Below are positions 1 to 64,000 of a stretch of DNA of 64,000 nucleotides, one piece after another (position 1 is the stretch's first letter; every line of letters starts with the position of its first letter). The position numbers and the translations under genes were made by a program. The DNA comes from Alphaproteobacteria bacterium. Its GTDB lineage: Bacteria; Pseudomonadota; Alphaproteobacteria; ATCC43930; CGMCC-115725. The stretch spans positions 822 through 64,821 of the forward strand of contig JBFWVT010000021.1 of the NCBI GenBank assembly GCA_050246595.1, given 5' to 3'. The notes below the pieces were generated by a model. That model was not told the DNA's origin and did no database searches. It saw only the letters and a program-made list of their open reading frames with translations.

Positions 1-655
<655 letters not shown>

Positions 656-694
656 TCATTCTGTGAAGAGCAACGCAATTGAGGAGAGCGCGGA

Positions 695-1582
695 GTGGCG
701 TGGATCATGACCCTGATCGGCGGGTCCGACACGACGGGCGTGCTGCCCGACATCGCCGCCGCGATTGCCCGTGCTCTGGACCTCCGCGCCGAACCCGACT
801 GGCTCGCGCCGGGAGCGGCCTGCGATCTTTCGATCGACGGCATCGCACCGGAGGCGGCCGACCGCGCCGCGCGCGCCGCGGTCGGCGCCGCCCCGATCGA
901 TATCGTCGTGCAGCCGCTCGACGGGCGCCGCAAGCGGGTGCTCGTCGCCGATCTCGAATCGACGATCATCGAGAACGAGATGCTCGACGAGCTGGCCGAT
1001 TTTATCGGCATGCGTGCGCCGGTCGCCGAGATCACACGGCGCGCGATGAACGGCGAGCTCGATTTTGCCGCCGCCCTCGCCGAACGGGTCGCTCTTTTGC
1101 GGGGTCTGCCGGTATCGGTGCTCGACGACGCGGCAAAGCGCATTCGAATGATGCCCGGCGCACGGGCACTGGTCGCGACCTCTCGCGCCGCCGGCATCCG
1201 CACCGCGCTGGTCTCGGGCGGCTTCGCGGTGTTCGCCGAACCGGTCGCCGCTTCGCTCGGCTTCGACCGGGTCGTCGCCAACCATCTCGACATCGTCGGT
1301 GGCCGGATCGCCGGCACGGTGCGCAGCCCGATCGTCGATCGCGACGCGAAGCGGGACGCGCTTATCGCGCTCGCGGCGGAAGACGGCATCCCGATGACGG
1401 CGATTCTGGCGGTCGGCGACGGCGCCAACGATCTGCCGATGCTGCTTGCGGCCGGGATCGGCGTCGCGTTCCGCGCGAAACCGGCGGTCGCCGCCGCCGC
1501 GCGCTGGCGCATCGAGCACGCCGATCTGACCGCGCTGCTCTATCTCCAGGGCTACCGGGCGGCGGAAATCGCTTCCGATTGA
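695..1582 (+). CDS. serB: Phosphoserine phosphatase (HAD superfamily)
   Basis: 295 aa. HAD motifs VADLESTII (motif I) and VGDGANDLPML (motif IV). Overall SerB-like layout. Confidence 0.85.
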   Translation: MAWIMTLIGGSDTTGVLPDIAAAIARALDLRAEPDWLAPGAACDLSIDGIAPEAADRAARAAVGAAPIDIVVQPLDGRRKRVLVADLESTIIENEMLDELADFIGMRAPVAEITRRAMNGELDFAAALAERVALLRGLPVSVLDDAAKRIRMMPGARALVATSRAAGIRTALVSGGFAVFAEPVAASLGFDRVVANHLDIVGGRIAGTVRSPIVDRDAKRDALIALAAEDGIPMTAILAVGDGANDLPMLLAAGIGVAFRAKPAVAAAARWRIEHADLTALLYLQGYRAAEIASD

Positions 1583-1614
1583 ACCCCGCTCGGCAGTCCG
1601 TCAGCCCTGGGAGA

Positions 1615-3114
1615 TCAGCCCTGGTCGAGGCGCAGCGCGAAAAAGCGCAGCTCGCCCTGGCGATCGACCAGCACCAGGATCGAGCTGCGGCCGGCCTTTT
1701 TGGCTTCCTCGATCTTGGCGGCGATCTGGCCCGCGCTCCTGATCTCCTGCTGCGAGGCCTCCAGGATCACATCGCCGCGTTCGAGCCCCTTCTGGGCCGC
1801 CGAACTGCCGCTGGCGACATCGACGACAACGACGCCCTTCTCGTCCTTTAGCGAGAATTTGTCCTTCAGCTCCGCGGTGATATTCGACAAGGTCAGACCG
1901 AGCGCGGTCACGGTCGCCGTCTCCGAGTGAGACGGCTTGTCTTTCGGAGCGTCGCTCAGGGCGGCCGTTTCGGTTTCGTCCAATCTTCCGACCGCGACCT
2001 GCAACGTTTCCTGGTTCCGCTTGCGCCATACCGTCACCGGCACGACCTTGCCGGCCTTGGTTGCGGCGACGACGCGCGGCAGGTGGCGCACATCGCTGAC
2101 CGGCTTGCCGTCAAAATTCAGGATCACGTCGCCGGGCTGGATGCCGCCGGTCTGGGCCGGGCCGCTTTCGTTGACGCTGGCGACCAGCGCGCCGCGCGGC
2201 TTGTCAAGGCCCAGCGTCTCGGCAACCTCGTCGGTGACGGCCTGGATGCGCACCCCAAGCCAGCCGCGCCGCACGACGTGCTCCGGGTCGCTGATCAGCT
2301 CGTTCGCGACCTCGCGGGCGATATTGGACGGGATCGCAAACCCGATGCCGATCGAGCCGCCGCTCGGCGAATAGATCGCGGTATTGATGCCGATGACCTC
2401 GCCCTGCGTGTTGAACATCGGGCCGCCCGAATTGCCGCGGTTGATCGCCGCGTCGGTCTGCAAATAGTCGTCATAGGGGCCCGAATGGATGTCGCGCTGC
2501 CGGGCCGACAGAATCCCGGCGCTGACGCTGCCGCCGAGCCCGAACGGGTTGCCGATCGCCAGCACCCAGTCGCCGACCCGCGCCTTGTCGCTGTCGCCCC
2601 AGACGGCGGGCACCAGCGTCTTGTCGGTCTTTATCCTCAGCACGGCGACATCGGTCTTGCTGTCGCGCCCCAGAACCTCGGCTTTGACGCGGGTATCGTC
2701 GTGCAGAATGACGTTGATCTCGTCGGCACCCTCGATGACGTGATTGTTTGTGACGATGTAGCCGGCCGGGTCGACGATAAACCCGGAGCCGAGCGAGGTT
2801 GCCTTGCGCGACCGCGGTTCCCGCTTCTCGCCGCGCTGGTCGTTGCGTTCGAGAAAATCCCTGAAGAATTCGTCGAGCGGCGAGCGCTTGCGTCCCGGCG
2901 ACGACCGTTCGCCCGGCTTGTCCGAGGTCACGTTCTGCGTCGTCGAGATGTTGACGACCGAGGGCAGCAGCCTCTCGGCCGTGTCGGCGAAACTGTCGGG
3001 TGCCGAACGCGCCGCGGCCGGCGGTATCCCGACCGACCACCCCAGCAGCAGCACGAACCCGGCCAGGGCGGCCGAACGCCGTAAGCGCAACGACGGAAAC
3101 GACACCTGTCCCAC
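1615..3114 (-). CDS. degP: Periplasmic HtrA/DegP/DegQ-family serine endoprotease with two PDZ domains
   Basis: 499 aa with an N-terminal signal peptide. Catalytic motifs TNNHVI, DVAVL and GNSGGPMF. It follows hflKC-DUF2065, as is typical in alphaproteobacteria. Confidence 0.9.
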   Translation of the reverse strand: MGQVSFPSLRLRRSAALAGFVLLLGWSVGIPPAAARSAPDSFADTAERLLPSVVNISTTQNVTSDKPGERSSPGRKRSPLDEFFRDFLERNDQRGEKREPRSRKATSLGSGFIVDPAGYIVTNNHVIEGADEINVILHDDTRVKAEVLGRDSKTDVAVLRIKTDKTLVPAVWGDSDKARVGDWVLAIGNPFGLGGSVSAGILSARQRDIHSGPYDDYLQTDAAINRGNSGGPMFNTQGEVIGINTAIYSPSGGSIGIGFAIPSNIAREVANELISDPEHVVRRGWLGVRIQAVTDEVAETLGLDKPRGALVASVNESGPAQTGGIQPGDVILNFDGKPVSDVRHLPRVVAATKAGKVVPVTVWRKRNQETLQVAVGRLDETETAALSDAPKDKPSHSETATVTALGLTLSNITAELKDKFSLKDEKGVVVVDVASGSSAAQKGLERGDVILEASQQEIRSAGQIAAKIEEAKKAGRSSILVLVDRQGELRFFALRLDQG

Positions 3115-3221
3115 TCCCTGCAGCAGCGCCGGAGACTCCGCCGCGTCAGATTACGAGAGAAGCGCGCGGCAAGCCAGTTGGATGTACCAGCTCCGTTCGC
3201 GTGGCGGCGCGCGATACCCTG

Positions 3222-3407
3222 CTATCGCCGCAACACCCAGACGATCGCGACCCCGATCGCGGCGACCAGCAGCCCCGCGCCGCGCAGGGTTTGCGGCGGC
3301 AACAGGATCGTGCGCGCCGCTACCCGCTTCATCCCGAGCGGGAACAGCGCGTAAAGGACGCCCTCGACCACAAGAACGAGGGCGAGCCCGGTCCACAGAT
3401 CCCGCAT
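3222..3407 (-). CDS. Small two-TM membrane protein (DUF2065-like)
   Basis: 61 aa (MRDLWTGLALVLVVEGVLYALFPLGMKR...) with two hydrophobic helices. It sits in the conserved position between hflC and degP. Confidence 0.6.
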   Translation of the reverse strand: MRDLWTGLALVLVVEGVLYALFPLGMKRVAARTILLPPQTLRGAGLLVAAIGVAIVWVLRR

Positions 3408-3462
3408 CAGCCGCCGCGCCGAAAGCCGCGGTCAGAAGCGGTTTCGGCGGTCGATCCGGCGG

Positions 3463-4566
3463 TCACGGCACGCGCGGCGTATCGGGAACCGTCTCGATCG
3501 GCGCTGGACCGGCGATCGTCCGCGGCGGCTCCGTCGCGCCCGCAGGCGGTATGGTCGCCACCGGCTGCGGTGGGACCGGCTGGGACTGGAGCGGCTGCGG
3601 CGGTCCGGCCATGGCGGCAGGCGGCGGAAGCCCCTGTGAGGATGCCGCGGAGGATGCCGCGCCGGGAGGCGGCGGCGCGGTCGCGCCGGCCGTGGTCATC
3701 GCTCCCGGCACCCCGCCAAAGTACCGGAAGAAATTCCCCTCGGGCGACAGCAGAAACGACGTGTCCTTGCCGTTGAGCGCGTCACGATAGGCCTGCAGCG
3801 AGCGGTAGAACGAGAAGAACTGCTTGTCCTGCCCGAACGCGTCGCCGTAGATCCGCGTTGCCTGGGCATCACCCTCGCCGCGCACCCGCTGCGCGTCACG
3901 CTGCGCGTCGGCCAGGATGATCGTGCGCTCACGGTCGGCGTTGGCCCGCACGGTCTGGGCCGCCTCGGCGCCTTCGCTTCGATACTGGCGGGCCTCCCGT
4001 TCACGCTCGGACTGCATGCGGGCGTAGATCGCCTGGCTGTTCTCCTCCGGGAGATCGGCGCGCCGGAGACGCACGTCGACCACCTCGATGCCGAACGCCT
4101 GCGCCTGGGCGGCGACATCGTCACGGATCTGGTTCATGATTACCGAACGCCTCGTCGAGAGGATATCGTTCAGCGTGACGTTGCCGAGCACGCGGCGCAG
4201 ACTACCGGTCACCAGGGCGGAAAGGCGGGCTCGCACGCCCTGTTCGGTGCCGACCGTCTGATAAAACAGCAGCGGGTTGACGATGCGGTATCTGGTATAG
4301 GCATCGACCACCAGACGCTTCTGGTCGGAAACGATGACCTCCTCGTGCGGCGGCTCGAAATCGAGCACCCGCTTGTCATAGGTGATCACGTTCTCGATGA
4401 ACGGCACCTTCATCTTCAGCCCGGGTTCGCGGATGACCCGCCGCACCTCGCCGAGCTGCAGCACGAGGGCCTGCTCGGTCTGTCCGACAATAAAGAAGGC
4501 GCTGGTCAGCAGGATGCCGGCCGCGACCAGCACGACGCCGATTATGGCAAGCAGGCGGGTGTTCAT
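3463..4566 (-). CDS. hflC: HflC, SPFH/band-7 modulator of FtsH, with a ~80-aa Pro/Ala-rich C-terminal tail
   Basis: 367 aa with an N-terminal TM helix and an SPFH domain. The 4-nt overlap with the upstream hflK stop is the typical hflKC arrangement. Confidence 0.9.
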   Translation of the reverse strand: MNTRLLAIIGVVLVAAGILLTSAFFIVGQTEQALVLQLGEVRRVIREPGLKMKVPFIENVITYDKRVLDFEPPHEEVIVSDQKRLVVDAYTRYRIVNPLLFYQTVGTEQGVRARLSALVTGSLRRVLGNVTLNDILSTRRSVIMNQIRDDVAAQAQAFGIEVVDVRLRRADLPEENSQAIYARMQSEREREARQYRSEGAEAAQTVRANADRERTIILADAQRDAQRVRGEGDAQATRIYGDAFGQDKQFFSFYRSLQAYRDALNGKDTSFLLSPEGNFFRYFGGVPGAMTTAGATAPPPPGAASSAASSQGLPPPAAMAGPPQPLQSQPVPPQPVATIPPAGATEPPRTIAGPAPIETVPDTPRVP

Positions 4567-5786
4567 CTGCGACGCCCCGTGGTTGGAGAGGACGCGGCGG
4601 CGGGCGGTATCACCGGTCCCGCGCCAGCCGCCGTCGCCGGTGGCGCGGCCGGAGCCTGTCCGGCCGCCGGAGCCGGTTGAAGCAGCTCGGGAAGCGGCAA
4701 AAACGGGAGCACGCCGGTCTCGCCCTGAGCCGATTTGTCGATGATGACCTTTTTGCTGTTTCTCAGGATCTCTTCCATCGTTTCGAGATAGAGACGTTGC
4801 AGCGTCACATCCTCCGCCTGCTTGTAAGCGTTATAGACCGACAGAAAGCGATCGGCGTCGCCTTGGGCGCGCGCGACGATTTCGGCCCGGTGGGCTTCAC
4901 CCCCCTGTCTGATCTGAGCGGCCTCGCCGCGCGCCCGCGGCAGGATATCGTTGCGGTAGGCTTCGGCCTCGTTGCGCAGCCGCTCGCGATCGGCGAGCGC
5001 ACGCTGCACATCGCGAAAGGCGTCGATAACCGGAGCCGGCGGATCGACCTTGGCCATCTGCACCTGGGTGATCTGAATACCGGCGCCGTAGGCGTCGAGG
5101 ATATGCTGCAGCAGCGCCTGTGTCTGCGATTCGATCTTGCCGCGACCCTCGGCGAGCGCCGATGCGATCGGGGTCTCCCCGACGACTTCGCGCATCGCGC
5201 TTTCGGCCGCCGACTTGACGGTCGCTTCCGGGTTGCGGATGTTGAACAGGAACGACTGCGCGTCCTTGATCAGCCAGAAGACCGAAAAGTTGATGTCGAC
5301 GATGTTTTCATCGCCGGTCAGCATCAGCGCTTCCTCGGGAAGCTGCCGGGTTGTCCCGCCGCGCGCCTCGCCCGTGCGATACCCGATTTCGACCCGGTTG
5401 ATGTGCGTCACGCTCGGCGTCAGCACCGTCTCGATCGGGGCCGGCAAATGGTAGTTCAGACCCGGTTGCGTCGTGCGGTTGTATTCACCGAAACGCAGAA
5501 CAATGCCCTGCTGGTCGGGCAGAACCCGATAGAAACCGCTCGCGAGCCACAGCGCGAGAATAACGGCAGCGACGAGTCCGATCCCGGCCGCGCTGCCGAA
5601 CCCGCCGGGCAGAATACGGCGGAACCGATCCTGGCCGCGGCGCAGAATGTCCTCGAGGTTAGGCGGTTGCGGTCCGCGCGGTCCGCCGGAGCCTGGACCG
5701 CCCCGGCCGCTGCCCCACGGGCTGCCGCCTCCACCACCGCGAGGTCCGGCGCCCCAGGGACCGCCGCCCTCACTTTTCCAAATCAT
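4563..5786 (-). CDS. hflK: HflK, SPFH/band-7 modulator of FtsH
   Basis: The start was moved to the internal ATG at 5786 (MIWKSEGGGPWGAGPRGGGGGSPWG...), which gives the Gly-rich N-terminus typical of HflK. SPFH domain present. The ORF-track start at 5855 adds 23 unlikely residues. Confidence 0.88.
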   Translation of the reverse strand: MIWKSEGGGPWGAGPRGGGGGSPWGSGRGGPGSGGPRGPQPPNLEDILRRGQDRFRRILPGGFGSAAGIGLVAAVILALWLASGFYRVLPDQQGIVLRFGEYNRTTQPGLNYHLPAPIETVLTPSVTHINRVEIGYRTGEARGGTTRQLPEEALMLTGDENIVDINFSVFWLIKDAQSFLFNIRNPEATVKSAAESAMREVVGETPIASALAEGRGKIESQTQALLQHILDAYGAGIQITQVQMAKVDPPAPVIDAFRDVQRALADRERLRNEAEAYRNDILPRARGEAAQIRQGGEAHRAEIVARAQGDADRFLSVYNAYKQAEDVTLQRLYLETMEEILRNSKKVIIDKSAQGETGVLPFLPLPELLQPAPAAGQAPAAPPATAAGAGPVIPPAAASSPTTGRRR

Positions 5787-6005
5787 TGAAGATCCCTTTT
5801 TCCGCGGCTGCGATCGCGCTTTATAACATTCGATGGCGCGGCGCGCGGCCGGCAAGTCGCGGATGGCCGACCGTGACGCGAAAAAAGGGAGTGCGGGCGG
5901 GCATTGTCAAGATGTTGTCAGGGGCGTTCGCCGGTCCCAAATGCCGGCAATCCCGCCTCCTCGCCCCGCAGGCGGCGTCGCGACGGGCGGGACGCGGGAG
6001 CAGCA

Positions 6006-7169
6006 ATGGCCATCACCGAAAAACAGGTTCTCGATGCGCTGCGGACGGTGCGCGACCCGGACAGGGGCGCGGACATCGTCACGCTCGGCATGGTATCGGG
6101 GGTTGTCGTGCGCGACGGCGTCGTCGGGTTCGCGATCGAGGTCGAGCCGCAACGCGGCGCCCGCCTCGAACCACTGCGCAAACAGGCCGAGCAGGTGGTC
6201 GAAGCGTTGCCCGAGGTCCTCTCGGTGACCGCGGTGCTGACCGCGGAAGCCGCCGGCAGGGCCGGCGCCGGACGGGGATCGCCACGGGGATCGCCAGGGG
6301 GATCGCCAGGGGGGCCACCGCCGGCTTCCGCACCGAATGCGGGTGCGGCGCAAGCCAAGAGCGCGCTGGCGCCGGGGGTGCGGGCGATCGTCGCCGTCGC
6401 CTCGGGCAAGGGCGGGGTCGGCAAATCGACCGTCGCCGTCAACCTCGCGCTCGGCATGAAGGCGAACGGGCTGCGGGTCGGGGTGCTCGACGCTGATATC
6501 TACGGCCCGTCGGTGCCGCGCATGCTCGGGATCACCGGTAAGCCGTCGATGGCCGATAAGACCACGCTGCGGCCGATGGAGAATTACGGTCTCAAATGCA
6601 TGTCGATCGGGTTTCTCGTCCCCGAGGACACGCCGATGATCTGGCGCGGGCCGATGGTGATGAGCGCACTGCAGCAGATGCTGCGCGACGTCGCCTGGGG
6701 CGAGCTCGACATCATGATCGTCGATATGCCGCCCGGCACCGGCGACGCGCAGTTGACGATGGCGCAGCAGGTCGCGCTGGCCGGCGCGGTGATCGTCTCG
6801 ACGCCGCAGGACATCGCGCTGATCGATGCCCGCAAGGGACTGGCGATGTTCCAGAAGGTCAATGTGCCGGTGCTCGGCATCATCGAGAACATGAGCTATT
6901 TTCTGTGCCCGCATTGCGGCGAGCGCAGCGACATCTTCTCCCACGGCGGCGCCCGCCGCGAGGCCGCCCGTCTCGGCACCGATTTCCTCGGCGAAGTGCC
7001 GCTCGACCTGGCGATCCGCGAAACCTCCGACGAAGGCCGCCCGATCACGGTATCGCAACCGGAATCGCCCTATGCCGGAACCTTCCGCGACATTGCCGCG
7101 CGGGTCTGGCAAAAGGTGTCGGGCGAGACTGCGACCCGTCGAGCGCCGCCGCGCATCGTCGTGGAATGA
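6006..7169 (+). CDS. apbC: Mrp/ApbC/NBP35-family Fe-S cluster carrier ATPase
   Basis: Start at ATG 6006 (MAITEKQVLDALRTVRDP, a DUF59-like N-terminus). Deviant Walker A ASGKGGVGKST and CxxC motif FLCPHCGERS. Contains a Gly/Ser/Pro-rich linker. Confidence 0.9.
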   Translation: MAITEKQVLDALRTVRDPDRGADIVTLGMVSGVVVRDGVVGFAIEVEPQRGARLEPLRKQAEQVVEALPEVLSVTAVLTAEAAGRAGAGRGSPRGSPGGSPGGPPPASAPNAGAAQAKSALAPGVRAIVAVASGKGGVGKSTVAVNLALGMKANGLRVGVLDADIYGPSVPRMLGITGKPSMADKTTLRPMENYGLKCMSIGFLVPEDTPMIWRGPMVMSALQQMLRDVAWGELDIMIVDMPPGTGDAQLTMAQQVALAGAVIVSTPQDIALIDARKGLAMFQKVNVPVLGIIENMSYFLCPHCGERSDIFSHGGARREAARLGTDFLGEVPLDLAIRETSDEGRPITVSQPESPYAGTFRDIAARVWQKVSGETATRRAPPRIVVE

Positions 7170-7200
7170 TGCCGCCGTGACCGGCGGCACGCGCTGATTT

Positions 7201-7236
7201 GGGACCGCCGGCGTCCCGCCGGCCGAAGGCCGGCCT
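7201..7236. repeat. REP-type double hairpin (family 'GGGACCGCCGGCGTCCCGCCGGC')
   Basis: gggaccgccggcgtcccgccggccgaaggccggc contains the stem GCCGGCC/GGCCGGC. Related copies lie at about 16506-16529 and 33856-33883. It is intergenic after apbC. Confidence 0.6.
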
Positions 7237-7296
7237 CGGAGCGGTGCATAAATCCATGCTATCTCTGCGATCGTCCGCAACCGGGGCAGTGATGCG

Positions 7297-8415
7297 ATGA
7301 ACGTCGCCGGCAAAAAGATGCGCACGATCTGGCTCGCGCCGGATGCTCCGCCCGACCGCCCGGCGATCGAAATCATCGACCAGACCCGTCTGCCGCACGA
7401 ACTTGTTATCGCGCGCCTGACCCGGCTCGGCGACGCCGCGCGCGCGATCCGTGACATGCAGGTGCGCGGCGCTCCGCTGATCGGCGCGACCGCCGCCTAC
7501 GGCATCGCGCTCGCAGTCGCCGAGGACCCGTCCGACAACGCGCTCGACCATGCCGCCGCCGGGCTCGCCGCGACCCGCCCGACCGCGGTCAACCTTGCCT
7601 GGGCGCTCGCCGAGATGCGCCGCACGCTGGCTCATCTGCCGCCGCAGCTTCGCCTCACCGCCGCGCTCGATCGTGCCGCCGCGATCGCCGAGGAGGATGT
7701 CGCGATCAACCGCGCGATCGGCGAGCACGGGCTGATGCCGATCTGGGCCGCCTTTATGGCGAAACCGGGCGAGACGCCGGTGCAGATCCTGACCCATTGC
7801 AACGCCGGCTGGCTCGCGACGGTCGATTGGGGCACCGCGCTGGCCCCGGTCTACCGCGCCCACGATGCCGGCATCCCGCTGCACGTCTGGGTGGACGAGA
7901 CAAGACCGCGCAACCAGGGAGCCAGCCTGACCGCCTGGGAGCTGGGTCAACACGGCGTGCCGCACACGGTCATTGCCGACAATGCCGGCGGGCATCTGAT
8001 GCGACAGGGACGCGTCGATCTCTGCATCGTCGGCACCGACCGCACAACCGCCTCGGGCGATGTCGCGAACAAGATCGGCACCTATCTGAAGGCGCTCGCC
8101 GCGCATGACAACAACGTGCCGTTCTATGTCGCGCTGCCGTCGCCGACAATCGACTGGACCCTCGACAACGGCGCCGCGATCCCGATCGAGGAGCGCGATC
8201 CGCGCGAGGTCACGCATATCGCCGGCTGGACCGCGGCCGGAGACCGCGTCGAGGTTCGGCTCACCCCCGCCGACAGCAAGGCGGCGAATTTCGCGTTCGA
8301 TGTGACCCCGGCGCGGCTCGTCACGGCGCTGATCACCGAGCGCGGCATCTGCCCGGCCTCGCGCGACGGGCTTCTGGGCCTGTTCCCGGAACGCCGCGCG
8401 CGCGGCGCCGCCTGA
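7297..8415 (+). CDS. mtnA: S-methyl-5-thioribose-1-phosphate isomerase (eIF-2B alpha/beta/delta-like family)
   Basis: 372 aa. Motifs IDQTRLPHE, MQVRGAPLIGATAAYG and VGTDRTTASGDVANKIGTY. Confidence 0.85.
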   Translation: MNVAGKKMRTIWLAPDAPPDRPAIEIIDQTRLPHELVIARLTRLGDAARAIRDMQVRGAPLIGATAAYGIALAVAEDPSDNALDHAAAGLAATRPTAVNLAWALAEMRRTLAHLPPQLRLTAALDRAAAIAEEDVAINRAIGEHGLMPIWAAFMAKPGETPVQILTHCNAGWLATVDWGTALAPVYRAHDAGIPLHVWVDETRPRNQGASLTAWELGQHGVPHTVIADNAGGHLMRQGRVDLCIVGTDRTTASGDVANKIGTYLKALAAHDNNVPFYVALPSPTIDWTLDNGAAIPIEERDPREVTHIAGWTAAGDRVEVRLTPADSKAANFAFDVTPARLVTALITERGICPASRDGLLGLFPERRARGAA

Positions 8416-8418
8416 CGC

Positions 8419-9369
8419 TCAGGCCGCCTGCGCGACGGGGTGGAAATTGCGCGGCAGCCCTGCCTTCGCGATTGCGCCGTACATCGTCACCTCGGGCAGC
8501 GCCTTCGCCACTAATTCGCGCACCCGCCCCAGGCGCTCGATATCGATCCCGGTCGCGACCCCCATCGCCTCGAACATAAAGGCGGTGTCTTCGAGCACGA
8601 TGTTCCCCGTTGCGCCCGGCGCATACGGGCAGCCGCCAAGACCGCCGAGCGAGGCGTCAAACCCGCGGCACCCGGCCTCGTAGGCCGCCAGCACATTGGC
8701 CAGCCCGAGACCTCGCGTGTCGTGGAAATGCGCGCAGACCGGCAGCGGCGCGACATCGGCGATGATCTTGCGGAACACGCGGCCGATCGCCGCCGGCTGC
8801 CCGTAACCGACCGTATCGGCCAGCAGAATGCCGTCGGCGCCGGCCTCGGCCGCCTGGTTGGCGATGCGGCGCACCCGATCCTCGTCCACATCGCCCTCGA
8901 TCGTGCAGCCGAACGACGTCGCCAGCCCGCAATTGATTCGAGGACGGTTCTCACCTCCCCGCTCGCGACATAGCTGTACGACATGGCGGAAATCCGCGAC
9001 CGACTCGTCGGTGCCGCGGCGCACATTCGAGCGGTTGTGCCCCTCGCTGACCGACAGCACAAAATTCATCTCGTGCACCCCGAGCGCGAGACCGCGCTCG
9101 GCGCCGCGCGAGTTCGGGATCAGCGCCGACACCGTCAGCCCCGGCAAGGTCAGCGCGTGGCGCACGACCGCCTCGGCATCGGCCAGTTGCGGCAGCAGTT
9201 TTGGCGGCACAAACGAGGTGACCTCGATCTCGCGCACCCCGGCTGCGTATTCGGCGTCGAGCCATGCCAGTTTCGTCTCGGTTGGCATGATCTCGGCGAT
9301 GCTCTGCAAGCCGTCGCGCATCCCGACCTCGCGGATCGCCACGCGGTCGTTTGCCCCCTGGGCGCCCAT
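8419..9369 (-). CDS. Hydroxymethylglutaryl-CoA lyase
   Basis: Start placed at ATG 9369 (MGAQGANDRVAIREVGMRDGLQS), preceded by AGGAGG 5 nt upstream. Motifs HFHDTRGLGLANVLAAYEAG and GGLGGCPYAPGATGN. The ORF-track start at 9747 is an upstream extension. Confidence 0.88.
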   Translation of the reverse strand: MGAQGANDRVAIREVGMRDGLQSIAEIMPTETKLAWLDAEYAAGVREIEVTSFVPPKLLPQLADAEAVVRHALTLPGLTVSALIPNSRGAERGLALGVHEMNFVLSVSEGHNRSNVRRGTDESVADFRHVVQLCRERGGENRPRINCGLATSFGCTIEGDVDEDRVRRIANQAAEAGADGILLADTVGYGQPAAIGRVFRKIIADVAPLPVCAHFHDTRGLGLANVLAAYEAGCRGFDASLGGLGGCPYAPGATGNIVLEDTAFMFEAMGVATGIDIERLGRVRELVAKALPEVTMYGAIAKAGLPRNFHPVAQAA

Positions 9370-9501
9370 TCGAGCCTCCTGCTGCATAGTCACACAAAAA
9401 TTAGGTGCGTTCCGGCGCGGCGGCAACCGTTGCGCGCCGGCGCACGCCAACGCTACGCTGTCCCGCAGGACATGATGTCCTTCGAAGGGGAGAACCGCAC
9501 A

Positions 9502-10443
9502 ATGTCCGTCCTGATCCTCGGCGGCACCGGGTTTATCGGCCGCCGTCTCGTCCCGCTGCTGGCGCAACGCGGCGAGGAAGTCGTCTGCATGGACATCAAC
9601 CCGCAGACCGCGAATTTTTCCGATCACGGCAAGCAGGTCCGCGTGATCCGCGGCGATGTCAGCCAGTTCGACGACGTGATGAACGCGATGCATGTCGCAA
9701 AACCGTCGCGCGTCATCAACCTCGCCTACTGGCTCGGCAGCGAGCACCCGCCGCGGGTCGCGTTCAAGCTCAATATCCTCGGCATGGACAATTGCTTCGA
9801 GGCGGCGCGTCTCGCCGGTTGCAACCGCGTCGCCTACGCCAGCTCATTGGCGGTGTCGGGCGAGCAGAAATTCTACGGCGACCGGCTCGTCACCGAGGAC
9901 GATTTCCGCCACGGTCATGTGCAATACGCGATGCACAAGATCTTCAACGAATGGCAGGCGCAGGATTACCGCGAAAAGCACGGGATGGAGATCACCGCGA
10001 TCCGTCCGGCCAACGTGACCGGCCCGGACAAGATCGTCGGCTCGGTCGATCACGTTTTCTGCATCACCAACCCGGCGCGCGGCAAGCCGGTCAGCTTCCC
10101 ATACAAGGACGCGATGCGCTGCCCGGTCCATGTCGATGAAATCGCGGAAATCTTTGCCCGAGTCATCATGAAGGACAAACCGGAGCACATGACCTACAAC
10201 ACCGGCGGCCAGGCGATCAGCCTCGGCGAGTTGGCCGATATCGTGCGCGAATACCTGCCCGACGCGCAGATCAGTTTCGAGAAGGAGACCGGCGGCAAGG
10301 AATTGTCGGGCAATTATATGATCGACAATACGCGGCTCGTACAGGAATTCGGCGTCCAATACCGCCCCTATCGCGAGCGCGTGTTGCAGATCATCAACGA
10401 CATCCGCCGCGAGGAAGGCTTGTCGCCGATCGGCACGCGATAA
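9502..10443 (+). CDS. NAD(P)-dependent epimerase/dehydratase (extended SDR)
   Basis: Start at ATG 9502 (MSVLILGGTGFIGRRL, Rossmann GxxGxxG). Catalytic YAMHK (YxxxK). ORF-track 8983.. is an upstream extension antisense to the lyase gene. Confidence 0.85.
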   Translation: MSVLILGGTGFIGRRLVPLLAQRGEEVVCMDINPQTANFSDHGKQVRVIRGDVSQFDDVMNAMHVAKPSRVINLAYWLGSEHPPRVAFKLNILGMDNCFEAARLAGCNRVAYASSLAVSGEQKFYGDRLVTEDDFRHGHVQYAMHKIFNEWQAQDYREKHGMEITAIRPANVTGPDKIVGSVDHVFCITNPARGKPVSFPYKDAMRCPVHVDEIAEIFARVIMKDKPEHMTYNTGGQAISLGELADIVREYLPDAQISFEKETGGKELSGNYMIDNTRLVQEFGVQYRPYRERVLQIINDIRREEGLSPIGTR

Positions 10444-10452
10444 GCATCGAAC

Positions 10453-10480
10453 TCCCTCTCCCCCCATTAGGGGAGAGGGA
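10453..10480. repeat. REP hairpin (CCCTCTCCCC / GGGGAGAGGG)
   Basis: tccctctccccccattaggggagaggga forms a perfect stem. Same family as the hairpins at 22185, 30450, 39231, 41335, 46418, 46505, 61431, 61536 and 63460. Confidence 0.7.
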
Positions 10481-10732
10481 GCTGGGGTGAGGGGAGATTA
10501 ACGGGGTAGCGGTAGAGTGCATAGATGGGTTGAGCAGAGGCCCTCCTCCCGCAGCCGTCTCGCGATGAGCTTCGCTGCGCTCAATTATCCGACACACTGG
10601 GCCGCTACAGCGCCGGACCGCCGGCCAGGCCAACGCAGCTATCGGTAGTTGTGGAAACCGCCTCTAAATCCAGCAACTTCCGCATGTTTACACGAAAGTG
10701 CCGGACATTTCATGTCAGCTCCGCCACGACAG

Positions 10733-11581
10733 TCAACGGAGTCTGGCCATGAGAAATCCGAACATCGCGACGCCGAGTAATAGGATCGAAGATGGTTCCG
10801 GAATATGTCGCGCTTTCAACTCGAATTCCCATTTCTGGATACCGCCGAAAAACGTTTCACAGCACGTAGCTAAAAGTCGATTCTCTATTAGCTTATCAGT
10901 ATGATCAAGGGGATGAAGTGCTTTATCAAGTTCACCATTGCCAGTGAAATCTTTCTTAACGTGTGAAAACGGGAAAGAAACACTCGCATCGACGTCGAGC
11001 GGTCCCCCTTCATTTCCATCTTTGGCGTGTTCGTTACCTTTAGGTTTCCGAACATGCTTGACCACCCCGTCTGCGTCGAGCTGACAGTTTTCAAAACCAC
11101 CACACGCTTCGAACGTGAACGTTAAGTCGTAAGTCCATGCATCTACGAATCCCGAACCGTCAAAGAACTGAGCCGTACCTTTGATTTGCGCCGCAAAATC
11201 ATCTTCGAACTCCGTGACGGCGAGAGGTTGTTTTAATAAAAAATCGAAAGTTGTATCCGTTGCGGTTATGGTTATCGACGGAGACGCTGTGTCAGTAGAA
11301 TAGAGAGGCGTATCGTTGAAATTATCCTTCTTCGCGCCGTCTCCAAAAATCCCTACCAATGTATTAGTAAGCCCGACAAGCTCGCCGGCGAGTGTAACCC
11401 CTCCCACAACCAGCTGAATAGGCATGGCATAAACAGACGATGCCGCCGCACAGGTCATCACTCCAATCACTCCAAGGCGAATCGCTTCTCTGCGTAAGGA
11501 GTAACTGGAGAATAGCATCAGGCGCGCGCACCTATCGCCAAACATGGAGCCAAAATTCGGTATTTGGAACGACGTAAGCAT
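10733..11581 (-). CDS. PEP-CTERM sorting-domain protein, otherwise uncharacterised (secreted); lies in a low-GC patch
   Basis: The C-terminus ...HIPEPSSILLLGVAMFGFLMARLR has a PEP motif, a hydrophobic helix and a basic tail. The likely true start is the internal Met at 11518, giving signal peptide MLFSSYSLRREAIRLGVIGVMTCAAASSVYA. Sampled 60-nt lines are 38-40% GC. Confidence 0.7.
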   Translation of the reverse strand: MLTSFQIPNFGSMFGDRCARLMLFSSYSLRREAIRLGVIGVMTCAAASSVYAMPIQLVVGGVTLAGELVGLTNTLVGIFGDGAKKDNFNDTPLYSTDTASPSITITATDTTFDFLLKQPLAVTEFEDDFAAQIKGTAQFFDGSGFVDAWTYDLTFTFEACGGFENCQLDADGVVKHVRKPKGNEHAKDGNEGGPLDVDASVSFPFSHVKKDFTGNGELDKALHPLDHTDKLIENRLLATCCETFFGGIQKWEFELKARHIPEPSSILLLGVAMFGFLMARLR

Positions 11582-11765
11582 CTCTCTGACTTCCCTATTG
11601 CGGTAGTTTTCTTATCGCATTTCAATACTCGCAGCTCGTACCCGGATGTCAGTGCCAGATGAACTCTGACCCAGCTCTGGCATTATCGCAGATGCGGTGT
11701 GTACAACGGGCCGAACAACGCGAATCCACCGTCTCGGAGTCGTATCGCGATGGGTTTCATTGCGC

Positions 11766-12911
11766 TCAGCCCATTTCGCGTCCTGTCAGCTTGTAACCGA
11801 AACCCATCAAGCCCGCGAGACCCGCGAGCAATAGTACCCAGGTCGGCGGCTCGGGCACGACGCTGATGTCGGTGACGAGAACCATGCACGCTCCCTTGTA
11901 GATGCCGCTTGCGATGCAATCGTTGGCATCGAGCGTGACCATTTCGTAATGCAGTTCGCCGATCGGGACGGGCAGGTTCGCATCGTTCGGATACGGTTCG
12001 CGGATATCGACGGGAAGGTAGGTGCCGGCCTCGTCGGCGTTGCGCTTGTCCGGATCGGCAAACCACAGCGTCCGGTCGGTCGAGTTCTTGCAGTCGGCAA
12101 CGCCCGCGCCGGTGGTGGCGTGAAAACTCGGCGCCCACCACGGTTCCGCCTCCCCCGGAGGGACAACCCCGCCGGGATACTCCCACCGCACCGTCACGTC
12201 CTGGCTCTTGCACAACTCGACCCGGTACGCATCGAACAGCGAAGCAAACTGCCCCGAGACATCCGTCTCCGGCAGCAGGTCGCCGGCGGCGTCCGCGTCC
12301 TGCTTCATGACCTTGCCGCTGTCGAGCGTGTATTGCGAGATCGTCAGATGGCGGCTCTTCGCGCCGGCGGCGGCCTCGTTTTCAAGGTCGCGGACATATT
12401 TCGGTATCGGGACCGGAGCGTTGCCCTCCAGGCCGAACACCTCGATGGCCATGTCCTCGATCGCATAGACCATCTGTTCCTGCCAGGTCTTGCCGGCGCC
12501 GTCCGGGCGGGTGAACAGACCGTTCCAGTCATAGCGTTTTTCGAGGAAGTAGAACGAATTGACAAAGGCGGTGATGCAGCACCAGCCGCCCCCATCCTCC
12601 CACCAGTCCGGCGTCATGGCATAGCTCGGGATCTGGTTGTTCGGCGGCTGCGGCGCGGCGTTGCCGAAATCCACATCGGCATCGTTCGGCACGTTGACGG
12701 TGGGACCGGCCTTCTGGTGCTGGTAGAAATCGGGCAGAAAGGGTTTGAAAAAGGGCAGCGCCTGCGCCGGATACGCCGCCAGCCCCCAGCAGAACAGACA
12801 GAAAACCCAGACCGGGACCCGGTGGCTTGCAGCAAGCCCGGCTCTGTCGGCACCTCCCCGAAAGGCGAGGAGCATGCCCGTCTCCGATCGAACATCCCTG
12901 CGTTTCGACAT
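11766..12911 (-). CDS. PEP-CTERM sorting-domain protein, uncharacterised (secreted)
   Basis: 381 aa with a signal peptide (...VWVFCLFCWGLAAYPAQA). The C-terminus VVPEPPTWVLLLAGLAGLMGFGYKLTGREMG has a PEP motif, TM helix and basic residues. Confidence 0.7.
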   Translation of the reverse strand: MSKRRDVRSETGMLLAFRGGADRAGLAASHRVPVWVFCLFCWGLAAYPAQALPFFKPFLPDFYQHQKAGPTVNVPNDADVDFGNAAPQPPNNQIPSYAMTPDWWEDGGGWCCITAFVNSFYFLEKRYDWNGLFTRPDGAGKTWQEQMVYAIEDMAIEVFGLEGNAPVPIPKYVRDLENEAAAGAKSRHLTISQYTLDSGKVMKQDADAAGDLLPETDVSGQFASLFDAYRVELCKSQDVTVRWEYPGGVVPPGEAEPWWAPSFHATTGAGVADCKNSTDRTLWFADPDKRNADEAGTYLPVDIREPYPNDANLPVPIGELHYEMVTLDANDCIASGIYKGACMVLVTDISVVPEPPTWVLLLAGLAGLMGFGYKLTGREMG

Positions 12912-12992
12912 CTGTCAGCCTCCCCGGTTTCTTGGGGGACGGTTTTCCGTCCCGGTGATCGGCAGGGTCCGATTTCTGATGCTTTTCGGTAA

Positions 12993-13021
12993 ATGATATA
13001 GCCTTTGGACGATCTTGACAA
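12993..13021 (-). promoter_or_regulatory. Putative sigma70-type promoter for the 11766..12911 gene
   Basis: The minus strand reads TTGTCA-N17-TATCAT about 80 nt upstream of ATG 12911. Hairpin GGGACGG-TTTT-CCGTCCC (12936-12953) lies in the predicted leader. Confidence 0.3.
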
Positions 13022-13108
13022 TAGCGCTCACCTCTACCGCGAGCGGCTGCGCTTCCGGGCCATCCTTGCCGGACTTGTCTAGTCGTGTCCTCGGCGTCCC
13101 CGCCGCCG

Positions 13109-13344
13109 ACGCAAAAATCGCCGCATTTGTCTGTCATGCTGCGCACTCGGGGAGGGAAAGACGGTATGACAATCCGGGGCGGCGGTTTCGCGAAATTCCC
13201 TGCGGGAGCGCTCCCATTTCCTGCTCGCGCGTTCCCCGTTCCCTGTTCCGGGCCGCGGGAATTGCCGCGCAAGCCCTTCGTCCTTAAAGCGGAATCGGCG
13301 CCGGCGGGCGGCGGACCGCAAAAATTCCCTGCCAGCAGGGAATT
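13109..13344 (-). repeat. MITE-like dispersed repeat, copy A (~235 bp)
   Basis: Its reverse complement begins AATTCCCTGCTGGCAGGGAATTTTTGCGG (an internal palindrome), contains CCCGGAACAGGGAA, and ends TGCGGCGATTTTTGCGT. Copy B at 26921-27149 has the same modules in the same order. Confidence 0.6.
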
Positions 13345-13359
13345 CGCGGCCCGCGGCCC

Positions 13360-14715
13360 CTACCGCCCGGTCCGCGGCGCGCCCAGCAGATCGAGCGCGG
13401 CGTTGAGCTGGGCGTCCTGGGCCGTGCCGAGCACCTTCGGGTTGATCGGGCGGTCCTCGTCGGCGATGCGGCGGCGCGGCGCGGTCGGCCCCCCATTCGC
13501 ATTCGGAGCCAGGGCGCCGGCCGCCTTCAGCGCCCCCGACAGATCGCTCTCGTAGGTGATCATCGCGTTCGCGACCTGCGCCTCCTTCGGCACGGTCACG
13601 ACCCGGTCCGGCGTTATGCCCTGCCCCTGGATCGAGTTGCCGGACGGCGTGTAGTACAGCGCCGTCGTCAACCGCAGCGCGCCGTTGCCCTGGATCGGGA
13701 TGATGCTCTGCACCGATCCCTTGCCGAAGCTGCGGGTGCCGAGGATCGTCGCGCGCCGATTGTCCTGCAATGCCCCGGCCACGATCTCCGCCGCCGAGGC
13801 CGAAGCGCCGTTGATCAGCACGATCATCGGCGTCCCGCGGAGCTGGTCGCCGTTCGGCATCGCTTCGAACACCCGGTTTTCGTCCGGGCGGCGCCCGCGC
13901 GTCGAGACAATCGTCCCGGAATCGAGAAAACCGGCGGCAACCTCGACCGAGGAATCGAGCAGCCCGCCGGCATCGTTGCGCAGATCGAGCACGAGCCCGG
14001 CCAGCCTTCCGCCGGCCTGTTGCCGCAATCGCGCCAGCGCCGCGCGCAGCGCCGCCGGCGTGTTCTCGTTGAAGGTCGTGATGCGGATATAGGGGGTACG
14101 GCCGGGCTTCAGCGCCGATTTGACCGAGTCGACATGGATTACGGCGCGCGTGATCGGCACGTCAAATGACGGCCGGTTGGCCCGCGCGATCGTCAGCACA
14201 ACCGGGGTTCCGGGGCTGCCGCGCAGCCGCCGCACGACCTCCGAGACATCCAATCCGATGATCGGTTCGCCATTCGCCTTGACGATCCGGTCGCCGGGTT
14301 CGACGCCGGCCGCCGCCGCCGGGGTGCCCTCGATCGCGGCGATCACCTGCGGCACGCCGTTCTCGACCGATATCTCGATGCCGACCCCGCCAAACGCGCC
14401 CGAGGTCGTCGCCAGCAGCTCCTGGTACTCGCGTTCGTCCATGTAATCGGAATGCGGATCGAGCCGGGTCATCATCCCCTTCAGCGCATTGTCGACAAGC
14501 TTTTCGGATCGGACCGGCACGACATAGTTCTTTTCGATCTGCTGCATCGCCCGGTTGATCAGGGCAAGGTCGCCGGCGGCTTGGGGACTGCCCGGCACCG
14601 TGCCGCAGCCGGCCGTCGTCAGCGCGAGACACAGAACAACCGTGAGGCCGAGCGGCTTGACCGCGGAAAGGCGGTCGGCGCGCCGCCGCTGCGTGCAACC
14701 GTCCGGCGCGATCAT
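13360..14715 (-). CDS. ctpA: C-terminal processing (tail-specific) peptidase, family S41, lipoprotein-type signal
   Basis: Start at ATG 14715 (MIAPDG...LGLTVVLCLALTTAGCG lipobox). PDZ domain. S41 motifs GASASAAEIVAGALQD and FGKGSVQ. The ATG overlaps the maiA stop (ATGA). Confidence 0.85.
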   Translation of the reverse strand: MIAPDGCTQRRRADRLSAVKPLGLTVVLCLALTTAGCGTVPGSPQAAGDLALINRAMQQIEKNYVVPVRSEKLVDNALKGMMTRLDPHSDYMDEREYQELLATTSGAFGGVGIEISVENGVPQVIAAIEGTPAAAAGVEPGDRIVKANGEPIIGLDVSEVVRRLRGSPGTPVVLTIARANRPSFDVPITRAVIHVDSVKSALKPGRTPYIRITTFNENTPAALRAALARLRQQAGGRLAGLVLDLRNDAGGLLDSSVEVAAGFLDSGTIVSTRGRRPDENRVFEAMPNGDQLRGTPMIVLINGASASAAEIVAGALQDNRRATILGTRSFGKGSVQSIIPIQGNGALRLTTALYYTPSGNSIQGQGITPDRVVTVPKEAQVANAMITYESDLSGALKAAGALAPNANGGPTAPRRRIADEDRPINPKVLGTAQDAQLNAALDLLGAPRTGR

Positions 14716-15353
14716 GGTTCGAAATCGGGTTGCCGCTCCGGGCGCGCGGCGGTGAAGGTGTCGAGCGTCATGCAAGCCTCGAAAATCCTTGTGATTGTCG
14801 GGTAGGACGCGAGATCGAGCCGGTAGCGTTCGGCGTTGACGACCTGCGGCACCAGCGCGATATCCGCCAGCCCCGGCGCGTCGCCATGGCAGAACCGGCC
14901 GGTGCGGCTGTCGGCCGCCAGCAATGCCTCGATCGCGCTGAAGCCTTCCGCGATCCAGTGGTTGTACCAGGCCGCAAGCGCCGCCTCGTCCTGCCCGAGC
15001 GTGCGGTGCAGATAGCGTAAGATGCGCAGATTATTGAGCGGATGGATGTCGCAGGCGACGATCGCGGCCAACGCGCGCACCCGCGCCCGGCCGGCGGCAT
15101 CGCGCGGCAGCAGCGGCGGCTCGGGGTATGTCTCGTCGAGATACTCGATGATCGGCAGCGACTGGATCAGCACCCGCCCGTTGTCGTCCAGCGCCGGTAC
15201 AAGGCCCTGCGGGTTGACACCGAGGAATTTGGGGCGGCGCTGGTCCCCCCGCCGCAAATGTACGGGGACGCTTTCATAAGCGAGCCTTTTCAGGTTCAGC
15301 GCGATGCGCACGCGGAACGCGGCGGAAGAGCGGAAATAGCCGTGGAGCTTCAT
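14712..15353 (-). CDS. maiA: Maleylacetoacetate isomerase / zeta-class glutathione S-transferase
   Basis: Start at ATG 15353 (MKLHGYFRSSAAFRVRIALNLK, the zeta-GST signature), 213 aa. The ORF-track start at 15437 is an extension. Confidence 0.8.
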   Translation of the reverse strand: MKLHGYFRSSAAFRVRIALNLKRLAYESVPVHLRRGDQRRPKFLGVNPQGLVPALDDNGRVLIQSLPIIEYLDETYPEPPLLPRDAAGRARVRALAAIVACDIHPLNNLRILRYLHRTLGQDEAALAAWYNHWIAEGFSAIEALLAADSRTGRFCHGDAPGLADIALVPQVVNAERYRLDLASYPTITRIFEACMTLDTFTAARPERQPDFEP

Positions 15354-15514
15354 GCGAAGACCTGTCGACGAGGCGGCGTTGCATAAGGTTATCCGCTCGT
15401 CCGGGGGGCGGGGAAGCCCGCCGCTTAACGGCACCACGCCGGATCAGCGTCTTGCATCGCTCGCCAATTTGCGCAGCCTTGTCCCCCGGCAGAGGAGAGC
15501 GCGGAGGCAGGTAC

Positions 15515-16453
15515 ATGGCGGCGTTTCCAAAAACGGGATGGGGACTGGGCCTATGGACCGCGGCGCTGCTGATAGCGCTGCTCGGCGGCGGCCCGGTGAC
15601 GCATGCGCAGCAGAACACGGCCGAAGAGGCGGCGCGCCGGCAAGCGGCATTGGCCGCACTGCCGCAGGATGCCGCACGCCGGGTCTTCGGGCTGGCCGCG
15701 ACCCCGGCGCCGGGGCCGGGACAGCCGATCGGCTCTTATTCCAAAGGCTGTCTGGCCGGCGGGGTCGAGATGCCGGCCGATGGCCCGAACTGGCAGGTGA
15801 TGCGCCCGTCGCGCAACCGTGCCTGGGGTCATCCGGCGCTGATCGCATTTCTGCAGCGGCTGGCTTCCGCCGGCGAAGCGGCCGGATGGCGCGGTCTGCT
15901 GGTGGGCGACCTGGCGCAGCCGCGCGGCGGGCCGATGTTGACCGGGCATGCTTCGCACCAGCTCGGCATCGAGGCCGATATCTGGCTGACCCCGATGCCG
16001 GACCGGCGTCTGACCCCGGAGGAACGCAATGAAATATCGGCGACCAATGTCGTCGCCGAAAACGGCCAGGATATCGATCCGGCCGTGTGGCGGCCCGAGC
16101 ACCGCAAGCTGCTCGAACGGGCGGCGCGCGATCCCGCCGTGGACCGCATGTTTGTCAATCCGGCGATCAAGCGCGCGCTGTGCCGCGAAGCCACCGGCGA
16201 CCGGCAGTGGCTGCGCCGCATCCGGCCCTGGTACGGGCACAATTACCATTTCCACGTCCGCCTGGCCTGCCCTACCGGCGCAGCGCAGTGCCGCAGCCAG
16301 GCGCCACTGCCGCCCGGCGACGGCTGCGGCGCCGACCTCGCCTGGTGGTTCACCCCGGAAGCCAGGGCTCCTCAACCGATCCAGCCGACCCGACCGCTGC
16401 TGGTCTCGGAAATGCCGCAGGCCTGCACCGCCCTTGTTATGCCGGCCCGCTAG
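15515..16453 (+). CDS. mepA: Penicillin-insensitive murein DD-endopeptidase (MepA family, LAS metallopeptidase)
   Basis: Start at ATG 15515 with GGAGG 7 nt upstream, followed by a signal peptide. Motifs GHASHQLGIEADIWL and YGHNYHFHVRLACP. Confidence 0.85.
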   Translation: MAAFPKTGWGLGLWTAALLIALLGGGPVTHAQQNTAEEAARRQAALAALPQDAARRVFGLAATPAPGPGQPIGSYSKGCLAGGVEMPADGPNWQVMRPSRNRAWGHPALIAFLQRLASAGEAAGWRGLLVGDLAQPRGGPMLTGHASHQLGIEADIWLTPMPDRRLTPEERNEISATNVVAENGQDIDPAVWRPEHRKLLERAARDPAVDRMFVNPAIKRALCREATGDRQWLRRIRPWYGHNYHFHVRLACPTGAAQCRSQAPLPPGDGCGADLAWWFTPEARAPQPIQPTRPLLVSEMPQACTALVMPAR

Positions 16454-16680
16454 ACGGTCCCGCTTTTCGAGGTTCATCCCTTCCAGAGGAAAGCTAGGGG
16501 TGTAAGGCCCCGGCGTCCCGCCGTCCGGGCAGCGCGGTTTTGCCTGGCTTGGCCCAATAGCGGGGGTGTGACCCTCCCGCGGAGAGTTGCCCAGTGCGCC
16601 CGAAATGAGCGATAGCTTCTCAGGACACGAGCCGCCGAAGACGCTTTCAGCGGCTTGGAGTTACAAAAGGGAGGAGCTTT

Positions 16681-18285
16681 ATGAAGCCATTCGGACAGGG
16701 CCTCGCGATCGCGGGCCTGTCGCTGTTCGCGCTGATAGTCGCCGGTCCGGCCATCGCGCAAAAATCCGGCGGCGTGCTCGAGGTTCAGCATTTCGACAGC
16801 CCGGCGAGCATGTCGATCCACGAGGAATCGACGCGCGCGACGCTGCAACCGATGATGGCGGTGTTCAACAACCTGGTCATGTACGACCACAACGTCAAAC
16901 AGAACCGCCTGGACACGATCGTGCCCGATCTTGCCACGAGCTGGAGTTGGAGCGAGGACGGCAAGGAGCTGACCTTCAAGCTGCGCGAGGGCGTCAAGTG
17001 GCATGACGGCAAGCCGTTCACCTCGGCCGATGTCAAATGCACCTGGGACCTGCTGATGGCGAAGGGGCAAGACAAGCTGCGGGTCAATCCGCGCAAATCC
17101 TGGTATCAGAACGTCGAGGCCGTGAAACCGAACGGCAACTTCGAAATCGCTTTCCAGCTGAAGCAGCCGCAACCGGCGCTGCTCGCGCTGCTCGCCTCGG
17201 GCTGGTCGCCGATCTATCCGTGCCACGTCCCGGCGCGCGAGATGCGCCAGCATCCAATCGGTACCGGACCGTACAAATTTGTCGAATTCAAGCCGAACCA
17301 ATACATCAAGGTCACCAAGAACCCCGATTATTGGAAAAAGGGCCGACCCTATCTCGACGGCATCGATTTCACGATCATGCGCGAGAGAGGACCCCGCAAT
17401 TTGGCCTTTTTCGCCGGCGGTTACGATGTCGGCTCGGTATTCGGCGTGACCCCGCCTGAGCTCGCGGACTTCAAGGCGCAGGCGCCGAACGCGATCTGCG
17501 AACGAACCTCGGTCAATGTGCCGCGCACGATGCTGATCAACACCCACAAACCTCCATTCGACAATCCCGAACTGCGCAGGGCGATGACCTTGGCGATCGA
17601 CCGCGACGCGTTCTCGACGATCATCAACGGCGGCGAGAAGAATGTCGGCGCGCTGATGCTACCGCCGCCAAGCGGTGTCTGGGGCATGCCGGAAGATAAG
17701 CTGAGAACGCTGCCGGGCTACAATCCCGATGTCGAGAAGAACCGCGCCGAAGCCCGCGCAATCCTAAAAAAGCTGGGCTACGGGCCGGACAACCCGCTGC
17801 GCACAACGATCGCGACGCGCAACATTCCGTCCTGGCGCGATCCGGCGGTGCTCTTGAATGCGCATCTGAAGGAGATTGGAATTGAGACCGAGATCGAGAT
17901 CATCGATACGTCTCAGTGGTATCCGAAGATCAACCGCAAGGACTTCACAATCGGCGCGGCGCCGATCGAGGCGGGCGTCGATGATCCGGACCAGATGTTT
18001 TACGAGAACTTCTACAGCGGGGCATTGCGCAATTATTCGGGCATCAGCGATCCCGAACTCGACAAGCTGATCGACAAGCAGTCGATGGGAACGAATCCCG
18101 AGAAGCGCATGCAGATCGTGTGGGAGATCGAACGCAAGCTGGCCGAGGCGGCGGTGCGTCCGGTGCTGTTCTTCCCGGTCGGTTACAGCTGCTTTCAGCC
18201 CTGGGTCAAGAACCTGAATATCATGGCCAACAGCATCTACAACGGCTGGCGCATGGAAGACGTCTGGCTCGACAAGAAGAGCTGA
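16681..18285 (+). CDS. ABC transporter substrate-binding protein, family 5 (peptide/nickel/opine type)
   Basis: 534 aa. Signal peptide MKPFGQGLAIAGLSLFALIVAGPAIA. Motifs VKWHDGKPFTSADVKCTWD and PDYWKKGRPYLDGI. First gene of the transporter operon. Confidence 0.9.
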   Translation: MKPFGQGLAIAGLSLFALIVAGPAIAQKSGGVLEVQHFDSPASMSIHEESTRATLQPMMAVFNNLVMYDHNVKQNRLDTIVPDLATSWSWSEDGKELTFKLREGVKWHDGKPFTSADVKCTWDLLMAKGQDKLRVNPRKSWYQNVEAVKPNGNFEIAFQLKQPQPALLALLASGWSPIYPCHVPAREMRQHPIGTGPYKFVEFKPNQYIKVTKNPDYWKKGRPYLDGIDFTIMRERGPRNLAFFAGGYDVGSVFGVTPPELADFKAQAPNAICERTSVNVPRTMLINTHKPPFDNPELRRAMTLAIDRDAFSTIINGGEKNVGALMLPPPSGVWGMPEDKLRTLPGYNPDVEKNRAEARAILKKLGYGPDNPLRTTIATRNIPSWRDPAVLLNAHLKEIGIETEIEIIDTSQWYPKINRKDFTIGAAPIEAGVDDPDQMFYENFYSGALRNYSGISDPELDKLIDKQSMGTNPEKRMQIVWEIERKLAEAAVRPVLFFPVGYSCFQPWVKNLNIMANSIYNGWRMEDVWLDKKS

Positions 18286-18456
18286 CCGCCGCCGGCGCTC
18301 GGCGGCAGGCAAGTCGGCTCTGCCGCCGAGAGCCGGCCCGTGTTAGGCTGACGGGCAAGGGCAGCTGGAAACCGGACGACAAGTCCGGCGGAAAACAAGG
18401 GGGCTGACGCCAGTTCGAGCGTTCTCGAATTGGCGCGATCGAAGGGAGGAGGAACC

Positions 18457-20055
18457 ATGAGGCGGTTTGCTCGCACCGTGACCACGGCCGGTACGCTGCT
18501 GATCGGACTCGCTGTCGGCGATCCGAGTTTGGCGCAAAAATCGGGCGGCACGCTGCGGATGCCGCTGATCACCAGCCCGGCGAGCATGTCGATCCACGAG
18601 GAATCGACGATCGCGACGCTCGGCCCGATGATGGGCGTGTTCAACAATCTGGTCATGTTCGACCAGCATGTGCCGCAGAACAGCCTTTCGTCGATTGTCC
18701 CCGATTTGGCCGAGACCTGGAGCGTCAGCGAGGACGGCAAGGCGCTGACCTTCAAGCTGCGCCAGGGGGTCAAATGGCATGACGGCAAGCCGTTCACGGC
18801 CAACGACGTCAAATGCACTTGGGAGACAATCGCCGGAAACGCGCCGGAGAAGTTTCGGGTCAACCCGCGCAAATCATGGTACCGCAACCTGGAGTCGATC
18901 ACAGTTGACAGCGATCACCAGGTCACGTTCAACCTGCAACGCCCACAGCCCTCGTTTATCGCGCTGCTCGCCTCGGGCTGGTCGCCGGTCTATCCGTGCC
19001 ATGTATCGCCGGCGCAGATGCGGCGCCATCCGATCGGCACCGGTCCGTTCAAATTCGTCGAATTCAAGCCGAACGAGGCGATCAAGGTCGTTCGCAACCC
19101 GGGTTACTGGAAAAAAGGGCGACCCTACCTCGATGCGATCGAATACACGTACATGGCCAATCCCTCGACCGCGATCCTGGCCTTTGCCGCCGGCAATTTC
19201 GACCGATACGCGCAAGGAATTCTATCGATCCCGTTGATGAAGCAGCTGAAGGCGCAGTCGCCGAATGCGATCTGCGAGGTGGTGCCATGGAACATTCCGC
19301 GCCAGCTGCTCGTCAATCCCAGCAAGCCGCCGTTCAACAATCCCGAACTGCGCCGCGCCGTCGGTCTGGCCCTCGACCGGCAGGCATTCATCAACATCAT
19401 CGGGGACGGCGAAGGCTCGGTCGGCGGGGCGATGATGCCGCCGCCGGCGGGCAGCTGGGGCATGCCGCCGGGGGCGCTATACCAGCTGCCGGGCTACGGG
19501 CCGGACCTCAGGAAGAACCGCGACGAGGCTCGCGAGATCATGAAGAAGCACGGCTACGGGCCGGACAAGCGGCTGTCAATTGCGGTAACCACGCGAAACA
19601 CGCCGGCCTATCGCGACCCCGCGGTGCTGCTGATCGATCAGCTGAAGGAGGCCTATATCGACGCGACGCTGAACGCGATCGATACGGCGCAATGGTACCC
19701 GACCGTCATGCGGAAGGATTACGTAATCGGATTGACGGTTAGCGAGAACGGCCTCGACGATCCGGATCAGCAATTCTATGAGAATTTCGTGTGCGGCGCC
19801 GAGCGCAACTACACGGGATATTGCAACGCCGAGGTCGACAAGCTGATCGACCAGCAATCGATGGAGACCGACACCAAAAAACGCCGCGCGATTGTCTGGG
19901 AGATTGAGCGTCGACTAGCACAGGACGGCGCGCGGCCGGCGATCTTCTATCCGGTCTCGGCGGCGTGCTGGCAACCCTATTTCAAGGGCCATGCGATGAT
20001 GGTCAATGGCAACTACAACGGTTGGCGTCTGGAGGACGCTTGGCTCGACCGATAG
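18457..20055 (+). CDS. ABC transporter substrate-binding protein, family 5 (tandem paralog)
   Basis: Start at ATG 18457 after GGGAGGAGG. It shares blocks with the preceding gene (SPASMSIHEEST, VKWHDGKPFTANDVKCTWE, GYWKKGRPYLDAI). Confidence 0.9.
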   Translation: MRRFARTVTTAGTLLIGLAVGDPSLAQKSGGTLRMPLITSPASMSIHEESTIATLGPMMGVFNNLVMFDQHVPQNSLSSIVPDLAETWSVSEDGKALTFKLRQGVKWHDGKPFTANDVKCTWETIAGNAPEKFRVNPRKSWYRNLESITVDSDHQVTFNLQRPQPSFIALLASGWSPVYPCHVSPAQMRRHPIGTGPFKFVEFKPNEAIKVVRNPGYWKKGRPYLDAIEYTYMANPSTAILAFAAGNFDRYAQGILSIPLMKQLKAQSPNAICEVVPWNIPRQLLVNPSKPPFNNPELRRAVGLALDRQAFINIIGDGEGSVGGAMMPPPAGSWGMPPGALYQLPGYGPDLRKNRDEAREIMKKHGYGPDKRLSIAVTTRNTPAYRDPAVLLIDQLKEAYIDATLNAIDTAQWYPTVMRKDYVIGLTVSENGLDDPDQQFYENFVCGAERNYTGYCNAEVDKLIDQQSMETDTKKRRAIVWEIERRLAQDGARPAIFYPVSAACWQPYFKGHAMMVNGNYNGWRLEDAWLDR

Positions 20056-20248
20056 GACGGTATTGCCTGAACTTCCAGGCAGGCTCCAAAAGCCGGTCGG
20101 GCCTCTGATCTCCTCGCCGGCCGGCGCACCTAGTGCTTCTCTGAGCAATGCCGCCGATTCGAGAGTGGACGACGCAAAGAGACTCGTCTTCCGGCCCGAC
20201 AACCTCTACAAGGGTGCACTTTCGGCACACCCGCTCCGCCGAAAGAAC

Positions 20249-21229
20249 ATGGCGCGACGGAAGCGAGCGTGGGAGGGAGCCTTGGGCGCTTATCTGGTTC
20301 GGCGTTTCGGCCTGATGCTGCTGACGCTGTTTGGCATCTCGGTCATCATCTTCCTGCTGCTGCGTATGACGCCGGGCAATATCGCCGACATCCTGTTCGA
20401 TGCCGGCGGGTTCGTCGACCCGGCTGACAAGGCGCGTATCGAAAGAGATCTCGGTCTCGACCAGCCCCTCCCGGTGCAATACTTCCGCTGGGTCGGCGGG
20501 CTTCTGCAGGGTGACCTCGGGATCTCGTATCAGACCGAACGCCCGGCCATCGACGAGATCGCGCCCCGCATTCCGATCACCGCCACCCTTGCGGTGCTGG
20601 CGTTGTTCTTCTCCATCCTCTTCGGGGTGCCGCTCGGGGTAATCAGCGCGGTGCGCCAGAATACGAAGCTCGACTATGCGCTGAGGGTCATCAGCCTATC
20701 CGGTCTGTCGATGCCGTCCTTCTGGCTCGGTCTGCTGATCCTGATGGCCTTTGTCGCCTATGCCGGCACAATCCCGATCTACAGCGACCAGCCGTCCAGC
20801 TTCTGGCATTGGCTGATGATCTACAGCGTGCCGGCGGCCGCGGTCGGGTTCCGCAGCTCGGCGCTGCTGATGCGGATGACACGCTCGTCAATGCTCGAGG
20901 TGCTGCGCCAGGACTACATCCGCACAGCGCGCTCGAAGGGGGCATCCGAGCAGATGATCAACTATTACCACGCCTTGAAGAATGCGATGCTGCCGGTTGT
21001 CACACTGATCGGTATCGAGGCGGCGTTTCTGCTGGGTGGTCTGATCGTGACCGAAACCGTTTTCAACATTCCCGGCGTAGCACGATTTTTGGTCGAGGCG
21101 GTCCGCTGGCGCGACTATCCAATGGTGCAGAACCTCGTGATGTTCATCGCGATCGTCGTCGTAACCGTGAATTTTGTCGTCGACATGCTGTATGCGGCGC
21201 TCGACCCGCGTATCAAATATGCCGACTAG
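20249..21229 (+). CDS. ABC transporter permease (DppB/OppB type)
   Basis: Start at ATG 20249 (MARRKRAWEGALGAYLVRRFGLMLLTLFGISVIIFLLLRM). Six predicted TM segments and the permease loop IRTARSKGASEQMINYYHALKNAMLPVVT. Confidence 0.88.
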   Translation: MARRKRAWEGALGAYLVRRFGLMLLTLFGISVIIFLLLRMTPGNIADILFDAGGFVDPADKARIERDLGLDQPLPVQYFRWVGGLLQGDLGISYQTERPAIDEIAPRIPITATLAVLALFFSILFGVPLGVISAVRQNTKLDYALRVISLSGLSMPSFWLGLLILMAFVAYAGTIPIYSDQPSSFWHWLMIYSVPAAAVGFRSSALLMRMTRSSMLEVLRQDYIRTARSKGASEQMINYYHALKNAMLPVVTLIGIEAAFLLGGLIVTETVFNIPGVARFLVEAVRWRDYPMVQNLVMFIAIVVVTVNFVVDMLYAALDPRIKYAD

Positions 21230-21263
21230 GCATCCCTGACGTCTCGCGATCGGGAGATCGACA

Positions 21264-22157
21264 GTGAGCACGACCGAATATCAGGCCGAATTAACGAGGG
21301 CCGGCGCCAACGTAAAGAGCCGCTGGGACGCCATCCGCTTCTTCGTCCGGCGCTATCCGCTCGGCGCGGCCGGCGCGGTCATTATGGCCATTTTTCTGTT
21401 CGCGGCGGCTTTCGCGCCGTACATCACGTCTTACGACCCGTTGTCGACCAATGCCGCGGCCTCGCTCGCGCCACCGGGCTGGGAACACTGGCTCGGCGCC
21501 GATTTCATGGGACGCGACGTGTACAGCCGCATCGTCTACGGGGCGCGCATCTCGCTTGCGGTCGCGGTCGGCGCAATGGCGCTGGGCAGCACGATCGGCG
21601 TCATTGTCGGCCTGCTGTCCGGCTATCTGCTCGGCTGGTTCGATCTTGTCACGCAACGAATTCTCGAGATGATGCAGTCGCTGCCACTCCTGGTCCTGGC
21701 CATCATCATGGCCGCGGCGCTCGGACCCTCGCTGCACAACACGATCATCGCGATCGCAATCCCGCTCGTGCCGTATGTCGCGCGCGTCATCCGTTCGAAC
21801 ACGCTCAGCCTGCGCGAGCAGCCGTTTGTCGAGGCGGCGAAGGCGACCGGCATGTCCGAGAAGCGCATCGCACTGCGCCACATCCTGCCGAATACGCTGG
21901 CTCCGCTGATCGTGCTGGCGACGGCGCAGATCGGCTCGGCGATCCTGATCGAGTCGTCACTGTCCTTCCTCGGTCTCGGTGTCCCCGAACCGCATCCGTC
22001 TTGGGGCCGTATGCTGTCGGAATCGGCGGCCGAATACGTGCGGACAGCGCCATGGCTGGTGATCTTTCCGGGCGTTGCGATCAGCTTTGTCGTGTTCGGT
22101 ACCAACCTGCTCGGCGACGCGCTGCGCGACCTGCTCGATCCGCGGCAGCGCAGCTAG
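21264..22157 (+). CDS. ABC transporter permease (DppC/OppC type)
   Basis: 297 aa with permease loop VEAAKATGMSEKRIALRHILPNTLAPLIV. Confidence 0.88.
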   Translation: MSTTEYQAELTRAGANVKSRWDAIRFFVRRYPLGAAGAVIMAIFLFAAAFAPYITSYDPLSTNAAASLAPPGWEHWLGADFMGRDVYSRIVYGARISLAVAVGAMALGSTIGVIVGLLSGYLLGWFDLVTQRILEMMQSLPLLVLAIIMAAALGPSLHNTIIAIAIPLVPYVARVIRSNTLSLREQPFVEAAKATGMSEKRIALRHILPNTLAPLIVLATAQIGSAILIESSLSFLGLGVPEPHPSWGRMLSESAAEYVRTAPWLVIFPGVAISFVVFGTNLLGDALRDLLDPRQRS

Positions 22158-22184
22158 TCGTAACGCAATGCACACACTATCTCT

Positions 22185-22207
22185 CTCCTCCGCCCCTGGC
22201 GGAGGGG
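22185..22207. repeat. REP hairpin (CCTCCGCC / GGCGGAGG)
   Basis: cctccgcccctggcggagg lies in the short gap between the second permease gene and the first ATPase gene. Confidence 0.5.
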
Positions 22208-22238
22208 ACGCGGGGGTCAGCAATTTGAGAGGAATGAC

Positions 22239-23306
22239 TTGGCGATAGGCACCGAAACACGGCCCGCCGACTACACGGCGTTGCGGCATCCCGGCCACAA
22301 CGCCGAGAACGTGGTCGAGGTAGACGGGCTGCGAACCTACCTGTTCACCCGCGGCGGGGTCGTAAAGGCCGTCGACGATGTCTCGTTCAATGTGCGCGGA
22401 TCCGAGACACTGGCGATCGTGGGCGAGTCCGGCTGCGGCAAAACCATGACGGCCCTGTCGCTGCTGCGCCTGGTGCCGAACCCGCCAGGGCGCATCGTCG
22501 ACGGTTCGATCAAGATCGACGGCCGCGACATCGTGAAGCTCAGCGATGCCGAGATGCGCCAGATCCGCGGTAACGAGATCTCGATGATCTTCCAGGAGCC
22601 GATGACGTCGCTGAACCCGGTCATGACAATCGGCGCCCAGATCAGCGAGACAATCCGGCTGCATCAGGACATGTCCAAATCGGCCGCGATGGAAAGAGCG
22701 GTCGAGATGCTGCGGCTGGTCAAGATCCCCGAGCCGGCCCAGCGCGCCCGGGAATACCCGCATCAACTCTCGGGCGGCATGCGGCAACGCGCGATGATCG
22801 CAATGGCGCTGTCGTGCAACCCGCGCGTGCTGATCGCCGACGAGCCGACGACCGCGCTCGACGTGACGATCCAGGCGCAAATACTCGACCTGATCCTTGA
22901 TCTGCAGAACACGCTCGGCACCGCGGTCGTGCTGATCACGCACGACCTCGCGGTCGTCGCCGAAACGGCACAGCGCGTCATCGTCATGTATGCCGGCAAG
23001 AAGGTCGAGGAAGCCGATGTCGAGGAGCTGTTCGAGGCGCCGCTGCACCCCTACACGCACGGGCTGCTCGGCTCAATCCCGCATCTCGCGATCATTGCCG
23101 GCGAAGCGGCGGCTGCGGAATCTGCTGGTCGGCTTCAGGAAATCCCCGGCATGGTTCCGGCCCTGACCAACCTGCCACCGGGCTGTCCGTTCGCACCGCG
23201 CTGCCCGTTCGCCGACGATCAATGCCGGACGCACTTTCCGCCTTATGAACAGAAGCGGCCGAGCCATTGGGCCGCATGCTGGCATTCGGAGAAGCTTTAT
23301 GGCTGA
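22239..23306 (+). CDS. ABC transporter ATP-binding protein (DppD/OppD type)
   Basis: Walker A GESGCGKT, signature LSGGMRQR, Walker [12 protein letters not shown], and a C-terminal oligopeptide-transporter domain (CPFAPRCPF). Confidence 0.9.
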
Positions 23307-24324
23307 TGTGGCCACAATCAATCGCCCCGTAACGGCCGCTGGTCCCGGCCACAACAGGCCACCGGTGCTCGAAGCGATCGATTTGAAGAAGCACTTCCCG
23401 GTCAAGAAAGGAATCCTTCGCAAGACCGTCGGACAGGTCTACGCGGTCGATGGCGTCACGTTCTCGATCGGCGAGGGCGAGACCCTGGGCATGGTAGGCG
23501 AAAGCGGATGCGGCAAGTCGACTGTCGCGCGCACAGTGCTGCGCCTGGTCGAACCGACCTCGGGGTCGATCCGGCTTGATGGTCATGATGTAACCCGGCT
23601 TGGGAAATCGGAGCTGCGGCCCTATCGCCGTCAGATGCAGATGATCTTTCAGGACCCGTTCTCGTCGCTGAACCCGCGCATGTCGGCGGGCGACATCGTC
23701 GGCGAGCCGCTGCTCGTACACGGGCTTGCAAACGGCAAAGAGCGAGAACAGCAGGTCGCCGACATCTTCGATCAGGTCGGCCTGCGGCGCGCGCAGATGA
23801 AGGCGTTTCCGCACGAATTCTCCGGCGGCCAGCGCCAGCGCATCTCGATTGCGCGAGCGCTGGCGCTGAACCCGAAACTGATCGTCGCCGACGAGCCGGT
23901 CTCGGCGCTCGACGTGTCGATCCAGGCGCAGGTCATCAATCTGATGATGGATCTGCAGAGCGAAAAGCGGCTGTCCTATCTGTTCATCGCGCACGATCTC
24001 GCGGTCGTCGAGCACATCAGCCATCGCATCGCAGTTATGTATCTCGGCAAGATCGTCGAATACGCCGACAAGCGTACGCTGTTCACAAACCCGCAGCATC
24101 CCTATACCGAGGCGCTGCTCTCGGCGGTACCGGTGCCGAACCCAAAATTGAAACGGGCCAAGCGGCTGCTGCAAGGCGACGTGCCGAGCCCGATCAATCC
24201 TCCACCGGGTTGCACGTTCCATACAAGGTGCCCCTATGCCGAGGCGCGCTGTAAGGTCGAGGTGCCGAAACTGACCGAAATCAGCCCCGGCCACGGCGTC
24301 TCCTGCCATTTGCGGGTGAATTGA
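23299..24324 (+). CDS. ABC transporter ATP-binding protein (DppF/OppF type)
   Basis: Start at ATG 23299, an 8-nt overlap with the previous gene. Walker [17 protein letters not shown] and [12 protein letters not shown]. Confidence 0.9.
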
Positions 24325-24342
24325 GCAGGAACCAGCGGACAG

Positions 24343-24366
24343 CAACCCCTGGGTTGAAGTTTTTTT
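24343..24366 (+). terminator. Possible intrinsic terminator after the ABC operon
   Basis: Short stem CAACCC..GGGTTG (24343-24356) followed by a T7 run (24360-24366). The stem is weak. Confidence 0.35.
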
Positions 24367-24418
24367 GCACTCTCGGCGAAAGCCGGACCCGCGTCTCCAC
24401 ATGCGGGTTGCCGAAAAT

Positions 24419-24442
24419 GGGCCTCGGCTTTTGCCGAGGCTA
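24419..24442 (-). terminator. Hairpin downstream of the AAA+ ATPase gene (possible terminator)
   Basis: GCCTCGGC-TTTT-GCCGAGGC forms a perfect 8-bp stem. On the minus strand it is followed by CCATTTTCGG. Confidence 0.4.
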
Positions 24443-24500
24443 CACCGCTCCTGTGACCGCCCCAGACAGGAAACTGGGGCCGAGCTGCGATGCGGCGCGC

Positions 24501-25829
24501 TCACACCGCCGCCATTTCAGCACCGCGCGCCTCCTCGATATTGACATAGAGATTGGCCAGCGCTTCGCTCGCTAGCTCCTCAGTGAGACGCAACGGCAGA
24601 TTGAATGATTTGCATGCTTCGAGCACGTGGTCGCAGATGAAGCGCGGCTGATAGTACGCCAGCCCGAACGGGGTCAGCATCCTGACGATATAATCGAACA
24701 CCTCATCGCTGAATTCCAAGCCGCGCGATCGTACGACCGCCGAGAAAATTTGCCGATACTCGTCACGGGTTGGCTCGAATAGCTTGATTTTGTATTGGAT
24801 GCGGCGAAGGAATGCAGCATCCATCAGATCGGTAGGATGCAGATTTGTCGAGAACATCAGCAGGATGTCGAATGGCAGCGTAAAGCTGGTGCCGGTGTGC
24901 AGCTTCATAAAATCAACCTGGTTCTCCATCGGCACGATCCAGCGGTTCAGCAAATCGTTCGGCGCGAATTTTTGCCGACCGAAATCGTCGATCAGCATCA
25001 TCCCGTTAAACGCCTTGACATGCAGCGGCGCATCATAGAAGCGCGCCTCGACATTCCATTGCAGATCGAGCATATCGAGCGTCATCTCGCCGCCCGCCAT
25101 GACGACCGGGCGTGAGCACGCGACCCAGCGCCGGTCCGACATCTCCCGCTGCAGCCCCAGTTGGGTCGTTGCCGGCATCTGTGTTTCCCCCATGCGCGGC
25201 TGGTGAATCTGGGGGTCGAACACCTTGATGATCTGCCCGGCCACCTCGACGGCGTAAGGGATATGGACCGGGTTCTTGAACAGCCCGGCGATGCGCGTGG
25301 ATAATGTCGTCTTGCCGTTGCCCGGCGGCCCATAGAGCAGCACGCTGCGCCCGGCGTTGATCGCGGGCAGTAATCGGCGGATCATCTGTTCCGGCACGAC
25401 CAGACCGGCGAACCCGCGCCGCAGCGCCGTCTCATCGAGCATTTCATTCGTGATGCGCTGCTTTTCGATCTGGTCGCGATATGCTGCGAGCGAGACCGGC
25501 GTCGGCCCCATGTAAAGATTCTGCTCGAGCGCCTCGCGGGCGGCGTGACGGCCCGCTTCGGTCAGCGCATAGCGGGTGGACAACGCCAGATCACTGCTCG
25601 CGCCCGTCGCCCCGATCAGCCGCTGCTGTACGGCGGCCTCGACCAGCCGCTGCAGCACCCGGCGCGACAGTTTCATGTGCTCGGCCAAATCGAGGATCGT
25701 TTCGCAGGCCTCGACATGCATGAATTTCAGCATCAGGCAGAGCAGGTTGCGCTCCGAGATGCCGGTTTCCGCGACCGAGCCCGGGACCGGCGGCGCGCTG
25801 CTGCTTGGTGCGGCGATCTGTTCGGTCAT
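24501..25829 (-). CDS. Uncharacterised AAA+ ATPase with an N-terminal winged-helix-like domain
   Basis: Start at ATG 25829 (GGAG 7 nt upstream), 442 aa. Walker A LLYGPPGNGKTT, Walker B-like MMLIDDFGRQ, and AFLRRIQYKIKL. The N-terminal segment ILDLAEHMKLSRRVLQRLVEAAVQQRLI looks wHTH-like. Confidence 0.7.
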   Translation of the reverse strand: MTEQIAAPSSSAPPVPGSVAETGISERNLLCLMLKFMHVEACETILDLAEHMKLSRRVLQRLVEAAVQQRLIGATGASSDLALSTRYALTEAGRHAAREALEQNLYMGPTPVSLAAYRDQIEKQRITNEMLDETALRRGFAGLVVPEQMIRRLLPAINAGRSVLLYGPPGNGKTTLSTRIAGLFKNPVHIPYAVEVAGQIIKVFDPQIHQPRMGETQMPATTQLGLQREMSDRRWVACSRPVVMAGGEMTLDMLDLQWNVEARFYDAPLHVKAFNGMMLIDDFGRQKFAPNDLLNRWIVPMENQVDFMKLHTGTSFTLPFDILLMFSTNLHPTDLMDAAFLRRIQYKIKLFEPTRDEYRQIFSAVVRSRGLEFSDEVFDYIVRMLTPFGLAYYQPRFICDHVLEACKSFNLPLRLTEELASEALANLYVNIEEARGAEMAAV

Positions 25830-26125
25830 GACCAGCTCCATAGCGATCAGGTTGCCGCGCAATCGCCTGCCTTCTCGCGCTATCGCGCGGTGGCCGCCGC
25901 GATGTCGGCCTGCGTCGCCAGCCATTGCGCGATAAGCATGTCGCCCAGCTGCATCGCTGCATCCTCTGGCGCGTCTGACGGTTCTGGATTGTCGCCGGTT
26001 GCGGTTGATAAACCGCTAACCGCCATGCCGCTCCCGCGCACGATTGGCAGTGATTGCCGAAGCGGACGGGTTTGCCGCAGAATTGCGTCCCAGCGCTTGC
26101 GGAAGCCGTGCCGGAGGGGAATTTC

Positions 26126-26890
26126 ATGGACCTGTTCGATCTTTCCGGGCGCGTCGCGGTCGTCACCGGCGGCAATGGCGGCATCGGGCTCGGCATGGCC
26201 GAGGGCTTGGCAAAGGCCGGCGCGTCCGTCATTGTCGCGGCGCGCAACCGTGAGAAATCGGAGAAAGCAGTCGCGAGGCTGGCGGCTTTGGGGGCGGCGA
26301 GCGCGTTCATTCCGCTTGATGTGGCCGATCCGGGGTCATGCCGCGAGATGGTGCGACGCGCCGTCGAGCGCTTCGGCCGGCTCGACATTCTGGTCAACAA
26401 CGCCGGCATGTCGATCCGCAAGCCGCCGCAGGATTACGCCGTCGCGGAATGGCATGCCGTGCTCGACACCAACCTGACCGGGCCGCTGGTGTGCTGTCAG
26501 GCGGCCTATCCGGTCATGAAAGGACAGGGCGGCGGCAAAATCATCAATATCGGGTCGATGATGTCGATCTTCGGGGCCGCCTATGCCGCGGCCTATGCCG
26601 CCAGCAAAGGGGCGATCGTGCAGTTGACCCGGTCGCTGGCGACCGCCTGGGCCAAGGACAATATCCAGGTCAACGCGGTATTGCCGGGCTGGATCGACAC
26701 CGAGCTGACGATCGCGGCGCGCCGGCAGGTCGAGGGTCTCAACGAGCGCATCCTGCGCCGCACCCCGGCCGGGCGCTGGGGCGTACCGACCGACATGGAA
26801 GGGATTGCCGTGTTCCTCGCCGCCCCGGCCTCCGAGTTCGTGACCGGCGCGGCGATCCCGGTCGATGGCGGCTATTCGGTCGAGTTCTGA
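26126..26890 (+). CDS. Short-chain dehydrogenase/reductase (classical SDR, KduD/gluconate-5-dehydrogenase-like)
   Basis: Start at ATG 26126 (MDLFDLSGRVAVVTGGNGGIGLG, TGxxxGxG). NNAG motif and catalytic YAASKGA (YxxxK). Confidence 0.85.
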   Translation: MDLFDLSGRVAVVTGGNGGIGLGMAEGLAKAGASVIVAARNREKSEKAVARLAALGAASAFIPLDVADPGSCREMVRRAVERFGRLDILVNNAGMSIRKPPQDYAVAEWHAVLDTNLTGPLVCCQAAYPVMKGQGGGKIINIGSMMSIFGAAYAAAYAASKGAIVQLTRSLATAWAKDNIQVNAVLPGWIDTELTIAARRQVEGLNERILRRTPAGRWGVPTDMEGIAVFLAAPASEFVTGAAIPVDGGYSVEF

Positions 26891-26920
26891 CCCGAACCGC
26901 TGCTCCGGCGGCGGGGTCGC

Positions 26921-27149
26921 AATTCCCTGCTGGCAGGGAATTTTTGCGGCCCGCTTCCTGTCAGTAGAGATTCAGCTTTTGGTGGCAATGGCTTGCAGAG
27001 ATTCCCAGGGCCCGGAACAGGGAAGACGGGGCGGGCGAGCAAGGAGTTCTTTCACCGGAGCAGGCAAACTTCACGGAATTGTCGCCTGGGATCGCCATCC
27101 CGCCTCTCCATTCAGCCAGTATGAGAGGCAATTGCGGCGATTTTTGCGT
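26921..27149 (+). repeat. MITE-like dispersed repeat, copy B (~230 bp)
   Basis: Begins AATTCCCTGCTGGCAGGGAATTTTTGCGG, contains CCCGGAACAGGGAA, and ends TGCGGCGATTTTTGCGT. It is inverted relative to copy A (13109-13344). A terminal fragment GATTGCGGCGATTTTTGT recurs at 27770-27787. Confidence 0.6.
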
Positions 27150-27220
27150 TATCGGCACCGCGATGCGGGGGCGGGCGCGGGGCAAGCCGTCAACAGCGGC
27201 GCCGCGGGACCGCGGGCGGC

Positions 27221-27532
27221 TTAACCGCCTCTATCACCGCCGCCGCCGTCTCCTCCGCGGGTCCCATCGACGCTCGGCCCTTGCAAGGCCGGCGGCAGCG
27301 GTCCTTCGAGCTGTTCGAGTTCCCAGCGGTTTATCAATCCTTCCCGGTAAGCATCCCGCGGGGTCGGCGCAGGGATAGGATGGTACTGATAGGTGCCGCC
27401 GGGATAAGCCGCCGGCGGCCATTGCGGCCATTGCGGCGGGGCAGCAGCCGGCGAGGGGACCTGCGCCTGAACGGGGCTGATAAGGATGGCCGCGGTGGCG
27501 GCCAGCGTGACGCGGATCAAAAAATGTCTCAT
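27221..27532 (-). CDS. Small secreted Pro-rich protein, uncharacterised
   Basis: Start at ATG 27532 (MRHFLIRVTLAATAAILISPVQA signal peptide), 103 aa. Confidence 0.5.
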   Translation of the reverse strand: MRHFLIRVTLAATAAILISPVQAQVPSPAAAPPQWPQWPPAAYPGGTYQYHPIPAPTPRDAYREGLINRWELEQLEGPLPPALQGPSVDGTRGGDGGGGDRGG

Positions 27533-27703
27533 CCGGGTGCCCTTCTCACGACCAATTCGCATGCCCGTCAACGGGAGCACTCCGCCCGTCTCGGGTTTGC
27601 GTTGGTCGCGCCGCATAGTCAACGCTATACAGTCAAATTTTTCTCCCGAAGAATTTACCCCGATTGCCGCCGTGCCGCGAGATCGGAAAGCCGGTCACGC
27701 GCC

Positions 27704-27756
27704 ATTTTCCATAAGCCTGATGCGACTCCGGCCGGAAGCCGGGGGAGCCTAATCGC
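27704..27756 (+). repeat. Dispersed repeat 'R2', copy 1
   Basis: ATTTTCCATAAGCCTGATGCGACTCCGGCCGGAAGCCGGGGGAGCCTAATCGC. Related copies in the same orientation lie at 28570 and 29647. Confidence 0.55.
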
Positions 27757-27874
27757 TAACGTCCGAACGGATTGCGGCGATTTTTGTATCCATGGCACGT
27801 GATGAACAGAGCGGGCGCGGTTACTATTTAATCGTAGTATGATGGAGTGTGCGGCGCAGGAAAAGCGATTGCCG

Positions 27875-28084
27875 ATGAGTATCCAGATTTCACAGGAAAC
27901 CGCAGCGCGCCTTACCGCCGAGGCTCGGCGGCGGGGTATTACCGTGGACGCCTTGCTGGCGCGCCTCATCAGCGAACACACGGTGCTGACCAAACCGGCG
28001 CAACCCGCCGCCGCCTTGCCGGTCTGGCATCTCGGCGGCACGGGCGAGCTTCACCGGCGAGACATCTACAACGATGTCGGTTGA
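27875..28084 (+). CDS. vapB: Type II antitoxin (ribbon-helix-helix-like) paired with a PIN toxin
   Basis: Start at ATG 27875 (MSIQISQETAARLTAEARRRGITVDALLARLISEH), 69 aa. It overlaps the downstream PIN gene by 11 nt. Confidence 0.65.
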   Translation: MSIQISQETAARLTAEARRRGITVDALLARLISEHTVLTKPAQPAAALPVWHLGGTGELHRRDIYNDVG

Positions 28085-28511
28085 GCCGGGGATCGTCGAT
28101 ACGAATGTTCTGGTCTATGCGCTCGATGCCGATGCCCCGCAGCATGCCGCCGCCCGCGCCCTGCTCGATGCCGCTCGCGCCGATACAGCAGCAACCCTGT
28201 TTGTGACCACACAGATACTCTGCGAGTTCTACTCCATCGTGACCAATCCGCGCCGCGTGCGCATGCCGCGCACCACCGCCGAGGCCACGACCGCAATCTC
28301 CGATCTACTTACCTTTCTCCATGTGCTGCCCATCCCGGCGCACGCGGTTGACGGGTTGCTCGACCTGCTCCACCGTCGTCCAGTAATCGGCGGCGACGTG
28401 TTCGACTTGCAGATCATCGCGACCATGCAGGCGAACGGCATTCAGAGAATCTACACGTTCAACACCGCCGACTTCGATGGTTTTCCCGAGCTTTCGGTCA
28501 TCACGCCCTGA
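28074..28511 (+). CDS. vapC: PIN-domain ribonuclease toxin (VapC family)
   Basis: 145 aa. Acidic PIN residues in IVDTNVLVYAL, ILCEF, DVFDLQI and FNTADFD. Confidence 0.8.
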   Translation: MSVEPGIVDTNVLVYALDADAPQHAAARALLDAARADTAATLFVTTQILCEFYSIVTNPRRVRMPRTTAEATTAISDLLTFLHVLPIPAHAVDGLLDLLHRRPVIGGDVFDLQIIATMQANGIQRIYTFNTADFDGFPELSVITP

Positions 28512-28569
28512 TCGCCCGCACTGCCGCCAACCGCGCGCCGGGCTGATTTTCCTCAGGCCGGCTGCGCGT

Positions 28570-28675
28570 CATTTTCTAGAAACGGTCTTATGCGCTTCGG
28601 CCGGAAGCCGGGGTAAGCCCATCGCCCTCATGACAGCATGGGCTTCGCGTTACTCACCCATCCTACGCGCTGGGA
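28570..28675 (+). repeat. Dispersed repeat 'R2', copy 2 (with GGCTTCGCGTT-CTCA tail)
   Basis: ATTTTCTAGAAACGGTCTTATGCGCTTCGGCCGGAAGCCGGGGTAAGCCCATCGC...CATGGGCTTCGCGTTACTCACCCATCC. Confidence 0.55.
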
Positions 28676-28685
28676 GATAACAAAT

Positions 28686-29009
28686 ATGGGACGGATAGCA
28701 GTAATTGTCGTGACGGCGACCGTCTTGTTCGGTTGTGCCTCGGTTTCGGAAGTATATATGCCAGATGGTCGCAAGGGATACGTACTAAATTGCAGTGGAA
28801 TAGCTCGGGACTGGGGAATGTGTCTTAAAGCGGCAGGTGAGATGTGCCAAGCCAAGGGTTACGACATATTCATGCGCGACGCATCAACCGGATCGATCGC
28901 GAGTATTCAGGCGAGCGGCAACTTTAGTCCTTATAGCGGCTCATACGGTGCTTCTGGGTTTGGTAGCACAGTCTTTAATCGCGAACTGCTAGTTGCTTGC
29001 AAGAGCTAA
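28686..29009 (+). CDS. Small lipoprotein, uncharacterised (low-GC patch)
   Basis: Start at ATG 28686 (MGRIAVIVVTATVLFGCAS lipobox), 107 aa with 4 further Cys. A sampled line is 45% GC. Confidence 0.55.
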   Translation: MGRIAVIVVTATVLFGCASVSEVYMPDGRKGYVLNCSGIARDWGMCLKAAGEMCQAKGYDIFMRDASTGSIASIQASGNFSPYSGSYGASGFGSTVFNRELLVACKS

Positions 29010-29073
29010 AGCCTAGGATGACTTACAGCCGCTATCTTGCCGCAGAGAAATAGCGAATTCCGGCGCTCCTGAA

Positions 29074-29568
29074 ATGTGGGCAGCAACAGCTACCATCGTG
29101 CTTAGTGTCATTTCTGGTATTGGTGGCTGGTTATTGGCAAGATTTTTAGGCGAGCCTTACAAAGCTATCGAAGATCTCCGCCGCGAAACACAATACGCGT
29201 TGGTCATGTTCGGTAATATAGGTAAAAGTGCGTCAGATGAGGACCGTCAGAAAGCGGCAGGAGAGTTCCGGCGTATTGGTGTTGCACTTGTCTCTTATTA
29301 CGCTGCCGCACCCTGGCGCATGCGCCAGTTACGTCGTCACATATTCAAATGGAACATCGATCAGGCGGGTCGTCTTCTTATCAAGCTCAGCAACGATATT
29401 AGCGTGACCAGTGAAAACTTTGGCGGCTCCCTGCTGCGAGGTCGTGTTTACGAAATACGTAACCAACTAGGGCTTCCATCTCCTGATGATATCTCGCCTG
29501 GGGAGGCCCGCGCCCTATCAGATGACGGAGACGACGGTATTCCAGATTTTTTAAGAGAAAAGCGGTGA
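29074..29568 (+). CDS. Hypothetical membrane-anchored protein (low-GC patch)
   Basis: 164 aa with N-terminal TM helix MWAATATIVLSVISGIGGWLLARFL and an acidic C-terminus. I recognise no family. Confidence 0.45.
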   Translation: MWAATATIVLSVISGIGGWLLARFLGEPYKAIEDLRRETQYALVMFGNIGKSASDEDRQKAAGEFRRIGVALVSYYAAAPWRMRQLRRHIFKWNIDQAGRLLIKLSNDISVTSENFGGSLLRGRVYEIRNQLGLPSPDDISPGEARALSDDGDDGIPDFLREKR

Positions 29569-29646
29569 TGCTGCCTGACAGCGCCGAGCATTGCGCAAAT
29601 CACGGATAGGGGGTTCGGTAGCAACGGAACCAAAAGTTAAGAATGG

Positions 29647-29735
29647 ATTTTCCATAAGCGAGCTTGTGCGACTGCGGTCAGCTCGCCGCGGCACAACATC
29701 ATGGGCTTCGCGTTGCTCAGCCCATCGTCTTCGAA
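29647..29735 (+). repeat. Dispersed repeat 'R2', copy 3 (with GGCTTCGCGTTGCTCA tail)
   Basis: ATTTTCCATAAGCGAGCTTGTGCGACTGCGG...CATGGGCTTCGCGTTGCTCAGCCCATC. It overlaps the 3' end of recX. Confidence 0.55.
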
Positions 29736-30352
29736 CCCTCGTCGGCGAGCAGGGCCTGAACGGCTGCCTCGTCGGGGCAGGCGAGGACGGTTTCGGCGGT
29801 GCGGCGGGCGAAACCGGCGCGGGCGAAGGCGGCGAGTTCGGCTCGATGGAGGTCGCCCCCATCGCGATCGACTGGCTCGCGCGGGGGCGGGTCTCTGCGG
29901 AACGGTCCCAGACGGCGACGGCGGGCGAAGGCGATGGCGGCAGCGAGGTCGGGGTCGGCGGCTTCGTCGCGTAGGGAAGCGATGGCCGCTTCGGTATCGA
30001 CGGCGCCGACCCCTTTTGCGGCGAGACCGGCGGCGATCCGGCGCAATGAGCGTCCCTGCGTCACCCCGCGCCGGGCACGGCCCGCGGCAAAGGCGGCATC
30101 GTCGACCAGCCCGGTCTCGCGACAGCGCTTGACGACCGCATCGATCAGCTTTTCGACCGCGGCGGCGCCCTCGCGATCGCCGGACTCTCCGACCATGAGC
30201 CGGCGGCGGACGCGGCGGCGCAGGACCTGCCGCAAATTCTCAGCGGTGCTGGCGTAGCGTCCGAGATAGGACAGCGCCCATTCTTCGAGCAACGCGGCGT
30301 CGATCGCCCGTTCCGACCCGCCCTCTCCCGGCGCCGATCGCCTGCGTGCCAT
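29717..30352 (-). CDS. recX: RecA regulator RecX
   Basis: 211 aa. RecX-type helical repeats (WALSYLGRYASTAENLRQVLRRRV, KLIDAVVKRCRETGLVDDAAFA). No recA is adjacent. Confidence 0.75.
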   Translation of the reverse strand: MARRRSAPGEGGSERAIDAALLEEWALSYLGRYASTAENLRQVLRRRVRRRLMVGESGDREGAAAVEKLIDAVVKRCRETGLVDDAAFAAGRARRGVTQGRSLRRIAAGLAAKGVGAVDTEAAIASLRDEAADPDLAAAIAFARRRRLGPFRRDPPPREPVDRDGGDLHRAELAAFARAGFARRTAETVLACPDEAAVQALLADEGSKTMG

Positions 30353-30449
30353 TCCGGCGCGTTCCTCCGCTTCCGTTCCCGCCTATCATAAGACAGGCAA
30401 AATTCCTCGAACGATTGCGTAATCCAACCGCTCAAGACTTTGGCGATAT

Positions 30450-30506
30450 CCCCACCCCTCCCTCCCCCGCAATCCCCGGATCAAGTCCGGGGAGGGGAGG
30501 GTTGGG
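30450..30506. repeat. Composite REP hairpin
   Basis: cccacccctccctcccc...ccccggatcaagtccgggg...aggggagggttggg, i.e. nested inverted repeats between recX and the MFS gene. Confidence 0.6.
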
Positions 30507-30545
30507 AAGGAGGCGAGGCTGCGGAATGCGTTAAGCTCAGCGCCG

Positions 30546-31991
30546 ATGGCTATGAGCGAACCCGGCGCCTCGTTTCCGACCGCGGCCGAACCGCGGCTGC
30601 GTATCCTGATCCCGCTGATCGTCGGTTGCGCCTTTTTTATGGAGGGGCTCGACTCGACGATGATCGCCGTCGCGATCCCGGCGATGGCGGCGGATCTCGG
30701 CGAGACGCCGCTGCGGCTCAGCCTGGTGATTACGGCGTATCTCTTGAGCCTGGCGGTGTTTATCCCGGTCAGCGGCTGGATCGCCGACCGGTTCGGGGCG
30801 CGGCGCGTGTTCTGCGCGGCGGTGCTGATCTTTGCCGGCGGGTCGGCGCTGTGCGGGCTGGCGGACAGCCTGCCGATGCTGATCGCGATGCGGGTCGTGC
30901 AGGGGTTTGGCGGTGCGATGATGACGCCGGTCGGACGGCTCGTGCTGCTGCGCAGCTTTCCGCGCGCTGGGCTGGTTTCAGCGATGAACTGGATGACGAT
31001 CCCGTCGATGATCGGACCGATGGTCGGGCCGGTGATCGGCGGTGTGCTGACCGATTACGCCTCGTGGCGCTGGATCTTTTTTCTGAATATTCCGATCGGG
31101 GTATTGGGCGGCGGGCTGGCGCTGTGGTTTTTCAAGGATTTCCGGGCGCCCGCCCCGGCCCGGTTCGATCTGGTGGGTTTCGTCATTGCCGGGGTGGCGC
31201 TGTTTCTGCTCGAACTGGCGCTCGAAAATCTCGGGCATCCGGTATTGCCGACCGGGCTCGGCATCGCGTTTTTCCCGATCGCGCTGGTGATGCTGCTGGC
31301 CTATTGGCACCACGCACGGCACAGCCCGGCCCCGGTGCTCGACCTCGCCCTGCTCCAGATCAAGACCTTTAATATCGGCACGATGGTCGGCGGGCTGTGC
31401 CGGATCGGGCTTGACGCGACGCCGTTTCTGCTGCCGCTGCTGTTTCAGGTCGGGTTCGGGCGCAGCGCCACCGAGGCCGGGCTGCTGACGGTTTCGTCGG
31501 TGCTCGGCGCGATGATGGTGCGCACCCTGTCGCGCCGGTTATTGCGGCTGACCGGGTTCCGGCGCGCGCTGGTCGGCGGCGCCCTGCTGTCGGGGGCGGT
31601 GACGGCCTCCTTCGCGCTGCTCGGCGCGGCCAGCCCGGTATGGGTGATCGTGCTGATCGTCTTTGTCTCGGGCTGCGTGCGCAGCATCCAGTATCTCGCG
31701 CTCAACACGATCAGCTATGCCGACGTGCCGTCGGCGATGCTGAGCCGCGCCACCGGGTTTGGCGGCGTCGTGCAGCAACTGGCGCGCGGCTTCGGGGTCG
31801 CGATCGGGGCGGCGCTGCTCGCACTCGTGTCCGGGGCCGGGCCGGTCACGGTCGATCATTTCCGCATCGTTTTCGTGCTGATCGGGCTGCTGCCGCTCGT
31901 GTCGGCGCTCGGTTTCATGCGGCTGTCGCCGAGCGACGGGGCCGAGGTCAGCGGCTACCGGGTTCCAAGCCGGAAGGCGGCGGCGGATTAG
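30546..31991 (+). CDS. MFS transporter, 14-TM DHA2 (EmrB/QacA-like) drug:H+ antiporter family
   Basis: 481 aa with about 14 hydrophobic segments. MFS motif A-like GWIADRFGARRV. Confidence 0.85.
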   Translation: MAMSEPGASFPTAAEPRLRILIPLIVGCAFFMEGLDSTMIAVAIPAMAADLGETPLRLSLVITAYLLSLAVFIPVSGWIADRFGARRVFCAAVLIFAGGSALCGLADSLPMLIAMRVVQGFGGAMMTPVGRLVLLRSFPRAGLVSAMNWMTIPSMIGPMVGPVIGGVLTDYASWRWIFFLNIPIGVLGGGLALWFFKDFRAPAPARFDLVGFVIAGVALFLLELALENLGHPVLPTGLGIAFFPIALVMLLAYWHHARHSPAPVLDLALLQIKTFNIGTMVGGLCRIGLDATPFLLPLLFQVGFGRSATEAGLLTVSSVLGAMMVRTLSRRLLRLTGFRRALVGGALLSGAVTASFALLGAASPVWVIVLIVFVSGCVRSIQYLALNTISYADVPSAMLSRATGFGGVVQQLARGFGVAIGAALLALVSGAGPVTVDHFRIVFVLIGLLPLVSALGFMRLSPSDGAEVSGYRVPSRKAAAD

Positions 31992-32116
31992 CACGCAACG
32001 CCCGACGCGCGGATTGCTGTTTCCCCAAGGTAACGAGACATCCGTCCCCGGCTCCTCTACGATGGAGTCAGGCTGCCGCGGCACGGCGGACCTGAAACAA
32101 ACGGGAGGAAACGCGA

Positions 32117-33787
32117 ATGAGACCGGGCGTATTGCGTCTGTGGCTGGCGGCGCTCGGCATCGCGCTGGCGGCGACGCCGGCGGCGGCCGAGGAGAAACCG
32201 AAATACGGCGGCACGCTGACCTATCTGATCCCGGCGGATTCGCCGCCGACCTTTGACGCGCATCGCGAGCAGACATACGCGACGATCCATTCGGCGGCGC
32301 CTTTCTACAGCATGCTGGTGCGGGTCAACCCGATGAACCCGGGATCGACGACCGATATCGTCTGCGATGTCTGCACCGAGCTGCCGACCCCGACCGACGA
32401 CGGCAAGATTTGGACGTTCAAGATCCGCGACGGCATCAAATTCCATAACGGCGACAAGCTGACCGCCGCGGATGTCGCAGCGAGTTTCAACAAGATCGCG
32501 TTTCCGCCGCCGGGGGCGACGAGTCCGCGAGCCAGCAATTTCGACATGGTCGAAAAGATCGAGGCGACCGATCCGGGCACGGTCGTTTTCCGTCTCAAAT
32601 TCGCGACCGACGCGTTTCTGCCGGCGGTCGCCGACCCGTATAACTGGATTTATCAGAAGAAGGTTATCGACAGCGACCCGCGCTGGTACGAGAAGAACAT
32701 TCTCGGGTCCGGGCCGTTCAAATTTGTCGAGTACCAGACCGGCCAGTCAATCAAGGGCGTGCGCCACCCCGATTACCACCACAAGGGGCTGCCCTATCTC
32801 GACGGGTTTGTCGCGATCTACGCGCCGAAACAGGCGACACAGCTCGATGCGATCCGCGCCGATCGCGCCGCGATGGAGTTTCGGGGGTATCCGCCCTCGG
32901 CGATCAAGGAGCTGAAAGAGGAGCTGGGCGACAAGATCGTCGTCCAGGAGCACGACTGGAATTGCGGCCATCTGATCTGGTTCAACCACCAGAAGAAACC
33001 GTTTGACGATGTGCGGGTCCGCAAGGCCCTGACCCTGGCGATCGATCGCTGGGGCGTCTTGCCGAGCCTGTCGCAGATCGCGATCATGCGCAGGGTCGGC
33101 AGCGTCGTCTTCCCGGGATCGCCGCTGGCGCCGTCGCGCGAACAACTGGAGCAGATCCCCGGTTTCTGGCCCGATATCGAAAAATCGCGCGCCGAGGCGC
33201 GGCGTCTGTTGAAGGAGGCGGGTGTCGAAAACCTGACCTTCGAGATGCTCAACCGCGCCACCGATCAGCCCTATAAATATAACGGGATTTGGGCGGTCGA
33301 TCAGTGGAGCAAGATCGGGGTCAAGGTGACCCAGCGCGTGCTGCCGGTCGGACCGTGGTTCGCCGCGCTGCGCGGCGGCGATTTCGGCGTCGGTCTTTCC
33401 GGCAACTGCCAGGGCATCGTCAACCCGCTGCTCGACGTGCACGCCTTTTTGCCGCGATCGGTGAACGACGCCAATTTCGGTTATTACGAAGACCCGGAGC
33501 TGCTCGAAATCCACGAAAAGGCGCTGCGCTCGGCGGACCCGCAGGAGCAGAAGGAGCTGATGCACCAGTTCGTCAAGCGCGTCATGGGCGACGAAGCGCA
33601 TATCGCGTTTCTGGGATGGTGGTATCGGCTGGTGCCGCACCGGGCCTATGTGAACGGCTGGAAGATCGGATCGAGCCACTATCTGAACCAGGACCTCGGC
33701 ACGATCTGGCTGTCCGCCCCGCAATGCGGTTCCTGCACCGACCAGCCGCCTGCCGCCGAGAAGCGGGCCGAGGCGCAGAGCAAATAA
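32117..33787 (+). CDS. ABC transporter substrate-binding protein, family 5 (orphan)
   Basis: 556 aa with a signal peptide. Motifs KYGGTLTYLIPADSPPTFD, IKFHNGDKLTAADVAASF and PDYHHKGLPYLDGF. No permease or ATPase gene is adjacent. Confidence 0.88.
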   Translation: MRPGVLRLWLAALGIALAATPAAAEEKPKYGGTLTYLIPADSPPTFDAHREQTYATIHSAAPFYSMLVRVNPMNPGSTTDIVCDVCTELPTPTDDGKIWTFKIRDGIKFHNGDKLTAADVAASFNKIAFPPPGATSPRASNFDMVEKIEATDPGTVVFRLKFATDAFLPAVADPYNWIYQKKVIDSDPRWYEKNILGSGPFKFVEYQTGQSIKGVRHPDYHHKGLPYLDGFVAIYAPKQATQLDAIRADRAAMEFRGYPPSAIKELKEELGDKIVVQEHDWNCGHLIWFNHQKKPFDDVRVRKALTLAIDRWGVLPSLSQIAIMRRVGSVVFPGSPLAPSREQLEQIPGFWPDIEKSRAEARRLLKEAGVENLTFEMLNRATDQPYKYNGIWAVDQWSKIGVKVTQRVLPVGPWFAALRGGDFGVGLSGNCQGIVNPLLDVHAFLPRSVNDANFGYYEDPELLEIHEKALRSADPQEQKELMHQFVKRVMGDEAHIAFLGWWYRLVPHRAYVNGWKIGSSHYLNQDLGTIWLSAPQCGSCTDQPPAAEKRAEAQSK

Positions 33788-33855
33788 GCGGCTCGACCCG
33801 CCGGTGGTGACTCAGTTTAAGATTGGCCCGCTGCGCCACCCCCGAGCAACCCCTC

Positions 33856-33883
33856 GGGACCGCCGGCGTCCCGCCGGCGGTCC
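33856..33883. repeat. REP hairpin (GGGACCGCCGGCG / CGCCGGCGGTCC family)
   Basis: gggaccgccggcgtcccgccggcggtcc, same family as 7201-7236. Confidence 0.55.
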
Positions 33884-34199
33884 TGAAGCGCCCTCGGCAA
33901 GCTGACTTGTCTTCGGATGAGGCCTCGGTTTGGGATCGGATCATACTGCCATTTCGGGACGGTCGCCGCGGATCCGGCCTGTGCCGCAGAAGGACAAGGT
34001 CAAAATTCAAACTGAGACACTACCGACCCGCCGGCTGTAATGCGGGCACTCTTTCCGGTGGCTTATGCTATCGGATCGGGTGCGCTGCTCTACTCATCGC
34101 GATAGCGATTATCCAAAGTTGCAACGAACACTGTTGCTTTGCTCCCGTTTGCATCCGCCGGTCCGGAAGAGACCCGGCGATCGTGAACGGGAGGAACGC

Positions 34200-35894
34200 A
34201 TGAGGGTCGTAGGGTTCTTGCCTTTGGCCGCGGCCGCGCTTGGGGCTGCTCTTGTCGCCGCGAACCCGGCGGGCGCGACGGACAATGCGAAAGCCGCGGA
34301 AAGTGCGAAATATGGCGGCAAACTCGTCTACATGATCCCGGCGGATTCCCCGCCGAGCTTTGACGGGCATCAGGAAACCACCTTCGCGACGGTTCACAGC
34401 GTGGCGCCGTTCTACAGCGTCCTGGTCCGGATCAACCCGCAAAACCCGTCCTCGACAACCGATTTCGTGTGCGATGTCTGCGCGGAAATGCCCGAGCCGG
34501 ACGATGGCGGCAAGACATGGACATTCAAGATCCGCGACAACGTCAAATTTCACAACGGCGACAAACTCACCGCGCATGATGTGGCCGCCAGCTTCAAGGC
34601 GATCATATCGCCGCCGGAGGGTGTGCTGAGCCCGCGGGCCAGCAACTTTACGATGGTCGAGGATGTCCAGGCACAAGACGACAAGACGGTCGTGTTTCGC
34701 TTGAAATACCCGACGAGCGCATTTCTGCCGGCGCTCGCCGACCCGTTCAATTTTATTTACCAGAAGAAGGTACTCGACAAGGACCCCGGCTGGTACCGGG
34801 AGAACGTGCTCGGGTCCGGCCCGTTCAAGTTCGCCGGATATCACACGGGCCAGTCGATCGAGGGGGTGCGCAACCCGGACTATCACCATAAGGGGCTGCC
34901 GTATCTTGACGGCTTTATCGGGATTTACGCCCCAAAGCAGGCAACCCAGATCGATGCGATCCGCGCCGACCGCGCCGCGACGATCTTCCGCGGCTATCCG
35001 CCCGAGGCGATCGCACAACTGACCGATGCGCTCGGCGACCAGGTCACGGTTTTGCAAAGCGACTGGAACTGCGGCAGCCGGCTCGAAATCAACCACACGA
35101 GAAAACCGTTCGATGACCCGCGGGTGCGCCGGGCCTTGTCGCTCGCAATCGACCGCTGGGGCACCGCGCCGGAGCTGTCCCGGATCGCCAACGTGCGCAC
35201 GGTCGGCAGCATCGTCTTTCCGGGGTCGCCGCTGGCGCCGACAAAGGAAGAGCTGGAGAAGATCGCCGGGTTCTGGCCGGATATCGAGAAGTCGCGCGCC
35301 GAGGCGAGGCGGCTTTTGAAGGAAGCCGGCGCCGAGAACCTCGAAATCGAGCTGCTCAACCGCAACGTAGACCAACCCTATAAGTATGTCGCCATCTGGG
35401 TCATCGACCAATGGCGCAAGATCGGGGTCAACGCCAGACAGCGGGTGGTGCCGACCGGACCGTGGTATTCAGCGCGACGCAGCGGCGATTTCGATGTCAA
35501 TGTCGGCGCCAACTGCCACAGCGTCGTCAACCCGGTAATCGACATACAGCCCTATCTGCCGAATTCGGTCTACAAGGCGCAGTACGGCAAATACGAAGAC
35601 CCGAAGCAGGTCGAGCTGTACAACAAGGTGCTGCACGAGACCGACCCCGAGAAGCAGCGCGCCGCGATGTATCAATTCGTCAAGCACGAAATGGACACCG
35701 AAGCGCACTCGCCCTTTCTGTTGTGGTGGTATCGCATGGTGCCGCAGCGTACCTATGTGAATGGCTGGAAGATCAGCCCGAGCCACTATATCAACCAGGA
35801 CTTGGCCACGATCTGGCTCAGCCCGCCGAAATGCGAAGAATGCGGGACCCAAGCGCCGGCGAGCGAGACGCAGGCCGTCGCGGCGCAGAAATAG
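34200..35894 (+). CDS. ABC transporter substrate-binding protein, family 5 (orphan, tandem paralog of 32117..33787)
   Basis: Start at ATG 34200 (MRVVGFLPLAAAALGAALVAANPAGA). It is colinear with the previous gene (KYGGKLVYMIPADSPPSFD, VKFHNGDKLTAHDVAASF, PDYHHKGLPYLDGF). Confidence 0.88.
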   Translation: MRVVGFLPLAAAALGAALVAANPAGATDNAKAAESAKYGGKLVYMIPADSPPSFDGHQETTFATVHSVAPFYSVLVRINPQNPSSTTDFVCDVCAEMPEPDDGGKTWTFKIRDNVKFHNGDKLTAHDVAASFKAIISPPEGVLSPRASNFTMVEDVQAQDDKTVVFRLKYPTSAFLPALADPFNFIYQKKVLDKDPGWYRENVLGSGPFKFAGYHTGQSIEGVRNPDYHHKGLPYLDGFIGIYAPKQATQIDAIRADRAATIFRGYPPEAIAQLTDALGDQVTVLQSDWNCGSRLEINHTRKPFDDPRVRRALSLAIDRWGTAPELSRIANVRTVGSIVFPGSPLAPTKEELEKIAGFWPDIEKSRAEARRLLKEAGAENLEIELLNRNVDQPYKYVAIWVIDQWRKIGVNARQRVVPTGPWYSARRSGDFDVNVGANCHSVVNPVIDIQPYLPNSVYKAQYGKYEDPKQVELYNKVLHETDPEKQRAAMYQFVKHEMDTEAHSPFLLWWYRMVPQRTYVNGWKISPSHYINQDLATIWLSPPKCEECGTQAPASETQAVAAQK

Positions 35895-35938
35895 CCCGCC
35901 GCGTGCCCGGCGCAGGATGGGAATGGAATGGAGGGGAT

Positions 35939-36985
35939 CTATTCCGCGGCCTGCGCCGCCGCGCAGCGCCGCCGCAGCGCGGTCACAAGCGCATCGGCCT
36001 CGGCGTCGGTCAGATCGAAGCGGCAAACAAAGCGGGCCATCGTCCGGCCGCGGCGATAGAACTGGAACCCGTCCCGCTCCAGCGCGTCCATCGCGTCGGC
36101 AGACAGTTCGAGGAAAATCTCGTTCGCCTCGACCGGCGCGATCAGGCGCAGACCGGGCAGGTTCGCGATCCCCGCGGCGATACGCGAGGCGGCTTTGTTT
36201 GACGCCTGCGCGAGACGCAGCCACAGCCCGTCCTCGACATAGGCCATCAACTGCGCCGACGCAAAGCGCATCTTCGACCAGACCTGCCCGGCGCGACGCA
36301 AATTCCACCCCAGATTCTCGGCCAGCTCGGGATTGAACACGACGACCGCGTCGCACAGCGCGCCGCCGTTCTTGGTCGCGCCGAACGACAGGATGTCGAC
36401 GCCGGCGCGCCAGCTCATCTCGGCCGGGCTGCACCCGAGCCGCGCCACCGCGTTGGCGAAACGCGCGCCGTCCATGTGGACCTTCAGCCGATAGGCCCTG
36501 GCGGTTTCGGTGATGGCACTGATATCGTCGAGCCGGTAGACCGCACCGAGATCGCTGGCCTGCGTGATATTGACCCCGGACGGCTTGCCGCGATGCAACG
36601 CGGCGGGATCGAGCGCGCTCAGCGTCCCGCGCAATGCCTCGGGATCGATACGGCCATAGGTGCCGGCGACCGGCACGAGCTTCAACCCGCCGGAAAGAAA
36701 CCCGGCCGCGTTCGCCTCCGAGGTGTTGATGTGCGCCGCCTCGCTGCAATAGACATTGCCCCAGCCCGGCCCGATCGCGGCCAGCGACAGCGCGTTGGCG
36801 GCGGTGCCGGTGGCCACCGGAAAGACCCGCACCCGAGTCTCGAACAGTTCGCTGAAACGGTCCTGCAACCGCGCCGTCCACTCGTCGCCGCCATAGCCGA
36901 GCGCGGTGCCGGTATTGGCGCGCAGTATCGCGTCGAGGATCTCCGGCGCGGCCCGACCGGTATTGTCGCTGCGAAAGTCGATCAT
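35939..36985 (-). CDS. ltaE: Low-specificity L-threonine aldolase (PLP, beta-eliminating lyase family)
   Basis: Start at ATG 36985 (MIDFRSDNTGRAAPEILDAI). Motifs TGTAANALSL and SFGATKNG (PLP lysine). The ORF-track start at 37141 is an extension. Confidence 0.85.
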   Translation of the reverse strand: MIDFRSDNTGRAAPEILDAILRANTGTALGYGGDEWTARLQDRFSELFETRVRVFPVATGTAANALSLAAIGPGWGNVYCSEAAHINTSEANAAGFLSGGLKLVPVAGTYGRIDPEALRGTLSALDPAALHRGKPSGVNITQASDLGAVYRLDDISAITETARAYRLKVHMDGARFANAVARLGCSPAEMSWRAGVDILSFGATKNGGALCDAVVVFNPELAENLGWNLRRAGQVWSKMRFASAQLMAYVEDGLWLRLAQASNKAASRIAAGIANLPGLRLIAPVEANEIFLELSADAMDALERDGFQFYRRGRTMARFVCRFDLTDAEADALVTALRRRCAAAQAAE

Positions 36986-37128
36986 GTTTCCCGTCCCGTT
37001 CGCCTCGGCCCAGCTTAGCCGCTTGCTTGCCGTAGTGCACGGCTGACGACCAGCGGCGATCCTATTCGGGATTTCGGCGACCGCAGGAAATGCTATGTAT
37101 CGCTCGTACATTGCAGGCGGAGGGGCCC

Positions 37129-37344
37129 ATGCAAACCGCAAAGCTGTTCTGGTCCGGCGGATCGCAGGCGGTGCGGCTGCCGAAGAAATTCCGCTTCGAG
37201 GGCAGCGCGGTGCGGATTCGTCGGCATGGCAATGCCGTAATTCTGGAGCCGATCGCTGACAACTGGGATTGGCTCGATGCGGTTATCGGAAAGTTTGATG
37301 AGGACTTTATAAAGGCTGTGAATGAAAAGCCGATTTTCCTGTAA
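37129..37344 (+). CDS. AbrB/SpoVT-fold type II antitoxin (VapB-like)
   Basis: Start at ATG 37129: MQTAKLFWSGGSQAVRLPKKFRFEGSAVRIRRHGNAVILEPI..., the classic VapB/MazE-type swapped-hairpin N-terminus, 71 aa. GC drops within its 3' third. Confidence 0.7.
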   Translation: MQTAKLFWSGGSQAVRLPKKFRFEGSAVRIRRHGNAVILEPIADNWDWLDAVIGKFDEDFIKAVNEKPIFL

Positions 37345-37401
37345 TGTTTTTGCAGTTCCATAATATATGAATTATCGTGATTTAGAATTCACGAGAATTG
37401 A

Positions 37402-37947
37402 ATGTTAGTCACTCCAACTGCCAGCCAAATCCGCGCAAAGCTCTGCGCCGTTGCATTCGGTGAACCGCTGATCTCGAATATTTATCGTGGACTGGTTGCC
37501 GAGATTATCGTTGGGGAAGCGCTCGGTTCGAAATGGCGATTCTGTGCCGGCGACTGGCGCGGTTGGGACTTTGAGCACGCCGAAGGCTGCCGCTTGGAAA
37601 TAAAACAGTCGGCGGCGCGACAGACCTGGACCGGATCGCGCACCGCGTCGAAGCCGATTTTCGACGTTCGCGCCCGTAAGGGATATTTCGAGGGCACCGA
37701 TTGGATTAAGATATCCGACCCGCGCCGGTTCGCCGACATTTATGTGTTTGCGTATCACCCTATTATGGATGCTACCGCGGATCATTGTGACCCGCTGCAA
37801 TGGCGATTTCATGTTATTCCGACAAATCGGCTTCCGGAAGGCAAAACGATTAGTCTTGCTCGATTGGCATTGTTGATTAATGACGTACCATGGACGGAAT
37901 TGGAAACTACCATCGAAAGTTTACGAATAGCGCTTCAAGCCACTTGA
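37402..37947 (+). CDS. Predicted PD-(D/E)xK-fold nuclease, uncharacterised (low-GC patch)
   Basis: 181 aa. Ordered motif GLVAE...GWDFEH...RLEIKQS (E, D, ExK), then a hydrophobic strand ADIYVFAYH. A sampled line is 43% GC. No methyltransferase or PIN gene is adjacent. Confidence 0.5.
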   Translation: MLVTPTASQIRAKLCAVAFGEPLISNIYRGLVAEIIVGEALGSKWRFCAGDWRGWDFEHAEGCRLEIKQSAARQTWTGSRTASKPIFDVRARKGYFEGTDWIKISDPRRFADIYVFAYHPIMDATADHCDPLQWRFHVIPTNRLPEGKTISLARLALLINDVPWTELETTIESLRIALQAT

Positions 37948-37960
37948 ATAGCTCAGGCTC

Positions 37961-39211
37961 ATGCAATCCTACTCCTTCCTCTCGCTCGCCCGGCATGCGC
38001 TGACCGGGCATCGGAACTGGCGCCCGGCCTGGCGCAAGGCGGCGCCGCGGCAGCGCTACGATGTCGTGATCGTCGGCGGCGGCGGGCACGGGCTGGCGAC
38101 TGCGTATTATCTCGCCAGGGAGCACGGGGTGCGCGATGTCGCGGTGCTCGAAAAAGGCCCGATCGGTCTCGGCAATACCGGACGCAACACAACGATCATC
38201 CGCTCGAACTATCTGTGGGACGCCAGCGCGCGGATTTACGAGCACTCGCTGAAGCTGTGGGAGGGGCTGTCGGCCGAACTCAATTTCAACCTGATGCTCA
38301 GCCAGCGCGGCGTGCTGAACCTGGCGCACAACGAGGCCGATATCCGCGAGGGGACGCGGCGGGTCAACGCCAACCGGCTCAACGGGATCGACGCCGAATG
38401 GCTCGACGCGGATGCGGTCAAACGCTTCTGCCCGATACTGAACATCTCGCGCGAGGCGCGCTATCCAGTGCTTGGCGCGACATTGCAGCGACGCGGCGGG
38501 GTGGCGCGGCACGACGCGGTCGCCTGGGGCTATGCGCGGGCCGCCGATGCGCGCGGGGTCGATATCGTCGAGAATTGCGAGGTCACGGCGATCCGCACCG
38601 AAGGCGGGCGGGTAGTCGGCGTCGAAACCACCCGCGGCGCGATCGCCGCCGACAAGATCGCGATCTCGGCCGCCGGGCATAATTCGGTGGTCGCGGCGAT
38701 GGCCGGGGTGCGTCTGCCGTTGCAGAGCCACCCGTTGCAGGCGCTGGTCTCGGAGCCGGTCAAGCCGGTGCTCGACTGCGTCGTGATGTCGGGCACCGTG
38801 CATGTCTATGTCAGCCAGAGCGACAAGGGCGAACTGGTCATGGGGGCCGGTATCGACGCGTATAATTCCTATGCGCAGCGCGGCTCGTTTCACGTCATCG
38901 AGGGGCAGATGGCGGCGCTCTTGGAGCTGTTTCCGATCTTCTCGCGTCTCAGGATGCTGCGAAGCTGGGCCGGGATCGTCGATGTCGCGCCGGACGCATC
39001 GCCGATCATCGGCAAATTGCCGGTTGCCGGGCTCTATCTGAACGGCGGCTGGGGCACCGGCGGGTTCAAGGCGACCCCCGGCGCCGGCTGGGTCTTCGCC
39101 CATACGATCGCGCGCGACGAGCCGCACCCGCTGGCCGCCCCGTTTGCGCTCGACCGCTTTACGACCGGCGCGCTGGTGGACGAGCACGCAGCGGCGGCGG
39201 TATCGCACTGA
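37961..39211 (+). CDS. soxB: Sarcosine oxidase beta-subunit-like FAD-dependent oxidoreductase (orphan)
   Basis: 416 aa. N-terminus [48 protein letters not shown] and [14 protein letters not shown]. There is no soxD/soxA/soxG downstream. Confidence 0.75.
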
Positions 39212-39230
39212 CCCCCCGCGCCCGGGACTC

Positions 39231-39291
39231 TGGACCAATGCCCCCACCCTGCCCTCCCCCGCAAGCGGGGGAGGGTTGAGGAAGGGGTGCG
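39231..39291 (+). repeat. REP element (CCCCCACCCTGCCCTCCCCCGCAAGCGGGGGAGGG family)
   Basis: tggaccaatgcccccaccctgccctcccccgcaagcgggggagggttgagga. It is near-identical to 41335-41395 and in the same orientation. Confidence 0.75.
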
Positions 39292-39314
39292 ACCCGACCG
39301 GTGAGCGCCTCGGG

Positions 39315-41246
39315 TCAGCCGATTTTGCCGCCGTCCTCGCGGGTGACGATCAGGACCGAGGGGCGCGGCGGCATTCCGTCCTTGAAGTCGGGCCAGCGTG
39401 TCGCCGGGTCGTCAAAGGTCGATTCGCGACCAAACGGTTTCCAGTCCTTCACACCGTCGATACCCGGATGCTGCACCGCGATCGTCATCGCGGTGTCGCC
39501 CGGCAGAAACCGCATGCCGCAGACTTCAGCTCCGACCGGCGCCCGGAAAAACATGCGGCCGGTGCCGCGCGCCGGTCCCTCGGTTGCGAGCGCCCAGACC
39601 CCGTCGGCGCAACCTGACGCCTTGGACCAGGCCGAACCCTGGTCGGTGCCGACCCACAACCGTCCCCGCCGGTCGATCACCATATTATCCGGACATGCGA
39701 ACCAGCCGTTTTCGCTAGTCCCGGGGTTCCAGGTCGCCTGAACCGCGGGGTCGCCCGGGTCGCCGCAGCGCACCAGCACGTCCCAGACGAACCGGGTTGC
39801 GGCGTGGTCGTCGCCGGCATTGGTGATCTCGATAATGTGCCCCCAGATGTTCCTGGCGCGCGGGTTGGCGGGGTCCGGTCCGGGTTCGCCGGGCTTGTCC
39901 GAGTTCTCCTGCCGGAGCGCGTTATTGGTCAGGTTGACATATACCTTGCCGGTTATCGGGTTTGGTTCGATATCCTCGGGCCGGTCCATGCGGGTCGCGC
40001 CGAGCAGGTCGGCGGCGCGGCGCGCCTCGATCGCGACATCGCCCTGATCGTTGAACCCGTTCGCTGCGGTCAGCGCTTCGGCACCGTGGACGAGCGGCAA
40101 CCATTCGCCCGACCCGTCCGGGTTGAACTTCGCGGCGTAGAGCGTGCCGTGGTCGAGCAGGTCGCGGTTGGCGGCGCGGTCGGCGGGCTCGAACCGGCCC
40201 TCGGTGACAAATTTATAGACATATTCGAAACGCTCGTCGTCGCCGCTGTACACGGCGACCCGCCCATCCCTGGTCAGCGCGGTCTCGGCGCCTTCGTGCT
40301 TGAAACGGCCGAGCGCGGTGCGCTTTACCGGCGCGGCGGCCGGATCGAACGGGTCGATTTCGACAATCCAGCCGAACCGGTTCGGCTCGTTCGGTTCCTT
40401 TGCCAGATCGAAACGGTCGTGATAGCGCCCCCAGGCATACATTCCGCCGGGGAGATCGTAGCGTTTGTGGTTTGCCGTCTCCGGATGACCCTCCGGCGGC
40501 ATCCCTTCGAAATAAAAGTCGAAATTCTCCTCGCCGCTGAGATAGGTGCCCCACGGCGTCATGCCGCCGGCGCAGTTGCTGACCATGCCGATGATCTTGT
40601 TGCCAGCGGGATCGGCTGAACTCCACAACCGCTTGTGGCCCGAGGCCGGTCCGCCAACCCGCATTTCGGTGTCAAGCGCGGTGACGCGGCGGTTGTACCG
40701 GCTGCCCGGAACCCACGACCATCGCCCGTCGGCGCCTTTTTCGATTTCGACGATCGAGCAGCCATGCGCCGCCATCTCGATCTCGACCAGCTCCCTGGTC
40801 ATCGCCGCGAAATTCACGTCCTTCGCGCGCTGCCGCTGCTTGATGCCGGGGAACATCACCTCGGGTGCGGTATATTCGTGATTGACGCAGAGCAGACCGC
40901 GATTGTCGTCGATCGGCGCAAACCCGACATAATCGTTGTTGTAGCCGAACTGCTTCGACTGGGCTGCGGCGGTCTGCCTGAGCGGGTCGAACTCGGGCGC
41001 GCCGGCGACGATCGGATCGCCCCAGCGCAGCAGAATATCGACGCGATGCCCGGCGGCGACATGGTGCGTCTCGTCAATGCCGTGCGCGATCTCGTCGAAA
41101 TTAAAGACCGGGATTTCTTCCGACCCGGCGAAGACCGGAGGCGCGATGGCCGCTGTCGCGGCAGTCGCCAGCAGGCCCTTCAGCAAGTCGCGACGCGCGA
41201 CCCGCCGGGCGATGATGTCACCGAGAGTCGGATTGTCCTGCCGCAT
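39315..41246 (-). CDS. phoX: PhoX-family (DUF839) alkaline phosphatase, Tat-exported
   Basis: 643 aa. Twin-arginine signal RRVARRDLLKGLLATAATAAIAPPVFAG. PhoX-like beta-propeller body. Confidence 0.8.
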   Translation of the reverse strand: MRQDNPTLGDIIARRVARRDLLKGLLATAATAAIAPPVFAGSEEIPVFNFDEIAHGIDETHHVAAGHRVDILLRWGDPIVAGAPEFDPLRQTAAAQSKQFGYNNDYVGFAPIDDNRGLLCVNHEYTAPEVMFPGIKQRQRAKDVNFAAMTRELVEIEMAAHGCSIVEIEKGADGRWSWVPGSRYNRRVTALDTEMRVGGPASGHKRLWSSADPAGNKIIGMVSNCAGGMTPWGTYLSGEENFDFYFEGMPPEGHPETANHKRYDLPGGMYAWGRYHDRFDLAKEPNEPNRFGWIVEIDPFDPAAAPVKRTALGRFKHEGAETALTRDGRVAVYSGDDERFEYVYKFVTEGRFEPADRAANRDLLDHGTLYAAKFNPDGSGEWLPLVHGAEALTAANGFNDQGDVAIEARRAADLLGATRMDRPEDIEPNPITGKVYVNLTNNALRQENSDKPGEPGPDPANPRARNIWGHIIEITNAGDDHAATRFVWDVLVRCGDPGDPAVQATWNPGTSENGWFACPDNMVIDRRGRLWVGTDQGSAWSKASGCADGVWALATEGPARGTGRMFFRAPVGAEVCGMRFLPGDTAMTIAVQHPGIDGVKDWKPFGRESTFDDPATRWPDFKDGMPPRPSVLIVTREDGGKIG

Positions 41247-41334
41247 CGAGCACCCTCTGGAAGTTGCACCGGGATGCTACCGGACGTCTGTTACGGTTTT
41301 GCGTCCCCGGTCCGTCTACCAAATGCTCAACACT

Positions 41335-41395
41335 CGACCAATGCCCCCACCCTGCCCTCCCCCGCAAGCGGGGGAGGGTTAGGAACGGGATGCGG
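41335..41395 (+). repeat. REP element, direct copy of 39231-39291
   Basis: cgaccaatgcccccaccctgccctcccccgcaagcgggggagggttaggaacggg. Confidence 0.75.
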
Positions 41396-41489
41396 CACCG
41401 GGAAGATCAGACCAAGGGCGCTTAATACGGCGTCACCGGACCTGCCGGGCCGTCCCGCGTGGCATGGCCCGGCGGCCGCCGGCTTCCGG

Positions 41490-43040
<1,551 letters not shown>

Positions 43041-43261
43041 GATTTCGCCCCTCCACGCCTGCGCGGCTGTGATGATGTCCGCCCCTGCCCTGCCCTCTGG
43101 AAGCAAGCGGTGCGACGCTGCCCCTTTCGCTCCGATCGACGCGTGCGCCGCAGGTCCGGCAATGCCTCGCGGGGCGCTCCCCAGACGCGCTCTCCGCTGT
43201 GGCCGATCCGACGCTCCCACCCCGAACGGGTACAAGAAGCCGGACCCGAATCCAAGCAAAC

Positions 43262-44590
43262 TCAGAGATTTTCGCGCATCCAGCGTCCTACCCGCGCAAA
43301 AATCCCGCGACGCGCGATACGCCCCGGAAGCGGCGATTCGGCGCGCTCCGACAGCGCGAAATGCAGCAGCCCGGCGGCGGTCGAAAAGGCCGGACCGTGC
43401 GTTGCTTCCGTCAGCCCCTTGACCCGCATCGGCCGGCCGATCCTGACCTGCTTGTCGAGGATAAGCCCGGCCAATTCCCGCGCCCCGTGCATCTGGCAGG
43501 CGCCGCCGGTCAGCACGACCCGGCGCCCGGCGACCCGGTCGCTGCCGCTCGCGTCGAGCCGGTTGCGCACGAGTTCGAACGTTTCTTCAAGACGCGGCGC
43601 GATGATGCTGACCAGCAGCGATTTCGGCACATGGCTGACCTGGCTGTTTTCCTCTTCGCCGATCTGCGGCACCGCGATCATCTCGCGCTCGTCGAGGGTC
43701 GACGAGATCGCGCTGCCGAACAGCGCCTTTAATCGTTCGGCATGCGCCAGCGGCGTCGACAGACCGCGCGCGATGTCGTGCGTCACGTGCATGCCGCCGA
43801 CCGGCACCGCGTCGGCAAAGATAAGATTGCCGCCGAAAAACACCCCGATTGTCGTCGTGCCGCCGCCCATATCGACGATCGTGACCCCGAGATCCTTTTC
43901 GTCCTCGACCAGGCAGGCCAGACCCGCCGCGTAAGGGCTGACGACCAGCGCCTCGGCTTCGAGATGAGCGCGTCCGAGCGCCGCCGTATGGTTGCGCACA
44001 GCGGCGCTGGCAGCGGTCACGATATGCATGTCGACGCCGAGCCGCTCGCCGGTCATGCCGCGCGGATCGAGAATGAAGCGGCTGTCGTCGATCGAAAAGC
44101 CGACCGGGATCGAGTGGATGACCTGGCGATCCGGCGCATCGCGCATCGCATGACCGCGCTCCAGCACCTGACGCATGTCGGCGTCGCCGATTTCGCGCCG
44201 GCCGACCGCGATCCCGGTCCTGACGAGGCGCGAGGCGCGATAACCGCCCGACAGGTTGACGACGGCGCGGTCGATCCGCTGATCGGCAATCTGCTCGGCC
44301 GCATGCACCGCGCCGCTGATCGAGCTGCTGGCGGCTTCGAGATCGACAATCGTCCCGCCGCGCACGCCGCGCGCGATCTGCTGGCCGATTCCGAGAAGGC
44401 GCGGTCCGTCCTCGACCCGAGCGATAAAGCAGCAGATTTTTGTCGTGCCGATATCGATCGCCGCGACGATGCTGCCGCGCGGCCGCACCGATCCCGGGCG
44501 CTGTGCCGGACGCGCCGGGGCGGTGTTGCCGCTGGGCGCCGGGCCGTTCGGTGCCGGCGCGGGACGATGCTTCGCGGCGATCTGCTTCAC
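43262..44590 (-). CDS. ftsA: Cell division protein FtsA (actin-like ATPase)
   Basis: 442 aa. Motifs [12 protein letters not shown] and [13 protein letters not shown]. Located between ftsQ and ftsZ. Confidence 0.93.
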
Positions 44591-45465
44591 GTGTTTTTTC
44601 CGGGGGCGCGCGGTTTTGCCGGCGCGACTTCTTTTGCCGGCGCGGGCGGCGCGTTGACCCGCACGACCAGCCGGCCGGGCAGCCGCATGTCGACCCGCTG
44701 CACGTCGCGCTTGAGCAGGTTGTTGCGCCGTTCGAACGCGGCCAGGTGCACCCAGGCGGCTTCGGGATTGTCCTCGGGCAGCAGAACCTCGATCGAATCG
44801 TCGATGCGCAGGTTCCAGCGGCGATTATCGACCCGGATCGCGGCGGTGACCCGCGCCGCCAGTGCCGGTTCGCGCCCGAGCATCTCGATCAGCGCGGCGG
44901 CGCGCGGCGCGGCCCCGTCGCCGACCACCAGCGGCAAACGGGCGAAGCGGCCCAGATCGGCGCCCGGTATCACCTCCCCCTGGCGATCGATCAATTGCTG
45001 CCTGCCTTCGTGCTGCCACAGCGCGAGCGGCCGGCGTTCGATGAGCCGCACATGCAAGGTCCGCGGCAGCCGCCGCTCGATCGCGGCGGACCGCACCCAG
45101 GGCAGTTTTTCCAGCTCCGCTTTCGCCCGCCACAGATCGACCGCGAGGATCGGCGTGCCGCGCCCGGCCGCGAGCGCGGCCATGATCATCGCGCGCTCGG
45201 TCGTTTCGCGGCCCTCGACCTCGATGTCCTCGACCACCATGCCGAGCGCGGCGGTCGCCGTCATGGCCCGGTCGGCCGCTTCGGCCAGCAGCGCGTCGCG
45301 GTTTGGCGACTGGCTCAGCGCGAACCCGCCATAGACCAGCCCGGCGAGTGCGATCAGCGCCGACCATCGCACCGCGCGGCGCAGCACCGGCACGATCTGA
45401 CGCCGGCGGCGACGCAGCGGCGGCCGGGAGGAGGGTGTCTTCGGAGCGTGGGTGCGCTTTATCAT
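44587..45465 (-). CDS. ftsQ: Cell division protein FtsQ (POTRA domain)
   Basis: Start at ATG 45465 (MIKRTHAPK...), overlapping the murB stop (ATGA). A single TM segment ([17 protein letters not shown]) is followed by a POTRA/FtsQ body. Its own stop overlaps the ftsA ATG. Confidence 0.85.
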
Positions 45466-46391
45466 CCGGTTCCCGCGGACCTGCCCGCCGCCTTTTCTCC
45501 GATCCGGCGGATTTCCCATTCGAGCATGATGCCGCGGCGATCGTACACAAGATGCCGCACCTCTTCGCCCAGTCCCTCAAGATCGGCGGCGGTTGCGTTG
45601 CCGGTGTTGATCAGGAAATTGGTGTGCTTTTCCGAAACCATAGCGCCGCCGCGGGTCAGACCGCGACAGCCGGCCTCGTCGATCAGCCGCCATGCCTGAT
45701 GGCCGGGAGGATTGGCGAAGGTGGAACCGCCGGTGCGCGCGCGAATCGGCTGCGAGGCCTCGCGCGCCGCCCGGATCTGCTCGATGTGGCGGGCGATCGC
45801 GGCCGGCTCGCCGGGTCTGCCGCGAAACCGTGCGGCGATGAAGATCCAGTCGGGATCGACCTCGGAATGGCGGTAGGACAGCCCCATCCGCTCGACCGGT
45901 ATTGTGTGCCTGACGCCGTCGCGGTCGATCGTTTCGGCCGAGATCAGCACGTCCTTGAACTCGCTTCCGTAAGCGCCGGCATTGGTGCGGAACCCGCCGC
46001 CGATCGTGCCGGGGATGCCGGAGAGGAATTCGAGCCCGGCGACCCCGGCTTCGGCGGCGGTCAACGCGACATTGAGATCGAGCGCGCCGGCCCCGGTCTC
46101 GACCAGCTCCGGCGCGGCATTGATCGCGGCAAAACCGCGCCCGAGGCGCACGGTGACGCCCTTGATGCCGCCATCGCGCACCAGCAGGTTCGAGCCGACC
46201 CCGATCGTCGTGACCGGGACCTCACGCGGCAGCGCTTTCAGAAATCCTGCCAGATCCTCGGCATCGGCCGGGCGGAACAGCACCTCGGCCGGGCCGCCGA
46301 CCCGGAACCACGTCAACGGCCCGATCGGCGCGTTCGGCGTCAGACGCCCGCGCACCGGCGGCAGAAGTTCGATCAAGCCGCCGCCGGGCAT
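45462..46391 (-). CDS. murB: UDP-N-acetylenolpyruvoylglucosamine reductase
   Basis: 309 aa with an FAD-binding PCMH-type N-domain ([29 protein letters not shown]) and a MurB C-domain (GSTFANP). Confidence 0.9.
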
Positions 46392-46417
46392 GATCCGGAT
46401 TTATCTGAGAGCTGTCC

Positions 46418-46550
46418 GGTAAGCCCCTCTCCCGCACTGCGGGAGAGGGTGGCTCGCCCGGCCACGGGCGAGCCGGATGAGGGTATCGCCGCCGAACCGG
46501 CTGCTTGCCCCCTCACCCCGACCCTCTCCCCCGGTGGGGGAGAGGGAGCT
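46418..46550. repeat. Two REP hairpins in the murC-murB gap
   Basis: cccctctcccgcactgcgggagaggg (about 46421-46446) and ccctctcccccggtgggggagaggg (about 46522-46547). Confidence 0.65.
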
Positions 46551-46572
46551 TTCTGGGTTCTTCGAAGAAACG

Positions 46573-47997
46573 TCATGCGACGCGGCTCCGGGCATCGAGT
46601 TGCGCCAGCTCCTCGGGCAACGCGTTGGCCCAGTTCGTGATCGAGCCGGCGCCGAGGCAGACGACCATGTCGCCCGGCCGCGCCTCCTCGCGCAACAGCG
46701 GCGCCAGATCCCGAGAGTCGGTCAGCGGCCGGGCGCTGCGATGCCCGTGCGCCCGCAGACCGGCGACCAGCCCGTCCCGCGACGCGCCCTCGATCGGGGC
46801 CTCGCCGGCGGCGTACACGTCGGCGACCAGCACCATGTCGGCGTCGTTGAAACAGGTGCAGAACCCGTCGAACAAATCGCGCAGCCGCGTGTAGCGGTGC
46901 GGCTGCACGACCGCGATGACCCGCCCCGTCGCCACCGCACGCGCCGCCTTCAGCACGGCCGCGATCTCGACCGGGTGATGGCCGTAATCGTCGATAATTG
47001 TGACGCCGTTCCATTCGCCGGTCCTGGTAAATCGACGCCGCACCCCGGCGAACCCGCGCAAGGCTTCGCGCACAATTTCGTCGCCGATGCCCAGCTCGTC
47101 GGCGACCGCAATCACGGTCATTGCGTTCTGCACGTTGTGCTCGCCGAACATCGGCAGCATCAGATCGGGAATGCGGCGCTCGCGTCCGCCGGGCCGATCG
47201 GCGATCACCGCGTCGAACCGGCTGCCCTCGGCGCCGATCCGGATATCGGCGGCGCGGAAATCGGCTTGGGCGCTGAGACCGTAGGTGATGATGCGGCGGT
47301 CGGAGACTCGCGGGATCATGCCCTGCACGACCGAATGATCGAGACACAGCACCGCAAAACCGTAAAACGGGATGTTCGAGACGAAATTCTCGAACGCTTG
47401 ATGCAGCGAAGCGACATCGCCGTAGAAATCGAGATGCTCGGGGTCGATATTGGTGACGATTGCGACCGTCGCCGGCAATCGCGTAAAGGTGCCGTCGCTC
47501 TCATCCGCCTCGACCGCCATCCAGTCGCCGGCCCCGAGCCTCGTATTGGTGCCGTAGGCGTTGATGATGCCGCCGTTTATCACGGTCGGGTCGAGCCCGG
47601 CGGTTTCGAGCAAGGTCCCGATCATCGAGGTCGTCGTCGTCTTGCCGTGCGTGCCGGCGATCGCGATCGCCCGCTTCAGCCGCATCAGCTCGGCCAGCAT
47701 CTCGGCGCGGCGAACGACCGGCAGGCGGCGGGCGCGGGCCGCCATGACTTCCGGGTTGTCGGGTTTCACGGCCGAGGAAATCACGACGACCTCGGCCGAA
47801 TCGAGATTCTCCGCGACGTGGCCGATCCTGACCGGGATGCCGAGACCAGCGAGCCGGCGCGTGTTGGCGCCGTCCGCCAGATCGCTGCCCTGCACCCGAT
47901 AGCCGAGATTGTGCAAGACCTCGGCGATGCCGCTCATGCCGATACCGCCGATGCCGATAAAATGGATCGGCCCGATCGAATCCGGCAACGATCTCAT
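46573..47997 (-). CDS. murC: UDP-N-acetylmuramate--L-alanine ligase
   Basis: 474 aa. Motifs [18 protein letters not shown] and [14 protein letters not shown]. The ATG overlaps the murG stop (ATGA). Confidence 0.93.
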
Positions 47998-49169
47998 GCT
48001 GCGTGCTCCTTGGCGGCGCGCTCCCTGTCGGGGCGCTCCCTGTCGGCGAACCCGGTCCCCGCCGCCATGTCCAGCACGAGCGCCGCCAGCCGGTCGGCCG
48101 CATCGTCCGGGGCGAAACGGCGCGCCTGCATCGCGGCCTGACGCAGACCAGCCGGGTCGGCAAGACGCTCGCCGAGCATCCGGGTAAGCATCGCGGAGGA
48201 AAAATCCGGTTGCGGGATGACCCGGGCCGCGCCGGAATCGGCAAAGGCGCGGGCGTTTGCGGTCTGGTGGTCATCGGTCGCGTGGGGATAGGGCACCAGC
48301 AGCGCCGGGCGTCCGACGGCGGCCAGCTCCGCGACTGTCGAGGCACCCGAGCGGCAGATCACCAGTTGCGCGCGCGCCAGACGCTGCGGGATGTCAGTGA
48401 AAAAGCTGCTGATCTCGGCTTTGATGCCGGCCGCTTTCATCCGTGCAGTCACCCGGTCGCAATCCTCGGGCCGCGCCTGCTGGCTGATCCGCAGCGCGTT
48501 GCGCAGGACGGGCGGCAAGGCGGCGAGCGCTTCCGGCACGATGTCGGCGAAAACGCGCGCGCCCTGGCTGCCGCCGGTAATCAGCACCTCGATCTTCTCG
48601 CCGGGTCGCGGCGGGAGATATTCGGCCCCGGCGACCGCCAGCACTTCCGGTCTTACCGGATTGCCGGTATGCACGGCGCGCGCCCTGTCGGCCGGACGCA
48701 GCCCGGCGGGCGCAGCGAACCCGGTCGCGATCCGCCCGACGCGTCCGGCCAACAGCCGATTGGCGCGGCCGAGCACGGCATTCTGTTCGTGGATCACGGT
48801 CGGACATCCGAGCCGGATCGCGGCCAGCATCGTCGGGATCGATGTGTAACCGCCAAAACCGATCACCGCGTCGGGCGCCAGCCGCCGCAGCAGACGCCGC
48901 GCCTGAACAAACCCGAATACCGTCTCGGCGACGCCGCGAGCGGCCCGGATCGCTCCGCCTCCGATACGCCCCGCCCGGACCTGACAGATTTCGATTCCCG
49001 GCACCGCCCCGGAGAGCGCACCGGCCCGCCGGTCGGTGGCGAGCACGACCCGCGCGCCCGAAGCGACGAGCCTCTCGGCCAGTGCCTGGGCCGGGAACAG
49101 ATGCCCGCCAGTGCCGCCTGCGGCGAGCACGAACAACATCCGGCCGGTCTCTCCGGCGCGCGCGTTCAC
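47994..49169 (-). CDS. murG: Undecaprenyldiphospho-muramoylpentapeptide beta-N-acetylglucosaminyltransferase
   Basis: [15 protein letters not shown] motif. The start is either GTG 49169, overlapping the ftsW stop (GTGA), or ATG 49139 (MLFVLAAGG). ORF-track entry 47994..50243 is an out-of-frame read-through over ftsW. Confidence 0.9.
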
Positions 49170-50284
49170 ACCTCGCTCCCGCCAAAGCGGCGTCTTGTCA
49201 GGGCCAGCACCATGCCCATCCCGAACGCCAGCGCCAGCATCGACGATCCGCCATAGGACAGAAACGGCAGCGTCATGCCCTTTGTCGGGATCAGGTGCAG
49301 CGCCGAGGCCATGTTGATGATCGCCTGCACACCGAACTGCATCAGCAATCCGGTCGCGGCGAGCATGACAAACAGATTCTCCTCCTGCACCAGCCGCGAC
49401 AGCCCGCGCAGCACGACAAACGCAAACACCGCCACAATCAGGGCGCAGACGACGACCCCGAACTCCTCGCCGGCGACCGCAAAGACAAAATCGGCGTGCG
49501 CATCCGGCAATACGTCCTTGACCCTGCCCTCCCCCGGACCGCGGCCCCACAGACCGCCATTGGCGAAAGCCTCCATCGCGCGCCTGACCTGATAGCTGTC
49601 GCCAGCCTCCGGGTCGAGAAACCGGTCGATCCGGCTGGTCACATGCGGTAGCAGCAGATAGGCGCCAACCAGCCCCGACACGCCGGCGATGCCGCCCGCC
49701 GCCACCCAGTAGAGACGCAGCCCGGCCATAAAGAATTGCCCGAACCACACCAAAGCAACGACGACGGCCATGCCCAGATCGGGTTGCTTGACCAGCATCG
49801 CGAGGATCACAAGACACAGCGCGATCGAGACGAGATTGCCGGGAAATCCGGGCTTTTCCTTCTGTTTCGCGAACAGCCAGGCGGCGAGCACGGCAAAGCT
49901 CGGCTTGACGAATTCCGAGGGCTGCAACGACAGACCCGGCAGGTTGATCCAGCGCCGCGCGCCCTTGACCTCGGCCCCGATCACAAAGGTCAGCGCCAGC
50001 AGCACAAACGAGACCGCGAAGACGATGAACGCGAACCGCCTGACGCTGCGCGGCGGCAGCAGCGAGACCGCGAACATGATCGCCAGCGCGAACGGGATCA
50101 GCGCCAGCTGACGCTCGGCGAAATACAGCGGGTCGTAGCCGAGCCGCTCGGCGACCGGCGGGCTCGCCGCCATGGTCATCACCGTGCCAAAAAATACCAG
50201 CGCGATCAGCCCGCCCAAGGTCCAGCGATCGACGGTCCACCACCAGCGGGCAATCGGCCGCCGATCGATGCGCGCGAACATCAT
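49166..50284 (-). CDS. ftsW: SEDS-family peptidoglycan glycosyltransferase FtsW
   Basis: 372 aa with about 10 TM segments. C-terminal motif TKGMTLPFLSYGGSSM. Confidence 0.92.
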   Translation of the reverse strand: MMFARIDRRPIARWWWTVDRWTLGGLIALVFFGTVMTMAASPPVAERLGYDPLYFAERQLALIPFALAIMFAVSLLPPRSVRRFAFIVFAVSFVLLALTFVIGAEVKGARRWINLPGLSLQPSEFVKPSFAVLAAWLFAKQKEKPGFPGNLVSIALCLVILAMLVKQPDLGMAVVVALVWFGQFFMAGLRLYWVAAGGIAGVSGLVGAYLLLPHVTSRIDRFLDPEAGDSYQVRRAMEAFANGGLWGRGPGEGRVKDVLPDAHADFVFAVAGEEFGVVVCALIVAVFAFVVLRGLSRLVQEENLFVMLAATGLLMQFGVQAIINMASALHLIPTKGMTLPFLSYGGSSMLALAFGMGMVLALTRRRFGGSEV

Positions 50285-51693
50285 GTCCGCTCCCCGGGCC
50301 GCATCACCCCGGGCAACCTCGCGACAAGCTCCCGGAAGCGATCGCCGCGGACCTCGAAATTCGGGAACTGGTCGTAGGACGCGCAGGCCGGCGACAGCAG
50401 CACGACAGCTCCCGGCACCCCGTCGCGCTGGGCCTCCTCATGCGCCGCGGCGAGCGCGGCGGCGAGGTCGCCGCAGCGTTTGAACGGCACCGCATCGCCG
50501 AGCGTCGCCGCGAACTCCTCGGTCGCGGCCCCGATCAGATAGGCCCGTCGAACGCGCCCGAAATACGAGGTCAGCGGGGTGATGCCGCCGGCCTTTGGCA
50601 GCCCGCCGAGAACCCAGTAGATCGAATCGTAGCAGGCGAGCGCCTTTTCGGCGGCGTCGGCGTTGGTGGCCTTCGAATCGTTGATGTACCGCACTCCGCC
50701 GATCGTGCCGACCAGCTCCTGGCGGTGTGCAAGGCCGGGAAACGACCGGATCGCCGCCACGATCCGATCGGGATCGACGCCGAGGGCGCGCGATGCCGCG
50801 TAGGAAGCCGCCGCGTTCTGCGCGTTGTGCGATCCCGGCAGGCGCTCGGCCAAGGCGAGGTCGAGAACGCGCTCGGGCCGTTCCCCGGTCGCGTCGATCA
50901 GCCATCCGGCTTCGGCATAGACGCCGCCCGGTACGGTCTGAGTCACCGAAATCGGGATGACCCGCGCCCGGCCGGCACGACGCAATTCGTCGCAGATGTC
51001 GCGGCAGATCGGGTCGTCGATGCCGACGATTGCCGCCGCACCGGAGCCTTGGCGCGCGAAGATGCGCTTCTTGGCCGCGACATAGGCGTCCATGTCGCCG
51101 TGCCGATCGAGATGGTCGGGGGTGATGTTGAGCAGCACCGCGACCTCGAAGGCGAGCGTCTCGATCAGATCGAGCTGAAACGAACTCGTCTCAAGGACAT
51201 AAATCCCGTCCGCGCCGAGCGGCGCCAGCGACAGCGCCGGCGTGCCGAGATTGCCGCCGATTTCGACTCGCCTGCCGGTCTCGGCGAGAATGTGTCCGAT
51301 CAGCGCCGTCGTGGTCGATTTGCCGTTGGTGCCGGTGATCCCGACATAGCGCGAATCGGGCTGCGCGCGTCCCAGCAGTTCGATATCGCCGATGATTTCG
51401 ACACCGGAATCGCGGGCGCAACGCACTGCCGGATGCGGCTCGGGATGGGTCAGCGGGATGCCGGGCGACAGCACCAGCGCCGCGATCCCGCGCCAATCCA
51501 CCATTTGCGGATCGACCAGTTGCGGATCGACCAGCGGCATCTCGGCGGCCACCGCGTCGCGCGTCTTGACGCTGTCGTCCCAGGCCAGCACCGCGGCGCC
51601 GCCTTCCAGCAGCGCGCGCAGCGCCGCGCGGCCCGAGCGCGCGAGACCCAGAACCGCCACCCGCTTCCCGGAAAAACCCGTTGCGACAATCAT
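50281..51693 (-). CDS. murD: UDP-N-acetylmuramoylalanine--D-glutamate ligase
   Basis: Start at ATG 51693 (MIVATGFSGKRVAVLGLARSGRAA). GITGTNGKSTTTALIGHIL motif. The stop overlaps the ftsW ATG (ATGA). The ORF-track start at 52515 is an extension across mraY. Confidence 0.92.
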   Translation of the reverse strand: MIVATGFSGKRVAVLGLARSGRAALRALLEGGAAVLAWDDSVKTRDAVAAEMPLVDPQLVDPQMVDWRGIAALVLSPGIPLTHPEPHPAVRCARDSGVEIIGDIELLGRAQPDSRYVGITGTNGKSTTTALIGHILAETGRRVEIGGNLGTPALSLAPLGADGIYVLETSSFQLDLIETLAFEVAVLLNITPDHLDRHGDMDAYVAAKKRIFARQGSGAAAIVGIDDPICRDICDELRRAGRARVIPISVTQTVPGGVYAEAGWLIDATGERPERVLDLALAERLPGSHNAQNAAASYAASRALGVDPDRIVAAIRSFPGLAHRQELVGTIGGVRYINDSKATNADAAEKALACYDSIYWVLGGLPKAGGITPLTSYFGRVRRAYLIGAATEEFAATLGDAVPFKRCGDLAAALAAAHEEAQRDGVPGAVVLLSPACASYDQFPNFEVRGDRFRELVARLPGVMRPGERT

Positions 51694-51698
51694 CGGTC

Positions 51699-52787
51699 TC
51701 ACCGCAGCTTCAGGGTCGACAATCCGGCGATGGCCAGGATGATCGCGATGATCCAGAAGCGGATCACGATCTTCGGCTCCTCCCAGCCCAGCTGCTCGAA
51801 ATGATGATGCAGCGGCGCCATGCGGAAAACGCGCCGCCCGGTCGATTTGAAGCTGACGACCTGCACGATCACCGACACCGCTTCGAGCACGAACAAGCCG
51901 CCGATGATGACGAGCACCAGCTCGTGCTTTGTGATGATGCTGATCGCGCCGAGCGCCGCGCCGATCGACAGCGACCCGGTATCGCCCATAAAGACGCTGG
52001 CGGGCGGCGCGTTGAACCACAAAAACCCGAGACTGGCCCCGACCAGCGCGCCGCAGAACACCATCAGCTCGTCGGCGCGGGCGATATGGTGCAGTTGCAG
52101 ATAATTCGCGTACACCGCATTGCCGACCATATAGGCGATGACCGCAAAGGCGGCGGCGGCAATCATCGCCGGCCCGATCGCCAGCCCGTCCAGCCCGTCG
52201 GTCAGGTTGACGGCGTTCGATGCGCCGGTGATCACCAGTACACCGAATGGTATGAAGAACCAGCCCAGATTGATTAGCATATCCTTCAGAAACGGCACGG
52301 CCAGCGTGTTGGCCAGCGACTCGCGCGTGACAAAGGCCAGAGCGATGCAGGCCACGGTCGACAGCAGGATTTGCAACAGCAATTTGACGCGGCCCGGCAT
52401 GCCGTGATGCGAGCGCCGGGTCAATTTCCGGAAATCGTCGAAAAACCCGATCAAACCGAACCCGACCGTGACGCCGAGCACGATCCAGACATACGGGTTT
52501 GTGATGTCGGCCCACAGGATCGTCGAGACGGTCAGTGCGCTCAAGATCAGGAAGCCGCCCATTGTCGGCGTCCCTTTTTTGCGGATCAGATGGCTTTGCG
52601 GCCCGTCGGTGCGAATCGGCTGCCCCTCGCGCTGCACCGAGCGCAGCCAGGCGATCAGGCTCGGCCCGAAAATGAAGCTGATCAACAGTGAAGTGACGAC
52701 CGCACCGCCCGAGCGGAACGTGATATAGCGAAAGACATTGAAGGCGCTGAAATATTCGGAAAGCGGGTAAAGCAGCAGATAAAGCAT
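51699..52787 (-). CDS. mraY: Phospho-N-acetylmuramoyl-pentapeptide transferase
   Basis: 362 aa polytopic membrane protein. Motifs [18 protein letters not shown] and MGDTGSL. Confidence 0.95.
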
Positions 52788-52904
52788 ACGATCATGTTTC
52801 TGAAGGCGGCGGCGGGCTTGCGGCGGCTTTCAAAGCTTCGGGCACGGCAGGCGTCGAGTCCAGCCATAATGCTGTCGAGGCGACCCGACAACCGCCGCGA
52901 ACAC

Positions 52905-54404
52905 TCATTGTCTCTCCGCCATCGCGAGCGCTTCGCGCGCCACTGCCGCGTCGTCGAACGGCAACACCGTGCGCCCGACAATCTGCCCGGTCTCGTGCCC
53001 CTTCCCGGCGATCACCAGAACGTCGCCGCGAGCGAGACCGGCGATGGCCGCACCGATCGCCGCGCGACGGTCGCCGATCTCGACCGCGCCGGGCGCCGCC
53101 TCCAGGATCGCGCGGCGGATCGCCGCCGGGTCCTCGCTGCGGGGATTGTCATCGGTGACATAAACGAGATCGGCGAGATCGGTCGCGACGCGGCCCATCA
53201 ACGGCCGCTTGCCGCGATCGCGGTCGCCGCCGGCCCCGAAGACGACCGTGAGACGCCGCCCGGTATGCGGGCGCAGCGCGCTCAGCACCGTCGCCAGCGC
53301 ATCCGGCGTATGGGCGTAATCGACAAAGACCGGAGCGCCGGTCCCGGTCTCGTCCCCGGTCTCGCCGACAAACTGCATGCGGCCGGGCACGCCGCTCAGA
53401 TGCGGCAGCACCGCAACCGCATCCTGCGGCGCCGCGCCGGTCGCGATTGCGAGACCGAGCGCCGCCAGCACGTTCGACGCCTGAAACCCGCCGACCAGCG
53501 GCAACGAGATGTCGCTGCGCGCCCCGAACACCTCAACAGCCAGGCGCTGGCCTGACGGCAGCGGTACCCGCTCGCCGATGCGCAGTTCGCTGCCCGGCTC
53601 GCGGCCAAAGCGGATGACATCAAGACCGCGCCCGCGGCACAGCGCGGCAAGGGCGCCGGATTCGGAACTGTCCGCGTTGAGCACCGCAGTTCCGCCCGGC
53701 GTCAGCAACTCGGCGAACAGCCGCCATTTCGCCGCGCGGTACGAGTCCATGTCGCCGTGATAGTCGAGATGGTCGCGCGTCAGATTGGTAAAGGCCGCCG
53801 CCGCGGGGGCGAGGCCATCGAGCCGGAACTGCGCGAGACCGTGGCTGGAGGCCTCAAGCGCGACATGCTCGATACCGGAAGCGGCCAATTCCGCCAGATC
53901 GCGATGCAGCGCGACCGGGTCCGGCGTCGTCAGCGCGCCGGGGCGCCGCCCCTCCTGGGTCACAAGACCGAGCGTGCCGAGGCTCGCCGCCTTGTGTCCG
54001 AGCGCGGTCCAGATCTCGCGCGTGAAATGCGCCACCGAGGTTTTCCCGTTTGTGCCGGTGACGGCGACGACGGTCCGAGGCTGCCGCCGATAAAATCGCG
54101 CGGCAAGCAAGGCCAGACTTCGCGGCGGGTTCGGGTCGATGGCAACAGCCACCCGACCGCGCGTCTCGGGATCGAGCGCCAGCGCGCCCGGATCGTCGGT
54201 CAGGATCGCGACCGCGCCACGAGCGACCGCCTCGCCCGCGAAGGCGCGGCCGTCACTTTTCGTACCGCGCAGCGCGGCAAACAGAAAACCGGGTTCGACC
54301 CGACGCGAATCGGCGGTGATCCCGGCGATCTCGGGATTGCCGGAAAGGGCCTCCACAAGGTGCCCCGGAACCCCGGCGGCAGCGGTCAGCTCAATAAGAT
54401 TCAA
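52905..54404 (-). CDS. murE: UDP-N-acetylmuramoyl-L-alanyl-D-glutamate--2,6-diaminopimelate ligase
   Basis: 499 aa. AVTGTNGKTSVAHF motif and the meso-DAP specificity motif DNPR (YVTDDNPRSEDP). It is followed by a 117-nt gap and then mraY, with no murF. Confidence 0.9.
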   Translation of the reverse strand: MNLIELTAAAGVPGHLVEALSGNPEIAGITADSRRVEPGFLFAALRGTKSDGRAFAGEAVARGAVAILTDDPGALALDPETRGRVAVAIDPNPPRSLALLAARFYRRQPRTVVAVTGTNGKTSVAHFTREIWTALGHKAASLGTLGLVTQEGRRPGALTTPDPVALHRDLAELAASGIEHVALEASSHGLAQFRLDGLAPAAAAFTNLTRDHLDYHGDMDSYRAAKWRLFAELLTPGGTAVLNADSSESGALAALCRGRGLDVIRFGREPGSELRIGERVPLPSGQRLAVEVFGARSDISLPLVGGFQASNVLAALGLAIATGAAPQDAVAVLPHLSGVPGRMQFVGETGDETGTGAPVFVDYAHTPDALATVLSALRPHTGRRLTVVFGAGGDRDRGKRPLMGRVATDLADLVYVTDDNPRSEDPAAIRRAILEAAPGAVEIGDRRAAIGAAIAGLARGDVLVIAGKGHETGQIVGRTVLPFDDAAVAREALAMAERQ

Positions 54405-56172
54405 CCCGCTTTCCCTGCAAGCTCTCGACCGTCAACGCGCGCACCACTGCCGGTGATGCCTCGTCGACCGGCTGCACGCCGAGAATCGGTCCGATGCGCT
54501 GGATGATGCGGCCGGTCGCCGGGGCCGCGGTCCACCCGGCGGTCGCATAGCCATGGCTCTTCTTTGTGCCGCGCGGTTCATCGACCATGACCAGGATCGC
54601 GTATTTCGGATCGTGCATCGGGAACACCCCGACAAACGAGGACAGCAGCTTTTTCTGCTGATAGCGCCCGCCGGAATTCTTCTCGGCCGTGCCGGTCTTG
54701 CCGCCGACGACATAACCGGGAGCCGCCGCGAACCTGGCCGTGCCGTGCTGCACGACGAGCCGCATCAGCTTGCGCATGCTCTCCGAGGTTTTCTGCGCCA
54801 TCACCCGCTCGCCGGGCGGGATCGCGCCGGCCGGCACCTTGCGCAAGGTCGGTTGGCGCAGAATGCCGCCATTAACTACCGCCGATACCGCGGTCACCAT
54901 GTGCAGCGGCGTCACCGAGATGCCGTGCCCGTAGGCGATCGTCATGACGGCGATCTCTTTCCAGTTCTTCACTGGCGGATAACTCGGCTTGCCGACTTCG
55001 TCGAGTTCGATCGACAGCGGCCCTAACAGCCCGAGGCGTCCGAGAAAATTGCGCTGCCGCTCGGCCCCGGCATCGACCGCCATGCGCGCCGAGCCGATAT
55101 TCGACGAGTACATGAAGATTTCCGGGGTGCTGAGCCAGCGGTTCTTGCCGCGATAATCATCGATCGTGAACCGCCCGATGCGGATCGCGCGGCTCGCATC
55201 GTAGCCTCCTCTCATCGACGTGACCCCGGCATCGAGCGCCATCGCCGTGTTAAAGATCTTGAAGACCGATCCCAGCTCGTAGACGCCGAGCGTGATCTTG
55301 TTGAAGGTCCGCTCCCTGGCCTGCTCGGGCGGCAGTTTCGGATCGACGGCGGCGGGGTGGTTCGGATCGAAATCGGGCAGCGACACCATCGCGATGACCT
55401 CGCCGGTGTTGACATCCATGACGATGCCGGCGCCGCCCTTGGCGCTGAACTCGTTGATGATCTTGCTCAGCTCATCGTGCACGATGAATTGCACGCGGGC
55501 ATCGAGAGACAGTTGCAGCGGCCCCGAGCCGCTTTTCATCGTGTCGTCGAGCGCCCGCTCGATACCGGCCAACCCGTTATTGTCGATGCCGCAGAACCCG
55601 ACGACATGCGAGGCCAGATCGCCATACGGGTAGACGCGGCGCTCCTCGTCGAGGAATTGCAGCCCCGGAATGCCGAGGCGGTTGATCTGGTATTGCTGCG
55701 TCGGCGTCATGCGGCGCTTGATCCAGACAAAACTCTTGCCCGATTCCAGCCTGGCGCGGATATCGGCCTCGTTGAGCCGGGGCAAAACCGAGAGAATGGC
55801 CCGGGTCGCCTCGCGAGCGTCGGGGATGTGGCGAGTATCGGCATAGAGCGACGGGGTGCTCAGCGTCGTCGCCAGGAGCTGCCCGTTGCGGTCGAGGATG
55901 TCGGCGCGGGTCGGCGGCGGCGGTGCGGCCGGCCGCACCCGTCCGGCATGCGCTTCCGCCACGCCGTCCAGGAACAGCGGCATCGTCAGCAAGCGCAGCG
56001 CCACGACCAGAAACACGACCGCGAACACACAAGCCACCATCACAAGCCGGGCGCGACAGGTCTCGACGGCAGCGGCATGGCGCTCGTCGGTGACGGCCGG
56101 CGCGCCGGCCGGCAACGGCCGGAAATGCCGCGGCCGGCACGGGTGCTCGTCGATCCGCACAACCGGTTGCAT
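54391..56172 (-). CDS. ftsI: Division-specific class B penicillin-binding protein (PBP3)
   Basis: Start at ATG 56172 (MQPVVRIDEH...), followed by a TM helix. Transpeptidase motifs SVFK (SxxK), SSN and KTGT. It overlaps murE by 14 nt. Confidence 0.92.
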   Translation of the reverse strand: MQPVVRIDEHPCRPRHFRPLPAGAPAVTDERHAAAVETCRARLVMVACVFAVVFLVVALRLLTMPLFLDGVAEAHAGRVRPAAPPPPTRADILDRNGQLLATTLSTPSLYADTRHIPDAREATRAILSVLPRLNEADIRARLESGKSFVWIKRRMTPTQQYQINRLGIPGLQFLDEERRVYPYGDLASHVVGFCGIDNNGLAGIERALDDTMKSGSGPLQLSLDARVQFIVHDELSKIINEFSAKGGAGIVMDVNTGEVIAMVSLPDFDPNHPAAVDPKLPPEQARERTFNKITLGVYELGSVFKIFNTAMALDAGVTSMRGGYDASRAIRIGRFTIDDYRGKNRWLSTPEIFMYSSNIGSARMAVDAGAERQRNFLGRLGLLGPLSIELDEVGKPSYPPVKNWKEIAVMTIAYGHGISVTPLHMVTAVSAVVNGGILRQPTLRKVPAGAIPPGERVMAQKTSESMRKLMRLVVQHGTARFAAAPGYVVGGKTGTAEKNSGGRYQQKKLLSSFVGVFPMHDPKYAILVMVDEPRGTKKSHGYATAGWTAAPATGRIIQRIGPILGVQPVDEASPAVVRALTVESLQGKRVESY

Positions 56173-57023
56173 CAGCGGGTATCGGCGATTTTCGAGATCA
56201 GCGCATCGAGCGAGGCGGGGTTTGCCCTGGCCAGCCGCATCCGCGGGGTCTGCTCGCCGATATCGGCGCCAAGCATGCGGCGCGCTTCGGCCAGAGCGAC
56301 CGCCCCGTCCGTCGGAGAATCGGCGGCCCGCGCCGCGGCACTTCCAGCCTCCGGGCCGGCAGCTTTGGCGGCCCGCGCCGCGGCGATCGGGGCTGCCTTG
56401 GCCGGCCACATAAGCGGGTTCTGGCCGCCGGCGTCAAACCCGAGCAGGTGCAGCGCCTCGGCCAGCGCGACCGCCCGGTCCGCCGAGCCGTCTTCTATGC
56501 GCGCGCCCTCCCCATCGGCGGGCCGTGCGCCGATCCTCCCGCTTTCCCGGCCGCTTGCCTCGGCAACCTGCGCCGCATGAGTCGACCTCCCGGCCACTAT
56601 CGGAATTTCGGCGACCACGGTCCCGCCGGCGCGTGCCGCCGGCGCCGGCGTGGCGGCGAGCGTCGCCGCGAACGGGCCTGCGACGCCCGGTGCGGCGGCC
56701 GGCGGGGTCGCGGCGATCATCGTGTCGGGAATCCCGGCCGGCGGTGCGCGCAGCGCAATCTCCTCGATCCGCCCTTGAAGCTGCTTTGCGGTCATCGGAG
56801 CAAGCTGCAGAAAATTGCGGTTCAGCTCGGCGAGCCGGTCCGGCTGGTTCAGATAGGCCCACTCCGCGGTCAGAACGCGGCTCTCCTGCTGCGCGGCGAC
56901 AGTCTCCCGCTGCACGCGGGCCAGTTCGTCCTCGATCCCCTGGACCGCGTATTTGACATTGAAGGTCGCGAACCCGCTCGCCAAGACGAGCCCGCCCCAG
57001 AACACCGCCCCCAGTCGTGTCAT
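56172..57023 (-). CDS. ftsL: FtsL-like division protein with a long repeat-containing C-terminal extension
   Basis: N-terminal TM helix plus coiled coil (MTRLGAVFWGGLVLASGFATFNVKYAVQGIEDELARVQRE...LNQPDRLAELNRNFL) in the canonical position between rsmH and ftsI. At 283 aa it is about twice the usual size. Confidence 0.65.
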   Translation of the reverse strand: MTRLGAVFWGGLVLASGFATFNVKYAVQGIEDELARVQRETVAAQQESRVLTAEWAYLNQPDRLAELNRNFLQLAPMTAKQLQGRIEEIALRAPPAGIPDTMIAATPPAAAPGVAGPFAATLAATPAPAARAGGTVVAEIPIVAGRSTHAAQVAEASGRESGRIGARPADGEGARIEDGSADRAVALAEALHLLGFDAGGQNPLMWPAKAAPIAAARAAKAAGPEAGSAAARAADSPTDGAVALAEARRMLGADIGEQTPRMRLARANPASLDALISKIADTR

Positions 57024-57044
57024 GCGATCGTCCCCCTGCCGATC

Positions 57045-58109
57045 TCATCTCCCCCCACCGATGCCGCCGTTCCCCCACGGCGGCATCGATGTACGCTCGG
57101 CCGCCCGCAGACGCGCCGAGCGGGCGCGCGGATTGCGCGCGACCTCGTCCGCCTGCGGTCGCACCGCCCGGCGCCCGAGCAGGCGAAAACTTGGCGGTCT
57201 TGCGGGCGCAGATGCGGGCATGTGGCGCGATATCGAAGCCGCCCCGCCGCCGCGCTCGCGCAGAAATGATTTTACGCGAGTGTCCTCAAGCGAGTGAAAC
57301 GAAACCACCGCGAGACGGCCGCCCGGCATCAGCAGCCGCTCGGCGCCGGCCAAGCCGCGGTCCAGCTCGCCCAGTTCGTCATTGACCGCGATGCGCAGCG
57401 CCTGAAACGTGCGGGTCGCCGGATCAAGTCCGGGTTCGCGCGTCGGGACCGCCCGGCGCACGATCTCGGCCAGCTCGCCGGTGCGTCGAATCGGGGCATG
57501 CTGACGCGCCACGACAATCGCCCGCGCGATGCGGCGGGCGAAGCGCTCCTCGCCGAGCGTGCGGATCAGCCGGTCGAGTTCGTCTTCGCCGAGACGCGCG
57601 ACAAGGTCCGCCGCGCTTTCGCCCTCCGCGCTCATGCGCATGTCGAGCGGCCCGTCAAGCCGGAACGAAAAACCGCGCTCGGCGGTATCGAGCTGCAGCG
57701 AGGAGATCCCAAGATCGAGCGCGACGCCGGCGACCGGACCGGGAGAAGCCGCTGCGACGAGCCGCTCCATGTCGCCAAACCGGCCCTCGATCAGTTGCAG
57801 GCGCCCCGCATGTGCGGCCGCGAGCGCAGCGCCGCGACGCAGCGCGGCGGGATCGCGGTCGATCCCGACGACAGAGCATTGCGCCGCCGCGAGCAGCGCC
57901 GCGCTGTAGCCGCCGGCGCCGAACGTGCCGTCGATGTAGACCGCGCCGTCGCGCGGCGCGAGCGTCGCAACCATCGCATCGCGTAGTACCGGGACGTGAC
58001 CCGAGGAAATATGGCCCGAGCCGGTTTCGCCAGCACCCGACCCCTCCGGTCGGGGCGTCTCGCCGTTCTCCGGCTCCGATCGTGCCGCTCTCGCCCTGGC
58101 GCGCGTCAC
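57045..58109 (-). CDS. rsmH: 16S rRNA (cytosine1402-N4)-methyltransferase
   Basis: Motifs HVPVLRDA and VYIDGTFGAGGYS. There is no ATG upstream of these motifs except the implausible one at 58442. GTG 58109 overlaps the mraZ stop (GTGA), giving 354 aa. Confidence 0.85.
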   Translation of the reverse strand: MTRARARAARSEPENGETPRPEGSGAGETGSGHISSGHVPVLRDAMVATLAPRDGAVYIDGTFGAGGYSAALLAAAQCSVVGIDRDPAALRRGAALAAAHAGRLQLIEGRFGDMERLVAAASPGPVAGVALDLGISSLQLDTAERGFSFRLDGPLDMRMSAEGESAADLVARLGEDELDRLIRTLGEERFARRIARAIVVARQHAPIRRTGELAEIVRRAVPTREPGLDPATRTFQALRIAVNDELGELDRGLAGAERLLMPGGRLAVVSFHSLEDTRVKSFLRERGGGAASISRHMPASAPARPPSFRLLGRRAVRPQADEVARNPRARSARLRAAERTSMPPWGNGGIGGGR

Positions 58110-58588
58110 GCCTCGCCTCCGCTCGGGCGCCGAGCCGCGCCGCCGCGCGGCGGCAAGGTCGTTCCCTGCCGGCGCGAGCGTTCGCGAACCGCGGCGCGGT
58201 GCTCCTCGTAGCGCGCCGGGTCCCAGAGCTGGAACATCGCCCCGAGACCGACAAACGCGACATCGCACTCGATCCCGGCATGCTCCTTGAGGCGCTCGGG
58301 CAGGATGACCCGGCCCTCGGGGTCCATCGTCATCGGATGCGAGTCGGCGAAAAGCTGGGTCAGGTTTTCGTATTCGTCGGAGAACTGTTCGAGCGTATCG
58401 ATCCGCTCCTGCATTTCCTCGATGCGGTTGCTGCCGGTACATTCGACGGCCGGGACGCGCAATGAAGGAAATGCAACCACCAGGTTCGGCTGACGATTGG
58501 CAGCGAGGGTGGAGCGGAAGGTCGCCGGCACTGAAACTCGCCCCTTGCGGTCGACCTTATTCACGTAAGTGGAAAGAAACAGTTCCAC
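58106..58588 (-). CDS. mraZ: Transcriptional regulator MraZ
   Basis: Two SpoVT/AbrB-like repeats (VDRKGRVSVPATFR and MDPEGRVILPERL). The proposed GTG start at 58588 (VELFLSTYVNKVD) follows GGGGGAAGC and gives 160 aa. The ORF-track ATG at 58753 would add 55 residues and overlap the predicted promoter. Confidence 0.85.
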   Translation of the reverse strand: MELFLSTYVNKVDRKGRVSVPATFRSTLAANRQPNLVVAFPSLRVPAVECTGSNRIEEMQERIDTLEQFSDEYENLTQLFADSHPMTMDPEGRVILPERLKEHAGIECDVAFVGLGAMFQLWDPARYEEHRAAVRERSRRQGTTLPPRGGAARRPSGGEA

Positions 58589-58678
58589 TTGCTTCCCCCA
58601 ACGCTCCCCCAAAGACGTCCGGCAAGGGGCGGGCCCGGCTACACCATCGGTTCCCCCCAGAACGATGGTGTTCGCCCA

Positions 58679-58724
58679 TGGGTGTATATGGGATAGCACG
58701 GGATCAGATGGGCCGTCAATGGGA
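58679..58724 (-). promoter_or_regulatory. Putative Pmra promoter overlapped by five phased [T/C]GGG repeats (candidate MraZ operator)
   Basis: On the plus strand, TGGG occurs at 58679, 58689, 58709 and 58720 and CGGG at 58699, a 10-11 nt period. The minus strand reads TTGACG (58719-58714)-N17-CTATCC (58696-58691). The site is about 100 nt upstream of the mraZ GTG. Confidence 0.45.
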
Positions 58725-59042
58725 TTCTGGATGAAAGAATCTCTAACAGGCAAAATATTGGAATAATGGGCATTTCTAGCGCATCATGTAGTGGCGGCAG
58801 AGACATAGCGCGTCATCCGATTATTTGTTTTCTTTTTGTTCTTTTCTTGACCGAGTAACACTTGGTAACAGGTTGTCGATGCGGCAGAATTGGGGTCCGC
58901 TGGCTGTTTGCCGGCGCTCTGCCAGCCTCTTCACGCCCCGGGAGAACGCTGTAGGCCCGTGGCGGGCGAGCGCGGCGGCGGGTCCGGCGGGTTCGGGGAA
59001 AACTCAACCTATGGTTTTATCATCATCGCTTCAGGTTAAAAC

Positions 59043-59505
59043 GCCAGACGGTCTGTAAGCCGGGTTCTGTCCCGCCGCGCCTCCATGACAGGGATGGCGC
59101 GACGGGGATGGCCATTCATCTGGGGCGTTCGTCGCCGAACGCCTCGCGCGACCGACCCGAGCGGCGGCGCGGCAGGCCCGCCCGGCGGCACCCCCGCCGT
59201 AAGCTGGTGCCGCCTGCCGCTCCTACTTGGTCTTGCTCCCGGTGGGGTTTGCCCTGCCGCCGCCGTTGCCGGCGGCGCGGTGCGCTCTTACCGCACCATT
59301 TCACCCTTGCCGCCCCATACCGCCCCGTGGGCCGTCCCACCGGACGACGGGGTGCGGCGGTGTGTTTCTGTGGCACTTTCCCTGGGGTCGCCCCCGCCGG
59401 GGATTACCCGGCACCGTGCCTCCGTGGAGCCCGGACTTTCCTCCCTCCGCCGGCTCGGGATCTATCCCGGAGCCGGAAGGAGAGCGGCCATCCGACCGTC
59501 TGGCA
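59043..59505 (-). ncRNA. rnpB: RNase P RNA, bacterial type A
   Basis: The minus strand contains the universal P4 halves GGAGGAAAGUCCGGGCUCC (5') and ACAGAACCCGGCUUAC (3'). It also has GGUGAAAUGGUGCGGUAAGAGCGCACCGCG and terminal P1 pairing CCAGACGGUC/GACCGUCUGG. ORFs 59085..59513 and the first ~200 codons of 59108..61414 are spurious translations of it. Confidence 0.92.
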
Positions 59506-59713
59506 TCGGATAATGTGGGATGTCCCTCTCAAGCTGCAAACCGCCGGGCCGAATCGCGACCGCAGTTCGGCGTCACCCGATTCGGCCTCGGCCGATGTTC
59601 ACCGCCTGCATGGCTCGGCCCCCATCCATGCGGCGATAGCGCGCATCGGGCGCCGTCTTCGATGCTACACTCGACCGCAGCGCCGGGATGGCCCGGACCG
59701 AGGAGGAAAACGG

Positions 59714-61414
59714 ATGGCGTATGACCTGCTGATCAAGAACGGCCTCATTGTCGACGGCTCGGGAATGCCGGCGTTTCGCGGCGATGTCGGCGTGAAGAAC
59801 GGCAAGATTGCCGAAATCGGCAAATTGTCGTCGCCGGCGAGCCGCACGATCGATGCCGATGGAAGCGCCGTCGCGCCCGGCTTTATCGACAATCACTGCC
59901 ATTACGACGCGCAGGTCACCTGGGACCCGCTCTGCACCTTTTCGCCCGAGCACGGCGCGACGAGTGTGATTTTCGGCAATTGCTCGCTGAGCCTCGCGCC
60001 GGTGCGCAAGGGCGGCGAACTCAGACTCGCCGAGTTCCTGTCCTATGTCGAAGCGATCCCGATGGAGGTGCTCAAGACCATCGAGTTCGACTGGGAGACG
60101 GTTCCGGATTACATGGAGCGGCTCGACAACCATCTCGGGATCAATATCGGCAATCTGATCGGCCACACGGCGGTGCGCCATTACGTGATGGGCGACGACT
60201 GCCAGAAGCCCGGCGCCACCGAGGACCAGATCAAACAGATGCGCGACCTCGTGCGCGAGGGCATGGCGGCCGGGGCGCTGGGGTTCTCGGTGTCGCGCGA
60301 GAAGGGACATTTCGACCCGCAGGGTGTGCTGATCCCGGCGCTGTGGGCCGACGAAAACGAAATCTTCCAGCTCTGCGACGTATTGCGCGAGATGGGCACC
60401 GGCACGATCCAGGCCGGCGGCGGCCAGTATGTCGAGCTGAAGGACGGCATGATGCGCCGCCTCGCCGACGCGACCGGCCGCACCGTCGTCTACAACTCGC
60501 TGTCGCAGACGATGCGCCGCCCCGACGAGTGGAAAATCCACATGGCGCGTATCGAGGAGACCGCCTCGCTCGGTATCCGCGCCTACCCGATGTGCAGCCC
60601 GAACCGGGTGACGCAGGATTTCACGATGAAGAACACGCAGGTCTTCCGCGGCCTGCCGACCTGGCACCCGATCCTGTTGAGGTCGGACGACGAAAAGCTG
60701 CGCCTCTACGCCGATCCCGAAATCCGCGCCAAATTGCACGAGGAAGCGATCGTCAACAAACCCGACGCCGCGGTCGGCATCTCGAAGACCTGGTGGAACT
60801 ACATCTGGGTCAACGAGCCGGTTCTCGAAAAAAACAAGTGGATGCAGTTCAAGTCGATCGGCCAGATCGCCGAGGCGCAGAAGAAGGGCGTCATCGACGC
60901 GTTCCTCGATCTCGTCGTCGAGGAAAAGCTCGAAACCCGCTTCCTGCAAGCCGAGAACAATATCGACGACGAGGCGCTGTCAAAAATCCTGACGCACCCG
61001 AACGCGGTGATCGGCCTTGGCGACGGCGGCGCGCACGTCCAGTTCCACGGCGGCTACGGCTATCTGACCAAGCTCCTGGGCGAATGGGTCCGCGAGAAGC
61101 AGATCATGTCCTTGGAGCAGGCGGTGCGCCGGCTGACTTTTGATTCGGCCTCGACCTTCGGCCTTTATGACCGAGGCTTGCTACGCCCCGGTCTGGCGGC
61201 CGATATCGTGATCTTCGATCCCGCCACCGTGAAGTGCGGCAAGGAAGAAGTCGTGCACGACTTCCCGGCCGGCGGCTGGCGCATCAAGGAAACCTCCGAG
61301 GGCGTCTCGCACACGATCGTCAACGGTCAGGTGCTGCTTGAAGACAAGAAGCACACCGGGGCCCTGCCCGGCCGCGTGCTGCGCAACACCCACTGGCACG
61401 CCAACCACGGCTGA
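59714..61414 (+). CDS. N-acyl-D-amino-acid deacylase (D-aminoacylase) family amidohydrolase
   Basis: Start at ATG 59714 with AGGAGG 8 nt upstream (MAYDLLIKNGLIVDGSGMPAFRGDVGVKNGKIAEIG). Metal-binding motif PGFIDNHCHYD, 566 aa. Confidence 0.85.
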   Translation: MAYDLLIKNGLIVDGSGMPAFRGDVGVKNGKIAEIGKLSSPASRTIDADGSAVAPGFIDNHCHYDAQVTWDPLCTFSPEHGATSVIFGNCSLSLAPVRKGGELRLAEFLSYVEAIPMEVLKTIEFDWETVPDYMERLDNHLGINIGNLIGHTAVRHYVMGDDCQKPGATEDQIKQMRDLVREGMAAGALGFSVSREKGHFDPQGVLIPALWADENEIFQLCDVLREMGTGTIQAGGGQYVELKDGMMRRLADATGRTVVYNSLSQTMRRPDEWKIHMARIEETASLGIRAYPMCSPNRVTQDFTMKNTQVFRGLPTWHPILLRSDDEKLRLYADPEIRAKLHEEAIVNKPDAAVGISKTWWNYIWVNEPVLEKNKWMQFKSIGQIAEAQKKGVIDAFLDLVVEEKLETRFLQAENNIDDEALSKILTHPNAVIGLGDGGAHVQFHGGYGYLTKLLGEWVREKQIMSLEQAVRRLTFDSASTFGLYDRGLLRPGLAADIVIFDPATVKCGKEEVVHDFPAGGWRIKETSEGVSHTIVNGQVLLEDKKHTGALPGRVLRNTHWHANHG

Positions 61415-61430
61415 CGGATCGGGGGCGGAG

Positions 61431-61580
61431 GGGCTCGCACCCCCACCCTGCCCTCCCCCGCCAGCGGGGGAGGGTTGTTTATGGTGCGGCGGCCGTTCTG
61501 ACTCGGGACAACACGAGGCACCCGCGCCAAAGCGTCCCCTCCCCCGCTGGCGGGGGAGGGCAGGGTGGGGGTATTCCGGG
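61431..61580. repeat. Inverted pair of REP elements between convergent genes
   Basis: ccccaccctgccctcccccgccagcgggggaggg (about 61441-61474) and its inverted copy cccctcccccgctggcgggggagggcagggtggggg (about 61538-61573). Confidence 0.7.
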
Positions 61581-61595
61581 CAAAGACTCGCGCGA

Positions 61596-62537
61596 TTATT
61601 TCGCCGCTTGCGGCTTTTCGCGGATCGTCTTCGCGATCTCCTTCTGCCGGTCGAACTCGGCGCGGCGGCGCGCGATTTCCTCCGGCGACAGTCGCGCGAT
61701 ATTCGAGAAATCGAGCTTCCACCCAGGGTCTGCGCTCCAGCGCAGCGGCGACTGCACGGTCGTGCGCGGCACCGGCGCCGCCTCAAGCACTCTTAGCGCA
61801 AGCTCCAGCGTAAACGCCTGCGATTCCGGGTCATGCGGCTTGCCGGCCGGGTTGCCGAGCGGGAAGTCGCTGAACAGAAAGCGCGGCACGCCGACATATT
61901 CGACAATGTCCTTGGCGCAGCCCATGACGATGGTCGGGATGCCGTTCTCTTCGAGGTGACGGGCGGCCAGACTCACGGTCTGGTGGCACACCGGTCAAAC
62001 CGCGACAATGACAACCGCGTCTACCCCGTCCTCGCGCACCCGCTTCAACAGTTCCGGGCAATCCCGGTGCAGGGTCGCGCGGTGGCTGCGGTCGGTCGGC
62101 GCTCCGTGAAAGCGCGGCGCGACCTCGCCGATCCGCTCGGTCTCCGACAGCCGCCGCAGGGCCGGCAGAGGAAACCACGTGTTGCTGTCCTCGGCCGTCG
62201 TATGCGTGCGGTCGTACCCGATATGCGAGATGCGCAGATCGTGGTCGCGATCGGTCTCGCCGGAATAGACCCGGTAGAATTTGGCGGCGCCGTTATACGA
62301 CGCACCCGGCCCCTGGTCGCCCTTGTCCGGCTGGTACGGCGCCGCCGTCGTAATCAGCCCGATGCAGCTCTCGGCCAGCGGTTTCTTGAGTGGCGCAAAC
62401 GGCACCTCGGCGTAATGCGCCCAGCGATACGGCGCGCCGTAGCCAAGCGTCTGGTAATACTCGCGTATCCGCGTCATATACGGGATCGGCGCGTCGTGCT
62501 CCGGCGCAAAGCCAAATTCGTCTTTGTCATCACTCAT
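61596..62537 (-). CDS. GrdB/PrdB-family (glycine/sarcosine/betaine or D-proline reductase B-like) protein; candidate selenoprotein with TGA 61995-61997 read as Sec
   Basis: ORFs 61995..62537 and 61596..61991 share one frame, separated only by TGA plus a Pro codon. The joined 313-residue product reads ...VDAVVIVAV-U-PVCHQTVSLAARHLEENGIPTIVMGCAKDIVEYVGVPRFLFSDFPLGNPAG. A SECIS-like hairpin follows the TGA. Confidence 0.6.
61962..61992 (-). promoter_or_regulatory. Candidate bacterial SECIS hairpin
   Basis: The mRNA after UGA reads CCGGUGUGCCA-CCAGAC-CGUGA-GUCUGG-CCGCC. The upper stem is 6 bp (61967-61983) with a 5-nt loop containing GU, which starts 18 nt after UGA. The lower stem is GGUG/CGCC plus G-C, with a bulged U. 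Confidence 0.5.
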
Positions 62538-62751
62538 CGTGTTGACTTTCCTCCTTCACGATCAGATCGATTGCCGCGAGCCAATCGGTCCAGGCGGCGG
62601 GATCGGCGGGCCTGCGGTCGCTCTGGACGAGCTGGATATCCCCCAGAACATCCCCGAGTTCTGCCGTGCCATTTGTACGACGATAATATTCGTCGAGAAA
62701 GACGAACATGGCTTCGAAAGCCTGTTCCGGCGACAACGATCGATCCTTCAT
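62530..62751 (-). CDS. Small acidic protein, immunity/antitoxin-like (uncharacterised)
   Basis: 73 aa: MKDRSLSPEQAFEAMFVFLDEYYRRTNGTAELGDVLGDIQLVQSDRRPADPAAWTDWLAAIDLIVKEESQHDE. Its ATG overlaps the stop of the upstream gene (ATGA), and its stop overlaps the GrdB-like start by 8 nt. Confidence 0.4.
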   Translation of the reverse strand: MKDRSLSPEQAFEAMFVFLDEYYRRTNGTAELGDVLGDIQLVQSDRRPADPAAWTDWLAAIDLIVKEESQHDE

Positions 62752-63035
62752 CTCGGCAGCCTCTCGCGCGCGATAGGATTAATTCCACCATTCACAATTT
62801 TGCCGTTGCGAACGCGTGCCCAAATTTGAGTGCCATCGGCGAGTGTCTCGGCATACCAGTCATTGCCGGCACGGTCGGTCCCGAGGAAGTTTGTCGGTTT
62901 GCTCACCACCTGAAGCAGCCGTTGCCTGTTCGCTTCTGTGTCGTCACGAAAATGGCCCTCCGCATTACGAAAAATATGGTGCGCTCTACCTTCATCAATC
63001 GTAGCCTCGGGCGCTTGGGATGGCAGCAGCCTCAT
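62748..63035 (-). CDS. Small protein resembling a free-standing polymorphic-toxin C-terminal domain (uncharacterised)
   Basis: Start at ATG 63035, overlapping the cupin stop (ATGA), 95 aa: MRLLPSQAPEATIDEGRAHHIFRNAEGHFRDDTEANRQRLL...DGTQIWARVRNGKIVNGGINP. The ORF-track GTG start at 63170 would overlap the cupin gene by 139 nt. Confidence 0.35.
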   Translation of the reverse strand: MRLLPSQAPEATIDEGRAHHIFRNAEGHFRDDTEANRQRLLQVVSKPTNFLGTDRAGNDWYAETLADGTQIWARVRNGKIVNGGINPIARERLPR

Positions 63036-63427
63036 CCCGCCTTGAAGTACGCAACATCCTCCGGCCGCGGCTTCCAGTCCGGGTTGCTTGGCCATTCTTT
63101 TGTGCGGCCGGAAAATTCGCTGCCGTAGCGCACGCGGAACAGCAGCGTTCGCCTGGGTCCGGTATTCCACTCGTGCAATTCGCCCGGCGGGTGCACGACA
63201 AACGATCCCGGCGCGACCTCGACCGTCTCGGTCGGCGTCTTCATCGTGCCGCCGCCCTCAAAGCAGAAATAGATTTCGGTTGCGTGCGGGTGGCAGTGAT
63301 ACGGGCTGACCTGTCCCGGCTCCCAGCACGCCACCGTCACATCGCCCTCGGCGATCCGGCCGAGCACGCGCTCGACATGCTTTTTCGGGTCGAATTTTTC
63401 CTCGGCCTTCAGATTGAAACAGTGCAT
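63032..63427 (-). CDS. Cupin-domain protein
   Basis: 131 aa. Cupin motifs SPYHCHPHATEIYFCFEG and FVVHPPGELHEWNTG. Confidence 0.75.
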   Translation of the reverse strand: MHCFNLKAEEKFDPKKHVERVLGRIAEGDVTVACWEPGQVSPYHCHPHATEIYFCFEGGGTMKTPTETVEVAPGSFVVHPPGELHEWNTGPRRTLLFRVRYGSEFSGRTKEWPSNPDWKPRPEDVAYFKAG

Positions 63428-63459
63428 CGCGTCACCTCGACTTATTCGGAATAAGAACC

Positions 63460-63500
63460 CCCACCCTAACCCTCCCCCGCTTGCGGGAGAGGGAAATGGC
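63460..63500. repeat. REP hairpin
   Basis: cccccaccctaaccctcccccgcttgcgggagaggg, between the acyl-CoA synthetase 3' end and the cupin gene. Confidence 0.6.
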
Positions 63501-63509
63501 GCAATCCAC

Positions 63510-64000
63510 TCACGCGGTGGCGCGCTCGCGCACGCCGAGTTCGGCGATCATCCGCTCGCGCATGACGAATTTCTGCACCTTTCCGGTCACGGTCAGCGGA
63601 AACGCATCGACAAAGCGGATATGCTGCGGAATCTTGTAATGCGCGATCCGGCCCTCGCAGAACGCGCGCAATTCGTCGGCCGTCACGTGCTCGCCGGCGC
63701 GCAAGGTGACCCAGGCGCAGAGTTCCTCGCCGTAGCGCTCGTCGGGCACGCCAAACACCTGCACGTCCCGGATCTTTGGATGGCGATACAGAAACTCCTC
63801 GATCTCGCGCGGGTAGACGTTCTCGCCGCCGCGGATCACCATGTCCTTGAGGCGGCCGACGATGTTGCAATAGCCCTCGTCGTCGATCGTCGCCAGATCG
63901 CCGGTATGCATCCAGCGCGCCCGGTCGATCGCCTCCGCGGTGCGCTCCGGGTCGTCCCAATAGCCGAGCATCACCGAATAGCCGCGCGTGCATAGCTCGC
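63510..64000 (-). CDS. AMP-dependent acyl-CoA synthetase/ligase, C-terminal part (gene continues past window end)
   Basis: ...[59 protein letters not shown]...VTGKVQKF, the typical ANL-superfamily C-terminal domain. Confidence 0.88.

Follow-up and report, generated by a model that had tools for sequence, protein, structure and literature searches.

PrdB-like UxxC proteins form a known selenoprotein family that has been catalogued in environmental bacteria since 2005, and the gene described here is nothing new in kind. Among the selenoproteins of the Sargasso Sea, the UxxC protein recorded as 'proline reductase PrdB' (pfam07355) made up the third most abundant family, with 42 genes (PMC1088965), and in the Global Ocean Sampling data PrdB again ranked with the most abundant families, at 235 selenoproteins next to 110 Cys homologues (PMC2398784). 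In PrdB of Clostridioides difficile, Sec151 attacks the substrate on the pyruvoyl group of PrdA, and exchange of this Sec for Cys (U151C) abolishes activity (PMC11229817). Formate dehydrogenase was the only selenoprotein of the early alphaproteobacterial isolate genomes (PMC1794560, PMC8124441), and a selC that lies within selB has been described for Alphaproteobacteria (PMC8124441). For the bacterial SECIS element (bSECIS) we follow the bSECISearch model as summarised in a 2026 review, which gives an apical loop of 3-9 nt on an upper stem of 4-16 bp, a G within the first two nucleotides of the loop, as a rule with G or U after it, a UGA-to-loop distance of 16-37 nt and a free energy of -7.5 kcal/mol or lower (PMC13188914).

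Here we describe a gene in a 64-kb window (the whole stretch of DNA that was analysed) whose in-frame TGA at codon 181 is, judged from sequence, very probably a selenocysteine codon with a functional SECIS, in a stand-alone PrdB/GrdB-like protein. With the environmental PrdB UxxC family (PMC1088965, PMC2398784) it shares the PF07355 domain, a putative Sec in UxxC and the existence of Cys homologues; both have a predicted bacterial SECIS directly after the UGA, the family is abundant in oxic samples, and no difference emerged in any respect tested. The gene would thus fall in the same subfamily, a placement drawn from Pfam family, motif and habitat.

The gene and its distance from PrdB and GrdB

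The locus consists of two open reading frames, 61995..62537 (180 aa) and 61596..61991 (131 aa), that lie on the minus strand in one frame with only the TGA and a CCG codon between them, as the earlier note had described, and that join into a reading frame of 313 codons with the translation ...RVREDGVDAVVIVAV-[TGA]-PVCHQTVSLAARHLEENG... and the local context VIVAV-[TGA]-PVCHQTVSL (Table 1). The window has a G+C content of 65%, and the TGA at 61995-61997 is its sole TGA with a coding-type codon bias on either side (GC3 of at least 0.8); no further selenoprotein gene was found in the 64 kb, where no other TGA is flanked on both sides by coding bias. Among 297 family members, 78 columns are conserved to 95% or more, and the joined protein agrees with all of them; every invariant residue 3' of the TGA is retained. 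Against seven orthologues that carry the TGA, the window gene has a dN/dS of 0.14-0.22 in the stretch upstream of the TGA (175 codons) and of 0.09-0.21 in the downstream stretch (132 codons). Purifying selection acts equally on both stretches, and the low ratio of the downstream one indicates that it is translated. The sequence of the gene is identical in the Logan assembly of run SRR27751817 (window 61544-63486), and contig JBFWPY010000017.1 of the NCBI assembly GCA_050249755.1 is identical over window 49714-64000, though all three assemblies may derive from the same reads. The gene call at 28565-29506 of JBFWPY010000017.1 runs across the TGA as 313 codons, and automatic gene calling on the Logan contig gives two genes with products of 180 and 131 aa.

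Table 1. Features of the PrdB-like locus, in window coordinates
Feature	Position	Strand	Remarks
PrdB-like CDS (probable selenoprotein), complete	61596..62537	-	313 codons + TAA stop, ATG 62535-62537; 942 bases
UGA codon 181, very probably read as selenocysteine, U of U-P-V-C	61995..61997	-	invariant Cys aligned in 240 Cys-type homologues
Cys184 codon, presumed resolving Cys of UxxC	61986..61988	-	invariant in all homologues
Candidate SECIS, core hairpin	61967..61983	-	stem CCAGAC (61978-61983)/GUCUGG (61967-61972), apical loop CGUGA (61973-61977)
Extended helix including GGUG/CGCC lower stem and UGA, predicted for the window only	61957..61997	-	minimum-free-energy fold
Shine-Dalgarno-like purine-rich stretch GAAGGAGGAAAG, 5' of ATG	62546..62557	-	putative; read from sequence
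73-aa ORF upstream, TGA stop overlapping the gene's start region (ATGA)	62530..62751	-	ORF list
GC-rich palindrome CCCTCCCCCGCTGGCGGGGGAGGG, 36 nt beyond the stop	61537..61560	.	one of five window copies

Profile searches, run on the joined protein with a Cys placed at the TGA, set the family membership and its limits. The Pfam GRDB model (PF07355) is passed with 31.5 bits against a gathering threshold of 22, residues 38-179 matching model positions 207-346 of 347 (the end of the match is given as 346/347), so that the match stops two residues before the TGA. The NCBIfam models for PrdB (TIGR04483; 94.4 bits, curated cut-off 300) and for the GrdB-type subfamily (TIGR01918; 49.1 bits, cut-off 65.45) fail, and the GrdH/GrdF/GrdB models also match far below their cut-offs. 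Such sub-threshold scores mark a distant relative and not an equivalog, and the assignment to the GrdB/PrdB family made in the earlier note therefore holds at the level of the Pfam domain and has to be narrowed below it.

The comparison with the clostridial PrdB (Clostridioides difficile/Clostridium sticklandii, TIGR04483) combines likeness and difference. The two are homologous over residues 47-257 of the window protein and have UxxC in common, and since these residues correspond to TIGR04483 positions 20-224, residue 181 falls at about 148-154, close to Sec151 of C. difficile PrdB, a correspondence read from model coordinates. The chemistry is likely to be shared as well, a Sec nucleophile being resolved by a nearby Cys. 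In contrast to PrdB, the window protein is about 70 residues longer and scores 94 bits against the cut-off of 300; its family has no prdA (the pyruvoyl subunit), prdC or other conserved partner within 5 kb at 240 loci; Cys forms are common in it, whereas PrdB U151C is inactive; and its carriers are for the most part lineages with the labels Alphaproteobacteria, Methylomirabilota and Chloroflexi instead of Stickland fermenters. Against GrdB/GrdF/GrdH (TIGR01918/TIGR01917), the window protein matches the C-terminal half only, from about position 207 to 420 of a model of about 431; at 313 aa it lacks the N-terminal stretch of about 200 residues of GrdB (about 430 aa), its motif U-P-V-C-H-Q-T has no third Cys where UxxCxxC is quoted for GrdB (PMC13188914), and its family has no grdA or grdE neighbours at the 240 loci.

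The surroundings of the gene are in keeping with its stand-alone character. All ORFs within 5 kb of the 240 loci were clustered all-against-all and no recurrent gene partner was found, no cluster being present at more than 19 loci, which speaks against a companion of the PrdA, PrdC, GrdA or GrdE type; the clusters that do recur are, judged by eye, members of large generic families. The low PrdB and GrdB scores, together with the absence of a conserved PrdA/GrdA-type neighbour, point to a stand-alone PrdB-like protein. In the window itself, a gene for a cupin and two small ORFs that belong to no family lie upstream on the same strand, and an amidohydrolase gene is convergent. The 73-aa ORF that overlaps the start region is possibly co-transcribed with the PrdB-like gene; it has no Pfam match, belongs to no recurrent neighbour cluster, and uses TGA as its ordinary stop. 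The palindrome past the stop codon may be a terminator or a repeat element, and the copy next door, at 61450-61475, fits a terminator pattern.

The TGA site and its hairpin across homologues

The best 120 Cys homologues among thousands of matches in 5.8 billion proteins are 63-81% identical to the joined protein, nearly all of about 313 aa and collinear over the full length. They are single proteins with neither a split into two genes nor a stop at the site, in agreement with what the earlier note had expected. The TGA column is Cys in all 120, within the motif C-P-V/I-C-H-Q, and it is Cys, as C-P-V-C-H-Q, in 120 of 120 metagenome loci that were picked with the TGA-scan pattern carrying TGY in place of TGA and hence selected for Cys at this codon. 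The C-P-V-C that the note had given for proteobacterial homologues is thereby recovered at the aligned column in 240 of 240 Cys-type homologues. An AlphaFold model of one of them (P0001, 81% identical, pTM 0.83) has a strand at residues 174-178 and a helix at 184-197 that begins with Cys184, and residue 181 lies in the loop between them; as modelled, such a strand-loop-helix placement is typical of redox CxxC-type pairs, with Cys184 presumably acting as the resolving cysteine. Single-sequence and profile searches of PDB sequences returned nothing real, and Foldseek with the P0001 model against the PDB gave no match at E <0.01, only generic alpha/beta folds with TM-scores of 0.3 or less.

The TGA itself recurs widely. 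Scanning one genome per species with the pattern TGA-CCN-RTN-TGY-CAY-CAR-N57-GGN-TGY-GC, we found an in-frame TGA at the same site in at least 119 genome stretches from other species, spanning at least five phylum-level groups. Nearly all of the stretches listed have the conserved upstream half (...ED..D.A.L.A.-TGA-PVCHQTVSL...) in frame, and downstream of the TGA another conserved half that runs for about 100-139 codons, the exceptions being one locus with the upstream half out of frame (L037) and several that are cut by a contig end. By a hand tally of record titles among the 119 matches listed, all of which are metagenome-assembled genomes, 65 are labelled alphaproteobacterial, 20 Methylomirabilota/Rokubacteria, 11 Chloroflexi and 12 Gamma- or Betaproteobacteria, with six from deltaproteobacterial lineages and five unclassified. 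The metagenome-assembled genomes that carry TGA orthologues include the complete chromosomes OZ244951.1, OZ245815.1 and OZ243976.1. The view that selenoproteins other than formate dehydrogenase are uncommon in alphaproteobacteria, taken in the earlier note, thus describes the early isolate genomes but not the environmental ones, to which those 65 loci belong. The closest relative among the matches listed (L098) has 90.9% amino-acid identity, carries the TGA, and is identical to the window over the 48-nt segment after it.

Directly downstream of the TGA, the stem and loop lie at the coordinates given in the earlier note, and the resulting hairpin shows every property of the bSECIS model: a loop of 5 nt on a stem of 6 bp, G-U at loop positions 2-3, a spacer of 17 nt from the A of UGA to the loop, and a free energy of -8.5 kcal/mol for the 21-nt hairpin (z -2.8) or -17.9 kcal/mol for the 43 nt from the UGA with the lower stem GGUG/CGCC included (z -2.1). 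It is like the bacterial consensus in loop, upper stem, G-U, spacing and energy, and differs from it in having no conserved lower helix; no Rfam family covers the element, since none matched the hairpin at any threshold.

Conservation of the hairpin follows the TGA and not the protein family. With the T of TGA as position 1, nt 16-30 read CAGACCGUGAGUCUG (CAG ACC GTG AGT CTG) and are almost invariant in the TGA forms, synonymous sites included; the exact 15-nt core is present in 103 of the 119 TGA forms among the matches listed and in none of the 120 Cys forms. Third-position entropies at nt 18/21/24/27/30 are 0.07/0.25/0.36/0.21/0.00 bits in the TGA forms, where flanking third positions reach 0.9-1.8 bits, and 0.57/1.41/1.48/1.53/1.40 bits in the 120 Cys loci, in which the amino acids vary too. 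All five core pairs form in 110/119 TGA forms (matches listed) as against 4/120 Cys forms, so that the hairpin is kept, with covariation, in the TGA-carrying orthologues, where the note had proposed to look for it. The covariation concerns pair 15-31, which couples the synonymous site of the His codon with the first base of the codon after Leu: among 111 distinct TGA sequences it is C-G in 69, U-A in 30, U-G in 3 and unpaired in 9. The association of the two positions has an odds ratio of 144 in the TGA forms (p 2e-18) and of 1.1 in the Cys forms (p 1.0), both by Fisher tests, which, like the shuffle controls, ignore shared ancestry.

Over the 111 distinct TGA orthologues, the upper helix is 97.3% paired and the whole tested structure in register 88.3% paired, whereas sliding the partner columns by 1-3 positions lowers the latter to 25-37%. 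The lower stem GGUG/CGCC, which the earlier note had added as an extension with a bulge, is present in the window fold and fails to be conserved in these orthologues: nt 6-9/33-36 are 74.8% paired, with the two variable pairs unpaired in 65/111 and 43/111. Five gammaproteobacterial-type loci are without this hairpin and seem to use another, as an alternative CGGUCA-GUU-UGGCCG can form a few bases on, and four further TGA loci carry AGC, with an A.C mismatch in the stem.

How UGA181 is likely to be read

Under the favored mechanism, a ribosome arriving at UGA181 would encounter the hairpin, starting 11 nt downstream and bound by SelB carrying Sec-tRNA(Sec), and selenocysteine would be inserted in place of termination. 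We infer that this decoding depends on SelB. The hairpin would be encoded within the H-Q-T-V-S-L codons, and being written into them would account for the freezing of these residues and their synonymous sites in the TGA forms only. Searches with E. coli SelA, SelB and SelD (tblastn) and with ARAGORN found no SelA, SelB, SelD or tRNA-Sec in the sequence that they covered, which comprised the window, the adjoining 7 kb and 239 related loci.

That result would also fit a decoding of the UGA as an ordinary amino acid such as Trp or Cys, with a suppressor or near-cognate tRNA at work and the hairpin only stimulating read-through, with no part for SelB or selenium; a nucleotide sequence by itself cannot tell which residue is inserted. 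We nevertheless consider this very unlikely. The hairpin fits the specific bSECIS geometry, with G-U in the apical loop and a spacing of 17 nt, and the recoded codon stands at the redox Cys position of a family already catalogued as a UxxC selenoprotein (PMC1088965, PMC2398784). Moreover, TGA works as a normal stop for the ORF directly upstream, and a constraint for Asn before the site is lost in the TGA forms only, which suggests a chemically different residue at position 181.

Less probable still is a pseudogene, in which a recent nonsense mutation from TGC or TGT in a Cys-type gene would have left the downstream ORF to decay. A change from TGC to TGA needs a single base, the nearest Cys forms are 81% identical (best 120 homologues), gene callers split the locus into the 180- and 131-aa products, and the NCBI gene call across the TGA could be a pseudogene flag as well as a Sec annotation. 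Decay of this kind is at odds with the recurrence of the TGA in at least 119 other genome stretches, with a dN/dS of 0.09-0.21 after the TGA against seven TGA orthologues, with the absence of deviations at all 78 near-invariant columns, and with the freezing of synonymous sites in the hairpin, which the Cys forms do not show. Two separate genes, or a false stop from a sequencing or assembly error, are scarcely credible: a GTG two codons past the TGA could start a second ORF and gene calling on the Logan contig does give two genes, but the two codons between the ORFs leave no room for a ribosome-binding site, no homologue is split, both parts form one predicted domain, the window, Logan and NCBI assemblies agree (their reads may be shared), and a random error could not recur in at least 119 other genome stretches. 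The choice of a Sec-for-Cys variant over a pseudogene or two genes, already made in the earlier note, is thus borne out by the TGA-carrying stretches, the selection on the downstream part and the conserved hairpin.

With selenocysteine as the preferred reading of the codon, Sec181 would sit in the loop between the beta-strand and the helix starting at Cys184, and the U-P-V-C pair would cycle between a selenol/thiol and a selenenylsulfide state with Sec as the attacking nucleophile. The abundance of Cys forms and the absence of PrdA make such a cycle the most likely chemistry.

Probable cysteine/selenocysteine exchange in the family

A rough neighbour-joining tree of the family requires no fewer than 16 changes between the Cys and Sec states. 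The SECIS is embedded in the coding sequence and is nearly pre-formed by it; 17 of the 120 Cys forms differ from the SECIS core by no more than two substitutions, which suggests that switching between Cys and Sec is mutationally cheap in the PrdB-like family. Asn precedes the active-site residue in 200/201 Cys forms as compared with 43/96 TGA forms, and the window has Val in its place.

It is conceivable, and we put it forward tentatively as a possibility we would not yet favor, that the PrdB-like family is not a subunit of a Stickland-type reductase but works on its own, as a selenol/thiol oxidoreductase in aerobic bacteria of soil and water. If this were true, the family would show unusually frequent Cys/Sec switching, as the coding sequence for Q-T-V-S-L lies one or two substitutions from a working SECIS, and the Asn before the active Cys would be needed only for thiol activation and be dispensable with selenium. 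Gene callers still split the PrdB-like Sec gene, as on the Logan contig, so that protein databases built on such calls will under-count the Sec forms. The embedded SECIS and the relaxed Asn in the Sec forms are modest leads on how cysteine and selenocysteine are exchanged.

Gene calling and database representation

On a Logan contig carrying sequence identical to that of the window, automatic gene calling divides the selenoprotein gene into products of 180 aa and 131 aa, and the Pfam GRDB match to the window selenoprotein stops at model position 346/347, two residues short of Sec; protein databases therefore under-represent the Sec forms. All full-length protein-database matches to the window selenoprotein, among the best 120 of thousands, are Cys forms. 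The public gene call on JBFWPY010000017.1, a contig identical in sequence to the window across at least 14.3 kb, crosses the TGA as one 313-codon gene, for which this public record lists no Pfam match; it may represent either a Sec annotation or a pseudogene flag. From the coordinates, the window would derive from another, longer contig that shares this identical stretch.

Coordinates of the features discussed, on the window or on related loci (L numbers)
Feature	Sequence	Position	Strand	Score
Selenoprotein gene	window	61596-62537	-	
Same gene, Logan contig (SRR27751817)	L240	950-1891		
Same gene, JBFWPY010000017.1 (GCA_050249755.1)	L243	11883-12824		
Codon 180	window	61998-62000		
TGA locus lacking common hairpin	L016	1863-1910		
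TGA locus lacking common hairpin	L023	4676-4723		
TGA locus lacking common hairpin	L035	598-645		
TGA locus lacking common hairpin	L063	1580-1627		
TGA locus lacking common hairpin	L111	123-170		
TGA locus, upstream out of frame (OZ244041.1)	L037	4531-4578		
Palindrome CCCTCCCCCGCNNGCGGGGGAGGG	window	39252-39275		
Palindrome	window	41355-41378		
Palindrome	window	61451-61474		
Palindrome	window	61537-61560		
Palindrome	window	63470-63493		
Bacterial RNase P RNA class A	window	59040-59503	-	256.6 bits

Repeats and a further RNA gene in the window

The GC-rich palindrome CCCTCCCCCGCNNGCGGGGGAGGG occurs five times in the 64-kb window, where 0 copies are expected by chance. Two copies occupy the gap where the selenoprotein gene and the amidohydrolase gene converge, and another is found upstream of the cupin gene; the palindrome resembles either an intergenic repeat of the REP-like kind or a bidirectional terminator. 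The RNase P RNA gene is flanked by the mraZ/rsmH end of a cell-division gene cluster and by this amidohydrolase gene.

TGA orthologues that depart from the common pattern

Among the matches listed, five TGA orthologues of gammaproteobacterial type, with the motif ...LLVPT-U-P[VI]CHQSVSL... around Sec, are without the common hairpin, and the majority can form an alternative one, CGGUCA-GUU-UGGCCG, situated about 5 nt 3' of the common-hairpin position. A further TGA locus, in a complete-chromosome MAG (L037), has the region 5' of the TGA out of frame (...KRFINTLAPQVR-TGA-PVCHQ). Possible explanations are a frameshift, a genuine pseudogene and a mistake in the assembly.

Exchange of Sec and Cys across the family

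Across the family (loci L001-L239 and protein homologues P0001-P0120), a rough neighbour-joining tree implies at least 16 changes between Sec and Cys states, and at least four MAGs hold two distinct TGA-type paralogues each (L009/L011, L020/L065, L028/L094 and L050/L119). The sequence encoding Q-T-V-S-L is nearly a ready-made SECIS: of 120 Cys forms from metagenome loci, 17 differ from the 15-nt SECIS core by no more than two substitutions, and in four of the 120 the hairpin is already formed.

Residues 150-205 of the window selenoprotein give a weak local match, below the cut-off (E 0.018), to the NCBIfam model of the UGSC family (seleno)protein. The Sec site falls at the centre of this match, which hints at an active-site module common to UGSC selenoproteins and the window selenoprotein.

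In the window selenoprotein the residue directly preceding Sec is Val (GTT). Across an alignment of 297 family members, in raw counts that ignore phylogeny, Asn immediately precedes the active Cys in 200 of 201 Cys forms, whereas among the TGA forms in the matches listed it precedes Sec in only 43 of 96, the remainder having V, S, T, A or I. Judged from these sequences, the near-invariance of Asn in Cys forms and its relaxation in TGA forms suggest that this residue is required with a thiol and dispensable with a selenol.
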